Source: a virus
DNA length: 44,240 nucleotides
IMG/VR virus record: IMGVR_UViG_3300044560_000016
Reading direction: 5' to 3' (one strand)
The position numbers and the translations under genes were made by a program. Of the stretch, positions 1-44,240 are shown one piece after another. The notes beneath the pieces were generated by a model. That model saw nothing but the letters and a program-made list of their open reading frames with translations, did not search any database and had not been told where the DNA came from. Every line of letters starts with the position of its first letter. The stretch's first letter is position 1.

Positions 1-127
1 CTGGTTTTTTCTTATATGCCATTCAACATAAGTAATTTCCTGATTACAATTTGGTGTCCATCTAAAATCTTGATTAACACGTAGCATTGCAACATTGAAA
101 GTTAAGAAATCTAATTGATTTGAACTT
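1..127. repeat. Terminal direct repeat, left copy (identical to 44114-44240); circular-assembly overlap
   Basis: ctggttttttcttatatgcc...atctaattgatttgaactt read identically at both ends. Confidence 0.95.
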
Positions 128-234
128 TTTAATTGATGTTCAATTATATCTACAGTTTCTTCTACATAAATTTGAATGATTTCCATTCCCATGCTTACAA
201 AGATTTTAGAGTGTGGCCGATTCTCAACATTCAT
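1..234 (-). CDS. Hypothetical protein, N-terminal part of a 103-aa ORF that wraps the circular junction (ATG at 234; continues as 44240..44036)
   Basis: Manual translation MNVENRPHSKIF...HIRKNQ reads across the 127-bp overlap into VRGFLKRLSPKKAAHLNAEGWYEGE*. Confidence 0.5.
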   Translation of the reverse strand, partial: MNVENRPHSKIFVSMGMEIIQIYVEETVDIIEHQLKSSNQLDFLTFNVAMLRVNQDFRWTPNCNQEITYVEWHIRKNQ

Positions 235-251
235 TTTCTACACTCTTTCTT

Positions 252-842
252 TTAGTCAAATGGCAAATCCTTATCAGTAATTTCTTCAGGATCCTTAGCA
301 GCCGCAAACGGATCATCTTTAGCATCGACTGCTGCAATCTTAGGTTGCTCTAACTTAGCAAAATCATAATTACGATATGGTCTGTCCGGATCCTTTTTGT
401 TAGGGCTGCTCTTAATTGTTAATTGAAGAGTTTTACCAACATAAGGCATAAAACCATTCTTTAATTCTTCATAAGCTTCAGTTTCATTAGTCATTGCAGT
501 AATGAATGGATCATCTGGCACAGTATAGCCAACCATTGCTCCGATAATCTTAATTGTTTGAATTGAACGGCTTAAAACAAAATCAGGCATTGGTTTTCCT
601 TTAGATGTTGTTTGCGCCAGTGTTGGAGTGATGAATTCAATTCGTCCGGCTTCTTTACCATCAAGAATGGTCATATCAAAACGGATATAATCTGTATTTG
701 AGTTTTTCCAAACTCCGTGAGTTACTGAGCTCATTGAAACGTTATAAGTTCCATCAGGAATAGCGTTGTTTTCTTCAACTTTTCCCTTGTTTGGGTCAAA
801 ATCACCGTTGTTCAAATTCTTTAAAATATCTGTCATGCTCAT
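252..842 (-). CDS. DUF669-like phage protein (recombination/replication module)
   Basis: 196-aa ORF immediately downstream of the AAA_24-type ATPase. The N-terminal IPDGTYNV...DYIRFDMTILDG pattern is typical of DUF669. Confidence 0.5.
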   Translation of the reverse strand: MSMTDILKNLNNGDFDPNKGKVEENNAIPDGTYNVSMSSVTHGVWKNSNTDYIRFDMTILDGKEAGRIEFITPTLAQTTSKGKPMPDFVLSRSIQTIKIIGAMVGYTVPDDPFITAMTNETEAYEELKNGFMPYVGKTLQLTIKSSPNKKDPDRPYRNYDFAKLEQPKIAAVDAKDDPFAAAKDPEEITDKDLPFD

Positions 843-844
843 AA

Positions 845-1579
845 TTATTTAGTCTCCTTCTTTTCTACATTCTTAGTTTGTGGCTTAGGTGGGAACATGC
901 CGTGGCAAGATTCAAGTAACTGTAAAATTCGCTTATTAGTTACGTTTTCGGGTTCGTATGCACTTCTTCGATCAATCACACTGCGATAGTAGCTATTAGG
1001 TCCTAGTTTCTGAGTTCTAATTACTAAATCACAGTTTCCGTTGACAATGTTGTAATACTTATCTTTCAAAGCTGGTTTTGATTCAGTTACGTTTGAATTA
1101 TCGTCGATCACATCAATTTCACGACTGATAAAAATTACATTCATTGGTAGAGCCTTCAAATTCATTACAAATGTTTGAAGTACTACGTTTAGTTCTCCAT
1201 AACCTTTGCCCCACTCAATATCACCAATGGTTTTAACCCCATGCTCTAGTGCGATTGCTTGTTCCATCATTACGCAAATATCTTCAATAACATCAATGAT
1301 GATTGTTTGATAGGTATGTTGCTGAGTTTGCAAAGCAACAATGATATCATCAAGCTGCTTAATTACTGATTGCTTCAAACCACCATTAGCATCACGAATG
1401 TTTCTAATCTGAATTGATGGAGCTGAACCCTGTTCACTGTTACCATCAGTGTTCAAGACTAGTGGATGTGGGAAGAAACTTGCAAAATAAGATTTTCCTG
1501 ACATAGTTTTTCCATAAATAAAGAAATTATGGGGCTGGGTTTTAGGCTTTAATTTTTCATCTTTAGGTAAATTAATCAT
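845..1579 (-). CDS. AAA_24 / Sak4-like RecA-fold ATPase
   Basis: Walker A YGKTMSGKS near the N-terminus, Walker B-like IIIDVIED; the pairing with DUF669 is conserved in phages. Confidence 0.65.
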   Translation of the reverse strand: MINLPKDEKLKPKTQPHNFFIYGKTMSGKSYFASFFPHPLVLNTDGNSEQGSAPSIQIRNIRDANGGLKQSVIKQLDDIIVALQTQQHTYQTIIIDVIEDICVMMEQAIALEHGVKTIGDIEWGKGYGELNVVLQTFVMNLKALPMNVIFISREIDVIDDNSNVTESKPALKDKYYNIVNGNCDLVIRTQKLGPNSYYRSVIDRRSAYEPENVTNKRILQLLESCHGMFPPKPQTKNVEKKETK

Positions 1580-1581
1580 TT

Positions 1582-1962
1582 TTAATTCCTTTCTTCAAAT
1601 AACTGTTTAATATCGTTTAGATTGTTAAAGATACTGGCAGTAATTTTATCTACATGTTTTTCAATATTTTGTTGTTTATATTGATCAAATTCAGGAATCA
1701 ATTCTTTCATGATTTTTTCAAATGTTTTTTTTCCTTCATCCGGTGACTCAAAATCTGTACAAAATTTAAGTTGATTACCGTGATATTCTAAGCATTTATT
1801 AATTTTAGTCGGATAAAATGACTTACTAAGTTTAACTGCAATATTGCCAAAACCATTTTTAACAAAAGCAACTGCTAAATTTTGTAAATCATTTTCATAA
1901 CGTTTTACTGCTTCAATATGAATTAATTTTTCTAATTGTGTCTTATCTTTTTCTTCACTCAT
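1582..1962 (-). CDS. Hypothetical protein
   Basis: 126-aa ORF, translationally coupled (overlap) to the helicase gene. Confidence 0.5.
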   Translation of the reverse strand: MSEEKDKTQLEKLIHIEAVKRYENDLQNLAVAFVKNGFGNIAVKLSKSFYPTKINKCLEYHGNQLKFCTDFESPDEGKKTFEKIMKELIPEFDQYKQQNIEKHVDKITASIFNNLNDIKQLFEERN

Positions 1963-3230
1963 TTTCTAATCAATCCTTTTCTTTTAGCTGTGAAATATAC
2001 CCATCCATTTTTATATCCATGTATTTTTGCATAGGCCTGAAGTTCAGCCATGGTACGTAATTCCCCAACCTTTTTATTAATCACGTTTTGATAAACATTA
2101 TCGTGTAATATCTTTTTAACTAACTGTTTTCTCGCTTTAGTTGCTTCAACTAAATCAACATCACTTACTGGTTTAGCTTCATGAACTTTGATTGGCTTGC
2201 CACATATTGGACACTTACCGTCTTTAACTTCACTAGCTTTCACTACTGCAAAACAATAATCACAAGTAATAATTGAAAGCCCTGGATCAGTTAATAAATT
2301 TTTGCTTTTCTGCTTGCCTGATTTGATGGCTTGTTTCCAATCGCGATCATCATCAGGATAACCAAACGTTTTAAAATTATTAGCATGATCAATAATGATG
2401 GCTGTTTTTCCAGGTCTAGGATTAAGGCACCTCATTGAGAATTGTAGATATAATGCAAGTGATGCCGTAGGACGTGCCATAATCACACAATCAACATTTG
2501 GCAAATCGACACCTTCAGTAAACAAGTTGACATTTACCAGAATCTGTAACTCCTGGCTGCGGAACTTATCTACAATAAGATCTCTTAAATCCTGTGGTGT
2601 TGTCCCATCAACTTCACGAGCTGATATTCCAGCATCATTAAACTCTGCAGCTATCTTATGAGCTGAATCAACCGAATAGGTATAAACTACTGCCTTCATT
2701 CCTGAAGCAATTCTTTTGTATTGCTTAACAATATGACCAAAGATTCTAGTACTCATAGCCTCTTGCATAGATTCATTAGTAAAGTCCCCAGTACTTCCAC
2801 GTTTTAATAATTTAGAATCAAAATCATTAGGTGGTTGAAAATATCTAAACGGTGCTAGAAATCCTTTATCAGTTAATTCATGAATTGATTGGCCAACAAT
2901 AATATCATCAGCTATCTGATCAAGCTGCATTCTTCCAGTTCGATGTGGTGTAGCAGTAAACAATAAAACTATAGCTTTAGGAAATTTATTTAGAATCCTC
3001 TGATAACTCTTAGCTAAAGCATGGTGAGCTTCATCAACTAAAATCACATTAGGAACTGCCAATTTATCAACTCTTCTAGTTAGTGTTTGAACCATTCCGG
3101 CAGTTAATAAGTTAGGATTTACACCTTGTTCTTTAAACGTCTTAACTGCCTGATCCAGTACTTCTTTACGATGAATCAAGAACATTACACGGTTATTATT
3201 TTTAGTAGTTCTTCTGGCAATTTCCGCCAT
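1959..3230 (-). CDS. Superfamily-2 DEAD/DEAH helicase, main body (Walker A is on a separate upstream frame, see 3202..3348)
   Basis: VDEAHH (motif II), FTATP (motif III), C-terminal helicase lobe, CDYC...CPIC zinc ribbon. Confidence 0.75.
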   Translation of the reverse strand: MAEIARRTTKNNNRVMFLIHRKEVLDQAVKTFKEQGVNPNLLTAGMVQTLTRRVDKLAVPNVILVDEAHHALAKSYQRILNKFPKAIVLLFTATPHRTGRMQLDQIADDIIVGQSIHELTDKGFLAPFRYFQPPNDFDSKLLKRGSTGDFTNESMQEAMSTRIFGHIVKQYKRIASGMKAVVYTYSVDSAHKIAAEFNDAGISAREVDGTTPQDLRDLIVDKFRSQELQILVNVNLFTEGVDLPNVDCVIMARPTASLALYLQFSMRCLNPRPGKTAIIIDHANNFKTFGYPDDDRDWKQAIKSGKQKSKNLLTDPGLSIITCDYCFAVVKASEVKDGKCPICGKPIKVHEAKPVSDVDLVEATKARKQLVKKILHDNVYQNVINKKVGELRTMAELQAYAKIHGYKNGWVYFTAKRKGLIRK

Positions 3231-3348
3231 TACTCACCGTTTTTCCTGTTCTTGGTGGGCTTTGAACGATAATCACACGATGGTGATTTTTCATGGAATC
3301 AACAATCTTATTAATTAATTCATTTTGATAAGGCCTTAAATCATACAT
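3202..3348 (-). pseudogene. N-terminal helicase fragment carrying the P-loop, out of frame with 1959..3230
   Basis: Manual translation MYDLRPYQNELINKIVDSMKNHHRVIIVQSPPRTGKTV then off-frame SNGGNCQKNY*. Removing one base in acggtgAgtaatg would give GKTVVMAEIARR. Confidence 0.6.
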
Positions 3349-3872
3349 TAATTTTTCTCCTTAAGTTGATTTAAGATGTACAGCTGTTGCTTACTTGATC
3401 TTTCATCTGACTGCTGAAATTTTGTTTTAAAAAATTCCATAAATTCTTTTTGCTCATTTGTCAAAAGCTTAATGCTTTTTTCTAATGAACTAATTTTTTC
3501 AAGTAATAACTCTGTAGAATAATCTTTTGCTGAAACATTATTATTAATAATGGTTGATTGATCATTAGATGATCTAATTGGATTATGATTTATATTTAAA
3601 TCATGATGTGCTTTTATCATGTCAGCAGTGGGATAATAATTAATCAATTTTGATGGATTGCAATGAAAATAATTGGCTAATTCTTCTCTCTTTTCTTTAC
3701 TAATTAACGCACGATAAGTACAGTATTTTCTTAAAGTATCTCTCCCCCAATTCAAATCAAGGCTAACTTTTGATTGACTAATTCCTAAGGAATCCAATAA
3801 CTGTTCTACAAATTTAGTATTAATGTAAACATTAGGAGAATCTATCGAATATTTACGAACAGGTCTACTCAT
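3348..3872 (-). CDS. Hypothetical protein, possible HTH DNA-binding N-terminus
   Basis: 174-aa ORF; its TAA overlaps the ATG of the helicase fragment (TAATG). Confidence 0.45.
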   Translation of the reverse strand: MSRPVRKYSIDSPNVYINTKFVEQLLDSLGISQSKVSLDLNWGRDTLRKYCTYRALISKEKREELANYFHCNPSKLINYYPTADMIKAHHDLNINHNPIRSSNDQSTIINNNVSAKDYSTELLLEKISSLEKSIKLLTNEQKEFMEFFKTKFQQSDERSSKQQLYILNQLKEKN

Positions 3873-4098
3873 TTTCTTTTTCCTTCCATAATTTGGCTAC
3901 CATATTGAATGACTGATAGTCTTTTCTTTTAACTGCTCTTTTACCTAAATAACGGAGTTGTGCTTCAAAACTTTCATGGTGCCTGTAAGCTAATCTATAA
4001 GTAATTCTTTTAGCTAAATGCTTATTATCAGCTTTAGCTGCACGATCAAATAATTTAGCTAGTTCCGTATTTGATAAACCTTTAAGACTGATTTTCAT
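3865..4098 (-). CDS. Hypothetical protein
   Basis: 77-aa ORF in an overlapping-gene chain. Confidence 0.45.
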   Translation of the reverse strand: MKISLKGLSNTELAKLFDRAAKADNKHLAKRITYRLAYRHHESFEAQLRYLGKRAVKRKDYQSFNMVAKLWKEKENE

Positions 4099-4478
4099 AA
4101 AACATCTTCAATTTCTTTTAAATCTAACTTGATAGCTTCAATAAAATTTCTAATCCAGGCTGGATTACCTGAATGGCTAATTTCATCAAGCCCAATCTTG
4201 ATATCTTCAACAGCATTTTCGATAACTTCAGATTTTCTTAAGTAGCGATCATGTTCTTGTTCTAACTCTTCTAAGATCCGACTAGCCATTTTGTAATTAG
4301 CATCAATACCATTTTTCTTAGAAGCGAACTTAATTTGCTTTAGTACATCCCGTGGTGGCATTGATGTTAACTTACAAATAATCATAATTTCATCCATAGC
4401 ATGGGTCATGTCGTCTTGTTCTGCAAACTTGCTAAAGCCTTTCATGGCTTCTGTAATATCAATTGAAACTGTAAACAT
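4095..4478 (-). CDS. Hypothetical protein
   Basis: 127-aa ORF, ATGA-type overlaps with both neighbours. Confidence 0.45.
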   Translation of the reverse strand: MFTVSIDITEAMKGFSKFAEQDDMTHAMDEIMIICKLTSMPPRDVLKQIKFASKKNGIDANYKMASRILEELEQEHDRYLRKSEVIENAVEDIKIGLDEISHSGNPAWIRNFIEAIKLDLKEIEDVL

Positions 4479-4972
4479 TATTTAATCACCGTTTTTCTAT
4501 TAGCTTTAAGGTGTGCACCTGTAATTGACTTACCTTTTTTAAGATCTTCATAGATCAATTTTTTGTTAGGCTTAACCACTTCTGAAGTCATAATGTAATC
4601 AATTGGCAATTTCTTAGTATCTTCAACAACTACGGCATCTTTATAGTTACGAGGTTTAAGAATGTGGTTTTCCGTTCTAATTTCTTTTTGTCCACTATCA
4701 TCAATAGCGGTGGTTAAAAATTCCATTAAGTATTTATTTTTGTTCTTATACTTTTTAGCTTCGGCTTCGTATTCTTTAGCCTTTTTAGAATAATAATCTG
4801 CATCCATTTGATTTTCTTCAATCCAACTTGCTACATTATCTAGCTTCTCGTTGCGTTGAACTTCAATACTTTCAAGTGTATCTGCTAAAGCTTCATCACT
4901 AATTTTTCCTTGTTCTGCCTTAGCTTTAACAATTTCAACAGCTCGGTTATATTCAAATACGTTCATCTTCAT
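4478..4972 (-). CDS. Siphovirus Gp157-like protein
   Basis: 164-aa coiled-coil protein (EALADTLESIE...AKEYEAEAKKYKNK) resembling the Gp157 family common in phages of lactic acid bacteria. Confidence 0.5.
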   Translation of the reverse strand: MKMNVFEYNRAVEIVKAKAEQGKISDEALADTLESIEVQRNEKLDNVASWIEENQMDADYYSKKAKEYEAEAKKYKNKNKYLMEFLTTAIDDSGQKEIRTENHILKPRNYKDAVVVEDTKKLPIDYIMTSEVVKPNKKLIYEDLKKGKSITGAHLKANRKTVIK

Positions 4973-4983
4973 TACTCTTTCTA

Positions 4984-5079
4984 CTAACCGTTGGCGCGGC
5001 TAGGTCTTTTCTTTTTCCCATCACTGATGCACTCAGTAGTAGCCCATAACTTTTCTTGTGTTTTCTTACTTAATTTCAT
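4984..5079 (-). CDS. Small basic hypothetical protein (31 aa)
   Basis: Manual ORF MKLSKKTQEKLWATTECISDGKKKRPSRANG* preceded by AAAGGAG. Confidence 0.3.
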   Translation of the reverse strand: MKLSKKTQEKLWATTECISDGKKKRPSRANG

Positions 5080-5090
5080 TTTTTGCTCCT

Positions 5091-5273
5091 TTAAGAAATC
5101 CATTGAAATATAGCGTCCCAAAAGCCATAAGATAAAAGGCTTAAAGCTAGGATTGTTACCCCGATAAATAAATTTAAAAATTTATCATCGGAATTATTTT
5201 TGTGAATTGGTTTATTGAATTCTCTATAGAAATTTTTATTTTGCATTCCAATCAATTTCCTTTCTATGCTCAT
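5091..5273 (-). CDS. Small membrane protein
   Basis: 60-aa ORF with a C-terminal hydrophobic helix LNLFIGVTILALSLLSYGFW. Confidence 0.4.
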   Translation of the reverse strand: MSIERKLIGMQNKNFYREFNKPIHKNNSDDKFLNLFIGVTILALSLLSYGFWDAIFQWIS

Positions 5274-5535
5274 TCATCCAAATAGCAGCTGGATACTCGA
5301 AAATTGTCATCTTACCGCCTCTGCCTGGATGAATATTGCTACACCAATCCGGTTGAAATGGATAAAGAATATTTCTTTTTACCCATGCTGAACCATGTGG
5401 CTTAGCGTATTTCTTAGCAAATTCATCAATACTGATTGTTCTTCCTACTATTTGTTCTTCAGGAACATAGCCACGTTTCTTCATTAAAGAATCAAGTACT
5501 TGTTCTAATGAAGAATCTTCAATTGCTAGTTGCAT
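5236..5535 (-). CDS. DUF771-like DNA-binding protein (possible excisionase)
   Basis: 99-aa ORF at the start of the early leftward operon; resembles the DUF771 family of LAB phages. The function is inferred. Confidence 0.4.
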   Translation of the reverse strand: MQLAIEDSSLEQVLDSLMKKRGYVPEEQIVGRTISIDEFAKKYAKPHGSAWVKRNILYPFQPDWCSNIHPGRGGKMTIFEYPAAIWMNEHRKEIDWNAK

Positions 5536-5589
5536 GGTGAATCACTCCCAACATTTGATAAAATTAATTTTGAGAAAGAAGGCATTAAT

Positions 5590-5943
5590 ATGATTGAAAC
5601 CATACGCGCTGAACGTGTTCTTTTAAAGAAGTTAGTCAAATATAAGTTGATAAATCATAATGATCCAATAATTACTAAAGACCCTTATTTGATCAAAGAT
5701 CTTGTAGATAAAGGATTAGTTCAAATTTATCCAGTAAATAAAGTTAAGAATCACATAACTAATATGGTTGATTTTAATTATTCTCTATCACCGGAAGGTG
5801 AGCATTATTTTCAAGAACGACATGAACAATTTAGAAAATTTCTTCTTAGAAGTGTTCTAGTGCCTATAATTGTTTCAGTTATAACTACCCTCTTAACAAC
5901 TCAACTAATTCCATTTATCTTGCATACAATGCTGCCAAAGTGA
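5590..5943 (+). CDS. Plus-strand accessory (moron-like) protein with a C-terminal transmembrane segment
   Basis: ATG at 5590 after GAAAGAAGG; VLVPIIVSVITTLLTTQLIPFIL hydrophobic tail; opposite orientation to the surrounding early genes. Confidence 0.5.
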   Translation: MIETIRAERVLLKKLVKYKLINHNDPIITKDPYLIKDLVDKGLVQIYPVNKVKNHITNMVDFNYSLSPEGEHYFQERHEQFRKFLLRSVLVPIIVSVITTLLTTQLIPFILHTMLPK

Positions 5944-6061
5944 GCAATGTGGTAACTAAACTAACAACAAATGGAATTAGGTAATCACCAATTACTTTTC
6001 GATCAAACTGTTCAACTTTTTTATCTATGTCATCATTTGATGGCTTTTTTTGTTTAACCAT
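5915..6061 (-). CDS. Small membrane protein (48 aa)
   Basis: Manual ORF MVKQKKPSNDDIDKK...YLIPFVVSLVTTLLTLAALYAR*, GGAGTGAT Shine-Dalgarno sequence; 3' end overlaps 5590..5943 convergently. Confidence 0.35.
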   Translation of the reverse strand: MVKQKKPSNDDIDKKVEQFDRKVIGDYLIPFVVSLVTTLLTLAALYAR

Positions 6062-6120
6062 GTTGATCACTCCTAACATTTGATAAACTTAAATCATCTA
6101 ATAAATATGGAGATGATTTT

Positions 6121-6351
6121 ATGAAATATGGACATTCTCAAGAAGAATTAGACTGGCTAGAAAAAGGCGATTTTTTACTTTTAAAAACGTCTTATAACAA
6201 AGCTATTTCTGAACAGAAAAAATCATTTAAAATACCAATTTCTGGCTTTGATGGAAGCCCCGAATATATGTATCACTTACAGAAGTTTGCTATCACCAAA
6301 GGTTTAACTTATGAAAGCGATAGTACACACTTTATATTTCATATTTCTTAA
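6121..6351 (+). CDS. Plus-strand accessory hypothetical protein
   Basis: 76-aa ORF after GGAGA, with its own TGATAAACT extended -10-like element. Confidence 0.45.
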   Translation: MKYGHSQEELDWLEKGDFLLLKTSYNKAISEQKKSFKIPISGFDGSPEYMYHLQKFAITKGLTYESDSTHFIFHIS

Positions 6352-6634
6352 GCAGCATTAGAGCAAAATTACCAGACTTCAAAAATTCTTCTGCATCTAT
6401 AATTAGCTCTATAGTTAAAGCATCAGGATTTAAACCATTTGATAGATCATGAATCATATTTACATAAATAATTCCTTTATAAGTTGATCCATTTATCGAA
6501 AAGGTTTTAGCTGCTCTATATGCTGCTAGACAAAATGTGAAATCTAAATCTTTTATTTGCAGTATTCGCCAATCTTTTTGCGGATATTGCTTTTTTAGTG
6601 TGGAAAACTTTTCTTTTAGATTTTCATCTTGCAT
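6332..6634 (-). CDS. Hypothetical protein
   Basis: 100-aa ORF downstream of the antirepressor. Confidence 0.45.
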   Translation of the reverse strand: MQDENLKEKFSTLKKQYPQKDWRILQIKDLDFTFCLAAYRAAKTFSINGSTYKGIIYVNMIHDLSNGLNPDALTIELIIDAEEFLKSGNFALMLLKKYEI

Positions 6635-6648
6635 TTAAATCACCTCAT

Positions 6649-7431
6649 CTATGCTTCAATTTCTAAAGCTAATTGACTAGGCTCTGAATTTAAAAATCTA
6701 TTGATGAAGTATTGTTGACCTTTACCAGTTACCTTGGTAGTAACGGTAATTCTTGTGCTACCATCAGGATTATTAACAGTCCGCTCTCTTACCTTAAATA
6801 AGCCTAAATTCATTGCTTTTTGTGTTGGTTGATTGTATCTAATTCCCTTAGCACACAAGTAATGATGTTCCCTTAACCATTTGAATAATCTGTTTTGACC
6901 AGTGTTATAACCGTTTTGCTTTAGAATCTTAGCTAACTGTCCAATCAAGATATCGTTTTTACTGGTAGCAACTGCATCAGCAAATAGTGCTTTTGGCTTC
7001 ATTTTCTCAATTTGAATATCTTTTTGCTTTAATTGGTCTGCTGCTTGTTGAAGTAAATCAGCCAATCCGTTTTTGTTGTTGACAACATCAAACGCTTTTT
7101 CATCGGTCATATAGGCACCGTGTTTACGAATTGCCGGCAGAACCTCACTAGTTACCCAACGCTTGAATCGTTTTGCATTTGGCATCTTGCTTGAAAGAAT
7201 CAAACTGTATAATCCTGATTCATTAATGATAAGTTGCTCTCTCATTTGACCTGCGGTCCTAATTTGGGACTTTAGCTTATCTTCATCGTCAACATGAGCG
7301 TTGATATCTCTTGCTCCATGTGTATACCCAAGAATATTTGCCACATCTTTTCCTACGAAGTAAGGTTCTTCATTAATTTTCAAAGTTCTTACTTCATTTC
7401 CTTCAAAATCGAATGGCTGTAAATTGTTCAT
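6649..7431 (-). CDS. ant: Phage antirepressor (Bro-N domain plus KilAC/ANT-type C-terminal domain)
   Basis: N-terminal FDFEGNEVRTLKINEEPYFVGKDVANILGY Bro-N signature; position directly after the cro-like gene. Confidence 0.8.
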   Translation of the reverse strand: MNNLQPFDFEGNEVRTLKINEEPYFVGKDVANILGYTHGARDINAHVDDEDKLKSQIRTAGQMREQLIINESGLYSLILSSKMPNAKRFKRWVTSEVLPAIRKHGAYMTDEKAFDVVNNKNGLADLLQQAADQLKQKDIQIEKMKPKALFADAVATSKNDILIGQLAKILKQNGYNTGQNRLFKWLREHHYLCAKGIRYNQPTQKAMNLGLFKVRERTVNNPDGSTRITVTTKVTGKGQQYFINRFLNSEPSQLALEIEA

Positions 7432-7461
7432 TTACTTTTCCTCCTTATCTTCTCTAGCTTC

Positions 7462-7650
7462 TTAGATTTTGAAATCACGAATGACTTTAAGAACAAATTG
7501 ATTAGCTGCAGGATTCGTTTTACGTCCTGATAAGTAATCACTTACTTCTTGCTTAGTCATTCCATACATTTTGGCTAAGTCAGTAGACTTAATATCATTT
7601 TCTTGAAGAAAATTTTTAACTAGTTCTCTTCCTGGAAATGTTGATGGCAT
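7462..7650 (-). CDS. Cro-like XRE-family HTH regulator
   Basis: ATG at 7650 after GGAGGTGA; HTH DLAKMYGMTKQEVSDYLSG; divergent from the cI-like gene. Confidence 0.7.
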   Translation of the reverse strand: MPSTFPGRELVKNFLQENDIKSTDLAKMYGMTKQEVSDYLSGRKTNPAANQFVLKVIRDFKI

Positions 7651-7713
7651 TAAATTCACCTCCATACTGTTTTTATAAGTAAGTAGAAAAGTAATAAAAT
7701 TTCATTGACTTTT

Positions 7714-7729
7714 TTATACAATCGCATAA
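7714..7729. promoter_or_regulatory. Operator-like inverted repeat ttatacaatcgcataa
   Basis: 5 of 6 symmetric half-sites. Confidence 0.45.
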
Positions 7730-7862
7730 ACTTAAGGTATAAGAAATAAGCGTTAACAAGCCTCTCACCGCTCTGTTTAACTGATTTCTTTATGACTTTT
7801 TTTATTACTATGTAACTTACAAAAATAATATTACTACGTTTCGTATAAAAATCAAGCATATT

Positions 7863-7878
7863 TTATACTTTCGTATAA
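7863..7878. promoter_or_regulatory. Operator-like perfect inverted repeat ttatactttcgtataa overlapping a TATAAT box
   Basis: ttatac/gtataa are exact reverse complements. Confidence 0.5.
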
Positions 7879-7910
7879 TTTATTTTTGCTTTTTTTGGGG
7901 AAACGTTATT

Positions 7911-8270
7911 ATGTCAGTATTTGAGAGAATCAAAAAACTTTCTGATAAACGTGGAATTAGTTTGCAGAAAGTAGCAGAAGATAATGATTTCAGTTCAAAT
8001 CTTATTTATAGATGGAAAAAATCTGATCCTAAAGGAAAAGACTTAGCCAAAATAGCAAATTACTTTCATGTAACTACTGATTATATTTTAGGTCTAACTG
8101 ATGATCCTAGTGTTCCAGATTCTCCTGAAAGAAAATTAACATGGCGCGATCTAGGTCAGAACTATGGTGGTGATGACCTAGTACCAGATGAGTTTCAAAC
8201 CATGATTGATTCTTTAGCTGAAGGTTACTTTAAAGCACATCCGGAGTTGAAGCATAAAAATGACGAATGA
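7911..8270 (+). CDS. cI-like XRE-family repressor
   Basis: HTH ISLQKVAEDNDFSSNLIYRWKK; paired with a downstream ImmA-type peptidase. Confidence 0.8.
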   Translation: MSVFERIKKLSDKRGISLQKVAEDNDFSSNLIYRWKKSDPKGKDLAKIANYFHVTTDYILGLTDDPSVPDSPERKLTWRDLGQNYGGDDLVPDEFQTMIDSLAEGYFKAHPELKHKNDE

Positions 8271-8682
8271 AGATCGTGATAGATTCAATGAATTAATAAT
8301 CTGGCTAACCAACTGGTGTTTTGATCATGAAATAGGTGTGGTTTATTCCAAAGAAGCTGATCCTAAAGCTAAATCTAAAAGCTATAACATTCCTGGTGAT
8401 CTAGTAGTTATTAACGGTAACTGGTTACCAGAAACTGAGGTTCCTTTTATATTTGCTCATGAGATTGGCCATACTATTGAAAATACCCCTATTTTTAATA
8501 AACTTTCTTATCTAGGCAGTGCTAAGGCTGAATACTCAGCAAATGTTTTTGCCATTAGATTGCTTCAGCAATACTGCCTAGAAAATGAAATCACTTATAA
8601 CACTATTTTTGATTTTGCTAAATCATTTGGAATTCCTAAAGATAAATGGTACTTGCTAACTGATTTGCAAAGGAGCTATTAA
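8260..8682 (+). CDS. ImmA/IrrE-family zinc metallopeptidase (anti-repressor protease)
   Basis: HEXXH motif FAHEIGHT; overlaps the repressor gene. Confidence 0.75.
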   Translation: MTNEDRDRFNELIIWLTNWCFDHEIGVVYSKEADPKAKSKSYNIPGDLVVINGNWLPETEVPFIFAHEIGHTIENTPIFNKLSYLGSAKAEYSANVFAIRLLQQYCLENEITYNTIFDFAKSFGIPKDKWYLLTDLQRSY

Positions 8683-8683
8683 T

Positions 8684-8806
8684 ATGAATAAGAAATTAAC
8701 TAAAGAAGATTTGAGTTGCCATCGTTACCCTGTTTCAGATGAATATGTTGAAATGATTAACAAGCTAGTTAATGGCAATGATAATAATCAAAAGTCCAAT
8801 AACTGA
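8684..8806 (+). CDS. Small hypothetical protein (40 aa)
   Basis: Manual ORF MNKKLTKEDLSCHRYPVSDEYVEMINKLVNGNDNNQKSNN* after AAGGAG. Confidence 0.35.
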   Translation: MNKKLTKEDLSCHRYPVSDEYVEMINKLVNGNDNNQKSNN

Positions 8807-8857
8807 AGACTTTAAAAGCTGTGTTTCTACGTCATTTTGTTTTTATGGAGGCTAATT

Positions 8858-9490
8858 ATGAAACTAAAGAAAGTGGCGCTAATCACTGCAACTGTGATAG
8901 CAGGTTTAAGTCTAAGTGCATGTAGCAGCTCTAATAATGAAAATGGTTCTGCTAAGTCCACTCAAACTTCTAAGAAGAAATCTAGTTCTACAGATAAAAT
9001 TATTTCTCAGAATAAAGAACTTAGAAGTAAATTCGACCAAATCAAGGTTGGAGATTTAATGAGTAAAGGTAAAGGTGGAGATACTGAAAAGCAAGTAAAA
9101 GCTTTATTAGGTAGTTCTAATTCAACCACCTCTTCTAAAACCGAAGGAATTAAAACTTCAGGTGCTACTTGGAATAAAGGCAAAGTAAGCATCACAGTAG
9201 CATACGTTGATAAACATGCTATTTCTAAGATGATTACTGGTTTTAAGTGGACTGGAAGACCTGCTAAGTTAGACAAAAAAGCCTTTGATTCTATTGCAGA
9301 TGGCTCAACATATGAATCAGTCATCAAGAAATATGGTGAGCCAGATGGTTTAGATGAATCATTAATCATGGGTAAAAAGACTGTAGCAGCCACATGGATT
9401 ACTGGTGTTAAAGGTGATACTGGTGCCAATGCAGTATTAACTTTCACCAACAATAAATTAACTGATAAAACTCAAACTGATCTTAAATAA
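8858..9490 (+). CDS. Lipoprotein in the lysogeny module (candidate superinfection-exclusion factor)
   Basis: MKLKKVALITATVIAGLSLSAC lipobox; GGAGG 6 nt upstream of the ATG at 8858. Confidence 0.7.
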   Translation: MKLKKVALITATVIAGLSLSACSSSNNENGSAKSTQTSKKKSSSTDKIISQNKELRSKFDQIKVGDLMSKGKGGDTEKQVKALLGSSNSTTSSKTEGIKTSGATWNKGKVSITVAYVDKHAISKMITGFKWTGRPAKLDKKAFDSIADGSTYESVIKKYGEPDGLDESLIMGKKTVAATWITGVKGDTGANAVLTFTNNKLTDKTQTDLK

Positions 9491-9500
9491 AACAAAAAAT

Positions 9501-9526
9501 CCCACCACTGCGCCAACAGTGATGGG
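9501..9526. terminator. Hairpin after the lipoprotein gene (the T-run is only on the minus strand)
   Basis: cccaccactg/cagtgatggg stem with one mismatch and a 6-nt loop. Confidence 0.35.
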
Positions 9527-9683
9527 AAAATGTGAGCTACGCCAATAGCTCTAAAAATGAATATATTTGAATTAAACAAAACCAACTTACGCCAATAAGT
9601 ATAGTTAACAACAAAGCCGCTTGGACTCTGCCCTCTTATTGTAGCAGAATTCAAACGACTGTAACAATAGGAGGTTATTTTTT

Positions 9684-10823
9684 ATGGCATCTATTAAGAA
9701 ACGTGGTAAGACCTGGTATGTTAGATTTTCTAAGAGAGTTCAAGAATGGGACCCTGAAACCCAATCTATGAAATCAGTCCTAAAACAAAAATCAAAAGGC
9801 GGTTTTAAAACCAAGGCTGAAGCACAACAGTACGGAATTAAAATGGAAGCCGCTTCTATTGATGGTGTAGATGTAGTTAAGAACCCTGTGTTCGCTGACT
9901 ATTTTGAACACTGGTATCTTACTTTTAAATTCCCGATTATCAGAAAATCAACGCAAAAGAGATATATTACTAATCATCATTATCTTGAAAAATATTTTGG
10001 ATCAACAAAAATAAAAGATATTTCAAGAGCTAAATATCAAAGCTTCTTAAATTGGCTTGGTAAAAACCATGCTCCTGCTACAGTTCGTAAAACCAATATT
10101 ATGGTTAAAGCTTGTGCAGGAAATGCAATAGAGGATGGTTTAATCGTTAAGAATTTTACCAATCGCACAACCATCACAGGAAACCAAGACAATGTCAGAG
10201 CCATAGAATACCTTAATGAGGGAGAAATGAATAAGCTGGTACAATTATGCCTAACTGGTTTAACTCCTCGTTATACTAGCAAATATTTAGTTCTAGCAGG
10301 ATTATTTACAGGCGCACGACTTGGAGAACTAACCGCTTTAAAATGGACTGATATTGATTTTAAGAATAAAATTATTGATATTAATAAAACTTGGAATCCT
10401 AATTTAAAAATACTAGGACCAACTAAAACCGAAAGTTCAGTTCGAAAGATTAAAGTTAATTCTTTCTTATTAGATAAATTGAAGCAATTAAAAATTAATA
10501 ATTCTGAATTTGTTTTTGCTATTCCTAGAACTGGACTGCCACCTTCTAGTTCTGCTGTAAATCAATTCTTAAGAAAAGCCATTAAGGAAATTGGGCTTAA
10601 CAAACCTGATTTTCACTTCCATAGTTTAAGGCATACTCACGTTTCATATTTAATTTCTCAAGGAATTGATATAGCTGCTATCAGTAAACGCTTAGGACAT
10701 GCTAATATAGCAATCACTTTATCAATCTATGCTCACTTACTTGATGAATATAAGGATCAACAAGATGCCAAAATTATTAATTCACTCAATCAAGTTTGTG
10801 CAACATTTGTGCAACACGGTTAA
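9684..10823 (+). CDS. int: Tyrosine-recombinase integrase
   Basis: ARLGEL, HSLRHTH and LGHANIAITLSIYAHL catalytic motifs. Confidence 0.95.
   Translation: MASIKKRGKTWYVRFSKRVQEWDPETQSMKSVLKQKSKGGFKTKAEAQQYGIKMEAASIDGVDVVKNPVFADYFEHWYLTFKFPIIRKSTQKRYITNHHYLEKYFGSTKIKDISRAKYQSFLNWLGKNHAPATVRKTNIMVKACAGNAIEDGLIVKNFTNRTTITGNQDNVRAIEYLNEGEMNKLVQLCLTGLTPRYTSKYLVLAGLFTGARLGELTALKWTDIDFKNKIIDINKTWNPNLKILGPTKTESSVRKIKVNSFLLDKLKQLKINNSEFVFAIPRTGLPPSSSAVNQFLRKAIKEIGLNKPDFHFHSLRHTHVSYLISQGIDIAAISKRLGHANIAITLSIYAHLLDEYKDQQDAKIINSLNQVCATFVQHG
10796..10816. repeat. 21-bp direct repeat ttgtgcaacatttgtgcaaca, copy 1 (inside the int 3' end)
   Basis: Identical string at 11011-11031; each copy is an internal tandem of ttgtgcaaca. 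Confidence 0.9.
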
Positions 10824-10959
10824 AATTTCTATGATTTTCTAAAACATAAAATCCTATAATATCAATGTTTTGAGTATTCTGAAACATCGTAAAAGCTTAT
10901 ATTTTAATTCAACCAAGGCTTTAAAGTCTGGTAAAGTTACTCGTGCCTAATAATAAAAA

Positions 10960-10997
10960 ACCTTGATAGATCAATGATCTTTCAAGGTCTTTTTTTA
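10960..10997. terminator. Strong, probably bidirectional intrinsic terminator downstream of int
   Basis: accttga-t-agatc/gatct-t-tcaaggt stem, A-run before and T-run after. Confidence 0.75.
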
Positions 10998-11010
10998 CCT
11001 TAAATTGCTA

Positions 11011-11031
11011 TTGTGCAACATTTGTGCAACA
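11011..11031. repeat. 21-bp direct repeat, copy 2 (attP region)
   Basis: Identical to 10796-10816. Confidence 0.9.
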
Positions 11032-11064
11032 GATTTTTTTATTTTTTTCTTCCTATAATAAAAC

Positions 11065-11112
11065 AAAAAAAGCCACCCTGGGAATAATTTTCCTAGAGTG
11101 GCTTCTTTTTTT
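11065..11112. terminator. Bidirectional intrinsic terminator after the endolysin gene
   Basis: agccac...gtggct stem extended by ctggga/tcctag, flanked by A- and T-runs. Confidence 0.7.
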
Positions 11113-11152
11113 ATAGATTTAGATTTTAGAAAGGTTGATTTTTTCACTTCCT

Positions 11153-12004
11153 TTATTTGATTTTACCTAATAGCTTATTATATTTGTCTCTTGCAACAAT
11201 GTATCCGTAAGAGCCGCCACTTCTTGGTTGTCTTAACCACAAGCGCTTTGGTCCTTGCAATGTTGCATCGAACTTAATTGTATCGCCTTTCTTTAACTTG
11301 GCAAGAGGTTCAGATTCAATGTGTGGGGATTTATGAATTTCTAAAGATTGGCCTAAAGTGAATGTACCATTCTTTTTAACCCATTCAGATTTTTTACGTT
11401 TAGCTGCAGATTGCTTACTTGAACCTTTAGCAAGTTTCTTCCAACCATCTTTTGTAACATTAACCACGCTGCGGTCCATGTCGCCGCCGGTAAACTGCCA
11501 TGCCGTGTAGGTTGGCCATGGGCTTACACTAAAGTTAGCATTTGGAGTTTTCCAACTTGCCCAATTCATAGAAGCGTACCATGCTACCCATAAACCACAA
11601 TCTTTAGCACAATTGGCAACTTGGTTTAGAGCAGATTGCTGAACGTAAATTAATGGCCACACACCGCTAAGGCGGTGGTATTCATCTACGAATTGACGTA
11701 CGTAATTAGAATTGCCCCAGGAACTATTTTGGTATGACTCCCAGTCAACAGCCGGCACAGCTTCACCTATGTAGTTCTTGGTATTTTTATAAAAGTATTG
11801 TGCTTCGGCTTTTGCATTTCCGCCGCCACAGTAGTGGTAAATTCCTAGCAGTTTTCCTTTTTTCTTAGCTGCTTGATAGTCAGTATCACACTTAGGATTT
11901 ACGTACCCTGTTCCTTGTGTGGCTTTAACCATCGTAATATCGGTTCCTGCTTGAGTAGCAAAGTGACGTGGTGAATCAGAATAAACATCAACCATTTTTA
12001 GCAT
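11153..12004 (-). CDS. Endolysin: GH25 muramidase with a C-terminal SH3b-like cell-wall-binding domain
   Basis: DITMVKATQGTGYVNP...GIYHY GH25 pattern; C-terminal FTLGQSLEIHKSP...GDTIKFD SH3-like region. Confidence 0.85.
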   Translation of the reverse strand: MLKMVDVYSDSPRHFATQAGTDITMVKATQGTGYVNPKCDTDYQAAKKKGKLLGIYHYCGGGNAKAEAQYFYKNTKNYIGEAVPAVDWESYQNSSWGNSNYVRQFVDEYHRLSGVWPLIYVQQSALNQVANCAKDCGLWVAWYASMNWASWKTPNANFSVSPWPTYTAWQFTGGDMDRSVVNVTKDGWKKLAKGSSKQSAAKRKKSEWVKKNGTFTLGQSLEIHKSPHIESEPLAKLKKGDTIKFDATLQGPKRLWLRQPRSGGSYGYIVARDKYNKLLGKIK

Positions 12005-12008
12005 TGTC

Positions 12009-12257
12009 TTAACCTTCTTTCTTTACATCATTAACTACAGTGTTTTTCTTTGTTTCACCGTTTGCAGCATTTTTCTTTTCTAACTCTTTGATTTTCTCAT
12101 TTTGTGTGACAATCATATGAGCCAGATCAAAAATGTCATTTTCATCGAGTGGCTGTTTGGTTTTTCTCACTTTATCAACCAGCGTGATAATCCACGCAAC
12201 GATTACAACAAAAATAGCCACCACTGTGGCTACATCAATCACATTTAAATTACTCAT
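12009..12257 (-). CDS. Holin-like small membrane protein (one TM, charged tail)
   Basis: VIDVATVVAIFVVIVAWIITLV followed by a charged C-terminus; directly upstream of the lysin. Confidence 0.55.
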   Translation of the reverse strand: MSNLNVIDVATVVAIFVVIVAWIITLVDKVRKTKQPLDENDIFDLAHMIVTQNEKIKELEKKNAANGETKKNTVVNDVKKEG

Positions 12258-12510
12258 GTTTTTTACCTTTCAATTTTGCAACTTGATCTTTCAAGTTGCG
12301 AATCTCGTTTCTCAATTCATCTATAGTATCTTCATCTTCTAGCCATTTTTTACGGTAAAAGTTAATGTCATTTTTTTGACTTCTTTTGTCTTTGTCTTTT
12401 TGATCATCCTTATATTTTAAGTACCATTGCCATGCCGAAATCAAAGCAGATACTATAGCACCAAAGACACCAGATGTGAGGATGGTGGTCCAGTTCTTAT
12501 CTATAGTAAT
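12250..12510 (-). CDS. Holin-like protein (one TM plus coiled-coil tail) lacking a canonical start codon; only the 12250..12444 TTG-start version is in the ORF track
   Basis: The frame is open from the TAG at 12511-12513. The extra N-terminal ITIDKNWTTILTSGVFGAIVSALISAWQW encodes the only TM. AAGGGAG Shine-Dalgarno sequence at 12514-12520; ATA at 12502-12504. Confidence 0.4.
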   Translation of the reverse strand: MTIDKNWTTILTSGVFGAIVSALISAWQWYLKYKDDQKDKDKRSQKNDINFYRKKWLEDEDTIDELRNEIRNLKDQVAKLKGKKHE

Positions 12511-12936
12511 CTACTCCCTTCTGTCTATATCCTTTCTAGTAGGACTATTGCGAATCATTAAAAATGTAAAAAGCAGATACCCCCCACCTTCGAAAAACAA
12601 AGCCAGCATCCTACCAGGGTCATAAAAAATTAAGGAGTGCATAAACTCCATGAAGACTTCAAAACCCCAGAAAGCACTAGCCAAAGTAATCCAGACAAAG
12701 TTTGCTTTGATAGGAAAATTCTTTTGCAATGCAACATAAATTAAACCTGCACCGGAAAAAATTCCCCACGCCCCTACAAAGTCAGAATTTATATAAGCAT
12801 CTGCACCAGGTGGCCACATAAAGTAATGATCGTGGAAAAGTAAGTCACTACCTACACCGATTAAAACTAGCCCTACGATGATGTGAATTGGATTGAAGAT
12901 AATTAATGTTTTAAACTTTCTTCTCGTCTTTTTCAT
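12511..12936 (-). CDS. Four-TM membrane protein (lysis-region, function unknown)
   Basis: Likely start MKKTRRKFK at 12936; four hydrophobic segments. Confidence 0.55.
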   Translation of the reverse strand: MKKTRRKFKTLIIFNPIHIIVGLVLIGVGSDLLFHDHYFMWPPGADAYINSDFVGAWGIFSGAGLIYVALQKNFPIKANFVWITLASAFWGFEVFMEFMHSLIFYDPGRMLALFFEGGGYLLFTFLMIRNSPTRKDIDRRE

Positions 12937-13108
12937 ATTTCTCACCTGTTGCTTTTTCATAATATTCGGCTGGTAGAGTACCATTAGCAACACGTTCTGC
13001 TAATTCTTCTTTGCTTGTCCAGCCCCATTTGTAGTACTGTACAGCTCTTTCATATACAGGAGTTGGATCGATAGGCTTAAAGCTAAAATTAAAGTTGAAA
13101 TCAAACAT
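12911..13108 (-). CDS. XkdX-family small phage protein
   Basis: 65 aa with YYKWGWTSKEELAERVANGTLPAEYYEKATG, resembling the XkdX family; position after the tail-fibre genes. Confidence 0.6.
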   Translation of the reverse strand: MFDFNFNFSFKPIDPTPVYERAVQYYKWGWTSKEELAERVANGTLPAEYYEKATGEKYEKDEKKV

Positions 13109-13695
13109 TATTTTTCATCCTCCTTAGTGCCTTCTGCATTTGCAGGTGTTTCTTGCTTCTTACCACTTTCAGTATCAGTTTGATCTCCTCTAATACTATT
13201 GATGGCAGCGCCTAATTCCTTGAAGGCTTGACCGAATTGATCACCCATAGCGTTGATTTGTGCAATTAAAGCAGCAGAAGTTTCATTTGATTGATTAATC
13301 GATACTTGAACGGCATTAAGTTGCTTATCCTTAAGTGCATCATTTTTATCCAATTCATCAACTTTTAGATATAACTGGCTAAGCCCTTCTTTGGACTTGT
13401 CATACCATTTGTTGTTAACCCAATCATAGGCAGGCTTAATTAAACCTGGAGTTGGATCTGTTGGTGGATATGGGTAAATGCCTACTTTATCTTTTTCAAC
13501 TGGTTCACGCTTGCAATCTACCTCATCATCACTGCGATATGCATAAACATAATTACTAAGTAAATCCTTAATAATTTCAGCTTCAGAAGGCTTTAAACGC
13601 AATTCAATATCTTCTGTTTCAGTTGTTTCTTCACTTGCAGCTTCAACGGCTTCGAGTGTTTTCGCCTTTACATCTGCATTAGTTTCTTTAACCAT
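13108..13695 (-). CDS. Hypothetical protein (XkdW-position, coiled coil)
   Basis: ATG at 13695 after GGAGAAAAGAGGA; follows the RT gene. Confidence 0.5.
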   Translation of the reverse strand: MVKETNADVKAKTLEAVEAASEETTETEDIELRLKPSEAEIIKDLLSNYVYAYRSDDEVDCKREPVEKDKVGIYPYPPTDPTPGLIKPAYDWVNNKWYDKSKEGLSQLYLKVDELDKNDALKDKQLNAVQVSINQSNETSAALIAQINAMGDQFGQAFKELGAAINSIRGDQTDTESGKKQETPANAEGTKEDEK

Positions 13696-13730
13696 GTTTT
13701 TCCTCTTTTCTCCAAACAAAAAACAGAGCA

Positions 13731-14873
13731 CTAAGAGTGTTCTGCAAATAATTCATTATATAAAGCTCTCATATTGTTTTTAGTTCGATAAGATAGCAAC
13801 TTTTCATAGCTGCCATACCAGGATTTAAATGATGCTTTAGCATCCTCTAAACTCATTCTGCCATCATCAACCAGCCCTCGATATTTCTTCAGCTTCCTTC
13901 TCTCACGAGTCACAGCTTGAGGATTTATCCGCTTAACTAAGTGACCAGTGGAAGTCAATTTATATCTCAGCTTTAAGTAGGTAAACGGCTGATTAAGTTT
14001 CATAATCCTGGTTTTCTTTTCGTTAATAAAAATTCCAAGTTTATTAGCAATTTTGGTTATCTCATTAAGCATTTCATGTAGAAAGTTTTTATCATTACTA
14101 ATAATGTAAGAATCATCCATATATCTGCCATAAAACCGAATCGATCTTATTATTTTGCAATAGTTATCGATTTCGGTAGGAAAGAATATGCTGCAGATTT
14201 GAGATACTTGATCACCAATCGCCAATGATTTTTCCATAAACTTTTCGCCAGTAAGATATTTAGGATTTAATTTAGATTGTTTATCTCCATCAAACTTCAT
14301 ATCTAGGCATTTAGAGTAAAGTTCATCATTTAAATAGGACACATCAATTTTAAAATTCTCTAGTACTTTATCAAATAACCATAAAATTTCTTCATCCTTT
14401 ATATATTTCTTAATCTTATCTCTAAGCTTTTGATGCTGAATATTATCGTAATACTTAGAGAAATCAATTAAAAGAATATATCCTTCATTGCCATGTTTTC
14501 GATAAAATTCATGCAAATGCTGTTCAAATCTTCTTCTAGTAAAAGAAATACCCTTTCCAGGTAGTGATGCACCATTATCATGAATCAGGTATTGCCTCAA
14601 CGTTGGTGTTAAGCATTCATCGCATAGGCTTCTTCTTACAACTCGATCAGAAAATGGATTGCTACGGATATTTCGCTGCTTTCCTCTTTCATTAACTATG
14701 AAACTAGAGCCTTTTCTAGCGTAATAGGTGTGGCTCTCAAGCTCGTTACTAGTTGCTACTAGCTTAGCCAGATAATCCATTTCGTACATTTGAACCTGCG
14801 GCTTCCATGAGCTGCCTCTCTTACTTTCCAAATAAGCTCTATATAATTTGTTTAAATCACTAATATTTTTCAT
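13731..14873 (-). CDS. DGR-type reverse transcriptase
   Basis: FSDRVVRRSL, LLIDFSKYYDNI, the DGR-diagnostic IGDQVSQ, and the YMDD catalytic box; no maturase or endonuclease domains. Confidence 0.9.
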   Translation of the reverse strand: MKNISDLNKLYRAYLESKRGSSWKPQVQMYEMDYLAKLVATSNELESHTYYARKGSSFIVNERGKQRNIRSNPFSDRVVRRSLCDECLTPTLRQYLIHDNGASLPGKGISFTRRRFEQHLHEFYRKHGNEGYILLIDFSKYYDNIQHQKLRDKIKKYIKDEEILWLFDKVLENFKIDVSYLNDELYSKCLDMKFDGDKQSKLNPKYLTGEKFMEKSLAIGDQVSQICSIFFPTEIDNYCKIIRSIRFYGRYMDDSYIISNDKNFLHEMLNEITKIANKLGIFINEKKTRIMKLNQPFTYLKLRYKLTSTGHLVKRINPQAVTRERRKLKKYRGLVDDGRMSLEDAKASFKSWYGSYEKLLSYRTKNNMRALYNELFAEHS

Positions 14874-15021
14874 ACTAACTAAAAATCAGGTGGCTAATAG
14901 TGATAACAATCGTAACTGATCACGTCCACCATCACTTTTACTACCTTTCTGATAGAAGGACAGTTTCTCCTTCTTCTTCATCGTTTTTCTGATATTAATC
15001 ATTTATTTTGGTGAAGGGAAT
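14874..15021 (-). ncRNA. DGR spacer (Sp-like) RNA segment between TR and RT
   Basis: 148 nt non-coding; hairpins gaagga-N7-tccttc (14955-14973) and nested gtgg/ccac plus gtgat/atcac stems. Confidence 0.5.
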
Positions 15022-15109
15022 CCCGAACGCCATTCCAGGTATTGGATGCGCCATTCCAGTTATCATCGCCATTGTTGCTCGCATTCGCAAACTCAGCCGA
15101 AGAATGGAT
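15022..15109 (-). repeat. DGR template repeat (TR)
   Basis: 88-bp match to 15685-15772 with 9 mismatches, all at TR coding-strand adenines; starts 9 nt after the avd stop. Confidence 0.9.
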
Positions 15110-15118
15110 TAACAGAAA

Positions 15119-15556
15119 CTACCCTATTTTCTTCTTTAATCTAATATCTGACTTTCGCCACGATTTGATCAAATGAATTTCTTTTTCAATTAGTTCAATG
15201 GATGTTCTATATTTATTCAGATTCAAGCCCGTTATAACGTCTACTATCGATTGCAATTCTTGCTTCAAAACAATGCAATTTGCTATTGCTTTGTCTTGAT
15301 AGAGCCTTCTTTGGTCGTACTCTAACACAGTGGTTACGTACATTGCATTAGCTCTATGAATATCTCCCACAATATCACCACACAGATTTATAATTCTTTC
15401 AAACTTTAAATCTAAGAATTGAGCTTCACCTAAATCTGCAATTCTGGTAATTCCAAAATCTAGCATCAGGTGCTTAACTAGCTCTTTTTGAATAATTTGC
15501 ATATTGTGAAAAACTTCGAATCGTGATTTCTTTCTCTTTCCTTTTGGAACTGACAT
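15119..15556 (-). CDS. avd: Accessory variability determinant (Avd)-position protein
   Basis: 145-aa helical protein with a basic N-terminus (KGKRKKSR) located exactly between VR and TR. The assignment is positional; no motif was recognised by eye. Confidence 0.6.
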   Translation of the reverse strand: MSVPKGKRKKSRFEVFHNMQIIQKELVKHLMLDFGITRIADLGEAQFLDLKFERIINLCGDIVGDIHRANAMYVTTVLEYDQRRLYQDKAIANCIVLKQELQSIVDVITGLNLNKYRTSIELIEKEIHLIKSWRKSDIRLKKKIG

Positions 15557-15626
15557 AAATATAAAACCTTTCTACATTAATTCTTAAGGTGGATGAATTT
15601 TATAATACATTGGAGGCACACTTTCT

Positions 15627-15665
15627 ATCGGCTTGCACCCCTAAAGGGGATGCGGATCAGCCGAT
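15627..15665 (-). promoter_or_regulatory. Two-tier hairpin immediately 3' of the VR and stop codon (DGR homing hairpin/cruciform candidate; may also terminate)
   Basis: atcggct/agccgat outer stem, gcacccc/gggg(a)tgc inner stem, 4-nt loop. Confidence 0.6.
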
Positions 15666-16528
15666 TAGCCGATCAAGAAGAAAGCCCGAACGCCAAACCA
15701 GGTATTGGATGCGCCATCCCAGGTATCATCGCCATAGGAGCTCGCATACGCAAACCCAGCCGAAGAATGGATATCTCTAAGCCAGATAGTACCACGATTG
15801 AAATTACGTTCTGTATCATTCATTCTCATAATAGGCAATTGACTATTATCATCACCAACGTTGCACCATGCGTTGTTCTTGTTGTTACCGTTTAGAGTAG
15901 TACCATAGATCATTACTTCTGTAGGAATCATAACCTTCATATCGCGCCATTCACCTTGGTCAGGTGCACCGGAATCATCAACATGAGTAGATACAATGCC
16001 TCTCCATTGCATTAAATGAGAACCAAAATCGCTCTCTAATTTTTGCTGAATTTGAGGCAAATAAATCTTATAAAGTTTAGTATTAGCAAAGCCTCCTTCG
16101 GTGGTGTCGGTGTCATTCATGTAATGAGTGTCCTTACCATTGGGGGCTAAAGTTTGAGTAGGTGTTTTAGACCAATCTTGAGGCATAAGAACTAGATGAT
16201 TACCTAAAGAAATGTTGTCTCCGTGGCCTTTCTTATAGTTGATACCGGCAATGACATAATTAGATCCATTAATGCTGAAGTAATCACCGATAAACATATC
16301 CTTAAAGCTACCATTTTGGATATTTGCGATATGGGTAGCCGTCAAATTACCTAAATTTTGTCCTCTAAAGATGCTGTTATGAGTTGCAGCACCGTCAGGG
16401 ATTAATGAGTAATACAAATCTCTTAATCTTGTTTTGGTTTCACCATTTCCGGTAAAAGTTAAAGCAAAATTTTCATTAGTATCTGGTTTCCAATTTTCAC
16501 TTAAGTCTTGGATTCTTGTAGCTGCCAT
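15665..16528 (-). CDS. DGR target protein: putative distal tail-fibre / receptor-binding protein with a C-terminal variable region (C-type-lectin-like fold inferred)
   Basis: 287-aa ORF directly after the tail-fibre gene; VR at the extreme C-terminus ending in the WFGVRAF motif. Confidence 0.8.
   Translation of the reverse strand: MAATRIQDLSENWKPDTNENFALTFTGNGETKTRLRDLYYSLIPDGAATHNSIFRGQNLGNLTATHIANIQNGSFKDMFIGDYFSINGSNYVIAGINYKKGHGDNISLGNHLVLMPQDWSKTPTQTLAPNGKDTHYMNDTDTTEGGFANTKLYKIYLPQIQQKLESDFGSHLMQWRGIVSTHVDDSGAPDQGEWRDMKVMIPTEVMIYGTTLNGNNKNNAWCNVGDDNSQLPIMRMNDTERNFNRGTIWLRDIHSSAGFAYASSYGDDTWDGASNTWFGVRAFFLIG
15685..15772 (-). repeat. DGR variable repeat (VR) at the C-terminus of the target gene
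   Basis: Encodes IHSSAGFAYASSYGDDTWDGASNTWFGVR, ending 6 codons before the stop. Confidence 0.9.
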
Positions 16529-16549
16529 AATTTAAACTCCTTTTTTGTT

Positions 16550-17740
16550 TTATTTAATTTTTGCTTCTAAAGCTGTCAATCTGCTATTTAAAGATTGAAT
16601 GCTGTTCTTTAAATCTCTAATAGTAGGATTATTCTCAATAGTTGATTGAGTTAAGCCGAGTCTGGATGCCAATTGTCTAATAGCTTGCTCAAACACATCA
16701 GATAAAATCCTAATGGTATCTCCAACCTTTTTAGCATCTGCAGCTTGATTAGATTTATTAAGTTCATTATCAATAAGCACATATTGAGCGTTTGCAATTA
16801 ATTCTCTACCATCATGAATGACTAAAGCATTACCATCATGTGCAACTAAATTAATAGATCTTCTATTAGCAATAATGCCGTTTTCTAATCTAGCTGTTTC
16901 TTCTCTAGCAGTAGCAATATTGTTCTGATTAGTATCAATGCGCTTATTTGAATTTGTGATCCTATCAGCATTAGATTTAGCTAAATTATTAACGTTTCTA
17001 ACAGTAGCCTTAGTTTCAAATGTTTCTCTTAAATTGCGTTCAATGCCATGAATCTCATTTTCAATAGCTTTAAGATTATCTCCCACAACTTTAGCTGGAG
17101 CAGCCTTAGTGCTACTAGTAAGAAAATGATCATATTCAACAATAGGCTTGTTAGCGAATAATTGCTTATTATCATGTGTTACAAGCTGATTACCATCAGC
17201 ATCTTTAAGAGCTACAGTGATATAGCCGTTGCTTAAAGCATTAATGATTTCATCAATATCATGTTCATGTTCTCTGCGCGATTCTAGCCCATCGGGATTG
17301 ATGTTAATCGTTACATGATCAGTATCACCAACCTGAACATAAACCATGATTCTAAATTCAAAACTAGGATCACTTAAAGTCAATCTTTCAGGCTCTTCAG
17401 CCAAAGAAAAAGCGATAGGATAACTTGCATTAATACCATCTTGTCGCCCTTCAATTTGAATACTTTGTAAATCGATATCTCTAGTTAATCCAGTACTTTC
17501 TTGAGTAAAAGACAATTCAATTCCTAGAATTCCTTGATCTGCTAATGATTTATCATCTTTAGCAAAAATAGGGATATGACCAATTGGATTAACGATTGAT
17601 CCTTGATTCATTACATCATTTTCATTAGTTTTGCTTTCACTATAAGAAGCAGATGTAATTTCAAAGGTTCTTCCTCGTACTACTCCTTGAATAATTTGTA
17701 ATCCTTTGGGTAGTAACTTTGTTCTACTGTATTTACTCAT
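16550..17740 (-). CDS. Tail fibre protein with an internal duplication and a C-terminal coiled coil
   Basis: 396 aa; repeated ...DGNxLVxHDxxxLxAN...AAxAKxVGD... segments; follows the baseplate genes. Confidence 0.6.
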   Translation of the reverse strand: MSKYSRTKLLPKGLQIIQGVVRGRTFEITSASYSESKTNENDVMNQGSIVNPIGHIPIFAKDDKSLADQGILGIELSFTQESTGLTRDIDLQSIQIEGRQDGINASYPIAFSLAEEPERLTLSDPSFEFRIMVYVQVGDTDHVTININPDGLESRREHEHDIDEIINALSNGYITVALKDADGNQLVTHDNKQLFANKPIVEYDHFLTSSTKAAPAKVVGDNLKAIENEIHGIERNLRETFETKATVRNVNNLAKSNADRITNSNKRIDTNQNNIATAREETARLENGIIANRRSINLVAHDGNALVIHDGRELIANAQYVLIDNELNKSNQAADAKKVGDTIRILSDVFEQAIRQLASRLGLTQSTIENNPTIRDLKNSIQSLNSRLTALEAKIK

Positions 17741-18411
17741 AAATTCCTCCTTTCTGCTTCAATCGTTTGAACAGTTCTTCCAGTAACCGGTGTAGCAACA
17801 TAAGCGGACGGTTCAATATTTGTCTTACCCCAAATACCACACTGATATAATCGCTTGACAATTGTTGAATCATCTAGCCATTCTGCTTTAGCTACAGTTT
17901 GAGCAACCACGGTACAAGCAGACCCAATGTAAGCGTGAGCTGCTTCAGTTTTAGCCCACAAACGGTAGGTATAGCCCATGTTTGCCGGTAACCATGTATT
18001 TAATTCAAAAATTACCAGTTTTTGTTGTGATTTAGTTAACTCACCAGTCCAAGAAACAACATTCAATACACGCCGTGAATAATCAACACTAACTTCAGCC
18101 GGAATTTTCAAAGATTCAAAAATTTGTTTTAACCGTCTAATGGTAAGTGGTTGTGGTGTCAATGTTCTAGTAAGAACTCTTTGCCTTCTTAGCTCTAAGC
18201 TATCCCCATGTTCAGGCACGATACCGTATTGATCCTCAAATACTAAGATGCCTTTTTCATCAGCTTTAGAAACAAACTGATTAAATAAAGTTCGATTGAG
18301 ATCATCATCAAATTTACTCAATCCTTTGCCTTGAGCTTTTAGCAACTCCTCCATTTCATACACGCCGTTATAGTAATCAGGCATGTAATTGAGAAGTTCA
18401 TCGGTTTTCAT
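17737..18411 (-). CDS. XkdU / P2 gpI-like baseplate-tail protein (DUF2313-like)
   Basis: N-terminal LLNYMPDYYNGVYEMEELLKAQG pattern; position after baseplate J. Confidence 0.55.
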   Translation of the reverse strand: MKTDELLNYMPDYYNGVYEMEELLKAQGKGLSKFDDDLNRTLFNQFVSKADEKGILVFEDQYGIVPEHGDSLELRRQRVLTRTLTPQPLTIRRLKQIFESLKIPAEVSVDYSRRVLNVVSWTGELTKSQQKLVIFELNTWLPANMGYTYRLWAKTEAAHAYIGSACTVVAQTVAKAEWLDDSTIVKRLYQCGIWGKTNIEPSAYVATPVTGRTVQTIEAERRNL

Positions 18412-19552
18412 TAATTACTGTCACCTCCCCCAAAATAGGTAATTGAGATACTTTATTATCAAAAATTAAAGGAATATCTTTATTTTCCCCGTTCAAAATT
18501 GGTAAGTCGGCATTTGCTACACCTTCTATTTGCATAATCTTGGATAGAATCCGAGATCTAAAAATAGTTAATGTATACCCTCTACCAGTCGTGGGGTTAA
18601 TCGTGGCCCAATTTTGCCGTAATTCAATGAAAAATTTTGATAATACATTCTTAATTTGTTGCTCAATATTACTAGTGACATGTTGAGCATCCAAAAGAGC
18701 ATTAATCTGCACATTCACGGTTAATGTTTCTGCGGTGGTTACTGTAACCTGATGATCAATTGGAGCTAAGCCGTATCCTTCGGTAGTTTTATCTTCGGGG
18801 TCAATTTCTTCTTTGACCTTTTTTATCAAAGTCTGACTAGCTGGCATTAGATCATTATTTAAAATTACTAGCTTAACTGTTCCTGGCCCGTCCCACGTTG
18901 GATAAACCTGAGTAGCTCCTACATCATGAATTTTACTGGTCATATCTAAGTAATCTGCAACGTTACCGCCATATGCTACCCAAGAATTGGAATTCAACAA
19001 TCTGGCTCTTAAATGTTCATCATTTTCTTCATCCCTAGCCGGAATAGTGATTTCAATGATCTCTGCCCATGCTAAGTTGTCATTAGGTGTTACCGGCAAA
19101 ACTTGTCCCAAATAACTATTAGCACTTGTTCCGGCTTCTTCGGCTTGCATTTCTGCAGTACCATCATCATTTGCTTTAATTACGGTATAAAAAATAGGTG
19201 ATTCTGCAATACTTGCAAATCTATCACCTACTTCAACGTTTACCGGCTTACCATCATCATCATTAAATCTAGCCTTAACTTCTGTGTTAGTGGCCGCATA
19301 TCGATTAGTACCATGCTCAACCGCTCTATAGTCCAAAAACTCACCTTGAGCAGTTTTAATGTACGTTTCTCGTATGATAGTGGCCAATGATAAAGACTGT
19401 TGAGCACTAACCATAGCTGCAGGAGCTACAGCATCATAAATGATTGAGCCTTCACGTTTATCAATATCATTTGGCACATTATCAAGCATTAAGTTTAGCC
19501 AGTAATCAAAGTTTTGCGCTTCTAACTCATCGGCTAATTCATTAGGATTCAT
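18398..19552 (-). CDS. Baseplate J-like protein (XkdT-like)
   Basis: 384 aa; size and synteny in an Xkd-type baseplate operon. Confidence 0.7.
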   Translation of the reverse strand: MNPNELADELEAQNFDYWLNLMLDNVPNDIDKREGSIIYDAVAPAAMVSAQQSLSLATIIRETYIKTAQGEFLDYRAVEHGTNRYAATNTEVKARFNDDDGKPVNVEVGDRFASIAESPIFYTVIKANDDGTAEMQAEEAGTSANSYLGQVLPVTPNDNLAWAEIIEITIPARDEENDEHLRARLLNSNSWVAYGGNVADYLDMTSKIHDVGATQVYPTWDGPGTVKLVILNNDLMPASQTLIKKVKEEIDPEDKTTEGYGLAPIDHQVTVTTAETLTVNVQINALLDAQHVTSNIEQQIKNVLSKFFIELRQNWATINPTTGRGYTLTIFRSRILSKIMQIEGVANADLPILNGENKDIPLIFDNKVSQLPILGEVTVINENR

Positions 19553-20003
19553 CTACTATATCCACCTCGCTTTCAAATTCAACCCTTCCATAAACTGTAT
19601 TAGCGAAACCTTCTACAGCAATTGAATCACTGCCTGATTGCTCACAATTAGTAATTTCAACACTAGTAATTCGATCATCTGCTTCTAAAGCTTCAATAGT
19701 CATTCTTTCAGCTTCTGATAATGCATAATCAATAGATTCTCCAATTAATTCAGGCAAATCATTACCATATTGTTCATCATAAATTTGATAAACAAATCTT
19801 TCTGTTTTAAGAATCTTGTCTACAGCTTGTTTCATTGCATCAAGTTCATCAGTCATGCTACGAATTCGATCATTAGCAACTTTAAAAGTGTAGGTAGGGC
19901 TTTGGCTATCTTCTTCATCGTCAAGGTCAGCATCATCTAAATATGCATCTTCCATTAATGCACCAACATTAATTTCTTCATCAGAATCCAAAACCGTCTT
20001 CAC
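19542..20003 (-). CDS. XkdS-like baseplate protein (DUF2634-like)
   Basis: 153-aa acidic protein upstream of baseplate J. Confidence 0.45.
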   Translation of the reverse strand: MKTVLDSDEEINVGALMEDAYLDDADLDDEEDSQSPTYTFKVANDRIRSMTDELDAMKQAVDKILKTERFVYQIYDEQYGNDLPELIGESIDYALSEAERMTIEALEADDRITSVEITNCEQSGSDSIAVEGFANTVYGRVEFESEVDIVDES

Positions 20004-20325
20004 CTAGCCTTTCAAATAAATAGAACTGTTGACCACCATCTTCACGGATCATGGTTACCTTGTCGCCAGATTCAAGAGAGTTGTCGATTTCTAGTTCTAT
20101 TTCACCTTTAACTTCATCGTGTTCGTGTTTGGTAACTTTACCCTTAATCTTGAATTTTCCAATGTGCTTGCCAAGAACAATGAAATCATCAGTTAAAACC
20201 ATGTTATTGGATAATTGAACTTTCAAAGGCTTAGGACTAATGACAGTACCATAGACAACATCAGAATAATCGCTTGGTTTACCACCACGCTTTGTCATTA
20301 ACTCATAGAGCCGCTTACCTGCCAT
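19981..20325 (-). CDS. XkdR-like small baseplate/spike protein (DUF2577-like)
   Basis: 114 aa, by synteny. Confidence 0.45.
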   Translation of the reverse strand: MAGKRLYELMTKRGGKPSDYSDVVYGTVISPKPLKVQLSNNMVLTDDFIVLGKHIGKFKIKGKVTKHEHDEVKGEIELEIDNSLESGDKVTMIREDGGQQFYLFERLGEDGFGF

Positions 20326-21365
20326 GATTGACCTACTTTCATCGTTAACTCAACTGTATAATCTTGCCCAAAGTGGTGAGTAGCTTTCAAGATTGGACAG
20401 TTTTTAAATTTCTTTTTGTAATCTTTAATGTTCACTGTTACATAATTACCAGGAACTAAATCAGTACGACCAACGCATGTAATCTTTAGCTCTTTGTTCG
20501 CTCTATTTCGATTTTTAAGCTCATTCTTAGCTTGCTGAATCATCTGGGCATCGTTAGCTTTTTTCTTTGCGTTAACGACTTTTTGGAGCTTACCCCACTG
20601 CTTAGCAGAAGGCATGGTAACAGTCTTTGAAGAAATCGTAGTAGTTTTAGGATCATCTGCACTAGTTTGAGTTTTTGATGTTTTCTTACTCTTTTTACTG
20701 TCCTTTTTAATAACTTTCACAACGTTATAGGTATTATCAATATCAACTGAATAATCATAATCAGTTAATCCAGATTTATCCCCTATAACAATATCAAGTT
20801 TCTTATAAGGGAACTTCCTTAATTCTACGGTATCGTAATTATCATAAATCAAGTAATGCTTATGAGTTGCTTTAGTAGTAGCGCTCATTGCACTTTTGAT
20901 CATGTCAAAATATGTTTTGCCATCATCAACTTCAGCTTTACATTTATGACTTGATCCAGCCACCACTTTTGCTTTAATTCCGGCACGTTTTGAAACTTCT
21001 TTGAATCGTTCGCTTAATGTACCGGCTTTAAATACAATCGAATCTTCATTCTTTAAGTAGCGACTAGGGCCATAGCATTTAACAGTAATGTTGTGATTTT
21101 TATCAAAACCGTACTTAAAAACATAGCCGTAAAACATCTTTTTCTTTTTCCATTTGAAAGAAATGATATCGCCAGTATATGGAATAATAGGTTTTTCCTC
21201 AAAAACCAATTTAAAGTTAAATTCGGTTGCCGAAAAATTAGTGTCTCTAGCTAAAGTAATCGAACCATCAATTACTAAATCGCCAATATCATAACTTACA
21301 CGTTTTTTAGAGTGAGTAAAGTGAGTAGAGCGTCTATATAAAGTCATTTGGATTAAGTCGCTCAT
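20298..21365 (-). CDS. XkdQ / gpD-like baseplate hub protein
   Basis: 355 aa, second gene after the tape measure. Confidence 0.5.
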   Translation of the reverse strand: MSDLIQMTLYRRSTHFTHSKKRVSYDIGDLVIDGSITLARDTNFSATEFNFKLVFEEKPIIPYTGDIISFKWKKKKMFYGYVFKYGFDKNHNITVKCYGPSRYLKNEDSIVFKAGTLSERFKEVSKRAGIKAKVVAGSSHKCKAEVDDGKTYFDMIKSAMSATTKATHKHYLIYDNYDTVELRKFPYKKLDIVIGDKSGLTDYDYSVDIDNTYNVVKVIKKDSKKSKKTSKTQTSADDPKTTTISSKTVTMPSAKQWGKLQKVVNAKKKANDAQMIQQAKNELKNRNRANKELKITCVGRTDLVPGNYVTVNIKDYKKKFKNCPILKATHHFGQDYTVELTMKVGQSWQVSGSMS

Positions 21366-22063
21366 GATCTTTTTACCTCACTCATTTTTACCCAGCCACG
21401 AGCTTTCCCGTTAATTCCCACACAAACCGGATATTTGCGACCAGGAATAATGTATAAAACTTCGCGTTTAGCATTCTTTTCATACATTCCTGTCCCTCTA
21501 CCATAACTATCAGCATGTAAACGGCCATTTACAGATACAGTTGAACCAACACTAATTTTTCCAGCCGGATTAGATCGTTTCTTGCCTTTCTTAGATCTGC
21601 CACGTTTTTTAGGATTCTTCTTTTTCTCATAACTAAATTTACGATATTGTTTTAATTCTAAAGTGTAGGCATATTCATCAGCCCAGCCATTCTCTAAACC
21701 ATATTCAAAACTAGCAATAGTCATTAGCATTGAAATATCAGTCTTAGTGACTACGAATCTAACCTTATGATTCTTACTTTGAATCTTCTTGATTTTCTTA
21801 ACGTAAGTTGCTTGCTTGTGTGGCGTTTTAGTCGCAACATAGCGAGCGCCTACAGTTGGAAAAACGGAATTAATTGATACACCTACTAGCTTTAATTTAC
21901 CAGGGATATTTACTTCACCCAAATTAACAACGGTTTCAGAATGATCATCTGTTTCATACTTGAGTTTTACATCACTAGGATTAACTGGTATTTGTAAATT
22001 TTCTCCAGTTGTTTGATCTTTGATATAAAATTCCATGCCACTTCTATCAGGCATAATCATCAC
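21362..22063 (-). CDS. XkdP-position tail protein with a C-terminal SH3-like domain
   Basis: 233 aa; lysine-rich linker then GSTVSVNGRLHADSYG...GWVKMSEVK. Confidence 0.45.
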   Translation of the reverse strand: MMIMPDRSGMEFYIKDQTTGENLQIPVNPSDVKLKYETDDHSETVVNLGEVNIPGKLKLVGVSINSVFPTVGARYVATKTPHKQATYVKKIKKIQSKNHKVRFVVTKTDISMLMTIASFEYGLENGWADEYAYTLELKQYRKFSYEKKKNPKKRGRSKKGKKRSNPAGKISVGSTVSVNGRLHADSYGRGTGMYEKNAKREVLYIIPGRKYPVCVGINGKARGWVKMSEVKRS

Positions 22064-22066
22064 TTC

Positions 22067-25000
22067 CTAACTTAATGATTTATCAGCTTGTTCCATAATT
22101 TTTTCTTCAAGCTTATCAAGTAATGCATCAGCATCTTCTTCAGGATTACCAGAACTGTTAATAGTGATAGCACCAGATTGAATAGTTACAGATTGATTAT
22201 TATTAGTGTTAGCAGTAGAAGAGTTTGAAGATAAAACTGAAGCAGGTGTAATAGCATTTGATCCTGTTCCTAAATTGGATCCATCAATACTTTTTTCATT
22301 GAAGTTCTGATTACCAGTGATTGAACTTAAAATACCAACATTAGCCGTTTTTCCATTTAAGCCAGTGATTGCACTGACAAGGTCATAAATACTATCCTTA
22401 GCTCTATTAAAGCCATCAGCTAATAAATCTCCTGTATTAAATTGATCCATTTCAGGAGCACCAATAACTGGATGCATTCCACTAGCGGCATCAACTACAC
22501 CTTGTGCCATATTAGCAGAAGCATCAGCTGCGGCACCGGCATCTTTGTTAAGACCAATAATTAAACCTTGATCAACCCATCTACCATATTGCCTAAACAA
22601 TCTTGATGGTGAACCAATATGAAGCAAGCCTTTAGCGGCACTTACTACACTACTTGCAACTTTACTTACAGCACTAACAGCGGCACCAATCATTGAGGTA
22701 ATACCGTTAATCAAACCTTGGATTAAGTCACGACCTACACCAACTAAGGCACCAGCAAAACCTCTAGCAGCACTAACAGCGGCTTGAATACCGCTTGAAA
22801 CTGCAGATACAACTCTACTCATTGCACTGGTAATAGCAGACACCATCATAGAGCCAGCCATAATGAACATTGAGACCATAGTCATTACAGCGGTACCAAC
22901 TGCTACAATTGCGGCTGCTGTCATCATTGCTGCAGCAGCTACAGCGGCTAATCCTGCTGCTAACATCATAGAAGCAGAAGCTAACAGCATTAAACCAACT
23001 GCGGCTACCATTGCCATTGGCCCAACTAAAATTAATGCCATTGATAACATGAGCATTCCAACTGCGGCAATCATTGCCATAGGTGCAATCATTACCATGG
23101 CTACTGCAAGCAGCATCATACCTACTGCGGCAATTAATGTCATAGGTGCAATCATCACCATAGCCACAGCCATTATCATTAGACCTGCTCCAGCTACTAA
23201 AGACATTGCCGCAATTAAAGTTAAGGCAACGCCAAATAGTAATGCACCTACAGCGGCTATCATCAATCCTGCAGCTAAAACAATTAAGCCAGCACCTAAT
23301 ACAACTACACCTACTGCGGCAACTAAGGCACCAACACCGAACACTGCAATTGCTCCAGCTAAAGCAAGTAATCCAACAGCGGCACTAAGACCATATTGAG
23401 AAATAATTGGCAACTGAGTTGCTAACATTGTAATTCCAGCAGATGCCACAAAAATAGCAGCACCAATAATTAAAAGTGCTGCGGCAAACATCAAGAATCC
23501 TGCTGAAGCCCCTATCATTGCAGGGCCTAATAATCTAACTACAACAGCTAATGCAGCAATAGCGGCTACCATTCCAAAGAAAGTAGCAATTGTAGCACCG
23601 CCACCACTAGCTAATTGTGTTGCAGCATCTGCTAAGAGCTTAAATCCAGCGGCAGCTAATACAACAGCACCACCAACCATTAGTAAAGCGGCACCTAATT
23701 TAAGATAGGCACCAGCGCTTTGAGCAATGCCACCAGCTTGAGGAACTTCAGGAGTAGCCATCTTTGGTGCTCTTATACCTTTGATACTACTGAAAGCATC
23801 GTGGATTCCTTTTAGCATTTGAAATCCTTTGCGTGCCGCTTTCAAAATTACAAAAGCATAGGCCATTTTAGTTAATGCACTAGCAATTCCTTCAATAGTT
23901 CCAGGACTTAAGTTATTGAGCTGTTGTAATCCTTTAACGATGGCCATTATTGCAATTCCTTTAAGTCCACCTTTTAGAACAATGAATGCTCTAGCAAGTG
24001 ACATCAAAGAATTTGGATCAATTTGTCCTATGGCTTGTGCTATACCGGAAATAGCTTTAGCTACACTGCTAAGAGCTCCACCAGTTAAACTTCCTAGTTG
24101 TTTAAAAAAGCTTCCACCACCATTACCTTCATTAAGAGTATTAGTTACATCCAGAACTGCATCAGCAATATCTTTAAGCATATTTATTAAAGAATCTCCA
24201 ACGCCGGAACTTGAAAGACCTTCAAAGAAATCTGATAAACCTAACTGTAATCGTTCAAATATAGGTTGAATATAATTAATAGCATTAACTAAGCCATCAC
24301 CCATTGCATCCCAATTAAAATTAGATATTTTATCAGTTAATCCAGAAACAACATTAATTCCGATTTTACTCAGTTTTTGATATTGATCTATTACTCCATT
24401 GGCTAATGTTTCTTTCAAGCCATCCATGGCTTGCCCAACAGTTTTGTACTGAGTAGCCATTTTAGAGAAGTTAGCATTGGTACCAGTTTTAGCAACAGCG
24501 TTTAAGAAATCCTGAGTTTTAACCTTACCGTCCTGAATATCTTTAATCAGTCCTGTTAAGTTAGTATGCATGGTTTTAGCAACAGCAGACATTCCGGCCG
24601 GTGTTTGTTCTAGCATTAGTTTAAAATCTTGCCATTGAACTTTAGGCTTAGCTGCCATTTGTGTGGCTTGTTCACTTAAAGTTTTCATGGCTTGTTGAGG
24701 ATCATTAGCTGCAGAAGCTAATCCACCAAAACCTTTAACCAATTGAGCAGTATTCTTAGTGCCAACTGCGGCTAATTGAGCATAGGTACTAGACATATCA
24801 GAAGCACTGTAAATTGTTTGTTGTGCAAACTTCTGCATATCTGATTTAGCTCTAGCAATTTGAGTATTAGATGCACCAATTTGACGCATATTTCCTTCAA
24901 ATGTTTGCCATGAAGTTGATGCTTCATTAAGTTCACCTAGCATTGAACTAATACCAGATCTGGCTAAGTCCATGCCTTTACTAATTAAGTTACCAACTAC

Positions 25001-25186
25001 AACACCACCAGTCATAGATTTGAACATACTATTAGATGATTTGCTTGCACCTTGAAATGCATCACCACTTAAAGCACTTTTTAATTTACTAAAACCACTC
25101 TGCCCTTTTGAAAGCCCTGCGGCTAACTTGCTTAATGGAGCACTAAAGGCATCATTAATCTTAATTGTTGCGCTTATTTCAGCCAT
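22067..25186 (-). CDS. Tail tape measure protein with a long hydrophobic periodic core
   Basis: 1039 aa, directly after the frameshifted chaperone pair; Ala/Met/Leu/Gly-rich central region. Confidence 0.85.
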   Translation of the reverse strand: MAEISATIKINDAFSAPLSKLAAGLSKGQSGFSKLKSALSGDAFQGASKSSNSMFKSMTGGVVVGNLISKGMDLARSGISSMLGELNEASTSWQTFEGNMRQIGASNTQIARAKSDMQKFAQQTIYSASDMSSTYAQLAAVGTKNTAQLVKGFGGLASAANDPQQAMKTLSEQATQMAAKPKVQWQDFKLMLEQTPAGMSAVAKTMHTNLTGLIKDIQDGKVKTQDFLNAVAKTGTNANFSKMATQYKTVGQAMDGLKETLANGVIDQYQKLSKIGINVVSGLTDKISNFNWDAMGDGLVNAINYIQPIFERLQLGLSDFFEGLSSSGVGDSLINMLKDIADAVLDVTNTLNEGNGGGSFFKQLGSLTGGALSSVAKAISGIAQAIGQIDPNSLMSLARAFIVLKGGLKGIAIMAIVKGLQQLNNLSPGTIEGIASALTKMAYAFVILKAARKGFQMLKGIHDAFSSIKGIRAPKMATPEVPQAGGIAQSAGAYLKLGAALLMVGGAVVLAAAGFKLLADAATQLASGGGATIATFFGMVAAIAALAVVVRLLGPAMIGASAGFLMFAAALLIIGAAIFVASAGITMLATQLPIISQYGLSAAVGLLALAGAIAVFGVGALVAAVGVVVLGAGLIVLAAGLMIAAVGALLFGVALTLIAAMSLVAGAGLMIMAVAMVMIAPMTLIAAVGMMLLAVAMVMIAPMAMIAAVGMLMLSMALILVGPMAMVAAVGLMLLASASMMLAAGLAAVAAAAMMTAAAIVAVGTAVMTMVSMFIMAGSMMVSAITSAMSRVVSAVSSGIQAAVSAARGFAGALVGVGRDLIQGLINGITSMIGAAVSAVSKVASSVVSAAKGLLHIGSPSRLFRQYGRWVDQGLIIGLNKDAGAAADASANMAQGVVDAASGMHPVIGAPEMDQFNTGDLLADGFNRAKDSIYDLVSAITGLNGKTANVGILSSITGNQNFNEKSIDGSNLGTGSNAITPASVLSSNSSTANTNNNQSVTIQSGAITINSSGNPEEDADALLDKLEEKIMEQADKSLS
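22935..23400. repeat. Degenerate 63-bp (21-codon) periodicity inside the tape measure gene
   Basis: The actgcggc/acagcggc motif recurs at 22998, 23061, 23124, 23250 and 23376 (multiples of 63). Protein units include AVAMVMIAPMTLIAAVGMMLL and AVAMVMIAPMAMIAAVGMLML. Confidence 0.75.
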
Positions 25187-25223
25187 AAATTACCTCCTTT
25201 CTTTTAAAAAATTGCAAAAGAAA

Positions 25224-25283
25224 AAAGGCACGCCAAAGCATACCTTTGCTTAAAAATATTAGATATGTTTTCTGCGTGCCTTT
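25224..25283 (-). terminator. Long-range hairpin plus T-run between the chaperone and the tape measure gene (terminator/attenuator candidate)
   Basis: aaaggcacgc (25224-25233) pairs with gcgtgccttt (25274-25283), nested caaag/ctttg stem; the minus-strand 3' flank is T-rich. Confidence 0.4.
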
Positions 25284-25875
25284 CTTTTTGCCTCGTTTTC
25301 TTGTCTCTTTTCGTCTCTAGTTCTGATCTGAATAGATGCAATCACAATGGATTTTTCACGAATGCTCAAATCAGCCCATTGTTTTGGTGTCCAGTGGTAT
25401 TCCTGCAATACATAATGATATATTGCAAAGTCTCCCACTGAATCCTCAATTAATTTTTTGCTGTTTCAATTAAATCATCAGGATTATCAGCATCTTCATT
25501 CATACCTGAAGCATCCATAACAGCATCAGATAACTTACTATATTCACCTACATAAAGCATTTTCTTTAAAAGCTTTGCAGGATCACCTAAACAGCCCCAT
25601 GACTTTTGAAGTTGCTCATTTTGTAAATCTGGAGAAACCACACTTGCAGTTAAAGTTAATTCTGCTACCTTGTTTTGATCTGTTTCTGATTCATACTGAT
25701 GAGTTCTTCTATTAAGAACTCTTCTAGTAGCTTGTTTACGAATTTCAGAAATTTCTTCTGCATCAAGTCCTCTAATCTTAAAAGGAGATTTAAACCGCTT
25801 GAGTTTAACTTCTTCTTCTCTATTAGGACTGCCTACATTTTCCATCAAGAAATCTTTAATATTTGTTTCTGCCAT
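25259..25875 (-). CDS. Tail assembly chaperone, -1 frameshift extended product (G-T analogue)
   Basis: Slippery A_AAA_AAT at 25453-25459. The -1 frame stays open as KKLIEDSVGDFAIYHYVLQEYHWTPKQWADLSIREKSIVIASIQIRTRDEKRQENEAKRKARRKHI*. Confidence 0.7.
25450..25875 (-). CDS. Tail assembly chaperone (XkdN-like), zero-frame product
   Basis: 141-aa ORF between the tube and tape measure genes. Confidence 0.7.
   Translation of the reverse strand: MAETNIKDFLMENVGSPNREEEVKLKRFKSPFKIRGLDAEEISEIRKQATRRVLNRRTHQYESETDQNKVAELTLTASVVSPDLQNEQLQKSWGCLGDPAKLLKKMLYVGEYSKLSDAVMDASGMNEDADNPDDLIETAKN
25453..25459 (-). promoter_or_regulatory. Programmed -1 ribosomal frameshift heptamer AAAAAAT
   Basis: X_XXY_YYZ heptamer in the correct phase, 1 codon before the zero-frame stop. 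Confidence 0.65.
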
Positions 25876-25885
25876 TGTTTAACTC

Positions 25886-26356
25886 CTATTTAATACCATC
25901 AAATTCTTGAACTAATTCAAATCCTTCAAAAGTGAAGTCTGTTTCGTAGTCCATAACCCCATCATCAGCTTCAAAATCAACAACTGGAATATCATCCAAG
26001 TTAACATTCTTAAGAAGAACAGTTTGAGTACCAGTTCTTGAAGTAGGATCATGAATAGTTAAAGTTAATTCAAAGTAAAGATCTCCACCTTGTTGCGTAT
26101 AAGGAACAGCGTACTTAAGCCAATTGGAATTAATGATATATCCACCCAAAGTACCAGTACCTTCAACAGAAGTGGTTTTCTTCATCTTCCAGTGATTACC
26201 TAAAACTTGAACATCTTCCTTGTTCTTTTCCATCTTAATGGTCAATTTATTACATTCGATCATGTTAATAATTCGGCCGTTAATATTAAGGAATATTTTC
26301 GCATCCTTAGTAGAAATGGTATCTCTACCACTTAATAAGTGATCTACATCCGCCAT
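25886..26356 (-). CDS. Tail tube protein (XkdM-like)
   Basis: 156 aa directly after the sheath gene. Confidence 0.75.
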   Translation of the reverse strand: MADVDHLLSGRDTISTKDAKIFLNINGRIINMIECNKLTIKMEKNKEDVQVLGNHWKMKKTTSVEGTGTLGGYIINSNWLKYAVPYTQQGGDLYFELTLTIHDPTSRTGTQTVLLKNVNLDDIPVVDFEADDGVMDYETDFTFEGFELVQEFDGIK

Positions 26357-26367
26357 CTAGTTTCCTC

Positions 26368-27828
26368 CTATCTTACGATTAAGTTGACATAAAGTTTTTC
26401 CATTGCGTCAACTGGTGTTACATACAGTTCCATCAATACAGCGTCTTTTTCGTCACCTTGAGAAAGAGTTAAATCAGAATTTTCAAAATCACGAATCATG
26501 TTTTGATTTTGTAAGCCTGTTAAATAACCAATTCTGTTAGCCTTGAAGACATTTCTACCAGCTTCATTATTTGAAACCTTACCTAAAAAACTAGTTTCAA
26601 ACGTTTGAGTAGTATTAGTACAAATTTCATCAAGTGTTCTAATAATTCTGTTTTTGCTAAAGTCTTTAGATTTTTCGCTAGTAAACTTAGTGAGTGAGTT
26701 AATGTCCTGTTCAATCACTACTCGACTGCCAGCCCGTGTGGTAAACACAATTTGTCCAGCATTTAATGCTTCAATGGTCTTATCATTATTCAACTTAGGT
26801 CTAGCTTCTGCAGCATCATCAAGTTGAGTGTAAGTTAATGCTTGATCTGGTGTAGCACTTGCACTCATACCAGCAAATCTAGCAGCAGCAATATTAGGAG
26901 TAATTACAGTACCATCATTAAGTACGTAACCGTTAAGGACGGTTGAAACACCTTCATAGTTGTAAACTGCACCTTGTTCATTAGGAACAACAGCACGTAC
27001 TTTGATACCAACGTTTTCACGTAAAAGCTTAATTTCTTCAACTAAAAGTTTATGAATGTTACTTGATTCATCCCAACCTGCAGTAGTTGCTACAGCATAG
27101 AATTCATTTTCCAAGTAATCATTCATATCATCTACTACCTTGTTGGTACCATTGGTACCACCAGCTAGAGAAACATTAGCGGCATTTTGAGTTAAGCCAT
27201 TAAAGATTGCGGTATAGAGTGGATATTCTCCCTTGCCATTCAATTCCTTAGTAACATCTGCCGGATTAGTACCAAAAGTAATATCTACATAGTCATTATG
27301 TACTTCTAATTGATCTTCCTTAGTTAATTCAGCTGCGGCAATTGCATCGGCGCTTGCCTTTGGTAAAGTGATTTTTACTTGATCAACTTGCTTAGTACCA
27401 AAGATAGTAGTTACGATTACATCTTGAGTATTAGCACTATCAGCTAAAGGAGCAGGAGCAAAACTAACACTAATGTTGTTACCTTGTTCACCTTCATACT
27501 TAGCATTAATAGTGTAAACACCATCTTTTTTAGCTGTGGCCTTAACACCACCATCAAAATCATTTAAAAGTAATACTGTTTCAGCATCCTTCAAAGCTTC
27601 ATAAACTGGAGCCAATACCTTGTCAGTATTCTTATGGCCAGTCAAAGCAGTGAAATCACTGGTAGCAGTTAATTCAATGATACCTTTCTTACCCCAGCCT
27701 AAAGGCTTGTTTTGGAACATCAATAAACGTCCTAATGGTGTGGTTAAAACCGGCTTGCCATCACCACGAACGTTGATGTAGACACCAGGACGACGCTTAT
27801 TCTGAATTCTCCAAGTTCCACCTGCCAT
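26368..27828 (-). CDS. Contractile tail sheath protein (XkdK-like)
   Basis: 486 aa, N-terminal MAGGTWRIQNKRRPGVYINV typical of sheath proteins. Confidence 0.8.
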   Translation of the reverse strand: MAGGTWRIQNKRRPGVYINVRGDGKPVLTTPLGRLLMFQNKPLGWGKKGIIELTATSDFTALTGHKNTDKVLAPVYEALKDAETVLLLNDFDGGVKATAKKDGVYTINAKYEGEQGNNISVSFAPAPLADSANTQDVIVTTIFGTKQVDQVKITLPKASADAIAAAELTKEDQLEVHNDYVDITFGTNPADVTKELNGKGEYPLYTAIFNGLTQNAANVSLAGGTNGTNKVVDDMNDYLENEFYAVATTAGWDESSNIHKLLVEEIKLLRENVGIKVRAVVPNEQGAVYNYEGVSTVLNGYVLNDGTVITPNIAAARFAGMSASATPDQALTYTQLDDAAEARPKLNNDKTIEALNAGQIVFTTRAGSRVVIEQDINSLTKFTSEKSKDFSKNRIIRTLDEICTNTTQTFETSFLGKVSNNEAGRNVFKANRIGYLTGLQNQNMIRDFENSDLTLSQGDEKDAVLMELYVTPVDAMEKLYVNLIVR

Positions 27829-27831
27829 GAA

Positions 27832-28035
27832 CTACATACCTCCTTTAAAATCTTCAATTGCTTTCTTAGCTTCAGCAATCGTATAAGTTTTGTTGTCTTC
27901 TAAAGCGGCATTAATAATTGCCGTGTTGTTTGTTCCAGGGAATAAACCAGCTTGCTTAATTTGAGCTTTAGTATACTCAACTTCGGCGCGCTTAACTTTG
28001 GGGTTATTCCCTGTTGTTTCCTTTTGTTCTTGCAT
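27832..28035 (-). CDS. Hypothetical small protein
   Basis: 67-aa ORF upstream of the sheath gene. Confidence 0.4.
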   Translation of the reverse strand: MQEQKETTGNNPKVKRAEVEYTKAQIKQAGLFPGTNNTAIINAALEDNKTYTIAEAKKAIEDFKGGM

Positions 28036-28429
28036 TTAAATCTAAACTCCTTTGTTTCAGTGAAAGATCTGGTTTATACATCCGTAAAACGAGATCAAAA
28101 TCATACGTCAACGTATGTTCATTAGTATCTACACTGAATTCACGATTTCTTAAATAAGCAAAATCAGGCAATACAGTTAGATTGTCCATTAGCAGTGCTT
28201 CCATCTCATCTAATGCTTCATTAGCATTTTCTTCTGGTGGAAAATAAACCACTTGAAATGGCATTTTTCTAACTTCATAATCAAAAAGTTCTGGCTTTAG
28301 AGTTGTATTTCCTGCTCTGCCTATAAAAAAACACGGTTCATCAAACCCATTAGGTTGATTCTCCGTGTAAATTGTTGTGTTCGGTGAGATACGAGCTAAC
28401 TCATCCGCTATTCTTTCAATTATTGTCAT
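28004..28429 (-). CDS. Tail completion / terminator-position protein
   Basis: 141 aa, by synteny only. Confidence 0.4.
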   Translation of the reverse strand: MTIIERIADELARISPNTTIYTENQPNGFDEPCFFIGRAGNTTLKPELFDYEVRKMPFQVVYFPPEENANEALDEMEALLMDNLTVLPDFAYLRNREFSVDTNEHTLTYDFDLVLRMYKPDLSLKQRSLDLNARTKGNNRE

Positions 28430-28827
28430 GATAGTAAATCCCTAAAAGCCCATAAGCCAGGTGTTATCAATTCAGGCAGTTGGGAGTTTATCGCATTCAA
28501 GGAATTCTTCATAAAGAATTGACCTGGTACCCAGTTCTTACCGCCACGAGTTCTGTGCCCTTTTTCAACATAGGAAGCATACTCTGTAGGATTGCTTACT
28601 TTAACAATCCAACCGCCACCACTTACAGAAGGGCCTTCTGCAGTCCAAGCTTTACGTAAAGCCCCAGTATCAACCGGTGTATTAGTCTTAAGCGTTCTAA
28701 TTGCTTGTACACCAATACGTTTAGTACTTTGACCAATTTCTTCTTTAAGTTGGCCACTATTAATTCTTCCTTTAACACGACTAGCCCAAGCTTGAAACTC
28801 TGCATCATCAACAGTTCCCAAACTCAT
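28426..28827 (-). CDS. HK97 gp10-family head-tail joining protein
   Basis: NTPVDTGALRKAW motif. Confidence 0.6.
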   Translation of the reverse strand: MSLGTVDDAEFQAWASRVKGRINSGQLKEEIGQSTKRIGVQAIRTLKTNTPVDTGALRKAWTAEGPSVSGGGWIVKVSNPTEYASYVEKGHRTRGGKNWVPGQFFMKNSLNAINSQLPELITPGLWAFRDLLS

Positions 28828-29186
28828 GCTTTTTCATCCCTTACCATTGCTATTTCTTGATGTGAATAATAGCCAGAATATCCCTTGCTAGAACGCTTAT
28901 ATTTAGTAGTTTTACCGTTTTGATCAGTAATATAAATAACCGCTCCAGCAGGAATATCAATGCCATTACGAATCAATATTTTAGCATCTGCTTCATCAGT
29001 ACCAAAAATAGTTTGAGTACTTGCAGATTGTCCTTTAAGAACCACCTTACAAGGCTCATCTTCCACAATTGTGGTTTCAACACTATTAGTAATGTGGTTT
29101 TTAGTCACTTTCTTAGTACCAGTGATCTTTGCTTTATCTGTCCATAACAATGAAACTACCCTTTTTAAACCTTCAAATTGGTTCAT
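28824..29186 (-). CDS. Head closure / head-tail adaptor protein
   Basis: 120 aa, by synteny. Confidence 0.45.
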   Translation of the reverse strand: MNQFEGLKRVVSLLWTDKAKITGTKKVTKNHITNSVETTIVEDEPCKVVLKGQSASTQTIFGTDEADAKILIRNGIDIPAGAVIYITDQNGKTTKYKRSSKGYSGYYSHQEIAMVRDEKA

Positions 29187-29554
29187 TCTGGTAGCCTCCT
29201 GAAGTTATTTAAGATATTAGTGTAATTATCCGTAATAGGATTTAAACCTTGCAGAGCTAAATAAATATCACTCACAGGCTTAAAGGTTACACTGGTATCA
29301 CCTTCATTTAGTGATTGAATGTTAGCAGCACTCTCACCATCAAGAAATCCATTTACTTTAATTGCTTGAACTGCCATGTTAACTACTACAGTAGATAATT
29401 CATTAGGCAGTTCATCAATTGGAATATTACAATAATTAGCAATATCATTCATGATCTTATCAACTGTAAAATCAATGATTTTATCATAATTAGGATTTTC
29501 ATTGTTGTTAGGAATTAACAATTTAACTTGATCAACAATGTGTTCTTTATTCAT
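29183..29554 (-). CDS. gp6-like head-tail connector protein
   Basis: 123 aa immediately after the capsid gene. Confidence 0.55.
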   Translation of the reverse strand: MNKEHIVDQVKLLIPNNNENPNYDKIIDFTVDKIMNDIANYCNIPIDELPNELSTVVVNMAVQAIKVNGFLDGESAANIQSLNEGDTSVTFKPVSDIYLALQGLNPITDNYTNILNNFRRLPE

Positions 29555-29569
29555 CCAATCACCGCTTTA

Positions 29570-30649
29570 CTATTTTACTAAAGCTAACAAATCTGATTTC
29601 GCGGTCTTACCGGTGTAATCAATATGGTGCTTATCTAAGTAGGCCTTGATTTCTTCAACAGTGTTAGCATCTGTTGGCTTTACATCAGCAGTATCGGCTT
29701 TCTTGCCAAACTTTGATGAATCTGATAAGTCCTTAACACCAGTAGCATCACTAACAACAGCTTCATAACCTTTAGTCTTAGTACTCAACATAAGAACATC
29801 ATCATATGATTGTTCATAGTACAAGTAATTACCTGAAGTTAAAGCAGATGGTTGGTCAAATCCCACGAATGAATATTTCTCAGGTGCAATTTGAATACCA
29901 TTACTAATCAAGAACATATCAATTTGCTTTGCATCTGCTTTCATCTTTGAGCCAGTAGTGAAATCAAACGCAGTTTGCATTAAATCTGATGGAACAACAT
30001 GAATAGCATCTACTTCATCTAATGAGTGAACAGTACGAGTAATAGCTGAAGGATCAGAAATCACAATAGTGCGGTTCATAGCATCTGCACGCTTCAACAT
30101 TGAATTCATCTTTGGAGTTACATAAAGAATACGACCTTCAGCAGGAATACGAGCTTCATCGAAGTTACTCATCATTTCATCGAATAACTTAAGAATGTTC
30201 TTTTCATCAATTGATTCAGTGTGAATACCATCATCACCATCATAGTGAACCTTTTGTTGATAAAGCTTTGAGAACATTTCACGGTCTTTTTCAGGCATCT
30301 TTGAATCCAAATTAAATTGTCTAGTGATGTTAGCAATTGAAACCACCATATCAGTTTCATCAACATCCAATGGATCTACAAGAGTACTCCAGTAACGTTC
30401 GTTGGTTAATTCATATGAATCCCAATCATTGCTGTAGTTAGCTTCAAAATCTGTAATAGTTCTACGTGTGCGATCTTGACGACCTGCAGTAATGGTTAAA
30501 CGTGCTACTTTAATATGTTTTGCTCCATCAAACTTAACCATTGAGTTAGATGGTGAGTTCCATAAATCTGCACTATATAAGTGACCATCATAAAAAGCTT
30601 GTTGCACAGCACTTTGGTATGCATCAGCATAGTTAATAACTTCTGCCAT
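29570..30649 (-). CDS. Major capsid protein with a C-terminal HeH/Rho_N-like motif
   Basis: 359 aa after the scaffold gene; C-terminal TVEEIKAYLDKHHIDYTGKTAKSDLLALVK. Confidence 0.7.
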   Translation of the reverse strand: MAEVINYADAYQSAVQQAFYDGHLYSADLWNSPSNSMVKFDGAKHIKVARLTITAGRQDRTRRTITDFEANYSNDWDSYELTNERYWSTLVDPLDVDETDMVVSIANITRQFNLDSKMPEKDREMFSKLYQQKVHYDGDDGIHTESIDEKNILKLFDEMMSNFDEARIPAEGRILYVTPKMNSMLKRADAMNRTIVISDPSAITRTVHSLDEVDAIHVVPSDLMQTAFDFTTGSKMKADAKQIDMFLISNGIQIAPEKYSFVGFDQPSALTSGNYLYYEQSYDDVLMLSTKTKGYEAVVSDATGVKDLSDSSKFGKKADTADVKPTDANTVEEIKAYLDKHHIDYTGKTAKSDLLALVK

Positions 30650-30663
30650 TTAATAAATCTCCT

Positions 30664-31203
30664 TTATTTCTTAAAAACATCAACCATAGCTTGAACTGGA
30701 TCAGTATTAGCAGGTGTTCCATTACTTGGTTCATAGTTCTGCTTAGTACCTTCATCAAAAATGTATGGAGCTGTTTTGTGAATTTCCTTAATTTGTTCAT
30801 CCAGTCCTGAAAGGTTACCTTGTTCGTCAAGCTTAACCTTATTCATATCCAAGAAACCTTTAATAGCTTTAGTATCTCTGACCTTACTTGCACTTAAAGC
30901 ACGATCAACAGCACTAGTAAGACGTGTTTGATTTAACTTATTAGTAAGATCTGCAGTATCATTCTTATACTTGTTTTGTAATTCCTTGTATGAGTTTGAT
31001 AATTCTTCATTATCCTTAGCATTCTTACGTAAATTCTTTAAATCTTTATCACGTTCAGCCATTTGAGCTTTTAAAGCCTTGTTTTCTTCAACAATTGCAT
31101 CATTACCAGACTTAGCATTATTAATATCTTCACCGTTTAAGTCCATAACAGCTTTAATTTGATCTTCATCAAGTCCTAAATCTTTAAGTTGATTTCTTTT
31201 CAT
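30664..31203 (-). CDS. Capsid scaffolding protein
   Basis: 179-aa charged coiled-coil protein upstream of the capsid gene. Confidence 0.7.
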   Translation of the reverse strand: MKRNQLKDLGLDEDQIKAVMDLNGEDINNAKSGNDAIVEENKALKAQMAERDKDLKNLRKNAKDNEELSNSYKELQNKYKNDTADLTNKLNQTRLTSAVDRALSASKVRDTKAIKGFLDMNKVKLDEQGNLSGLDEQIKEIHKTAPYIFDEGTKQNYEPSNGTPANTDPVQAMVDVFKK

Positions 31204-31301
31204 ATAAATTCTCCTTACCTTTTACACGCTTTAATACGAGACCGCCCCTCACAAGGCATACAAAAAGAGCAGTTTTACGACTTACTCAGGTCAAACAATT
31301 A

Positions 31302-31478
31302 TTAATGTAATGTCCAATAAACATTAATTCCAAAAGTATCTTTCATAAAATGAACAAACCACACATTTATTAGAGTTCCTATAACTGAAAGTACTACAAA
31401 AGCAATCACTACAAGTAAGACTTGCAATACAATCGCAAACCATTCACTATATCGGAACTTTTCCCATAGATTTTTCAT
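31302..31478 (-). CDS. Small membrane protein (58 aa), moron-like insert in the head module
   Basis: Manual ORF MKNLWEKFRYSEWFAIVLQVLLVVIAFVVLSVIGTLINVWFVHFMKDTFGINVYWTLH*. Confidence 0.4.
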   Translation of the reverse strand: MKNLWEKFRYSEWFAIVLQVLLVVIAFVVLSVIGTLINVWFVHFMKDTFGINVYWTLH

Positions 31479-31487
31479 AATTTCACC

Positions 31488-31520
31488 AAATAAAAAGAGA
31501 ACCGCTGTTAAACGATTCTC
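31488..31520 (-). terminator. Intrinsic terminator inside the head module
   Basis: Minus-strand gagaatcg-N8-cggttctc stem followed by TTTTTATTT. Confidence 0.55.
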
Positions 31521-31554
31521 TTAATTAAATTCCATAAAATAATAATTACTATGA

Positions 31555-31791
31555 TTATCCTCTGCCATAGACAAAATGTTTTTCTGTAGGATTATTTTTA
31601 ATCATATTAATGACTAGCTTATCAACAAATAACTTAGGATAAACATATTTTAATGACCGTCCAAAGCCTTTGATTTTAGTAGTCCAATCTTTTTTATTAA
31701 TTGTCATGGTGGCAGTTTCTAAATCTGAAGTTAATTTCACAGTCATAGAATTTTTATCATCACTCAATATATCAGCCATTAAAAATTTCAT
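31555..31791 (-). CDS. Hypothetical small protein coupled to the MuF gene
   Basis: 78 aa, ATGA overlap with 31788..33314. Confidence 0.45.
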   Translation of the reverse strand: MKFLMADILSDDKNSMTVKLTSDLETATMTINKKDWTTKIKGFGRSLKYVYPKLFVDKLVINMIKNNPTEKHFVYGRG

Positions 31792-33314
31792 TGTTTATCC
31801 CTTCTTTCTAAGAATTTAGCCAAAGCATTTTGATAATTATAGGATTTATTTGCCTTTAAATGAGCAGCTGTATAATTCATACCCAAATCATCCATATAAT
31901 GGGCTTCTAATGCTTCATGTTGCAACATAATTATATCATGATCTTCAGGTTCTTCTAAAATTAATCGTTGCAAGCTTTCAGCCATATCATAATCAGGTGA
32001 AAATTTTTGATAACTATGTTTACCATTGTTACCAATAAGATCATATTCACTATCAAGAATATGAATTAAAGCTGAATTTACAATACTTCTATTTAAACCT
32101 GATCCTTGAACAATATGTTGTTCAATGTATACTCTATCTGAATTACGTAACTCTTCATAATATCTTTTAGCATGCCTCAAAGCACGGCCATAATCCTTAG
32201 GATCAGACATATTAAGAGCACCACTAATATGAAGTAACTTAGCTAAGCCTAATCTAGTTTTAACCTCAATAAACTTCTTTTTATTAAATGTCTTAGCACC
32301 AGTGGCCTTAGTCCATTCACTGTAAGTCATGTTCCGTGTCCATTTACCTTTACCAGTAATCGGATCACGATACCAACGTGCTGAAATGTCAGGCAAACCT
32401 TTCATATAAGGAACTGTGGTGCATCTGCAGTAGGGATGCATTAAAGGATAATTAATGCCTTCCTTTTCATCCTTAACATTAAAGATACGTTCATCTAAGT
32501 GAGCACAAACATCACATGTATGAGTTTCTAATGTTGCTAAGTATTGATACTGCTCAATATCTGAATCTTTATAGAACTTTGCTGTAGCTTCTTCTGCAGC
32601 ATGTCCCATTTCAGTGACAACTAAACGATGAATATTGGATTTAACCACACCTTGAAACTTATCTCTTAGCATTCGTTCAATACGATTGTAAGAATACCCT
32701 AAAGCAGTTGATCTAAACATTGTATCAGTCAGCACTTCAGGCATAACTTTGGTGTAGTTGTTCCAAATTCTCTTACTAAAATTGCTACCCTTCCAAGGTT
32801 GATAAACGATATCCTTTAACTCTTGTTCATTAAAGTGAGCAAAGTTAACATCTAAGCCACCTACTACTAAATATTTGTTGTAATTTTCTAATAAGTAAGT
32901 ATCTTCATACCGTTTGGCTAAACCAATAGCCATGGTATTCTCTTCATTATCAGCAAATCTAGCGGCTAATTCTTGATATTGTCTGTACAATTCCTGAAGT
33001 CTAGCAATTCTAGTTTTATAGTAAGCAGAGTTTAATTCTTTTTCAAAGCCACCAGCACGAGCCTTAGCTTCAAACTCTGCCAAAGTCATATCAAATTTAG
33101 AAGTATCAATAGAATTTAAATAATCAGCCGCTTGCCTAAGTGACTGATTATTTTCTTTAGCATATTTAGTTACCCATTTCTTGGATTCTTTAATAAATTC
33201 ATTTTCGAGATCCTTAAGACGAGACCGCATAGCAACTTCATATTCAGCATTAGAAGCCATTTCTTTTTGCTTAGCTAAGAGAGCACGTTCCTTCCAGTAT
33301 TCTTGTGAGTTCAT
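31788..33314 (-). CDS. Head morphogenesis protein (SPP1 gp7 / Mu F-like) with a ~165-aa C-terminal extension
   Basis: MuF core ending in CDVCAHLD...HPYCRCTTVPY near aa 300, then an extra domain to aa 508. Confidence 0.75.
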   Translation of the reverse strand: MNSQEYWKERALLAKQKEMASNAEYEVAMRSRLKDLENEFIKESKKWVTKYAKENNQSLRQAADYLNSIDTSKFDMTLAEFEAKARAGGFEKELNSAYYKTRIARLQELYRQYQELAARFADNEENTMAIGLAKRYEDTYLLENYNKYLVVGGLDVNFAHFNEQELKDIVYQPWKGSNFSKRIWNNYTKVMPEVLTDTMFRSTALGYSYNRIERMLRDKFQGVVKSNIHRLVVTEMGHAAEEATAKFYKDSDIEQYQYLATLETHTCDVCAHLDERIFNVKDEKEGINYPLMHPYCRCTTVPYMKGLPDISARWYRDPITGKGKWTRNMTYSEWTKATGAKTFNKKKFIEVKTRLGLAKLLHISGALNMSDPKDYGRALRHAKRYYEELRNSDRVYIEQHIVQGSGLNRSIVNSALIHILDSEYDLIGNNGKHSYQKFSPDYDMAESLQRLILEEPEDHDIIMLQHEALEAHYMDDLGMNYTAAHLKANKSYNYQNALAKFLERRDKQ

Positions 33315-33316
33315 AA

Positions 33317-34783
33317 TTAATCACTAGTCTTCTTATTTGCCTTCTCCGATTTATCAGAAGCGGTTTTATTATCATCAGAGTAATCTTCATCTTCAGAATC
33401 ATTAAAGCTCTGAGACGCTCTAAAACCGTCACTATTTTGAATATCATTTTTTTGATATTTAAGTTCTTGTTGCCAATCATCAACAATCGGACTTGCTTTA
33501 GCAATTGCTTCTTTACTTGAATAATTAGCAACAGCGGCAACTTCCTGAGCCTTAGCTAAATCATCTTGTACCTGAGTTCTAGTCCAAATTTGAGAGATCT
33601 TGAGGCTTTCAGCATCCCTGATACCTAAGTGATTCATAATAGCTCTCACAAGCTGACTAATGCCACGTCTAAAGTTTGATTCTGTAATTCCTGCTTTTAA
33701 TTCCAAATGAGAATACAGCATTTTAATTGCTACACCACTAGCATTACTATTCTTAAAGTTAGCAGGATCAATGCCTTGGCCATAAAGAAAGATATTTTCT
33801 TTAGTGGTCTGTAACACCGAGTTTCTAGCTTCAACCGGAATATCAATCTGCAGTGTATCAATACCAGATTGATCACCATTTCCTGCATTGTTAAACTTAA
33901 CGGCCTTATTTTCCTTTAGATCATGCATGAACTTATCAAGTGATGTGCCACCGTAGTTCTTCAGAACCAGCACTACCTGCTGAATATCATCAATATCATT
34001 CAGAAAGCCATTATAAATATCATCATAAGCATCAATAAGACCCTTACATTTCTTAAGCTCTGATAGCTTTAATTTATTTTTGGGGAACGCAATAAATGGG
34101 ACACGATCCAAGCCGTGTTTTAATACATTGCTTACACCAGTTTCATAACCGGCACTCATATCATAACTAGTAATATTGTCATAAGGTTCAAGGCTATCAA
34201 GGTCAGATGTTGGTTGCTTAAAGAATGTAGCTTCTTTATCATTCCAATATTCATGAACCGTAAATAATTTACCAGTATCAGGATCTAACTGCTTATATGA
34301 TCTCAATACACCTAATAACTTATTATCCAAAGTAGTTGAATAAATTGGAGTTATCTGATTAGGTGGAATAATTGCATATTTGAAGTTATTATCCTTATCA
34401 ATCCAATAATGAAGCCATGCTACACCAGCATTGCTTGCATCAATTACAAGATTGCTTACAGTCAAGGCAAAATCATCACCTAATACTTCAGCAATATCTT
34501 CATTATATTTTTCATTACCAACATCAATTTGAGGAGGGACAGTAGCCACATATCCTGCTTCCTGATCTACAAGTAATTGATAAAAGTTAGATGGCACACG
34601 GTTATCAGCATGACGCAATGGATCATCTTTGCCATCCTTATTTAACTTAGCCTTACCATCATTTCTACTTGTAATGTCAGTTTCATTTCTATAATATTTC
34701 AATGCATTTTCATAACGATTTAAAAAGCCAGCACGTTGTGTGCTGGTATTTTTGATCAGTTCTTGCATTTGTTTTAATTCCAA
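33317..34783 (-). CDS. Portal protein (SPP1 gp6-like)
   Basis: 488 aa between terL and the MuF gene. Confidence 0.8.
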   Translation of the reverse strand: MELKQMQELIKNTSTQRAGFLNRYENALKYYRNETDITSRNDGKAKLNKDGKDDPLRHADNRVPSNFYQLLVDQEAGYVATVPPQIDVGNEKYNEDIAEVLGDDFALTVSNLVIDASNAGVAWLHYWIDKDNNFKYAIIPPNQITPIYSTTLDNKLLGVLRSYKQLDPDTGKLFTVHEYWNDKEATFFKQPTSDLDSLEPYDNITSYDMSAGYETGVSNVLKHGLDRVPFIAFPKNKLKLSELKKCKGLIDAYDDIYNGFLNDIDDIQQVVLVLKNYGGTSLDKFMHDLKENKAVKFNNAGNGDQSGIDTLQIDIPVEARNSVLQTTKENIFLYGQGIDPANFKNSNASGVAIKMLYSHLELKAGITESNFRRGISQLVRAIMNHLGIRDAESLKISQIWTRTQVQDDLAKAQEVAAVANYSSKEAIAKASPIVDDWQQELKYQKNDIQNSDGFRASQSFNDSEDEDYSDDNKTASDKSEKANKKTSD

Positions 34784-36018
34784 GGGATGTAACCTCCTCC
34801 TTTATAGTGTTCTGAATAAATTCCATACCTTAAGCAGTCCTCACTATCATCATCTTTTTTAATTGGGGCTTCCTTTTTATCGTCCCAAACATAATTAAAA
34901 ATAGTGTCTAGCAAGTTAGGTGCTTCATCTTTGTTAATAATTAATTTTCCTTGTTTGAAATAACTATCTACAAACTCTAAGCCACTCAATACATTTTTAT
35001 TAGCATTAATACAATTGATTTCATTAGCTTGCATCTGATTTACGTAATCAACACGAGCTGAATCAGCCCAAAAGACGATGTTGCCATATTTTTGTTTAAT
35101 CTCTTTGGCAATATCTATCCAGTAATCAATGAATCTATGCTCATGTGCCCATTCCTTAATCAAATAGGATGTGCCTTTGTCATCATCACCAAACAATTGA
35201 ATAACTCCCTTATGTCCTTTACCAAATCCCCAATCAATTGATGCATAATATTTAGTCATTTCTGGTAACTGATCAGTTGTAACAGTCATGGTCTCAATAT
35301 TGAAGTCACTAAATATTTGTCCTTCAGCACTCACCCACTTGCCATAGATCATTCGATCTGTATACATCCCAGAAGGTGTAGCAGCTACTAAAGAATCAAC
35401 ATAATCTTTGGATAAAAAAGTGTTATCAAAGATTGTAAAATTGAAGACTTTGATACGTGCTTTAGGATCTTTATTATCCAAGTAATCCGTTTTAATAAAA
35501 TTTGTAGGACTATCCGGATTACTGGTTATTAGGATTCTTGCTCCTTCAACAGAACAACGGTTGATTATTTCTTGAAATACCCCTTGATCTGCTAAAGTTG
35601 CTTCATCAATCAAAGCGCCATAAGCAGTAGCACCACGAATAGAACCAATACCACGGATTGAACCGGTATAAGCCGGAACTATTTCAACTCCAAATAATGA
35701 ATAGTGACCATGCCTATCAACAGGGATGCTAATACCAAATTCATTCTCAATTGAAGCAATGATGTTTGTATAAATCGAGTTACTAGAATATCCGGCTAAT
35801 ATATAAATTGGTCTTTTAATATTGTTTTTCTTTGCTAACTTTGCGACCCGTTTTAATTCAAGCAACAACATCCAATTTGAAATATATGTTTTACCTGATC
35901 GAACCGCGCCAATCAAAAAAAGATACTTCCAATCATCATTCAAATAAGATTGAAGTACTTTTTGTTGTTTCTTTGTAAATAAATCATTTAATGCCATGCT
36001 ACTTTTTGTCGCTTTCAC
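34774..36018 (-). CDS. terL: Terminase large subunit (PBSX/Terminase_3-like)
   Basis: Walker A GAVRSGKT, LIDEA Walker B, C-terminal nuclease region. Confidence 0.9.
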   Translation of the reverse strand: MKATKSSMALNDLFTKKQQKVLQSYLNDDWKYLFLIGAVRSGKTYISNWMLLLELKRVAKLAKKNNIKRPIYILAGYSSNSIYTNIIASIENEFGISIPVDRHGHYSLFGVEIVPAYTGSIRGIGSIRGATAYGALIDEATLADQGVFQEIINRCSVEGARILITSNPDSPTNFIKTDYLDNKDPKARIKVFNFTIFDNTFLSKDYVDSLVAATPSGMYTDRMIYGKWVSAEGQIFSDFNIETMTVTTDQLPEMTKYYASIDWGFGKGHKGVIQLFGDDDKGTSYLIKEWAHEHRFIDYWIDIAKEIKQKYGNIVFWADSARVDYVNQMQANEINCINANKNVLSGLEFVDSYFKQGKLIINKDEAPNLLDTIFNYVWDDKKEAPIKKDDDSEDCLRYGIYSEHYKGGGYIPWN

Positions 36019-36493
36019 TAATCAACTTATTCATAAGTTCATCAAGTTTATCATCGCCCTCGCTGCCTAAACGCTCAGCAATATTTGCTCTAGCCTCAGA
36101 TATACGAGCATCTGCAGCAAGCTTTTTAAGTTTTTGTTTCTCCATAGGATCAGTTGTTGGATAACGTTTAAGCAATTCCTTTGCTGCAGAAATTCTATCT
36201 TTAGCAGATACAGGAACATCAGGAAAAACACCTTTAGATGTTGCTACATACTCTGTTTCTTTACCTGCTACAACTCTACTCAAATATTCCAAAACTTCAG
36301 CAGCACTTAAAATTTTATGATCTGACAACTCTTTAAGACGCTCATCAATATAAGCTTTCAGGTCAGGTTTAGTCAGGTTCTCTTGACCAATTGACTTTGC
36401 AGTTTTAGGTGAATATCCAGCTTTGATTGCAGACTGTTTAGCATTACCAGATTTTATATATTCATCACAGAATTTCTTTTGTTTAGGAGTCAA
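35999..36493 (-). CDS. terS: Terminase small subunit
   Basis: MTPKQKKFCDEYIKSGNAKQSAIKAGYSPKTAKSIG HTH typical of terS; TTG start. Confidence 0.85.
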   Translation of the reverse strand: MTPKQKKFCDEYIKSGNAKQSAIKAGYSPKTAKSIGQENLTKPDLKAYIDERLKELSDHKILSAAEVLEYLSRVVAGKETEYVATSKGVFPDVPVSAKDRISAAKELLKRYPTTDPMEKQKLKKLAADARISEARANIAERLGSEGDDKLDELMNKLISESDKK

Positions 36494-36525
36494 ATCATAT
36501 CACCACCGCCTTTAGAATTTTGAGT

Positions 36526-36551
36526 AAAATAAAAAGCCAGCTTTGCTGACT
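36526..36551 (-). terminator. Intrinsic terminator closing the RNA locus upstream of terS
   Basis: Minus-strand agtcagc-aaa-gctggct followed by TTTTTATTTT. Confidence 0.5.
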
Positions 36552-36563
36552 TAAAAATATTAA

Positions 36564-36635
36564 AACCTAGGATGGACTTGCACCATCATTGCTGACTTTC
36601 GTAAGTCATGTTTTTTCTAATTAAACTACTAGGCC
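36564..36635 (-). ncRNA. tRNA-shaped element with an aberrant anticodon loop (6 or 8 nt) and a non-canonical T-loop
   Basis: 72 nt: acceptor ggcctag/ctaggtt (two G-U pairs), D stem gttt/aaac, stem tgact/agtca with loop tacgaa, T arm gatgg-tgcaagt-ccatc. Confidence 0.4.
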
Positions 36636-36658
36636 CTTAATTCCGTATTAAGAATTAA

Positions 36659-36729
36659 CAGACTCACCAGGAATCGAACCCAGATAGCTTGATTTGGAGT
36701 CAAGCCGTTTGCCATTAACATATGAGTCT
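36659..36729 (-). tRNA. trnW: tRNA-Trp (anticodon CCA)
   Basis: Hand-folded cloverleaf: 7-bp acceptor agactca/tgagtct, D loop AATGGCA, anticodon stem cttga/tcaag with loop CTCCAAA, T arm ctggg-TTCGATT-cctgg, discriminator G, A1-U72; CCA not encoded. Confidence 0.85.
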
Positions 36730-37060
36730 GGAATGGTGTGCCATAAGCACACCGACAACGTTTACGCTCTGCTCGCTCGCCTCAGTACCGTTAAAAACGG
36801 GAGGGTCTTCGCAAGCTATGCACAAGGCTGGACTTTCACCAGCACCACCGCAACTGCAATAGTCGGACGTGTCATTTTACCGTTTAGGTTTTCATGTGCG
36901 CCACTGAATATTTAAAACGAAGGTGCAATTTATTTAACGACGCTTGCTAACGTCACTGCGGCTGATGCGGGACTTCAACCCGCCTGCGTGTACTGCAGAT
37001 CAAATGTCAATTAACAAGAACGGTAACCACACGAGATCAGCCTGTTGTTTTGTCTTAAGA
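36730..37060 (-). ncRNA. Hairpin-dense, G+C-enriched non-coding segment of unknown RNA class
   Basis: Hairpins at 36735-36753 (7 bp), 36788-36800 and 36827-36843 (5 bp, 7-nt loop), plus the tRNA-like module at 36959-37042; no ORF with a ribosome-binding site. Confidence 0.5.
36959..37042 (-). ncRNA. tRNA-like element with a long variable arm and an atypical T-loop
   Basis: Perfect 7-bp acceptor ggctgat/atcagcc, T arm gcggg-TTGAAGT-cccgc, extra arm ctgc-agtacac-gcag, candidate anticodon arm gttaa-TTGACAT-ttgat (two G-U pairs), poor D arm. Confidence 0.4.
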
Positions 37061-37104
37061 AGTATTTCTTAATTTTTCGACAATACTATATTAACGTGTA
37101 ATGA

Positions 37105-37162
37105 ATACGTTTAGCGTACGTATTCCGTACTTTATCCGTACGTTATACGTTATTCGTACGCT
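37105..37162. repeat. Array of ~11-bp phased direct repeats (minus-strand GTACGGAATAA-like) overlapping the ArpU gene 3' end
   Basis: TACG/GTAC cores at 37106, 37117, 37128, 37139, 37146 and 37157; followed on the minus strand by TATAGT (37085-37090). Confidence 0.6.
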
Positions 37163-37590
37163 AGTAATCTTATAACTTTGTCACAATGATTCTTTATTTG
37201 CCATCCCTCAAAAGAATAAGCAAAAGTAAGTAATGCTCTTTTTCTGTAAGTCGCAAATGAAGTGTGTTCTCTATATACCAGAGGTTGAATATCTACCCAT
37301 CTTTGATGATTGATATATAACCCAATCAAGATTTTTTGTGAAACTGGATCTACACCATGATATAAAGCATCGTGAACAGATTTAACAACGTTCTGAGCAT
37401 CTAAACCATTAATTAACTTAGTTTCAATACCGTTTGCCTCACTTGAGCCATAGTTTTCTTCAAAACTAGGTGATGATAGATCAACCATCCTACTACCACT
37501 CATAAGGACTATTTTTTCTAAATCGTCTTTGAAAAAGTTACTTACATTATCATACGTTTTAACAGCATCAACTTTAGGTACTAACTCCAC
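37150..37590 (-). CDS. ArpU-family late transcriptional regulator
   Basis: 146 aa, GTG start, located immediately upstream of the packaging module as in LAB phages; C-terminal YRKRALLTFAY region. Confidence 0.6.
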   Translation of the reverse strand: MELVPKVDAVKTYDNVSNFFKDDLEKIVLMSGSRMVDLSSPSFEENYGSSEANGIETKLINGLDAQNVVKSVHDALYHGVDPVSQKILIGLYINHQRWVDIQPLVYREHTSFATYRKRALLTFAYSFEGWQIKNHCDKVIRLLAYE

Positions 37591-37594
37591 ATAA

Positions 37595-37708
37595 TCACTC
37601 CATAAATTTTCTCAGTGCCTCGGTTCCAGCAACAGAAACTGGAATTTTATGTTCCTTGCACCATTCAACAAATAAATCGTAAGTATAACTATCTACTAGT
37701 AACTCCAT
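37595..37708 (-). CDS. Small hypothetical protein (37 aa)
   Basis: Manual ORF MELLVDSYTYDLFVEWCKEHKIPVSVAGTEALRKFME*; TAATG overlap with the upstream gene. Confidence 0.3.
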   Translation of the reverse strand: MELLVDSYTYDLFVEWCKEHKIPVSVAGTEALRKFME

Positions 37709-38247
37709 TAATAGTCCTCCTCATAAATATAGGAATCAATACCAGTTCGTATAACCGGTTTATCTAGGTAAGGCGGCAAATAATAGCAACCGTTGCGGAT
37801 AAAGCACCAATGATATTTACCTTGATAAACCTTATACTTTCTAGATTTTAAAAATTCTATTCGACTGCCTTTAGAGGGTGCATACATAAAATGTGAACTT
37901 ACAAATTGGCGCAAGTTAGTAATGTAATACGTATCACCCGTTGGCGAAGCAATCCGATATTTGAAAACCGTTTTCAATCGAATCCCATTATTCTTTATAA
38001 AGTTTATGATCCGGTTATTGTCACCAGGTATTTGATCAACAATTTCCCCGATCGAATAGCCTTCATGCGCTAATTTATAAATTTTATTTTTATAAATATT
38101 AGCTAAGCCTGCATGCTTATTTGAAGGATACAGTTTACGAATAGCTACATAATCTGGATCATCTTCAGGACAATTGACTATTGAACCATACTTAGATTCA
38201 ATACTATTTACCAGCATTAATATTTCTTGATATTTAGTCATAACCAT
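37708..38247 (-). CDS. Hypothetical protein
   Basis: 179-aa ORF after the HNH endonuclease. Confidence 0.45.
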   Translation of the reverse strand: MVMTKYQEILMLVNSIESKYGSIVNCPEDDPDYVAIRKLYPSNKHAGLANIYKNKIYKLAHEGYSIGEIVDQIPGDNNRIINFIKNNGIRLKTVFKYRIASPTGDTYYITNLRQFVSSHFMYAPSKGSRIEFLKSRKYKVYQGKYHWCFIRNGCYYLPPYLDKPVIRTGIDSYIYEEDY

Positions 38248-38250
38248 AAC

Positions 38251-38832
38251 TCACGCGTATCTCCATAAATAACCATTATGACTTTTATGTTTACCACGAC
38301 AACAATCAGAAATACCATCTTGTTTGGATCCAGTTTTTCTAGCAGCTTCACTTTGAGATGGATAAACATGTAATTGTTTTCCATTCAAATCTAACTGCTC
38401 TACTGCTTTAGAAGCTTTCTTGCCGTTTTTTATTGCAATTTTTCTATTTCTTTTTCCATTTAGGCTTAATTTCAAATTATGATTGCCATAGTTATTGTTA
38501 TATGAATAAGTACACCATTCTAAATTTGAAACATTATTATTCTTAGGATTTTCATCTTTATGATTAACACAAGGTAGATCATTAGGATTAGGGATAAACG
38601 CTTGAGCTACTAGCCTTTGAATTTCTATAGTTTTTCCATTTTTATGTCCATCATATAAGATCACACTAAGATAGCCCTTGATTTTATGAAGTCTTAATTT
38701 TAAAATCTTGCCTTTTAAATTTGCAAAAGTGTAGCCATTCCATCGTTTTCGGTCTAAACTTTTAACTCTTCCTAAATTTGATACTTGGTATCTTCCTTCA
38801 TATCCTTGAACATCTTTCCAGATTTCTTTCAT
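38251..38832 (-). CDS. HNH homing-type endonuclease with a NUMOD4-like N-terminus
   Basis: WKDVQGYEGRYQVSNLGRVKS and VNHKDENPKNNNVSNLEW motifs. Confidence 0.8.
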   Translation of the reverse strand: MKEIWKDVQGYEGRYQVSNLGRVKSLDRKRWNGYTFANLKGKILKLRLHKIKGYLSVILYDGHKNGKTIEIQRLVAQAFIPNPNDLPCVNHKDENPKNNNVSNLEWCTYSYNNNYGNHNLKLSLNGKRNRKIAIKNGKKASKAVEQLDLNGKQLHVYPSQSEAARKTGSKQDGISDCCRGKHKSHNGYLWRYA

Positions 38833-39191
38833 TAAAAAACACCTCCGTAATCACTGTATCCAAAGCCTACTAAACTTCCGTCAACTATCATCAGTGCATC
38901 TTTTGCAGATCGCGCAATTCCGTGAATCACATTATGAGATTGAAGCATTTCATGAAAACGAATTTGATCAGGGCGGGGCTTACCTGTTTTAGATTTAACC
39001 TCAATACAAAAGAACTGATTATCAACCCACCGATAACCCATTAAATCTGGGAACCCTTGAGGTAGTCCTGTATCAAACCAACGATGATCAATAGTTTGCA
39101 CCTTACCAACATTTGTACGAAATACAGAACATTTATGTTGTGATAAAGCCACTTGAATCTGCTTTTGAATTTCATGCTCAGATGTAGCCAT
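38832..39191 (-). CDS. VRR-NUC domain nuclease
   Basis: GFPDL...IEVKSKTGKPRPDQ pattern. Confidence 0.7.
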   Translation of the reverse strand: MATSEHEIQKQIQVALSQHKCSVFRTNVGKVQTIDHRWFDTGLPQGFPDLMGYRWVDNQFFCIEVKSKTGKPRPDQIRFHEMLQSHNVIHGIARSAKDALMIVDGSLVGFGYSDYGGVF

Positions 39192-39383
39192 TTAAAACAC
39201 CACACGATCATAAGTAAGATTCAGATGCTTAATGTCATGTTCCTTGTCTTTAAGATCTTGTAAACTAGCATTTTCTTTAACTACAAAAACATAGCGTAAG
39301 TTCTTATTCTTAAAAAATGGATTATCTGCCATACCATAAGTATGAATAAAAGTTTTTGGATCTTCGTAACGTAATAATTTCAT
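39192..39383 (-). CDS. Hypothetical protein
   Basis: 63-aa ORF in a tightly packed early operon. Confidence 0.4.
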   Translation of the reverse strand: MKLLRYEDPKTFIHTYGMADNPFFKNKNLRYVFVVKENASLQDLKDKEHDIKHLNLTYDRVVF

Positions 39384-39545
39384 TTAAATACCTCTCATAA
39401 ATAAAAGAATAATCAATGTTAAATCGATGACTGTTAAACCAACACTTAGCCAGCTTTGTGTTATATCTTCTTCAGCATTTTTGATTAAATCGTAAAACAG
39501 ACAATTTACGATAAGAACGATAAACCACCAACTAACTATTAGCAT
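39384..39545 (-). CDS. Small two-TM membrane protein
   Basis: Likely start MLIVSWWFIVLIV at 39545. Confidence 0.4.
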   Translation of the reverse strand: MLIVSWWFIVLIVNCLFYDLIKNAEEDITQSWLSVGLTVIDLTLIILLFMRGI

Positions 39546-39735
39546 TCTTAGCCTCCTCTGGTAGCAGCTCAGTTTGACTGGCTTCAAAGTTAACCATAAC
39601 CGAGCCTTGAAAAATATCGCTTAGTTGATCTAAAACAATATCCTTAGTATCTGCAGTCAAATTAACCGTAACTGTACCGTTTTTTACCTTAAAATTATCA
39701 ATATCTGCTTTAAATTGAATAATTTTGCCATGCAT
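39532..39735 (-). CDS. Hypothetical protein
   Basis: 67-aa ORF. Confidence 0.4.
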   Translation of the reverse strand: MHGKIIQFKADIDNFKVKNGTVTVNLTADTKDIVLDQLSDIFQGSVMVNFEASQTELLPEEAKNANS

Positions 39736-39754
39736 AATTTATTTCCTCCGTTAA

Positions 39755-39976
39755 TTAATATTTTGTTAACTCATGAATTTGGGTTATTTTATTAGTATCT
39801 GCTTGATCAGATACTGTTAACTCATAGATCTTATTTAATCTGTTAACAAAATCTTTACGTTCGGTTTCATATTCTGAAGCCTGCTTTTTTAATTTTTCGT
39901 TTTTCTCTTTATAGTAGTCAGCTTGATTATGATAAAACCTAATTGCACTTTTTAAGTCTTCAACTGTTTCAGTCAT
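39755..39976 (-). CDS. Hypothetical coiled-coil protein
   Basis: 73-aa ORF. Confidence 0.4.
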   Translation of the reverse strand: MTETVEDLKSAIRFYHNQADYYKEKNEKLKKQASEYETERKDFVNRLNKIYELTVSDQADTNKITQIHELTKY

Positions 39977-40160
39977 TTCCGTGCCTCTTTGTTACATCCC
40001 AAAACGACCAACTAAAATGTTCAAATGCGATCTCTTCAGCTTCATTTTGTATTTCTTCTGGAGTAGCATCATCATCTACTTCAAAATCTTCATGCATATA
40101 AGGATCATCTGGACGAGTATAAATATCTGGATACTCCCAAGAAACTCTAATTTTTTTCAT
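39969..40160 (-). CDS. Hypothetical acidic protein
   Basis: Start MKKIRVSW at 40160, 9-10 nt after GGAGG. Confidence 0.4.
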   Translation of the reverse strand: MKKIRVSWEYPDIYTRPDDPYMHEDFEVDDDATPEEIQNEAEEIAFEHFSWSFWDVTKRHGND

Positions 40161-40395
40161 TTTCATGTTCCTCCGTTTTATTATTATCATCAAGAATATC
40201 AATATACTTAATATTCTTTGTAGGCAAAACCAAAGTCCGATCTTGATTATTTTTACCTCTTGAATTTAAGACATATGCAAAATTACGATCCATTGCATCT
40301 TTAATATCATTAGAAATATCTGGTAACCAAATATCTTCATTTTCAAAAGTGATATCAGTACCATCTTTAAAGAAAATTTTTATTGTTCTTTTCAT
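40147..40395 (-). CDS. Hypothetical protein
   Basis: 82-aa ORF. Confidence 0.4.
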   Translation of the reverse strand: MKRTIKIFFKDGTDITFENEDIWLPDISNDIKDAMDRNFAYVLNSRGKNNQDRTLVLPTKNIKYIDILDDNNKTEEHENEKN

Positions 40396-40413
40396 TTAAG
40401 AGCCTCCATTAAT

Positions 40414-40557
40414 TTAATAAATTCCGCTAGTATAACTGTATCTAGCAATATCCATATCTCCGCAATAAGGGCAATATCTAATATCGCCAATTTCAGCAAC
40501 AATAAATTCTCTGCCACAATGGTCACAATGATATTCAGATAAATTATGATTATTCAT
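40414..40557 (-). CDS. Small zinc-ribbon protein (47 aa)
   Basis: Manual ORF MNNHNLSEYHCDHCGREFIVAEIGDIRYCPYCGDMDIARYSYTSGIY* with CxxC...CxxC. Confidence 0.45.
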   Translation of the reverse strand: MNNHNLSEYHCDHCGREFIVAEIGDIRYCPYCGDMDIARYSYTSGIY

Positions 40558-40871
40558 TTTTGTGTTCCTTCAAATATTTCAAAGCTAAGATTGAGTAACC
40601 AGCCATATCTAAAAGCGTATCTTCAAGTGATTCATCGTTTTCCTTGAGTTCACCACGCTTGATTAGATTACAAATACGGTTAAATTTATCAGATAGCCGC
40701 ACCGCAATTACAGTTTTACCGAATTTGTCAACCGATTTAGTGAATGAATCACCATAAGCTTGATTTTTTTTCTTGTAAGGTAGCTGCTAGTTTATCGGTG
40801 TAGAATTTAAACGGATTCGATGTTTCAGTTCTGTCAAATTGAGTTAATAATTCGTCAACTTTATTAGCCAT
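40550..40871 (-). pseudogene. DUF1599 / MazG-like all-alpha NTP-pyrophosphohydrolase-superfamily gene interrupted at an A8 tract
   Basis: N-terminal frame MANKVDELLTQFDRTETSNPFKFYTDKLAATLQEK..., C-terminal frame QAYGDSFTKSVDKFGKTVIAVRLSDKFNRICNLIKRGELKENDESLEDTLLDMAGYSILALKYLKEHKNE*. The frames join if the run at 40763-40770 were 7 nt. Confidence 0.5.
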
Positions 40872-41080
40872 TAATAATCACCTCGTTTCAATTTATTAGT
40901 TAACAACCGTTGTTTAAATTTAAGATTTGCATCAGCAACGGGAAGGGCAAATTTAGCAACTAATCCATTAACACCAGAATCATTCTTATACTTATCTCTT
41001 AAGTAAGCATTATGAATAAGTTCTTGATTAATGTGATAGATTTCAAGGGTTAATTTCTTCTTTCTAATTCTGCGTTTCAT
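40871..41080 (-). CDS. Hypothetical basic protein
   Basis: 69-aa ORF. Confidence 0.4.
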   Translation of the reverse strand: MKRRIRKKKLTLEIYHINQELIHNAYLRDKYKNDSGVNGLVAKFALPVADANLKFKQRLLTNKLKRGDY

Positions 41081-41095
41081 TGGATGTCCTCCAGC

Positions 41096-41377
41096 TTATA
41101 AATAATTATCAGGGCTACTAACACCTTTATAAAAATACTTATTGGGAATAGAAACATCTACAATTACTTTTGATGCCATATATTCTATATACTTATCATT
41201 TTTATCTTTGTCCTTATAAACATAGGGCTTTACTTCAAGGCTGTTAATTACAGTGCCCTTGTATTTATCTAGCCAGTCTTCTAATATTCCCAGCTCTGGT
41301 TCATCAAAATAAACATAAATATATCGTGAACGATTACCATCATCTTTAAAAAGTTTATTTGGATCTTTAACTAACAT
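41096..41377 (-). CDS. Hypothetical protein
   Basis: 93-aa ORF downstream of the origin region. Confidence 0.45.
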   Translation of the reverse strand: MLVKDPNKLFKDDGNRSRYIYVYFDEPELGILEDWLDKYKGTVINSLEVKPYVYKDKDKNDKYIEYMASKVIVDVSIPNKYFYKGVSSPDNYL

Positions 41378-41390
41378 TTTTTACCTCCAT

Positions 41391-41625
41391 ACCGTGATGA
41401 ATGTGATGTCACCGTGATGCTAATAAACGTTGATATAGCAACATTTTTAGCATTTTTCACACTCATCACACTCTTTTGTAAACTATTAATAATACACGGG
41501 TACTATATATATTATTAATAGTTATTTACTTATTTTATTTATTACTGTGATATGTGATGTATTTTATATAACTCTTAGAGAGAGTAAGGCTGAAGGGCAT
41601 CACACTTTCATCACAAACATCACAT
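41391..41625. promoter_or_regulatory. Putative replication origin: mirror-symmetric GTGATG iteron triplets flanking an AT-rich core
   Basis: GTGATG at 41394, 41403 and 41414; CATCAC at 41598, 41609 and 41618; extra copies at 41464, 41547 and 41554; AT-rich 41480-41545. Confidence 0.6.
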
Positions 41626-42933
41626 TTTTTTGAATCCTCTTGAAGATTTTTTAGAAATTGGGTCATAACCACTTGCACCAACTTCAAATCCCATGTGACT
41701 CATTACATAGCGCATAGTTTTGATGTCTTTGCTTTTGACTTCTCTACCAAGTCCGATTAATAAAGCTTGACGCATTTCTTGATTAGAAATAAATTTTCTA
41801 TCTTTGAATTGCCCATCAAGTAAAACTTTAATTTCATCTTCAACTTCAGAAGTAGCTAAGAACTGTTGTCGGTTGTCTGCTAAGATAGCTTCTTGTTTAG
41901 GTGAAAGCTTGAATGGATCTTTAGTGTGTTTCCATAGATAAACAGCTTCACCCCAAACTTGATCAATTTCTTCTTTTTTCAATCCTTCAACGGGATGCAC
42001 TCTTTGACGCTTTTCATCACATTTAATTGAAAGAAATCGTCTGTCACCAGATTTATCTTTCAAGTGCTGCACTTCATTAGTAGTACGTGCCATTACAAAA
42101 CCTTTATTAAAAGTCATAATGTACTTGCCATATGAAGGACGATATCTAAAAACCTGCTCTGTGATGAATTTTTTAACAACTTCAAAGCTTGATTTGTTTG
42201 AAGCAGTCATTTCATCATCATTAACGATCAAAGCATTTTTAAGTTCTGCCTTATCATCTTTATCAGTAAAAGAGTTAAATTGATCAGTATAAAACCCGCA
42301 TGGCGCAATTTCTCGCAAAAGTGTTGTTTTACCGATCCCCTGACCACCAACAAGATCAAGAACATAATCAAATTTCGTCAAAGGATTGTAGCCCTTAGCC
42401 ACAGCACCCATAAACCATAATCGAACGGTTAATTTAGTGGCTTCGGAATCATCAGCACCAAGATATTTTTGTAGAAAATCATCAAGCCGCAGTTTCTTAT
42501 CCCACTTAGCCAAACATTTTTCAAAATAATCAATAACTGGATTATACGAATTGGCTCTTGCTACTGAATCGATTACTTGACTAACTAAATTAGGTTTAAA
42601 TGTTGTTTTGTATTCAGGACTAACTGAAATATAAAGAACAATATCATTTACAACACCGTCGTTAAGCTGTCCTTTTTTTAATACAATTTTTGGAATACCT
42701 TGTTTAGTTAAATCAAGGGTTACATCATTTACTACATCAATTTCATCAGTAAAGCGATTGAATCTAAGAATCCCTTTTAAATTCGGATCATGCTGCAAAA
42801 TCAATGCAACATTTTTAGTACTAGTGGTTTTGATTGCATCTTTATCAGTCAAATCAAAATTCAATTTAGGCTTTTTATTGTCTGCTTTGATCTTTTTGAC
42901 TTTTTCTGAATCTAGCGTTTTTAATTCACTCAC
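41620..42933 (-). CDS. VirE / VapE-family P-loop NTPase (primase-associated helicase-like)
   Basis: Walker A LVGGQGIGKTT; coupled to the Prim-Pol gene. Confidence 0.75.
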   Translation of the reverse strand: MSELKTLDSEKVKKIKADNKKPKLNFDLTDKDAIKTTSTKNVALILQHDPNLKGILRFNRFTDEIDVVNDVTLDLTKQGIPKIVLKKGQLNDGVVNDIVLYISVSPEYKTTFKPNLVSQVIDSVARANSYNPVIDYFEKCLAKWDKKLRLDDFLQKYLGADDSEATKLTVRLWFMGAVAKGYNPLTKFDYVLDLVGGQGIGKTTLLREIAPCGFYTDQFNSFTDKDDKAELKNALIVNDDEMTASNKSSFEVVKKFITEQVFRYRPSYGKYIMTFNKGFVMARTTNEVQHLKDKSGDRRFLSIKCDEKRQRVHPVEGLKKEEIDQVWGEAVYLWKHTKDPFKLSPKQEAILADNRQQFLATSEVEDEIKVLLDGQFKDRKFISNQEMRQALLIGLGREVKSKDIKTMRYVMSHMGFEVGASGYDPISKKSSRGFKKM

Positions 42934-43726
42934 TTAAATTTCTTCGCCTCATTTCTTTATCTAACATGCTTTCACATGTCTTATAAACCTCATCGTCGCT
43001 CAATTTATCTTTAGTATTGCTGTTTGCAATTACAGCTAATTGATAAGCCTTGTTAGGATCAACACCGCGGAATAGTAAGCCACCCATAAAACTAGCTAAA
43101 GCGTTGTTTCTCCCACCAGTTTCACCTAAGCCATCAACAATTTTTTCAAATAATTGCGCTGTAGCTGTTTTATCCTTAGTGATATATGCACCTTGCAAGT
43201 CATCATCAACAGGAATGGCTTCTTTTTGCTTTTCAAGAATTAATTCAATTAATCCTTTAGGCGGCTCTTTCATCGGCTCTCGATTTAACCACTCATAGGC
43301 TTTATCACCTAACACCGATGGTGCAACAATAACGTAATTATTTTCATGTGCTTTCAAATCCACATTAGGTAAGAAACCGATGTTTTGTTGAATAATTATG
43401 TCCTTAGGCTTAGTAAAGAAAAAGTGAAAACCATTGTGTGCGGTACGTTCTGTAAGCGTATCTTTAAACCATTCATCGTGATTCAAGGTTTTGATTGATT
43501 CCATACCGTCGCCTTCATGCCGGTCCACATCGATCACAAAGAACTTATCTGTTTTCAAAGCAATATTAGCGGTGGGATATTTTTGCCAAACTCGTTTAAT
43601 TTCATCGCCTGTTAAGGGTGGCTTATCCGCGAACTTGATTAACGGGCGCTTATCTGTGCCAATCGGAATCACAGAGAACCCGTGGCTAGCATAATTAAGC
43701 GCGTAATTTACTAAATTTGGATGCAT
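42926..43726 (-). CDS. Bifunctional DNA primase/polymerase (Prim-Pol) domain protein
   Basis: HGFSVIPIGTDKRP, FVIDVDRH (DxD) and HNGFHFFF motifs. Confidence 0.75.
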   Translation of the reverse strand: MHPNLVNYALNYASHGFSVIPIGTDKRPLIKFADKPPLTGDEIKRVWQKYPTANIALKTDKFFVIDVDRHEGDGMESIKTLNHDEWFKDTLTERTAHNGFHFFFTKPKDIIIQQNIGFLPNVDLKAHENNYVIVAPSVLGDKAYEWLNREPMKEPPKGLIELILEKQKEAIPVDDDLQGAYITKDKTATAQLFEKIVDGLGETGGRNNALASFMGGLLFRGVDPNKAYQLAVIANSNTKDKLSDDEVYKTCESMLDKEMRRRNLSE

Positions 43727-43729
43727 AGT

Positions 43730-44032
43730 TTAAAACCTCTCTGAGTCATAGCCATATTCAATATTTACTTTAGGTTCTGGTAAATTTAGAAAAGATTTAA
43801 TTGCACTTTTCTTAACTGTCCAATTAGTCCAGTATGGATTCTCACCACAGCCTGGATACCATAGTCCTTGACCATGGTTATCTTTAATTGCAGTTTCAAA
43901 AGTTAATAAGCTTTCTCTAGTAGTATTGCTTAAGATAGTTCTAACTGATTCTGCAGGTTCGGTTACATATAATGGGTAAACCTTTGAACCCAGTACAACC
44001 ATAATTTCAGTTCTTGGATATTTAATATTCAT
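43730..44032 (-). CDS. Hypothetical protein
   Basis: 100-aa ORF upstream of the Prim-Pol gene. Confidence 0.45.
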   Translation of the reverse strand: MNIKYPRTEIMVVLGSKVYPLYVTEPAESVRTILSNTTRESLLTFETAIKDNHGQGLWYPGCGENPYWTNWTVKKSAIKSFLNLPEPKVNIEYGYDSERF

Positions 44033-44035
44033 GAC

Positions 44036-44240
44036 TTATTCTCCTTCATACCAACCTTCAGCATTTAAATGAGCTGCTTTTTTAGGACTTAATCTTTTTA
44101 GAAAACCTCTTACCTGGTTTTTTCTTATATGCCATTCAACATAAGTAATTTCCTGATTACAATTTGGTGTCCATCTAAAATCTTGATTAACACGTAGCAT
44201 TGCAACATTGAAAGTTAAGAAATCTAATTGATTTGAACTT
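44036..44240 (-). CDS. C-terminal part of the junction-spanning 103-aa hypothetical protein
   Basis: Same frame as 1..234 once the overlap is collapsed; TAA stop at 44036-44038. Confidence 0.5.
   Translation of the reverse strand, partial: SSNQLDFLTFNVAMLRVNQDFRWTPNCNQEITYVEWHIRKNQVRGFLKRLSPKKAAHLNAEGWYEGE
44114..44240. repeat. Terminal direct repeat, right copy (identical to 1-127)
   Basis: Same 127-nt string as 1-127. Confidence 0.95.

Follow-up and report, generated by a model that had tools for sequence, protein, structure and literature searches.

Diversity-generating retroelements (DGRs) are a well-known kind of system, the prototype being that of Bordetella phage BPP-1, in which genes and repeats follow the order mtd-avd-TR-brt. 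DGRs are also carried by gut Firmicutes phages, such as Acutalibacter phage Fontainebleau, Roseburia phage Shimadzu, and Faecalibacterium phages, whose targets are small, single-domain proteins of 234-294 aa with a C-terminal VR, encoded beside tail genes. Phages nd4 and nd12 have DGR targets that consist of DUF6273 only, and DUF6273 targets have been modelled as C-lec-like (PMC10743442). The host group of the element described here appears to be new for DGRs: no paper describing a DGR in a Lactobacillus phage was found, within an incomplete coverage of the literature, and large DGR surveys may already list the element.

The window, i.e., the whole stretch of 44,240 nucleotides that was analysed (IMG/VR record IMGVR_UViG_3300044560_000016), represents a circular assembly with a myovirus-type genome of 44.1 kb. 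The host of the phage is Lactobacillus crispatus, a keystone species in the microbiota of the vagina and the poultry gut; it was identified by the source name of an identical RT fragment and by the flanking genes. No megablast match to positions 13000-18000 was found among GenBank phages. The element also occurs in the public runs SRR16484645, SRR16484646, SRR16484650, and SRR16379998, and in JGI 3300051652. A tail sheath gene and an integrase are present in the window, bearing out the earlier description of a temperate phage with a contractile tail. It is almost certain that this phage carries a complete, intact, single-target DGR, with a mechanism that can be read by homology with BPP-1. On the minus strand, the target gene with its VR is followed by a hairpin, an Avd-like gene, the TR, a spacer, and the RT gene:

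17740..16550, minus strand: upstream tail-fibre ORF, 396 aa (ORF list)
16528..15665, minus strand: target (variable protein) gene, 287 aa (ORF list)
15772..15682, minus strand: VR, 91 nt, coding for target residues 253-282, with mutable sites at 15756..15696 (repeat alignment)
15675..15694, minus strand: 3' homology boundary of the VR, IMH-like (TR/VR alignment)
15627..15673, minus strand: two-tier hairpin at the target stop codon (DNA fold)
15556..15119, minus strand: avd-like accessory gene, 145 aa (PHROG match, AF2 model)
15111..15125, minus strand: 5' strand of the TR-bracketing RNA duplex (covariation)
15109..15019, minus strand: TR, 91 nt (repeat alignment)
14874..15018, minus strand: structured TR-RT spacer RNA (RNAalifold, covariance model)
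14873..13731, minus strand: predicted DGR reverse transcriptase, 380 aa (Pfam, PHROG, hhalign)

All components named in the sequence-only reading lie where it had placed them or within a few bases, and the ORF and repeat coordinates confirm its mtd-avd-TR-brt-like order; the same layout is found in related RT loci. The TR starts 9 nt past the avd stop codon, as it had stated. Both repeats are present at their places, with a length of 91 rather than 88 nt; the proposed spacer of 148 nt holds with the earlier, shorter TR, while 145 nt separate the end of the 91-nt TR from the ATG of the RT gene. The target gene closes the baseplate/tail-fibre module, following immediately on the 396-aa ORF (16550-17740), and the VR is located inside its coding sequence, at the 3' end (residues 253-282 of 287).

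The TR and VR are 89% identical over 91 nt, and all 10 mismatches fall on TR adenines (coding strand), of which there are 23 in the 91 nt (hypergeometric P = 1.8e-7). Mismatches at other positions, which the sequence-only reading had held to be fatal to a DGR call, were looked for in this alignment and account for 0 of the 10. Twenty-two of the TR adenines occupy codon position 1 or 2 of the VR frame, in an AAY-rich context (IHSSAEFANASNNGDDNWNGASNTWNGVR). A degenerate TR/VR pattern has exactly two matches in the window vs. none expected; a second target in the window was ruled out, because only the TR and one VR match. Searches with the degenerate VR/TR patterns gave 0 matches in IMG/VR and 0 in JGI metagenome contigs; 21 fetched loci match the pattern, which bears out its validity.

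An identical TR (100%) occurs in six other assemblies, five of which carry their own VR. The mismatches located at TR adenines in six further cassettes amount to 16/16, 15/16, 11/11, 14/15, 11/11, and 13/13. Pooling of eight VR sequences on one TR gives 103 A-to-N changes and 2 others, the latter being T-to-G at the same site in two related VRs; one or more of the eight depart from the TR at 20 TR adenines and one adjacent T. The VRs of L029 and L031 differ from each other at one position. Comparison of the window with L033 shows 10 differences in the 91 positions of the VR vs. only 3 and 4 in the 300-nt flanks on either side. The VR differs ~10-fold more than its flanks. Two different adenine-only VRs occur in a sister lineage whose RT protein and TR are identical. 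Since cassettes with the same TR carry different VRs, the DGR was active after the lineages split.

The nearest target homologs are unselected for the adenine pattern because they were found by protein search. In 6 of the 10 nearest, all 29 VR residues are reachable by A-to-N changes from the window TR, and 3 more have one unreachable residue each, whereas 18.5 unreachable residues are expected by column shuffling. Within target protein clusters at 90% identity, hypervariable columns are confined to the VR. The 'member_sequences' counts of clusters were set aside as a sign of hypervariation, because clusters of the RT are just as large.

Ordinary recombination or gene conversion might in principle produce the similarity between TR and VR, and diversifying selection the variation, with no reverse transcription involved; the tips of phage tail fibres are often mosaic and under such selection. 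The probability of this explanation is negligible, as it accounts neither for the location of 103 of 105 differences on template adenines, nor for the non-adenine VR positions, which are more conserved than the remainder of the target gene, nor for the invariance of the non-coding TR, which has no variable column in five aligned cassettes whose avd and target genes vary by several percent. Mutagenic retrohoming is the preferred reading: the adenine-only pattern and the differing VRs on identical TRs uphold the proposed hypermutation of a tail-module protein at its C-terminal tip, and they are consistent with replacement of the VR by an adenine-mutagenised cDNA and with a window copy that is probably active. 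The evidence on VR variation comes from a population comparison of assemblies.

DGR reverse transcriptases are marked by the motif [I/L/V]GxxxSQ before YxDD and by the absence of a maturase or endonuclease domain. The RT of the window has FSDRVVRRSL (residue 74), IGDQVSQ (residue 219), and YMDD (residue 251), and its only Pfam match is RVT_1 (1.3e-15), without a maturase or endonuclease domain, in full agreement with the first description. It matches phrog_1423 (2.6e-66); among PDB entries, 8ub7 (an RT of 328 aa) matches best, its IGSLTSQ being aligned with IGDQVSQ; and hhalign aligns it over the full length with BPP-1 Brt (probability 99.3%, E = 3.9e-20, 296 columns). Judging from these features, the enzyme is a DGR-type reverse transcriptase. 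Related RTs are encoded by at least 589 stretches in IMG/VR, where a single contig reaches 76% identity; the GTDB genome scan with the RT found only relatives 42-48% identical. The target-avd-TR-RT layout, with adenine-biased TR/VR pairs, is shared by 63 of 83 related RT loci.

In plain phmmer comparisons, the score of the RT against bRT is barely higher than that against group II intron RTs. Its top NCBIfam matches (group II, Drt, and retron models) all fall far short of their cut-offs, with no DGR-specific model returned. An RT of the retron, group II intron, or Abi/DRT class, accompanied by a 91-nt repeat arising from an unrelated duplication, is nevertheless hardly credible. The adenine-only mismatches of the window repeat recur in those 63 of 83 loci of the RT clade, the alignment with Brt covers the full length, an Avd-type gene adjoins, and the enzyme contains no maturase or endonuclease domain; moreover, an Rfam search of 13500-16800 gave nothing at E <= 1, i.e., no group II or retron RNA and no family for the spacer.

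The 145-aa protein (pI 9.6), earlier noted as a helical ORF in the Avd position, matches phrog_3206 'Avd protein of DGR' (E = 3.9e-8), and its AF2 model has four helices (pLDDT 82). Foldseek comparison of the model with BPP-1 Avd (4dwl_E) gives a TM of 0.80 and rmsd of 3.0, other matches being 2gsc_B and 2rld_A; the E-values are weak, as commonly happens with helical bundles. At the sequence level, the protein matched nothing in Pfam, NCBIfam, or PDB, the family profile gave nothing against PDB at E = 10, and hhalign of the Avd-family profile with bAvd gave no signal. The model and the PHROG match suggest an Avd-type basic four-helix bundle. The original call of a DGR is thus sustained by the adenine-only mismatches, an RT homologous to BPP-1 bRT, the Avd-type fold, and different VRs on identical TRs.

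The TR is bracketed by a long-range RNA duplex. Its 5' strand, AGGGTAGTTTCTGTT (15125..15111), overlaps the avd stop codon and pairs with 14971..14957; the two strands covary in 23 loci, the helix being 11.5 bp on average for cognate strands vs. 7.5 bp for non-cognate pairs. According to a comparative alignment (A6) and RNAalifold, the spacer consists of a P1 stem-loop (15016-14976), the 3' strand of the duplex (14971-14957), a small hairpin with an A-rich stretch (~14959-14931), and P4, a long stem (14930-14889) with a UACG tetraloop as its cap (14914-14911). Only the comparison of related loci brought this structure out; folding of the TR and spacer as a single sequence was not significant (z = -0.84). 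In alignment A8, 95.8% of the cells of the spacer helices are paired vs. 61.6% after shuffling, and compensatory changes occur in 22 of 23 pairs, counts that lean towards the model structure because A8 was fitted to it. The covariance model R1, built from 12 distant DGRs, matches the window at 14883-15030 (minus strand; 43.6 bits, E = 2e-6) and has matches in 82 of 95 sources. The TR-bracketing duplex and the spacer constitute a covarying RNA scaffold common to at least 80 related phage DGRs, which, by analogy with BPP-1, may bind the RT-Avd complex.

At the 3' end of the VR, a GC-rich sequence common to both repeats (GGCGTTCGGG) is followed by CTTTCTTC in the VR vs. ATTCCCTTC in the TR. All VRs have C at position 15684, where all TRs have A, and the GATT (TR)/GCTT (VR) difference recurs in distant clade members. 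By analogy, this boundary might act like IMH/IMH*. The two-tier hairpin described as starting from the target stop codon folds as claimed (DNA fold z = -2.6). Its outer stem, ATCGGCT/AGCCGAT, is formed by 15673-15667 and 15633-15627, and its inner GC-rich stem, GCATCCC/GGGGTGC, by 15653-15647 and 15641-15635, with the loop CTTTA. Equivalents are present in all related loci inspected: a GC-rich hairpin lies 25-35 nt past the VR in 29/29 of them, with differing stem sequences and a covarying stem. The hairpin might serve as a target-site signal for the rewriting of the VR.

Homology with Bordetella phage BPP-1 suggests how cDNA synthesis and retrohoming might proceed. A transcript of the avd 3' end, TR, and spacer would fold into the scaffold binding the RT-Avd complex, made up of the TR-bracketing duplex, the stem-loop just after the TR, the A-rich single strand, and the long UACG-capped stem. 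The RT would copy the TR to cDNA with misincorporation opposite template adenines, and the cDNA would replace the VR at the 3' end of the 287-aa gene, guided by the GC-rich boundary and the downstream hairpin. In this way, ~20 adenines at codon positions 1 or 2 would randomise ~14 residues of the C-terminal tip, while the scaffold residues of the target and the TR itself would remain unchanged.

The 339 homologs found for the target concentrate their variation at the C-terminal SSAxFAxAxxxGDxxWxGASxxWxGVR, and target residues ~40-287 correspond to a module found C-terminally in 2380 representative proteins. The target has no Pfam, NCBIfam, or PDB sequence match, and its family profile gave nothing against PDB even at E = 10. 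The AF2 model is unusable (mean pLDDT 42, from a shallow alignment of 119 sequences at 71-94% identity). The Pfam family DUF6273 is matched by 10 of 45 distant relatives of the target and not by the window target itself; one located match, sub-threshold, covers the C-terminal ~60 residues of a relative, i.e., its VR-bearing end. DGR variable proteins of the Mtd/TvpA type (Pfam FGE-sulfatase, DUF1566, DUF6273) display the VR on a C-type-lectin fold; for the target, such a fold would be expected, and the one link found is this weak similarity in some relatives. By analogy with BPP-1, the target would be a receptor-binding protein.

The sequence-only reading had taken the cassette to be inserted after the tail-fibre gene, a view that is not supported. 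Relatives without the cassette retain avd and/or RT 3'-end fragments, which argues that it is ancestral in this phage group and was repeatedly deleted. Sampling through the target gene showed it to be absent in six of seven lineages. In most relatives, avd-TR-RT is deleted but the target gene, homology boundary, and hairpin persist; the remnants include a fossil VR and go back to at least four distinct deletions. Phages T280 and CR28 of L. helveticus and JCL1032 of L. delbrueckii have the same tail module as the window, with target homologs 68%, 65%, and 36% identical, respectively (annotated in JCL1032 as structural/tail fibre protein), but, unlike the window, no functional cassette. What is left of the cassette in T280 is the initial ~76 nt of avd, and in CR28 it is ~220 nt from the 3' end of the RT gene; the VR-equivalents of all three phages have many non-adenine differences from any TR compared. 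In the cassette-less lineage L007-L016, the VR is a pure adenine-derivative of a window-type TR (13/13 mismatches). It is conceivable, albeit very doubtful, that avd-TR-RT is a dispensable, repeatedly lost 'diversifier', and that orphan VRs are rewritten in trans by a co-resident or superinfecting intact relative; if so, a few cassette-bearing phages would generate diversity in receptor-binding tips throughout a wider phage population.

This frequency of loss (6/7 lineages) also bears on the state of the window copy, which might look intact and be inactive now, its VR being a record of past diversification and the receptor-binding tip fixed. One VR is indeed common to the window and all five contigs with an identical RT protein (L017-L021), and the promoter scan identified no convincing promoter, although it was uninformative, consensus sites being rarer than in shuffles. 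The five contigs, however, may be one strain, four of them coming from neighbouring run accessions. The avd and RT ORFs are full length, with the catalytic YMDD and all conserved motifs kept, and the TR, spacer helices, homology boundary, and hairpin are all intact. Non-adenine differences between VR and TR number zero while neighbouring genes vary by several percent among the aligned cassettes, and different VRs on the same TR place DGR activity after the lineage split. Inactivity is consequently unlikely, and a functional element is the favoured reading.

An intact DGR acting on a tail-tip protein would allow these temperate phages to change receptor specificity quickly. The related species L. 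helveticus and L. delbrueckii are used as starters in the dairy industry, where the host range of phages is of commercial importance; phages with intact and deleted cassettes, including the cultured dairy phages T280 and CR28, constitute matched 'diversifying' and 'frozen' phages for host-range tests. The spacer covariance model, absent from Rfam, could annotate a large DGR clade and extend the BPP-1 structural model to Gram-positive phages.

Compared with the gut Firmicutes phage DGRs, the window element shares its spacer RNA model with the sampled loci. The RTs of phages Fontainebleau and Shimadzu and of the Faecalibacterium phages are 28-42% identical to that of the window, the nearest RT among DGRs of this kind is at most 50% identical, and phage Fontainebleau encodes a target relative 29% identical to the window target. 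There are also differences from BPP-1. The phage has a Gram-positive host and, judging from its genes, a myovirus-type virion; the target (287 aa vs. 381 aa in Mtd) has no detectable sequence similarity to its counterpart (hhalign probability 0.2%); the TR and VR are shorter (91 vs. 134 nt); the RT contains a ~40-aa insertion (residues ~178-216) absent from Brt; and Avd has no sequence-level match to bAvd. The covariance model R1 does not match BPP-1, and the UNCG-capped stem is located at the 3' end of the spacer, whereas in BPP-1 it lies right after the TR. The two elements have in common the gene order and strand, a VR placed at the very 3' end of a tail-module gene, TR/VR differences at adenines only, full-length RT homology, and the Avd four-helix fold. 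In both, a GC-rich homology boundary is followed by a hairpin, and the TR is bracketed by a long-range RNA duplex with structured RNA after it; the position of the duplex matches the 'cPRT Stop duplex' of the BPP-1 DGR RNA, and the layout of the scaffold parallels the published one of BPP-1.

The window carries a complete diversity-generating retroelement (DGR) of the architectural type of Bordetella phage BPP-1. The element belongs to a large clade of Firmicutes-phage DGRs, and its carrier is a temperate Lactobacillus crispatus phage of the myovirus type. Four consecutive minus-strand ORFs (396, 287, 145 and 380 aa) are present in the order claimed by the sequence-only reading, and the sole long direct repeat that a repeat finder detects in the region is the template repeat/variable repeat (TR/VR) pair. 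This pair had been described as 88 bp long; the repeat is real and measures 91 nt, which is the only numerical correction, and the start of the non-coding TR 9 nt past the 145-aa ORF's stop codon is borne out by the coordinates.

Components of the DGR and neighboring features of the window
17740..16550, minus: 396-aa ORF (ORF list)
16528..15665, minus: target ORF, 287 aa (ORF list)
15682-15772, minus: VR, 91 nt, 89% identical to the TR (repeat finder)
15673..15627, minus: hairpin (DNA fold)
15556..15119, minus: avd-like ORF, 145 aa (ORF list)
15125..15111, minus: 5' strand of the TR-bracketing duplex, 2-11 nt before the TR, where it overlaps the stop codon of avd
15019-15109, minus: TR, 91 nt (repeat finder)
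14971..14957, minus: 3' strand of the TR-bracketing duplex, conserved core downstream of the TR
14873..13731, minus: reverse transcriptase (RT) ORF, 380 aa (ORF list)
14226-14342: RT insertion, residues ~178-216, between conserved blocks N-terminal to the IGDQVSQ motif
11153-12004, minus: lysin
9684-10823, plus: integrase, abutting the lysin

On the coding (minus) strand, TR and VR differ at 10 positions, each of which is an A in the downstream copy, the TR; with 23 A among its 91 nt, P = 1.8e-7 for ten random mismatches all falling on A. The earlier reading had staked the DGR call on non-adenine mismatches being absent, and none was found. The VR provides the codons for residues 253-282 of the 287-aa target. 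A degenerate TR/VR pattern matches just these two places within the window, so the element has one target only.

The RT contains FSDRVVRRSL, IGDQVSQ and YMDD, as previously read, at residues 74, 219 and 251. RVT_1 is its sole Pfam match, and PHROG assigns it to family 1423 "reverse transcriptase" (2.6e-66); NCBIfam returns only group II, Drt and retron models, all far below threshold. Among PDB sequences it matches best the 328-aa RT in 8ub7-8ube, where IGSLTSQ stands opposite IGDQVSQ. Profile comparison, which had been proposed as a check, aligns the RT (37 homologs) to annotated BPP-1 Brt over 296 columns (hhalign probability 99.3%, E = 3.9e-20). In contrast to Brt, the RT clade has an insertion of ~40 residues (VSYLNDELYSKCLDMKFDGDKQSKLNPKYLTGEKFMEKS).

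The basic 145-aa protein (pI 9.6) has a hit to PHROG 3206 "Avd protein of DGR" (3.9e-8) and no sequence match in Pfam, NCBIfam or PDB. Its AlphaFold2 model (28 homologs, mean pLDDT 82) comprises four long helices, and the best TM-score in Foldseek is that of BPP-1 DGR Avd (4dwl_E, 0.80, rmsd 3.0). High match probabilities were also obtained for the small four-helix proteins 2gsc_B and 2rld_A, which, like Avd, are presumably members of the "23S rRNA intervening sequence / S23" family. A distant Avd homolog of 215 aa, P0314, has an N/G-rich C-terminal tail (…NVNGNGNSNANNASNVNGVRPDF…) resembling a translated TR; the avd ORF of that element seems to extend into its TR.

In IMG/VR, the RT profile picked up at least 589 stretches with related RTs. 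By simple self-comparison of 83 loci (RTs 42-76% identical), 63 contain, 120-190 nt before the RT, a repeat with its partner another 650-1350 nt upstream; adenines of the RT-proximal copy account for at least 80% (mostly 100%) of the mismatches. In several of the non-detections, little contig sequence is left upstream of the RT. These RTs thus form a DGR clade of one conserved architecture. The adenine pattern, the RT and Avd-like matches and the clade architecture uphold the original DGR call.

Because its two 127-nt ends (1-127 and 44114-44240) are identical, the window is a 44,113-bp sequence assembled as a circle; in linear form it has replication genes at either end. An integrated form (L017) is identical to the window down to 10908 and continues with rpmB, asp23, fakA and recG of the host, placing the attachment core near 10908-10923. 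As a separate metagenome contig (L020) crosses the circular junction, both integrated and excised forms occur in public data. Megablast of window 13000-18000 found no near match among GenBank phages. Three tRNA genes cluster at 36562-37042 (minus strand): Trp-CCA, Val-GAC and a third, undetermined one, with a four-base anticodon ("acga") by ARAGORN. Within the 1039-aa tape-measure ORF (22067-25186), the segment 22001-24000 has a GC content of 0.41 compared with ~0.35, a reversed AT skew and two ORFs of more than 115 aa on the opposite strand.

The target gene follows those of baseplate J, a gp48-like protein and the 396-aa protein, and precedes XkdX, holin and lysin. Lactobacillus phage JCL1032 ORF23, annotated as a structural/tail fibre protein, is 36% identical to it; gene position and this similarity support a probable tail role. 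The target has no match in Pfam, NCBIfam or PDB, and its AlphaFold2 model (pLDDT 42) is too low in confidence for use. In an exhaustive HMMER search, residues ~40-287 recur as the C-terminal module of 2380 representative proteins of 260-1048 aa. Pfam DUF6273 is touched by 10 of 45 module relatives; in the one relative whose match position was seen, the match is sub-threshold and covers the last ~60 residues only. DUF6273-type DGR targets of gut phages have been modelled as C-type-lectin-like (PMC10743442). This large family, without Pfam coverage or known fold, adds interest beyond a routine DGR call. A 207-aa ORF (13108-13731, minus strand) begins at the RT stop codon; it is called as 195 aa in most relatives and as 207 aa in L031, and matches only a PHROG family of unknown function (phrog_16648). 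Every cassette-less relative retains it beside the target, which makes it part of the tail/lysis module rather than of the DGR.

Relatives sampled through the target gene mostly lack the avd-TR-RT cassette, yet retain fragments of it; six of the seven lineages so sampled are without it (loci L004-L016, L117-L118, L121-L122).

Cassette remnants in relatives
L004 type: homology ends at 15474, 83 nt into avd, and resumes at 13910, 180 nt before the RT stop
L007 type: homology ends at 15585 and resumes at 13766, with 28 nt from inside avd (15326-15299) kept in between
Phage T280 (L114, OQ627808, 4501-5600): first ~76 nt of avd (5' end)
Phage CR28 (L115, OQ627802, 1424-2700): ~220 nt of the RT 3' end

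T280 and CR28 are cultured L. helveticus dairy phages, whose target homologs (68% and 65% identical, respectively) are annotated as hypothetical; the remnants are not marked as DGR relics in their records. The list of Avd homologs likewise includes many truncated fragments. The sequence-only reading had the DGR inserted after the tail-fibre gene; at least four different deletions, with fragments left in relatives, refute this and indicate that the cassette is ancestral and was lost repeatedly. Where the cassette is intact, the VR departs from its TR at 0-1 non-adenine positions. Among orphan VRs, the L007-type one, which keeps the homology boundary and the hairpin, has no such mismatch to the window-type TR (13/13 at adenines), and others have 4 to 23 or more to the best TR at hand, counts that are not convertible to age because their own TRs are lost. 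This natural series of intact and deleted cassettes, cultured dairy phages included, is a further point of interest.

Taken together, comparisons of related sequences argue strongly, if indirectly, for recent mutagenic retrohoming in the lineage, as distinct from present-day activity of the window copy. The RT protein is unchanged on 15 contigs (one of 2.31 Mb), an identical fragment has the NCBI source name Lactobacillus crispatus, and the window's VR also occurs on contigs with the unchanged RT (L017-L021). Six more cassettes from other samples (RTs 97-100% identical) share all 91 nt of the TR; five have a VR of their own, those of L029 and L031 being one position apart, and the TR/VR mismatches fall on adenines in 16/16, 15/16, 11/11, 14/15, 11/11 and 13/13 cases. 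The eight pooled VR sequences comprise 103 A-to-N changes (45 to G, 37 to C, 21 to T), with variation at 19 of 22 adenines; the only non-adenine changes are two T-to-G, at a single site beside a mutated A in two related VRs. Most TR adenines (22/23) correspond to codon position 1 or 2. Position 15684, C in all VRs and A in all TRs, marks the end of the copied segment and is not a mutable site. Window and L033 differ at 10 of 91 VR positions and at 3 and 4 positions of the 300-nt flanks; the TR has zero variable columns among five aligned cassettes. Close target homologs were gathered by protein similarity, hence unselected for nucleotide pattern: in six of the nearest ten, all 29 VR residues are reachable from the window TR by A-to-N changes, and three more have one unreachable residue, compared with 18.5 expected from column shuffling. 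In a sister lineage (75% RT identity), several samples share the RT protein and the TR exactly but carry two different adenine-only VRs. In 90%-identity protein clusters from L. crispatus, L. amylovorus and L. gallinarum, only the VR has columns of 6-9 different residues.

Nucleic acid signals are also conserved. A GC-rich hairpin lies 25-35 nt past the VR in 29/29 related loci inspected, its stem sequences differing and staying complementary, and TR/VR homology ends with the same GATT (TR)/GCTT (VR) difference across related loci. The TR-RT spacer and the TR-bracketing duplex (14874-15125, minus strand) constitute a covarying structured RNA common to at least 80 phage DGR loci. The duplex strands covary in 23 loci, with a mean helix of 11.5 bp for cognate and 7.5 bp for non-cognate pairs, and RNAalifold (31 spacers) yields a stem with 9 covarying pairs. 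A covariance model trained on the spacers of 12 distant DGRs, whose RTs share ~47% identity with that of the window, matches the window over its full length (14883-15030, minus strand; 43.6 bits, E ~2e-6) and 82 of 95 sources searched, always on the RT strand and, wherever coordinates are comparable, within the TR-RT spacer; it has no match in four cassette-less loci searched (L004, L007, L114, L115) or BPP-1. In the model alignment, 95.8% of cells are paired, compared with 61.6% after shuffling and 30-47% with partners slid, and 22/23 pairs show compensatory changes in this alignment, which was fitted to the model. No Rfam family matches the spacer RNA (window 13500-16800); a well-supported motif outside Rfam again adds to the interest of the element. 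In the model-building subgroup, the 3' strand of the outer P4 stem overlaps the apparent GTG start codon of the RT, which suggests that the structure could also restrict RT translation.

A search of an incomplete body of literature turned up no description of a DGR from a Lactobacillus phage. The RNA of BPP-1 includes an Avd-binding stem-loop, a cPRT Stop duplex with stem-loop and adenosines, a Thumb Ring and a bRT-binding stem, and similar elements were predicted in 207/278 DGRs (bioRxiv 10.1101/2023.10.23.563531). The order in the window (duplex 5' strand, TR, stem-loop, duplex 3' strand, small hairpin and then adenosines, single strand, and long stem capped by a UACG tetraloop) parallels these elements. 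DGRs as a kind are already known, and the window element is a further one, of BPP-1 architecture.

Follow-up and report, generated by a model that had tools for sequence, protein, structure and literature searches.

A cassette with the features of a DGR at the tail-fibre locus of a temperate Lactobacillus crispatus myophage

The window, that is, the whole stretch of 44,240 nucleotides that was analysed, is a complete circular 44.1-kb temperate Lactobacillus crispatus myophage (phiAQ113 / P185-like), and its circular assembly suggests that the phage still excises or replicates. Directly after the genes for baseplate J, a Mu gp48-like protein and a 396-aa fibre lies a target gene that contains a variable repeat (VR). 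On the minus strand it is followed by a GC-rich IMH-like end and a hairpin, an Avd-like gene, a template repeat (TR), a spacer and a reverse transcriptase (RT) gene, with all open reading frames intact (Table 1).

Table 1. Features of the cassette, with positions in the window
Feature	Position	Strand	Description
DGR reverse transcriptase, 380 aa	13731..14873	-	RVT_1, PHROG 1423, motifs
TR-RT spacer (Sp-like RNA), 145 nt	14874..15018	-	Stem, purine run, duplex strand, hairpin
TR, non-coding, avd-RT intergenic	15019..15109	-	22 adenines in the 88-nt core 15022-15109
Upstream strand AGGGUAGUUUCU of the TR-bracketing RNA duplex	15114..15125	-	Overlaps the avd stop codon
Avd-like (accessory variability determinant), 145 aa	15119..15556	-	Between VR and TR; PHROG 3206, fold, synteny
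Nested stem-loop just downstream of the VR	15621..15684	-	Candidate target-recognition hairpin/cruciform
DGR target gene, 287 aa	15665..16528	-	Distal tail-fibre / receptor-binding protein, putative DUF6273-like (C-type-lectin-like) domain, VR at C-terminus
IMH-like VR 3' end	15682..15694	-	GC-rich GGCGTTCGGG then CTT; TR counterpart 15019-15021 = ATT
VR, 88 nt, target residues 253-281	15685..15772	-	9 mismatches to TR, all at TR adenines

A repeat search found a single direct repeat in the window (15019-15109 / 15682-15772, 89% identity), and no third TR/VR-like copy or second VR was present when the whole window was searched. The preliminary description, made from the letters of the sequence, had aligned the cores of the two copies (15022-15109 and 15685-15772) by hand at a constant offset of 663, with 79/88 identities, and had proposed that they be re-aligned computationally and the substitutions sorted by TR base. 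Base-by-base tabulation gave the same offset and identity and exactly the same nine mismatch sites (15033, 15034, 15055, 15060, 15073, 15075, 15076, 15085 and 15093). Each of these is a T on the plus strand, that is, an A on the coding (minus) strand of the TR. The adenine-only pattern thus held: 9 of the 22 TR adenines differ and none of the 66 other bases, a distribution with a probability of 8.7 × 10−7 (hypergeometric), and the substitutions include all three other bases. The translations also agree with those given before (IHSSAEFANASNNGDDNWNGASNTWNGVR for the TR, IHSSAGFAYASSYGDDTWDGASNTWFGVR for the VR), as do the codon counts, six of the seven AAY codons of the TR being altered in the VR (to Y, S, Y, T, D and F) along with one GAG that has become GGG.

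An ordinary segmental duplication, its copies diverging through random drift or selection acting on the tail fibre with no reverse transcription, would account for the existence of a direct repeat and for nothing more. Drift leaves unexplained why nine mismatches out of nine fall on one base of four and change to all three others, why RT and Avd genes adjoin the repeats, and why the same pattern recurs in 17 RT loci. This explanation was rejected on the base-specific tabulation, and we give it practically no credence.

It had also been suggested that the repeat might extend to 90-92 bp, which proved partly right. Position 15021 is indeed a real difference between the copies (A in the TR, C in the VR on the coding strand), but not one produced by random mutagenesis. 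In the phage family, 4/4 TRs end in CGGG-ATT and 11/11 VRs in CGGG-CTT, and among the 14 more distant RT loci listed, 13 have the same A/C contrast and one has a T in the VR. Since the contrast recurs in the TRs and VRs of the family, 15021 is a fixed boundary difference of the IMH*/IMH type. At the opposite end the suggestion failed: 15111 and 15112 are non-adenine mismatches, so the repeat is not extended on the 15110 side.

The RT matches the profiles RVT_1 (E 1.3 × 10−15) and PHROG 1423 (E 2.6 × 10−66) and carries IGDQVSQ at residues 219-225 and YMDD at 251-254, corresponding to the DGR-type motifs IGxxxSQ and YxDD. Among PDB sequences it is best matched by 8ub7, a 328-aa entry deposited as 'Reverse transcriptase' that we take to be the Bordetella DGR RT; similarity is detectable only over the N-terminal half of the RT. 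The nearest RTs in phage records belong to Acutalibacter phage Fontainebleau (42% identity) and Roseburia phage Shimadzu (36%). No close relative was found in GTDB representative genomes, where MAG loci reached only 42-48% identity, and this RT was found in none of the Lactobacillus phages of the phage collection.

The product of the neighbouring gene matches PHROG 3206, 'Avd protein of DGR' (E 3.9 × 10−8), and has no match in Pfam, NCBIfam or PDB sequences. Its AF2 model (pLDDT 82) has four helices, as in a four-helix bundle. The top PDB structure by TM-score and probability is 4dwl, the Bordetella DGR Avd (TMt 0.80, prob 0.96), with an E-value of only 1.6. The putative assignment as Avd rests on the PHROG match, the predicted fold and synteny.

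For the target protein, the AF2 model (pLDDT 88.8) retrieved BFVD models named either DUF6273 or 'Receptor Binding Protein' (E 9 × 10−7 to 2 × 10−24). The window protein itself has no Pfam match at E ≤ 0.01; Pfam DUF6273 (PF19789) is matched by 30 of 78 aligned relatives, and some relatives carry BppU_N, tail-collar or T7 tail-fibre domains at the N-terminus. In a Foldseek search of the PDB, the best structural match was 9qa6, a peptidase whose N-terminal domain is DUF6273, at the weak values of E 0.012 and TM 0.36; the search returned neither Mtd nor TvpA, and no match of the target model was significant. At the sequence level, the target profile retrieved nothing from the PDB beyond noise (EsxB, E 0.15).

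The comparison of VRs among relatives, another of the checks proposed in the preliminary description, placed the variability at the codons with TR adenines. Published phages contributed no near-identical VR to it, since megablast of the DGR region (13000-17800) against phage records gave no match. Across 339 target homologues, hypervariability is almost confined to these codons, and high entropy in the alignments is seen only at residues 261, 263-265, 267, 269, 271, 275, 276 and 278. Within one 90% cluster (12-15 members), TR-adenine codon positions take 7-9 different residues. Randomisation of the TR adenines could yield at most 1.8 × 10^13 DNA and 2.8 × 10^12 protein variants, and no mutation of these adenines leads to a stop codon.

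Lactobacillus phages have mosaic tail-fibre genes, and megablast matched the window's fibre region to none of the closest sequenced phages; the hypervariable C-terminus might accordingly stem from recombination of tail-fibre modules and not from a DGR. Recombination would, however, swap blocks, whereas the variable columns are isolated single codons at TR adenines with invariant codons on either side. Moreover, orphan VRs in relatives differ from the window TR at 12/12, 12/14 and 15/16 adenine positions. We regard mosaicism as a very improbable source of this variability.

The sequence that follows the VR holds a candidate target-recognition structure. In the nested stem-loop, CTTTCT..ATCGGC pairs with GCCGAT-AGAAAG as the outer stem, enclosing a GC-rich hairpin at 15635-15653 (GCATCCCC-TTTA-GGGGTGC). 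Two relatives (L004 and L025) have a wholly different inner stem (AGCGACCA-TTTA-TGGTCGCT) with the loop and its position unchanged, the swap being fully compensatory, and a GC-rich hairpin of 7-10 bp occupies the same place in 14/14 distant relatives. Reading the hairpin as a mere terminator of the target gene was set aside: it has no T-run in the window and was not called by the promoter/terminator scan. There is functional precedent for a hairpin after the VR (PMC3240598), and by analogy with Bordetella phage BPP-1 the IMH-like end and the hairpin are inferred to be candidate homing signals.

Comparison of relatives also revealed the RNA elements of the cassette, which are visible only in this way. 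Within the spacer, a stem (15011-15016 with 14976-14982) closes immediately behind the TR; the other elements are a purine run GAAGAAGAAGG at 14969-14979, the strand AGAAACUGUCCU at 14957-14968 and a covarying hairpin at 14900-14923. AGAAACUGUCCU is the downstream strand of a 12-bp duplex that brackets the TR, for which changes on both sides were found in 11/12 pairs (12 distinct relatives). In this duplex 96.5% of cells are paired versus 42-59% in slid controls, and its score was reached by 0/500 shuffles, the register having been set by hand, which favours pairing. A similar duplex, avd:Sp or "cPRT Stop", is described for the Bordetella phage DGR RNA and has been predicted in 207 DGRs (bioRxiv 10.1101/2023.10.23.563531); by analogy with that RNA, the purine run may be the primer strand and a candidate priming site. 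Rfam reported only tRNAs in the window and no family for a DGR RNA, and single-sequence folding of TR plus spacer was not better than that of shuffles (z −1.1). When the whole spacer was folded with RNAalifold, the 3' hairpin emerged but the long-range duplex did not, its upstream strand lying outside that alignment.

The order target-avd-TR-RT is common to 17 RT relatives (38-76% identity). TR/VR mismatches are adenine-only in 16 of these loci, the 17th having one extra C mismatch, and 49/51 mismatches fall on adenines in the four intact cassettes of the phage family. The RT, Avd, target VR and hairpin, together with these 17 loci and the variability of the homologues, support the earlier reading of the repeats as TR and VR: the pair is almost certainly part of a DGR. 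The element is very probably canonical and structurally intact, carried by a complete phage.

On what family mechanism and mismatch pattern suggest, the element would work as follows. A transcript that covers the 3' end of avd, the TR and the spacer would fold, the sequence upstream of the TR pairing with the spacer, as covariation supports. An Avd-RT complex would then reverse-transcribe the TR, misincorporating at adenines, and the cDNA would replace the VR at the 3' end of the tail-fibre gene, probably guided by the IMH-like end and the hairpin as in BPP-1. About 15 codons (7 AAY) would be randomised at the surface of a receptor-binding domain of the putative DUF6273 / C-type-lectin-like kind, giving at most ∼3 × 10^12 protein variants. 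Such diversification would presumably track changes in the host surface receptor.

Whether this copy still operates is a separate matter, on which the intact parts lead us to think that it probably does. Exactly this target protein, and hence an identical VR, was read on 20 contigs from several samples; exact RT and exact Avd each occur on 13 contigs. As a proxy for the read pile-ups proposed earlier, VR variants linked to an identical RT were sought, and none was found among the contigs with the exact RT, all of which have the same VR. In addition, avd-TR-RT has been deleted from about half of the sampled relatives, leaving orphan VRs, so selection to keep the cassette appears weak or episodic. 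The single VR and the frequency of cassette loss in the family would fit a recently silenced fossil, whose VR was diversified earlier by a working DGR and which has since ceased retrohoming, for example because a host factor is missing or regulation is defective. Yet a DGR event is infrequent in any one generation, so one lysogenic clone sequenced again and again would be expected to show identical VRs across samples. Against silencing there is also the integrity of RT, Avd, TR, IMH, hairpin and RNA duplex, as well as the lack of any non-adenine TR/VR mismatch here compared with 0-7 such differences to the closest surviving TR in cassette-less relatives. A silenced copy is thus a possibility that we hold to be unlikely, though a serious one, and a functional DGR is the reading that we prefer.

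In the relatives that lack the cassette, the IMH-like end and the hairpin are still intact, and nearly all differences between their VRs and the window TR fall on adenines. For these reasons there is a small chance that a DGR-positive phage of the family, resident in the same cell or co-infecting it, still diversifies these relatives in trans. One RT-Avd-TR cassette would then act as a shared mutator of tail fibres across a phage population that spans L. crispatus, L. amylovorus and L. gallinarum, and the cassette-deleted genomes would be 'cheater' genomes and not dead ends.

Both in the human vagina and in the poultry gut, L. crispatus is a key species, and to our knowledge its prophages are poorly understood. 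If it works, a DGR at the tip of the tail fibre would give a temperate phage a built-in means of changing receptor specificity, of relevance to strain dynamics, probiotic stability and phage-resistance studies. The family also forms a natural series from intact cassettes through nested deletions to eroded dairy-phage fossils, which is usable for studying DGR loss. The mechanism of DGRs is well known and nothing here departs from the accepted model, so the finding is confirmatory and not surprising; only the host group is new, no description of a DGR in a Lactobacillus phage having been found in the literature searched.

The prototype, mtd-avd-TR-brt of BPP-1, shares with the window the order target(VR)-avd-TR-RT, adenine-specific mutagenesis focused on AAY, and a VR at the 3' end of a tail-fibre receptor-binding gene. 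Also shared are a GC-rich VR end with a hairpin after it, a TR-bracketing duplex formed by the spacer and the avd 3' end, a four-helix-bundle Avd and an RT with IGxxxSQ. By contrast, the TR is shorter here (∼88-91 nt versus 134) and the RT longer (380 versus 328 aa), the target is a putative DUF6273-like protein instead of Mtd, and the host is a Gram-positive lactobacillus. The hairpin loop differs too, being TTTA and nested in a second stem, whereas GRNA is the consensus reported for BPP-1-like elements.

Closer in sequence are the DGRs with DUF6273 targets from gut Bacillota phages (Acutalibacter phage Fontainebleau, Roseburia phage Shimadzu, Faecalibacterium phages Lelie/Roos/Pioen, and nd4/nd12), which supply the closest phage-record RTs (25-42% identity). 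Their VR occupies the C-terminus of a DUF6273 / C-lec-like domain (PMC10743442, PMC11792537), as it probably does here, and Fontainebleau has the target-avd-RT order with homologous target and Avd. They differ in host genus and phage backbone, and protein identities are low (28-42%); the window has a single target, with no second one of tentaclin type or Hoc-like.

The cultured L. helveticus dairy phages phiAQ113, P185, CR28 and T280 share the structural module at ∼86-88% DNA identity, but lack both RT and TR. CR28 and T280 retain a target homologue (65-68% identity) with its downstream hairpin. However, T280 has kept only the first 27 avd codons and has lost the conserved VR 3' end, while the VR-like segment of CR28 is eroded, with 13-17 non-adenine differences to any family TR. 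These L. helveticus phage loci are DGR fossils, whereas the window holds an intact cassette.

A repeat search returned one long direct repeat in the region, with a spacing of 663 and 89% identity. Base-by-base comparison of the core TR (15022-15109) with the core VR (15685-15772) gave 79 identities in 88 positions, the figure of the preliminary description, and reproduced its nine mismatches (15033, 15034, 15055, 15060, 15073, 15075, 15076, 15085 and 15093), each of which is a T on the plus strand and an A on the coding (minus) strand. Nine of 22 adenines had thus changed versus none of the 66 other bases, exactly as counted before, with a hypergeometric probability of 8.7 × 10−7. The translations previously given for TR and VR were correct, as were the seven AAY codons in the TR, six of them altered in the VR, and the change of GAG to GGG. 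Searching the window for further copies with an adenine-degenerate TR pattern recovered the two known copies and no third, against a chance expectation of zero. The interpretation of the pair as part of a diversity-generating retroelement (DGR) was supported.

All the DGR parts lie on the minus strand, in the order tabulated from target to RT. The 380-aa ORF encodes a reverse transcriptase (RVT_1, 1.3 × 10−15; PHROG 1423, 2.6 × 10−66) that carries the motifs IGDQVSQ (residues 219-225) and YMDD (251-254). Its top sequence match among solved structures was 8ub7 (328 aa), titled 'Reverse transcriptase', which we take to be the Bordetella DGR enzyme. In Bordetella RT, I181, G182 and Q187, from the same motif as IGDQVSQ, touch the template and the incoming nucleotide (bioRxiv 10.1101/2023.10.23.563531). 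The 145-aa protein is Avd-like, matching PHROG 3206 ('Avd protein of DGR') at 3.9 × 10−8. Its AF2 model has four helices (pLDDT 82), and the top PDB structure by TM-score and probability was Bordetella Avd 4dwl (TMt 0.80, rmsd 3.1 Å, prob 0.96), with a weak Foldseek E-value of 1.6; weak E-values are common for helical bundles. Two plus-strand ORFs of 63 and 100 aa at 15589-15895, antisense to the VR and the hairpin downstream of it, overlap the well-supported target gene on the minus strand and for that reason are most likely spurious.

Components of the DGR cassette and its target gene
Feature	Position	Strand	Remark
Target ORF, 287 aa	15665-16528	-	VR forms its C-terminus
Intergenic sequence, 108 nt	between target ORF and 145-aa ORF	-	
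Avd-like ORF, 145 aa	15119-15556	-	PHROG match, predicted fold
TR	15019-15109	-	direct repeat with 15682-15772
Spacer, 145 nt	between TR and RT ORF	-	
RT ORF, 380 aa	13731-14873	-	RVT_1, PHROG 1423, motifs

The VR ends at its 3' side in the GC-rich GGCGTTCGGG, after which the VR continues with C and the TR with A (15682-15684 versus 15019-15021). The preliminary description had counted position 15021 as a possible extension of the mutagenised repeat; the difference is real, but its reading as a mutagenised adenine fails, as the A/C contrast is constant in 4/4 TRs and 11/11 VRs of the phage family. Because it is fixed there, and 13 of 14 listed RT loci at greater distance show it too, this contrast marks the limit of information transfer (IMH versus IMH*). 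Directly after the VR stands a nested stem-loop (15621-15684) whose inner hairpin is GCATCCCC-TTTA-GGGGTGC (15635-15653). Two relatives' loci (L004 and L025) have a wholly different inner stem, AGCGACCA-TTTA-TGGTCGCT, with loop and position unchanged, and a GC-rich hairpin of 7-10 bp occupies the equivalent site in all distant relatives. In the Bordetella phage prototype BPP-1, a hairpin/cruciform and the IMH are required and sufficient for targeting, and the structure of the stem counts while its sequence does not (PMC3240598). The TTTA loop of the window departs from the GRNA consensus.

In the template RNA, a 12-nt stretch (15114-15125) that lies directly upstream of the TR and overlaps the avd stop codon can pair with 14957-14968 in the spacer, and such a TR-bracketing duplex can form in all 15 loci examined. 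When covariation was scored on the 12 of them that differ in sequence, 96.5% of cells were paired, a figure favoured by placing the register by hand, and both sides had changed in 11 of 12 pairs; pairing was 42-59% in slid controls, and 0 of 500 shuffles matched the observed score. The duplex covaries strongly and corresponds to the avd:Sp 'cPRT Stop' duplex of the Bordetella RNP, which is visible by cryo-EM and has been predicted in 207 DGRs with a mean of 13 bp (bioRxiv 10.1101/2023.10.23.563531). A 3' hairpin of the spacer (14900-14923) also covaries, with compensatory changes in 9 of the 13 pairs predicted. The purine run GAAGAAGAAGG (14969-14979), immediately 5' of the duplex, would, by analogy only, provide the priming nucleotide.

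The target gene comes after baseplate J, Mu gp48-like and 396-aa fibre genes. Its confident AF2 model (pLDDT 88.8) matched, in BFVD, proteins of gut phages that bear the names 'Receptor Binding Protein' and 'DUF6273 domain-containing protein', with E-values down to 2 × 10−24. Pfam DUF6273 was matched by 30 of 78 aligned relatives, some of them with N-terminal BppU_N, tail-collar or T7 tail-fibre domains; no Pfam match of the window protein reached threshold. Foldseek against the PDB gave 9qa6 as the best, weak match (E 0.012), a protein with a DUF6273 domain at its N-terminus (PMC12402451). Published accounts describe DUF6273 as a C-type-lectin-like domain that is targeted by DGRs in gut Bacillota phages, the VR lying at the C-terminal end of the domain (PMC10743442, PMC11792537). 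From the BFVD names, the relatives' Pfam matches, 9qa6 and these published targets, we call the protein a DUF6273-like receptor-binding tip, a possible member of the DUF6273 family in the strict sense.

The adenine bias extends well beyond the window. In 17 distant loci from MAGs and IMG/VR, with RTs 38-76% identical, the layout was always VR, ~680 nt, TR, ~130 nt and RT, and the 7-22 TR/VR mismatches per locus were confined to adenines save for one C mismatch in one locus. Over the four intact cassettes of the phage family (the window, L004, L038 and L042), 49 of 51 mismatches fell on adenines (A>G 25, A>T 14, A>C 10). Column entropy among 339 target homologues at 70-94% identity peaked at residues 261, 263-265, 267, 269, 271, 275, 276 and 278, exactly the codons with TR adenines. 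About half of the differences in relatives 92-94% identical to the target fell inside the 29 VR residues, and in one 90% cluster of 12-15 members these positions held 7-9 different residues between invariant neighbours. At the population level, these patterns are together strong evidence of a family DGR that functions in nature. Metagenomic contigs of two relatives (L035 and L042) stop within avd or a few bases past the TR, which suggests that short-read assemblies break at the TR/VR repeat and that intact cassettes may be more numerous than counted.

As for the window copy, its sequence makes current activity probable, though by no means assured: all DGR parts are intact, non-adenine mismatches number zero and no stop codon is reachable. 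Against current activity, the exact target protein was read on 20 contigs from several samples, including chromosomes up to 2.3 Mb, and the exact RT and exact Avd on 13 contigs each. Because the exact target accompanies the exact RT on the contigs read, no VR variant could be tied to the window RT among them; a single VR across contigs would also be explicable by repeated sequencing of one lysogenic clone.

RT and TR are absent from six of the 11 sampled target-gene lineages (L025, L028, L031, L033, L036 and L040), which have lost the 3' part of avd, the TR and the RT (window ~13761-15585). At least three different deletion junctions were found, some nested and some at short microhomologies: L031 and L033 join 15299 to ~13761-13766 at an imperfect 8-nt microhomology, L028 combines that deletion with a second one (15585 to 15326), and the end points differ in L025 (15474 to 13910). 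Public data frequently include truncated Avd proteins of 79-133 aa. The cassette-less relatives keep orphan VRs whose IMH-like end and hairpin are intact, and because 12/12, 12/14 and 15/16 of their differences from the window TR lie at adenine positions, a nearly identical TR probably served as the template of these VRs before the cassette was lost; that they are still being written in trans is a speculative alternative. Two cultured L. helveticus dairy phages, T280 (OQ627808) and CR28 (OQ627802), with target homologues of 65-68% identity, retain the first avd codons, the hairpin downstream of the target and a VR-like C-terminus that is eroded; they look like DGR fossils because TR and RT are absent. 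In T280 the avd remnant carries the annotation 'CAD protein'.

The first and last 127 nt of the window (1-127 and 44114-44240) form an exact direct repeat, so the window is the circular assembly of a phage genome that is complete at 44,113 bp. Judging from its length, a 44,143-bp Logan contig (SRR16388521) would fit the same circle with a ~30-nt overlap. The Avd, target and integrase are present as annotations in L. crispatus MAGs, and relatives were found in L. crispatus, L. amylovorus and L. gallinarum. The 330-nt non-coding stretch 10824-11152, flanked by convergent genes for integrase (9684-10823, +) and lysin (11153-12004, -), is likely the attP region and contains inverted repeats resembling terminators; related prophages differ in insertion site (rpmB/asp23 in L. 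crispatus, msrA in L. amylovorus). A minus-strand tRNA cluster (36562-37042) includes an Rfam-confirmed tRNA-Trp(CCA), an Rfam-confirmed tRNA (36562-36636) given the four-base anticodon 'acga' without amino-acid assignment by ARAGORN, and an 85-nt 'tRNA-Val(GAC)' called by ARAGORN only. Inside the tape-measure gene (22067-25186), G+C rises to 0.41 versus ~0.35 elsewhere and AT skew reverses sign (22001-24000).

Across the structural module, identity to L. helveticus phages P185, CR28, T280 and phiAQ113 is 86-88%; the DGR region had no megablast match among phage records, and none of the Lactobacillus phage records encodes this RT. The literature searched contained no earlier description of a DGR in this phage host group. 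The element is a canonical DGR whose type of mechanism is already known; what is new here is its host group, with recurrent cassette loss as a side point.

Follow-up and report, generated by a model that had tools for sequence, protein, structure and literature searches.

A conserved tRNA-like RNA without an anticodon loop in the RNA array of a Lactobacillus prophage

The DNA between the late-gene regulator and the DNA-packaging genes of a Lactobacillus prophage was found to be a non-coding RNA locus on the minus strand (37094..36526), and one of its components, module 2, belongs to a previously undescribed RNA family which has the cloverleaf of a tRNA, lacks an anticodon loop, and can be given a function by inference only. 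Positions are those of the window, by which we mean the whole 44,240-nt stretch of viral DNA that was analysed (IMG/VR record IMGVR_UViG_3300044560_000016). Read along the minus strand, the locus comprises a promoter-like box, module 1, hairpin C, module 2, module 3, tRNA-Trp(CCA), module 4 and a terminator.

Results

Genomic setting of the RNA locus

The locus is flanked by two genes on the minus strand, terS (35999..36493; Pfam Terminase_2, E 3.6e-36; TTG start at 36493) and an ArpU-family gene (37150..37590; TIGR01637, 52.6 bits against a cutoff of 43.1). The gap between them, 36494-37149, holds short ORFs only, including one at 36694..36915 on the plus strand, and as the alignment of homologous loci places indels of 2 nt and of 15-57 nt inside them, these ORFs are not conserved reading frames. 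The first-pass annotation of this DNA had described the segment as hairpin-dense and richer in G+C than its surroundings, and every item that it listed is present where it had been placed: G+C is 0.43-0.50 over 36600-36999 against 0.32-0.36 in the flanks, and ARAGORN calls, all on the minus strand, one tRNA-Trp(cca) at 36658-36730 and two further tRNA-shaped modules, a 'tRNA-Val(gac)' at 36958-37042 and a 'tRNA-???(acga)' at 36562-36636. When the whole window was scanned with Rfam at gathering score, two tRNA matches were the only ones in the locus. Folding of the single sequence was uninformative, with z-scores of -2.2 (minus strand) and -2.6 (plus strand) for the whole region and of -0.75 for its 227-nt centre.

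Promoter-like region and terminator

Just past the ArpU stop codon lie phased CGTAC/ACGTA repeats with an 11-bp spacing (37105..37163, strand not assigned), in which four copies of CGTAC are spaced 11, 11 and 18 bp and are accompanied by inverted repeats; GTAC repeats occupy the equivalent place in the relatives CR28 and P185, and the region is presumed to be bound by a regulator. Next comes the promoter-like box TTAATATAGTATTGTCGAAAA (37074..37094, minus strand; TATAGT at 37090-37085), which a strict regular expression finds in 34 of 40 module 2 contexts, with near-variants in the remaining ones, and which is kept in CR28 and P185, both of which are without the RNA array. A sigma-70 scan does not call this box, as is to be expected because the promoter would be activator-dependent, and we presume that it is an ArpU-dependent late promoter at which the transcript would start. 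A leader hairpin read from the sequence, UUAAGAA-AUAC-UUCUUAA (37055..37072, minus strand), is identical in two of the related loci (L009 and L006; such loci are referred to by number below).

At the other end of the locus a terminator scan returned the intrinsic terminator AAGUCAGC-AAA-GCUGGCUU plus a U-run (36526..36552, minus strand), the hairpin extending from 36552 to 36534 before a T-run, ~40 nt upstream of the terS start. In most loci it is kept alongside module 4, as stretches of 29-35 nt that are 100% identical. The bracketing of the locus by phased repeats, TATAGT and a conserved box on one side and by an intrinsic terminator on the other thus holds as first proposed. Unless antitermination occurs, a terminator placed between the array and terS fits poorly with a simple late-operon-leader model.

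Module 2 is a conserved cloverleaf

The cloverleaf tRNA mimic module 2 (36819..36899, minus strand; 90.4 bits with CM R1 at 36812-36903) is called by neither ARAGORN nor Rfam and has no tRNA match even at E<=10 in a search of 36400-37300. Its acceptor, GCACAUG/CUUGUGC, is followed by a mini D-like hairpin, the invariant linker AAAAUGACACGU, a hairpin at the anticodon position (6 bp, bulged, with a variable loop of 3-5 nt, here 5 nt), the segment UGGU and the T arm GCUGG-UGAAAGU-CCAGC, and the discriminator is A. The hairpin at 36827-36843, which the first-pass annotation had listed together with those at 36735-36753 and 36788-36800, is present like the other two; however, it is not free-standing and is the T arm of this module.

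Module 2 was recovered by two independent sequence patterns in IMG/VR, as well as from GTDB genomes and metagenomes, and is found in 45 Lactobacillus phage, prophage and metagenome loci with 29 distinct sequences. The GTDB matches were confined to Lactobacillus, apart from three chance matches, and a T-arm pattern search for divergent members added only three loci. Wherever the flank and an ArpU homologue were detectable, module 2 lies ~150-300 nt downstream of the ArpU-family gene, with the exception of L094 (~1.7 kb), and it sits upstream of terS or terL; the ArpU-family proteins at these loci share between 37% and 98% identity with that of the window. At L092 and L095 module 2 is present with no nearby tRNA at the Rfam gathering score, and at L090/L144 its acceptor stem is chimeric and unpaired. 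Module 2 homologues never reach the Rfam tRNA gathering score in 21 related loci, neither Rfam 15 nor the 50,697 GenBank phage records that were searched contain the family, and a literature search on ArpU plus tRNA-like, on Lactobacillales tRNA-like motifs and on the core sequences returned nothing relevant.

Covariation was counted on 15 sequences and then on the 29 distinct sequences. In the larger set 94.4% of stem cells are paired, against 28-39% when the partners are slid, and 13 pairs show compensatory change, seven of them in the acceptor and three in the T stem, the changes overall spanning the acceptor, T and D-like stems. The covariation score was 0.376 against 0.147 for shuffles, and 0 of 500 shuffles reached the observed score, statistics which overstate independence since many of the compensatory changes may trace to few ancestral splits within a single genus. 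The stem positions vary almost throughout, whilst the linker, the anticodon-position stem, the UGGU segment and the T-loop are invariant; this invariance of the core is partly imposed by the search patterns, although each invariant part was also recovered by a search that did not require it. Module 2 is thus a conserved family, selected for cloverleaf pairing and for an invariant unpaired core.

The family can be defined as a cloverleaf with the linker AAAAAGACACGU, an arm CCGACU-loop-AGU-NN-CGG, the segment UGGU and a T arm with UG(U/A)AAGU, downstream of an ArpU-type gene. The copy in the window fits this definition by its R1 score and departs from it twice, with U for A in the linker and A for U at T-loop position 3; possibly these two form a tertiary pair, for which one event was seen. 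No complement to the invariant core was found in the window beyond chance. A weak R1 match at 30872-30955 was dismissed as it lies inside a 179-aa ORF.

Module 1, hairpin C and module 3

Module 1 (36958..37042, minus strand; the 85-nt 'tRNA-Val(gac)' of ARAGORN) is a tRNA-like RNA with a 7-bp acceptor, GGCUGAU/AUCAGCC, and a T arm, GCGGG-UUGAAGU-CCCGC, to which a variable-arm-like hairpin and a long-range helix, CGUGUG/UACACG, are added. It has no conserved anticodon arm, the 'GAC' loop read by ARAGORN not being kept in type-B homologues, and no Rfam tRNA match at E<=10 in a 901-nt search. RNAalifold, applied to an alignment of 15 module 1 sequences, found the acceptor, the long-range helix and the T arm; 98% of cells are paired and 10 pairs show compensatory changes, including three in the acceptor and three in the T stem. 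For modules 1 and 2, then, the alignment of relatives proposed in the first-pass annotation revealed both conservation and covariation. One locus, L009, has a 57-nt deletion in module 1.

Hairpin C (36918..36954, minus strand) consists of GACGUU-AGCA-AGCGUC (36954-36939) and the conserved tail GUUAAAUAAAUUGCACCUUCG. It stands at about -54 from module 2 in most loci, is deleted in L170, and shows one compensatory change, from GACGUU/AGCGUC to GGCGUU/AGCGCC. A similar hairpin and tail occupy the same genomic position in the Ligilactobacillus phage phiEF-1.1, which has related hairpins but in which module 2 was not found.

Module 3 (36735..36818, minus strand) is a structured block with homologous blocks in relatives. 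Within the stem GCUUGC/GCGAGC lie GAAGACCC and an apical insert that varies between loci and is the hairpin 36800-36788 in the window; the block continues with AAACGUUG and a strong hairpin, GGUGUGC-UUAUG-GCACACC (36753-36735). It has homologues in close relatives as well as in the distant L092/L095 group, where they follow module 2 after ~135 nt; the differences are a U.G to U-A change, variable inserts and hairpins of other sequence.

tRNA-Trp, module 4 and decoding capacity

The canonical tRNA-Trp(CCA) (36658..36730, minus strand; ARAGORN; Rfam tRNA 54.8 bits) has a D loop with GG, the T-loop UUCGAUU and an anticodon loop of 7 nt, CUCCAAA; in its L121 homologue the acceptor and T arm are kept and the anticodon domain is remodelled. 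Module 4 (36562..36636, minus strand; 'tRNA-???(acga)' in ARAGORN, Rfam tRNA 38.6 bits) is an aberrant tRNA with tRNA-like acceptor, D and T arms, the T-loop UGCAAGU and a D loop without GG, and its anticodon loop UUACGAAA is 8 nt long, or would shrink to 6 nt with the closing U-A pair formed. The homologues in L010, L062, L098 and L121 are tRNA-Arg(UCU) with a 7-nt loop, and elsewhere the loop measures 6 nt or the arm is missing, through deletion in L147, L151 and L155. Across loci there are seven anticodon-arm variants, including the deletion, whereas the acceptor, D and T arms are near-invariant, and the derivation of module 4 from a tRNA-Arg(UCU)-like gene is clear. It also scores ~30 bits with the module 2 model, suggesting that the two modules share an ancestor. 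Related phages carry at the same site tRNAs for Tyr, Lys, Gln, Met, Arg, Trp, Phe and Glu.

The RF00005 gathering score of 29 bits is exceeded by tRNA-Trp and module 4, with no match for modules 1 and 2. Only tRNA-Trp has a 5-bp stem closing a 7-nt loop that holds a 3-nt anticodon, and the elbow nucleotides G18 G19 / U54 U55 C56, present in tRNA-Trp, are absent from modules 1, 2 and 4. What these three modules keep is the tRNA 'top half', a 7-bp acceptor adjoining a 5-bp T stem (with covariation in modules 1 and 2, by Rfam alignment in module 4) with a U-N-N-A-A-G-U T-loop; their T arms are the three 5-bp stems with 7-nt loops (TTGAAGT, TGAAAGT and TGCAAGT) which had been picked out at first inspection. 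The anticodon domain is replaced in modules 1 and 2 and freely variable in module 4. Since a standard 7-nt anticodon loop is missing from all three in the window, standard triplet decoding is not expected of them.

Modular gain and loss

CR28 and P185 share ~90% DNA identity with the window over ArpU, terS and terL, yet the array is absent from both. L093 has module 2 and no module 1, ~1 kb with ORFs separates modules 2 and 4 in L010, and L009, L006 and L170 have internal deletions in the array. Modules are thus gained and lost independently, and the locus is therefore an array and not one large RNA; since some lineages have lost or damaged them, no single module is essential. The idea of a single ~590-nt RNA does not survive this comparison, in which the modules are independently present, absent, deleted or ~1 kb apart. 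As a candidate partner protein, the 179-aa phrog_11108 encoded upstream of ArpU, which is truncated in the array-less CR28 and P185, was considered and rejected; its link to the array is not strict, because L089 has module 2 without phrog_11108.

Known RNA classes

A search of 36400-37300 against Rfam at E<=10 with relaxed filters returned tRNA and chance-level matches only. The suggested relation to GOLLD or ROOL accordingly fails, neither being matched at E<=10 in that segment, nor at the gathering score across the whole window and 21 related loci. A tmRNA was rejected (no ARAGORN call, no Rfam tmRNA family, no tag ORF), as were introns and riboswitches (no gathering-score match in the whole window, chance level at E<=10 in 36400-37300). 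A group II intron remnant in module 3, group-II-D1D4-4, reached 13.5 bits against a cutoff of 49 (E 2.1) and is taken as a chance match; the shared 18-mer GCUGGUGAAAGUCCAGC is a generic T-loop hairpin, being found likewise in genuine group II introns and a twister-sister ribozyme. SpF41 (RF02435), with 25.7 bits against a gathering score of 52 (E 0.13; 36526-36639), was likewise rejected, and so was CRISPR-repeat mimicry, the window containing no Lactobacillus-type repeat.

Discussion

It is very probable that the modules are structurally selected, non-decoding tRNA-like RNAs. As to their function, the reading we tentatively prefer from the arrangement of the sequence is that the locus may be a late-expressed operon of one tRNA plus several mimics in the leader of the packaging/structural operon. 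ArpU would switch the promoter on late in infection, host RNase P would cut the 5' ends of the modules and RNase Z would cut after the discriminator base; CCA is not encoded by any module, and the nucleotide after each discriminator is U. Excision by these tRNA-processing enzymes seems somewhat probable, and the processing would yield stable tRNA-sized RNAs. The tRNA-Trp would supplement translation or replace a depleted host tRNA, whilst the non-decoding mimics would in trans be tRNA-shaped ligands, most likely decoys or competitive inhibitors, and the target of such decoys would be a host protein that reads tRNA shape, for example a tRNA-targeting abortive-infection or toxin enzyme. We consider it possible, though rather doubtful, that the modules do act in trans as decoys, and unlikely that modules 1, 2 and 4 would specifically be late decoys which jam a host tRNA-targeting immune or toxin enzyme reading the acceptor/T-arm shape. 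The terminator would halt non-antiterminated transcription before terS.

There is some chance, although not a large one, that the modules are instead cis-acting processing signals (tRNA punctuation) cut by RNase P and RNase Z, the cuts releasing the real tRNA(s) and defining or stabilising the ends of late transcripts, in which case the mimics would be without a function in trans and the modules may also govern the use of the leader terminator. Modules 1, 2 and 4 do conserve only the top half, which is the part recognised by RNase P, RNase Z and the CCA-adding enzyme; the modules occur invariably in the leader that separates the promoter-like box from the late genes; module 4 is coupled throughout to the terminator immediately ahead of those genes; and phiEF-1.1 likewise has a tRNA-like top half plus terminator before its late genes. 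However, such a role needs neither the invariant 13-nt linker nor the invariant anticodon-position stem of module 2, CR28 and P185, both close relatives, have no module and yet express these late genes, and L092 and L095, with no nearby tRNA at the Rfam level, offer nothing obvious to release. It is quite unlikely that the array is simply degenerate, made up of functionless, decaying pseudogenes which persist because they are recent or linked to a functional tRNA. Random loss would hit the acceptor and T stems as often as the anticodon arms, yet despite numerous double changes 94-98% of stem cells are still paired, module 2 keeps its unpaired core unchanged while the neighbouring regulator protein drops to 37-45% identity, and module 2 also occurs at loci without an adjoining canonical tRNA; on the side of decay are the origin of module 4 from a tRNA-Arg(UCU)-like gene with its loop length changes and arm deletion, the deletions in modules 1 and 3 and hairpin C at some loci, the chimeric acceptor stem in L090 and the ancestry that modules 2 and 4 appear to share. 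Of the three options left undecided in the first-pass annotation, the outcome falls between a degenerate tRNA array and something new: the array is indeed tRNA-derived, but at least two of its members are conserved, structurally selected and non-decoding mimics and not simple decay products.

The remaining explanations are all highly improbable. A single large, GOLLD- or ROOL-like ornate RNA, filling the whole ~520-nt segment, would suit a GC-enriched, hairpin-dense prophage region beside tRNA genes in a Lactobacillus lineage with a whole-region folding z of -2.2, but it is scarcely compatible with the lack of any GOLLD, ROOL or other large-RNA match at E<=10, or at the gathering score in 21 loci, with module combinations and spacings that differ among loci, or with the closure of every module on its own acceptor-like stem. 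The GGTGNAAGTCC hairpins, of which there are five matches in the window with at most one mismatch (1.0 expected), might be imagined as DNA-level sites, either the terS pac site or binding sites for a regulator, given that three copies lie in the RNA locus just upstream of terS and that pac sites are often in or near terS. Their flanking stems nevertheless change with complementarity kept (GCUGG/CCAGC, AUGGG/CCCAU, ACAGG/CCUGU, GUUGG/CCAAC, UCUGG/CCAGA), which argues for selection on RNA pairing and not on DNA sequence, and the motif region is wholly missing from CR28 and P185 even though their terS is 94.5% identical to that of the window. It would also be most surprising if module 4, with its 8-nt anticodon loop, were a quadruplet-reading tRNA acting as a frameshift suppressor: in close relatives the loop has 6 nt, 8 nt of another sequence or the normal 7 nt with UCU, or the arm is missing altogether, the D and T loops of module 4 are without the canonical elbow nucleotides, and the adjoining terS and terL are intact ORFs, a gene requiring a frameshift having been sought among the neighbours only. 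The idea draws on the 4-base anticodon ACGA that ARAGORN reads in an otherwise tRNA-like gene and on tRNA-like genes with 8-nt loops in other related phages (L021 'agag' and L023 'taaa').

RNAC and RNAD of T4, stable RNAs transcribed together with the phage tRNA cluster, resemble the modules of the window in being small non-coding RNAs inside a phage tRNA region, with a role that is unknown. They also have tRNA-like termini and processing in common with the adjoining tRNAs. The modules too lie inside a phage tRNA cluster and in its orientation; however, they have no sequence relation to RNAC and RNAD, their place is the leader of the late operon in a temperate Lactobacillus phage of siphovirus type, and they fold as full cloverleaf mimics whose T-loop has the distinctive form UGNAAGU, module 2 having an invariant linker as well. 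The temperate-phage order of late regulator, late promoter, tRNA genes and late genes, as in Stx phage 933W, in which ileZ-argN-argO lie downstream of Q/pR', is the same in the window, although of its four cloverleaf-like genes just the one for tRNA-Trp is normal and the remaining three are without a standard anticodon loop. GOLLD (RF01998) and ROOL (RF03087) are, like the locus, prophage-borne, known from Lactobacillales, placed beside tRNA genes and richly structured, but each is a single fold of 500-800 nt, whereas the locus is a string of independent ~80-nt modules. SpF41 of Streptococcus, the best sub-threshold Rfam match to module 4 plus terminator after tRNA, is similarly a tRNA-like cloverleaf followed directly by an intrinsic terminator; its consensus T arm is the canonical GGUUCGAAUCC, that of module 4 GGUGCAAGUCC.

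The tRNA-like domain of tmRNA, the 3' tRNA-like structures of plant viruses, mascRNA and the YrlA Y-RNA modules all keep the acceptor-T stack with the anticodon domain replaced, and such top-half mimics are recognised by tRNA-processing or tRNA-binding enzymes. Unlike tmRNA or YrlA, the locus has neither a tag ORF nor an Rsr/Ro neighbour, and the T-loop of its mimics is missing U55 and C56, without a GG D loop.

Phage tRNA islands are now viewed as counter-defence loci, and their non-tRNA occupants have been little explored. The tRNA locus of T6 acts as an anti-defence locus against Septu (PMC13096335), and it and the array of the window are alike as accessory, fast-turning-over islands whose tRNA identities differ among relatives. 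The T6-type tRNAs described there decode and replace cleaved host tRNAs, whereas the modules cannot decode, for which reason any counter-defence role of theirs would be as decoys. Should the decoy reading be true, this would be an RNA-level anti-defence strategy distinct from the supply of replacement tRNAs, and if the modules act in trans they would offer a compact natural tRNA mimic with a non-canonical elbow as a handle for a host factor; a mere processing cassette would be of modest, specialist interest.

Lactobacillus phages matter for dairy starters and for the gut and vaginal microbiota, and in their tRNA island the most conserved occupant is a tRNA-shaped RNA that is unable to decode. 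ARAGORN labels two of the modules 'tRNA-Val' and 'tRNA-???' and misses a third, and automated annotation will therefore mislabel such loci.

Layout of the locus

The ArpU-family late regulator gene (37590..37150, minus strand; TIGR01637, 52.6 bits against a cutoff of 43.1; PHROG 248, "transcriptional activator") and terS (36493..35999, minus; Terminase_2, E 3.6e-36), which is followed by terL, are separated by a gap of 656 nt, and the genes in this part of the window all lie on the minus strand. G+C content rises to 0.50 in the gap compared with about 0.33 in its flanks; the ORFs within it are all short and unconserved, with indels of 2 nt and 15-57 nt inside them between homologous loci. On the minus strand ARAGORN predicts an 85-nt tRNA-Val(gac) (37042..36958; module 1), a tRNA-Trp(cca) (36730..36658; Rfam tRNA, 54.8 bits) and a tRNA-???(acga) (36636..36562; 38.6 bits; module 4), the latter two being the only matches to any Rfam family at gathering scores across the whole window. 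Comparison with the related loci L062 and L010 revealed a further minus-strand cloverleaf, module 2 (36899..36819). It is preceded in most loci by a conserved hairpin on the same strand, hairpin C (36954-36939, plus the tail GUUAAAUAAAUUGCACC), and followed by a structured minus-strand block, module 3 (36818-36755, then a hairpin at 36753-36735), which recurs in the L092/L095 group. Phased CGTAC repeats with an 11-bp period (37105-37163) and a TATAGT box (37090-37085, minus) lie upstream, and a terminator scan placed an intrinsic terminator with its U-run at 36552-36534 (minus). Every hairpin listed in the first-pass annotation was found in the sequence, that at 36827-36843 being, from the same comparison, the T arm of module 2.

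Lambdoid phages such as 933W show the same arrangement, in which the late regulator and a promoter precede tRNA genes and these precede the late genes. Judged from sequence, the locus is a phage tRNA cluster dominated by a new family of apparently non-decoding tRNA mimics; three of the four cloverleaf genes lack a standard anticodon loop. The reading of the region as an RNA operon stands; its suggested kinship with GOLLD or ROOL and its treatment as a single RNA do not. No GOLLD, ROOL, tmRNA or riboswitch model matched 36400-37300 even at E<=10 with relaxed filters; SpF41_sRNA over module 4 and the terminator (25.7 bits, cutoff 52) and group-II-D1D4-4 (13.5 bits, cutoff 49) fell short, and the other Rfam extras at E<=10 were snoRNA noise only.

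A conserved family of tRNA-shaped RNAs

In module 2 the acceptor stem has 7 bp (GCACAUG/CUUGUGC, including a U.U mismatch) and leads into a D-like hairpin of 3-4 bp and a linker of 13 nt (AAAAUGACACGU). Where a tRNA has its anticodon arm there is a bulged 6-bp hairpin with a loop of 5 nt. Then come UGGU, a T arm (GCUGG-UGAAAGU-CCAGC) and a discriminator A, after which UAG follows. As the loop at the anticodon position is variable and only 3-5 nt long among homologues, module 2 cannot decode. Homologues were collected from IMG/VR, via terS and via sequence patterns, and from GTDB genomes and metagenomes; a covariance model, R1, built from 15 sequences recovers 45 copies at 84-106 bits, 29 of them distinct. 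Conservation and covariation in relatives, which the first-pass annotation had named among its checks on the locus, were both found. In the 29 distinct sequences 94.4% of stem cells are paired, a share that drops to 28-39% if the partners are shifted by 1-3 columns, and 13 of the 23 pairs show compensatory changes (acceptor 7, D-like stem 3, T stem 3); the covariation score of 0.376 (0.147 +/- 0.011 when shuffled) was reached by none of 500 shuffles. Variable positions cluster in the stems and the apical loop, while the linker, the anticodon-position stem, UGGU and the T-loop are invariant save for three columns, an invariance partly enforced by the search patterns. The first pattern, however, left the T arm unconstrained, and the second did so for the linker together with the stem's 5' half; both retrieved the same conserved sequences.

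The linker carries a U in the window and L006 and an A in all other copies, whilst position 3 of the T-loop is A in these two and U elsewhere; this double change is suggestive of a tertiary pair replacing the G19-C56 elbow contact of tRNA, and is a single event. One module 2 copy, in a Lactobacillus gigeriorum prophage (L144; L090 4831-4924), joins a 5' acceptor strand like the window's to a 3' strand like that of L093. Its acceptor stem is unpaired, and it looks like a recombinant of two module 2 lineages.

In loci with flanks and a detectable ArpU homologue (37% to 98% protein identity to that of the window), the distance from the ArpU-family gene down to module 2 is about 150-300 nt, L094 (about 1.7 kb) being the exception, and terS or terL lies downstream of module 2. 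The box TAT(A/T)(A/G)T(A/G)GTATTGTCGAAAA is found upstream in 34 of 40 contexts with a strict regular expression, and near-variants occur in the others. A normal tRNA (Tyr, Trp, Arg or Met) usually follows; in L092 and L095 module 2 is accompanied only by more non-canonical tRNA-like modules. Where genome records name a host, it is always a Lactobacillus (L. gigeriorum, L. hamsteri or an uncultured Lactobacillus MAG). The middle of the array region has no match in GenBank phage records, and module 2 is absent from Rfam 15 and from the GenBank phage collection and literature searched. This unannotated family is real and conserved and shows clear covariation. It is restricted to a single genus, and a link to phage-host conflict is plausible.

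Modules 1 and 4

The 15 distinct homologues of module 1 are of two sequence types. RNAalifold independently folds them with an acceptor stem of 7 bp, a T arm of 5 bp and a long-range helix of 6 bp, which reads CGUGUG/UACACG in the window and UGUACG/UGUACA in the second type. Cells are 98% paired, and the compensatory changes in 10 pairs derive largely from the split between the types; a local hairpin is also kept (CUGC/GCAG in the window, CCG/CGG or CUG/CAG elsewhere). The "GAC anticodon" stem-loop drawn by ARAGORN is unconserved in the second type. L009 has lost 57 nt of this module.

The homologues of module 4 in L010, L062, L098 and L121 are tRNA-Arg(UCU) with a 7-nt loop, AUUCUAA. The loop is UUACGAAA in the window, L159 and L102 and UCUCGAAA in L009; elsewhere 6-nt loops (AACUAA, AACGAA) top stems with compensatory changes, and in L147, L151 and L155 the anticodon arm is missing entirely. 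The acceptor, D and T arms and the terminator after them are near-invariant, and all forms, UCU included, have a D loop without GG and the T-loop UGCAAGU. Under R1, module 4 reaches about 30 bits and module 1 reaches 17-24 bits, so the shape is common to modules 1, 2 and 4, which probably also have a common origin.

The tRNA-Trp homologue of L121 (13287-13368) keeps its top half and has a remodelled anticodon domain. Related phages have further tRNA-like genes with 8-nt or otherwise abnormal anticodon loops, or with a remodelled anticodon domain beside a conserved acceptor/T half (L021 2812-2887; L023 916-995; a tRNA-Phe "aaa" in L016, L017 and L018). In this phage group, therefore, decoding seems to have been lost repeatedly while the top half was kept.

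An accessory array of separate RNAs

The closest GenBank relatives, Lactobacillus helveticus phages CR28 and P185, are about 90% identical in DNA over ArpU, terS and terL and have the box ...CACGTTATTATAGTATTGTCGAAAAATTAAGG in common with the window. Their interval from the box to terS is filled by AT-rich sequence of no relation to the array, with a small ORF and a terminator, and is free of tRNA genes; the array region is an accessory insert. Module 2 occurs without module 1 or hairpin C in L093 and L089, modules 1 and 2 abut in L010, where about 1 kb with ORFs precedes module 4, and L009, L006, L170, L147, L151 and L155 have deletions that each affect a single module only. These varied combinations, and the closing of each module by its own acceptor-like stem, favour an array of separate RNAs of ~80 nt over one GOLLD- or ROOL-type fold.

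Proposed function and alternatives

The sequences show the gene order, the structures, selection for pairing, the lack of standard anticodon loops in three of the four genes and the accessory distribution; how the locus works is inferred from these. We propose that ArpU-dependent late transcription would start from the conserved box and that RNase P and RNase Z would excise the modules, whose 12-bp acceptor-plus-T helix is the element measured by both enzymes. None encodes CCA, and each discriminator is followed by U, which favours RNase Z. The tRNA-Trp would supplement or replace the host tRNA, the mimics would act as tRNA-shaped ligands, and the terminator about 40 nt before terS would block unregulated read-through. 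As the TTG start of terS lies only about 40 nt past the terminator (36493-36552), there is no room for a promoter; the CR28 and P185 leaders likewise contain a terminator, and in this phage group the late genes probably depend on antitermination, or on read-through of the terminator, for their expression.

That the mimics are trans-acting decoys is the reading we favour, albeit as a doubtful one, as the search for a partner protein yielded no candidate. It draws on the accessory nature of the array, on the fast-changing tRNA island at this site in related phages, of a kind now tied to counter-defence (PMC13096335), and on the invariant unpaired core of module 2, for which its first main rival, a purely cis-acting role in processing or punctuation, would have no need. 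The second, slow decay of tRNA pseudogenes, fits the lineage-specific deletions but conflicts with that core and with the compensatory changes. A pac site acting at the DNA level is unlikely, as stems change sequence yet stay paired and the region is missing from phages whose terS is 94.5% identical. The nearest published analogues are RNAC and RNAD of T4, two small RNAs encoded within its tRNA cluster that have no known role to date (PMC3014915). The modules are like the tmRNA tRNA-like domain, viral tRNA-like structures, mascRNA and YrlA in principle, all being top-half mimics, but match none of them.

Flanking and associated elements

Hairpin C shows one compensatory change among loci, and a near-copy with its tail occupies the same genomic position in phage phiEF-1.1 (L172, MF041990), followed by a tRNA-like top half (T-loop UGCAAUU), a terminator and two small hypothetical ORFs; terS comes after these, some 480 nt downstream. 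From these elements the late-leader RNA theme reaches beyond Lactobacillus sensu stricto. This region of the Ligilactobacillus murinus phage (1500-1720), upstream of the late genes, is unannotated and also holds a GAAGACC-type hairpin. In the distant L092/L095 group, module 3 shows a U.G to U-A change, other apical inserts and another strong hairpin.

Module 2 is preceded, at a distance of 25-55 nt, by a C/U-rich element (36918-36938 in the window, with equivalents in L062, L098, L092 and L095; forms include UUGCACCUUCG, UUGCUCCUUGAAA and AACCUCCUUU). It resembles an anti-Shine-Dalgarno sequence and also a Firmicutes rrn boxA (UGUUCUUUGAAAA) after a hairpin, and so may be an antitermination signal of the nut or boxA kind. 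On the opposite strand, the small ORFs here are unconserved.

Upstream of ArpU, a gene for a 179-aa protein (37708-38247, minus; phrog_11108, function unassigned) has no Pfam match. In CR28 and P185 (L001/L002 1375-1518), which are without the array, it is cut to a remnant of 44-48 aa, and in L089 module 2 is present and the gene absent. A NUMOD4/HNH_3/NUMOD1 homing-endonuclease gene (38251-38832, minus) lies 1.1 kb upstream of the array, and L009 (about 3600-4100) has a homologue of 43% identity that interrupts the stretch from terS to terL, as is typical of mobile endonucleases.

The late leader of a related phage (L010 2735-2765; the same contig as L104 4044-4067) holds a solitary GTTTTAGATGATTGTTAGATCAATAAGG, absent from the window and confined to one contig among 171 loci. 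It resembles a Lactobacillus gasseri-type II-A CRISPR repeat and might function as a tracr-like element or an RNA anti-CRISPR. Six twister-sister ribozymes (74-85 bits) lie at 1114-4465 of L008, a viral contig of 5.2 kb that is unrelated and was pulled in by an 18-mer of the T-loop hairpin.
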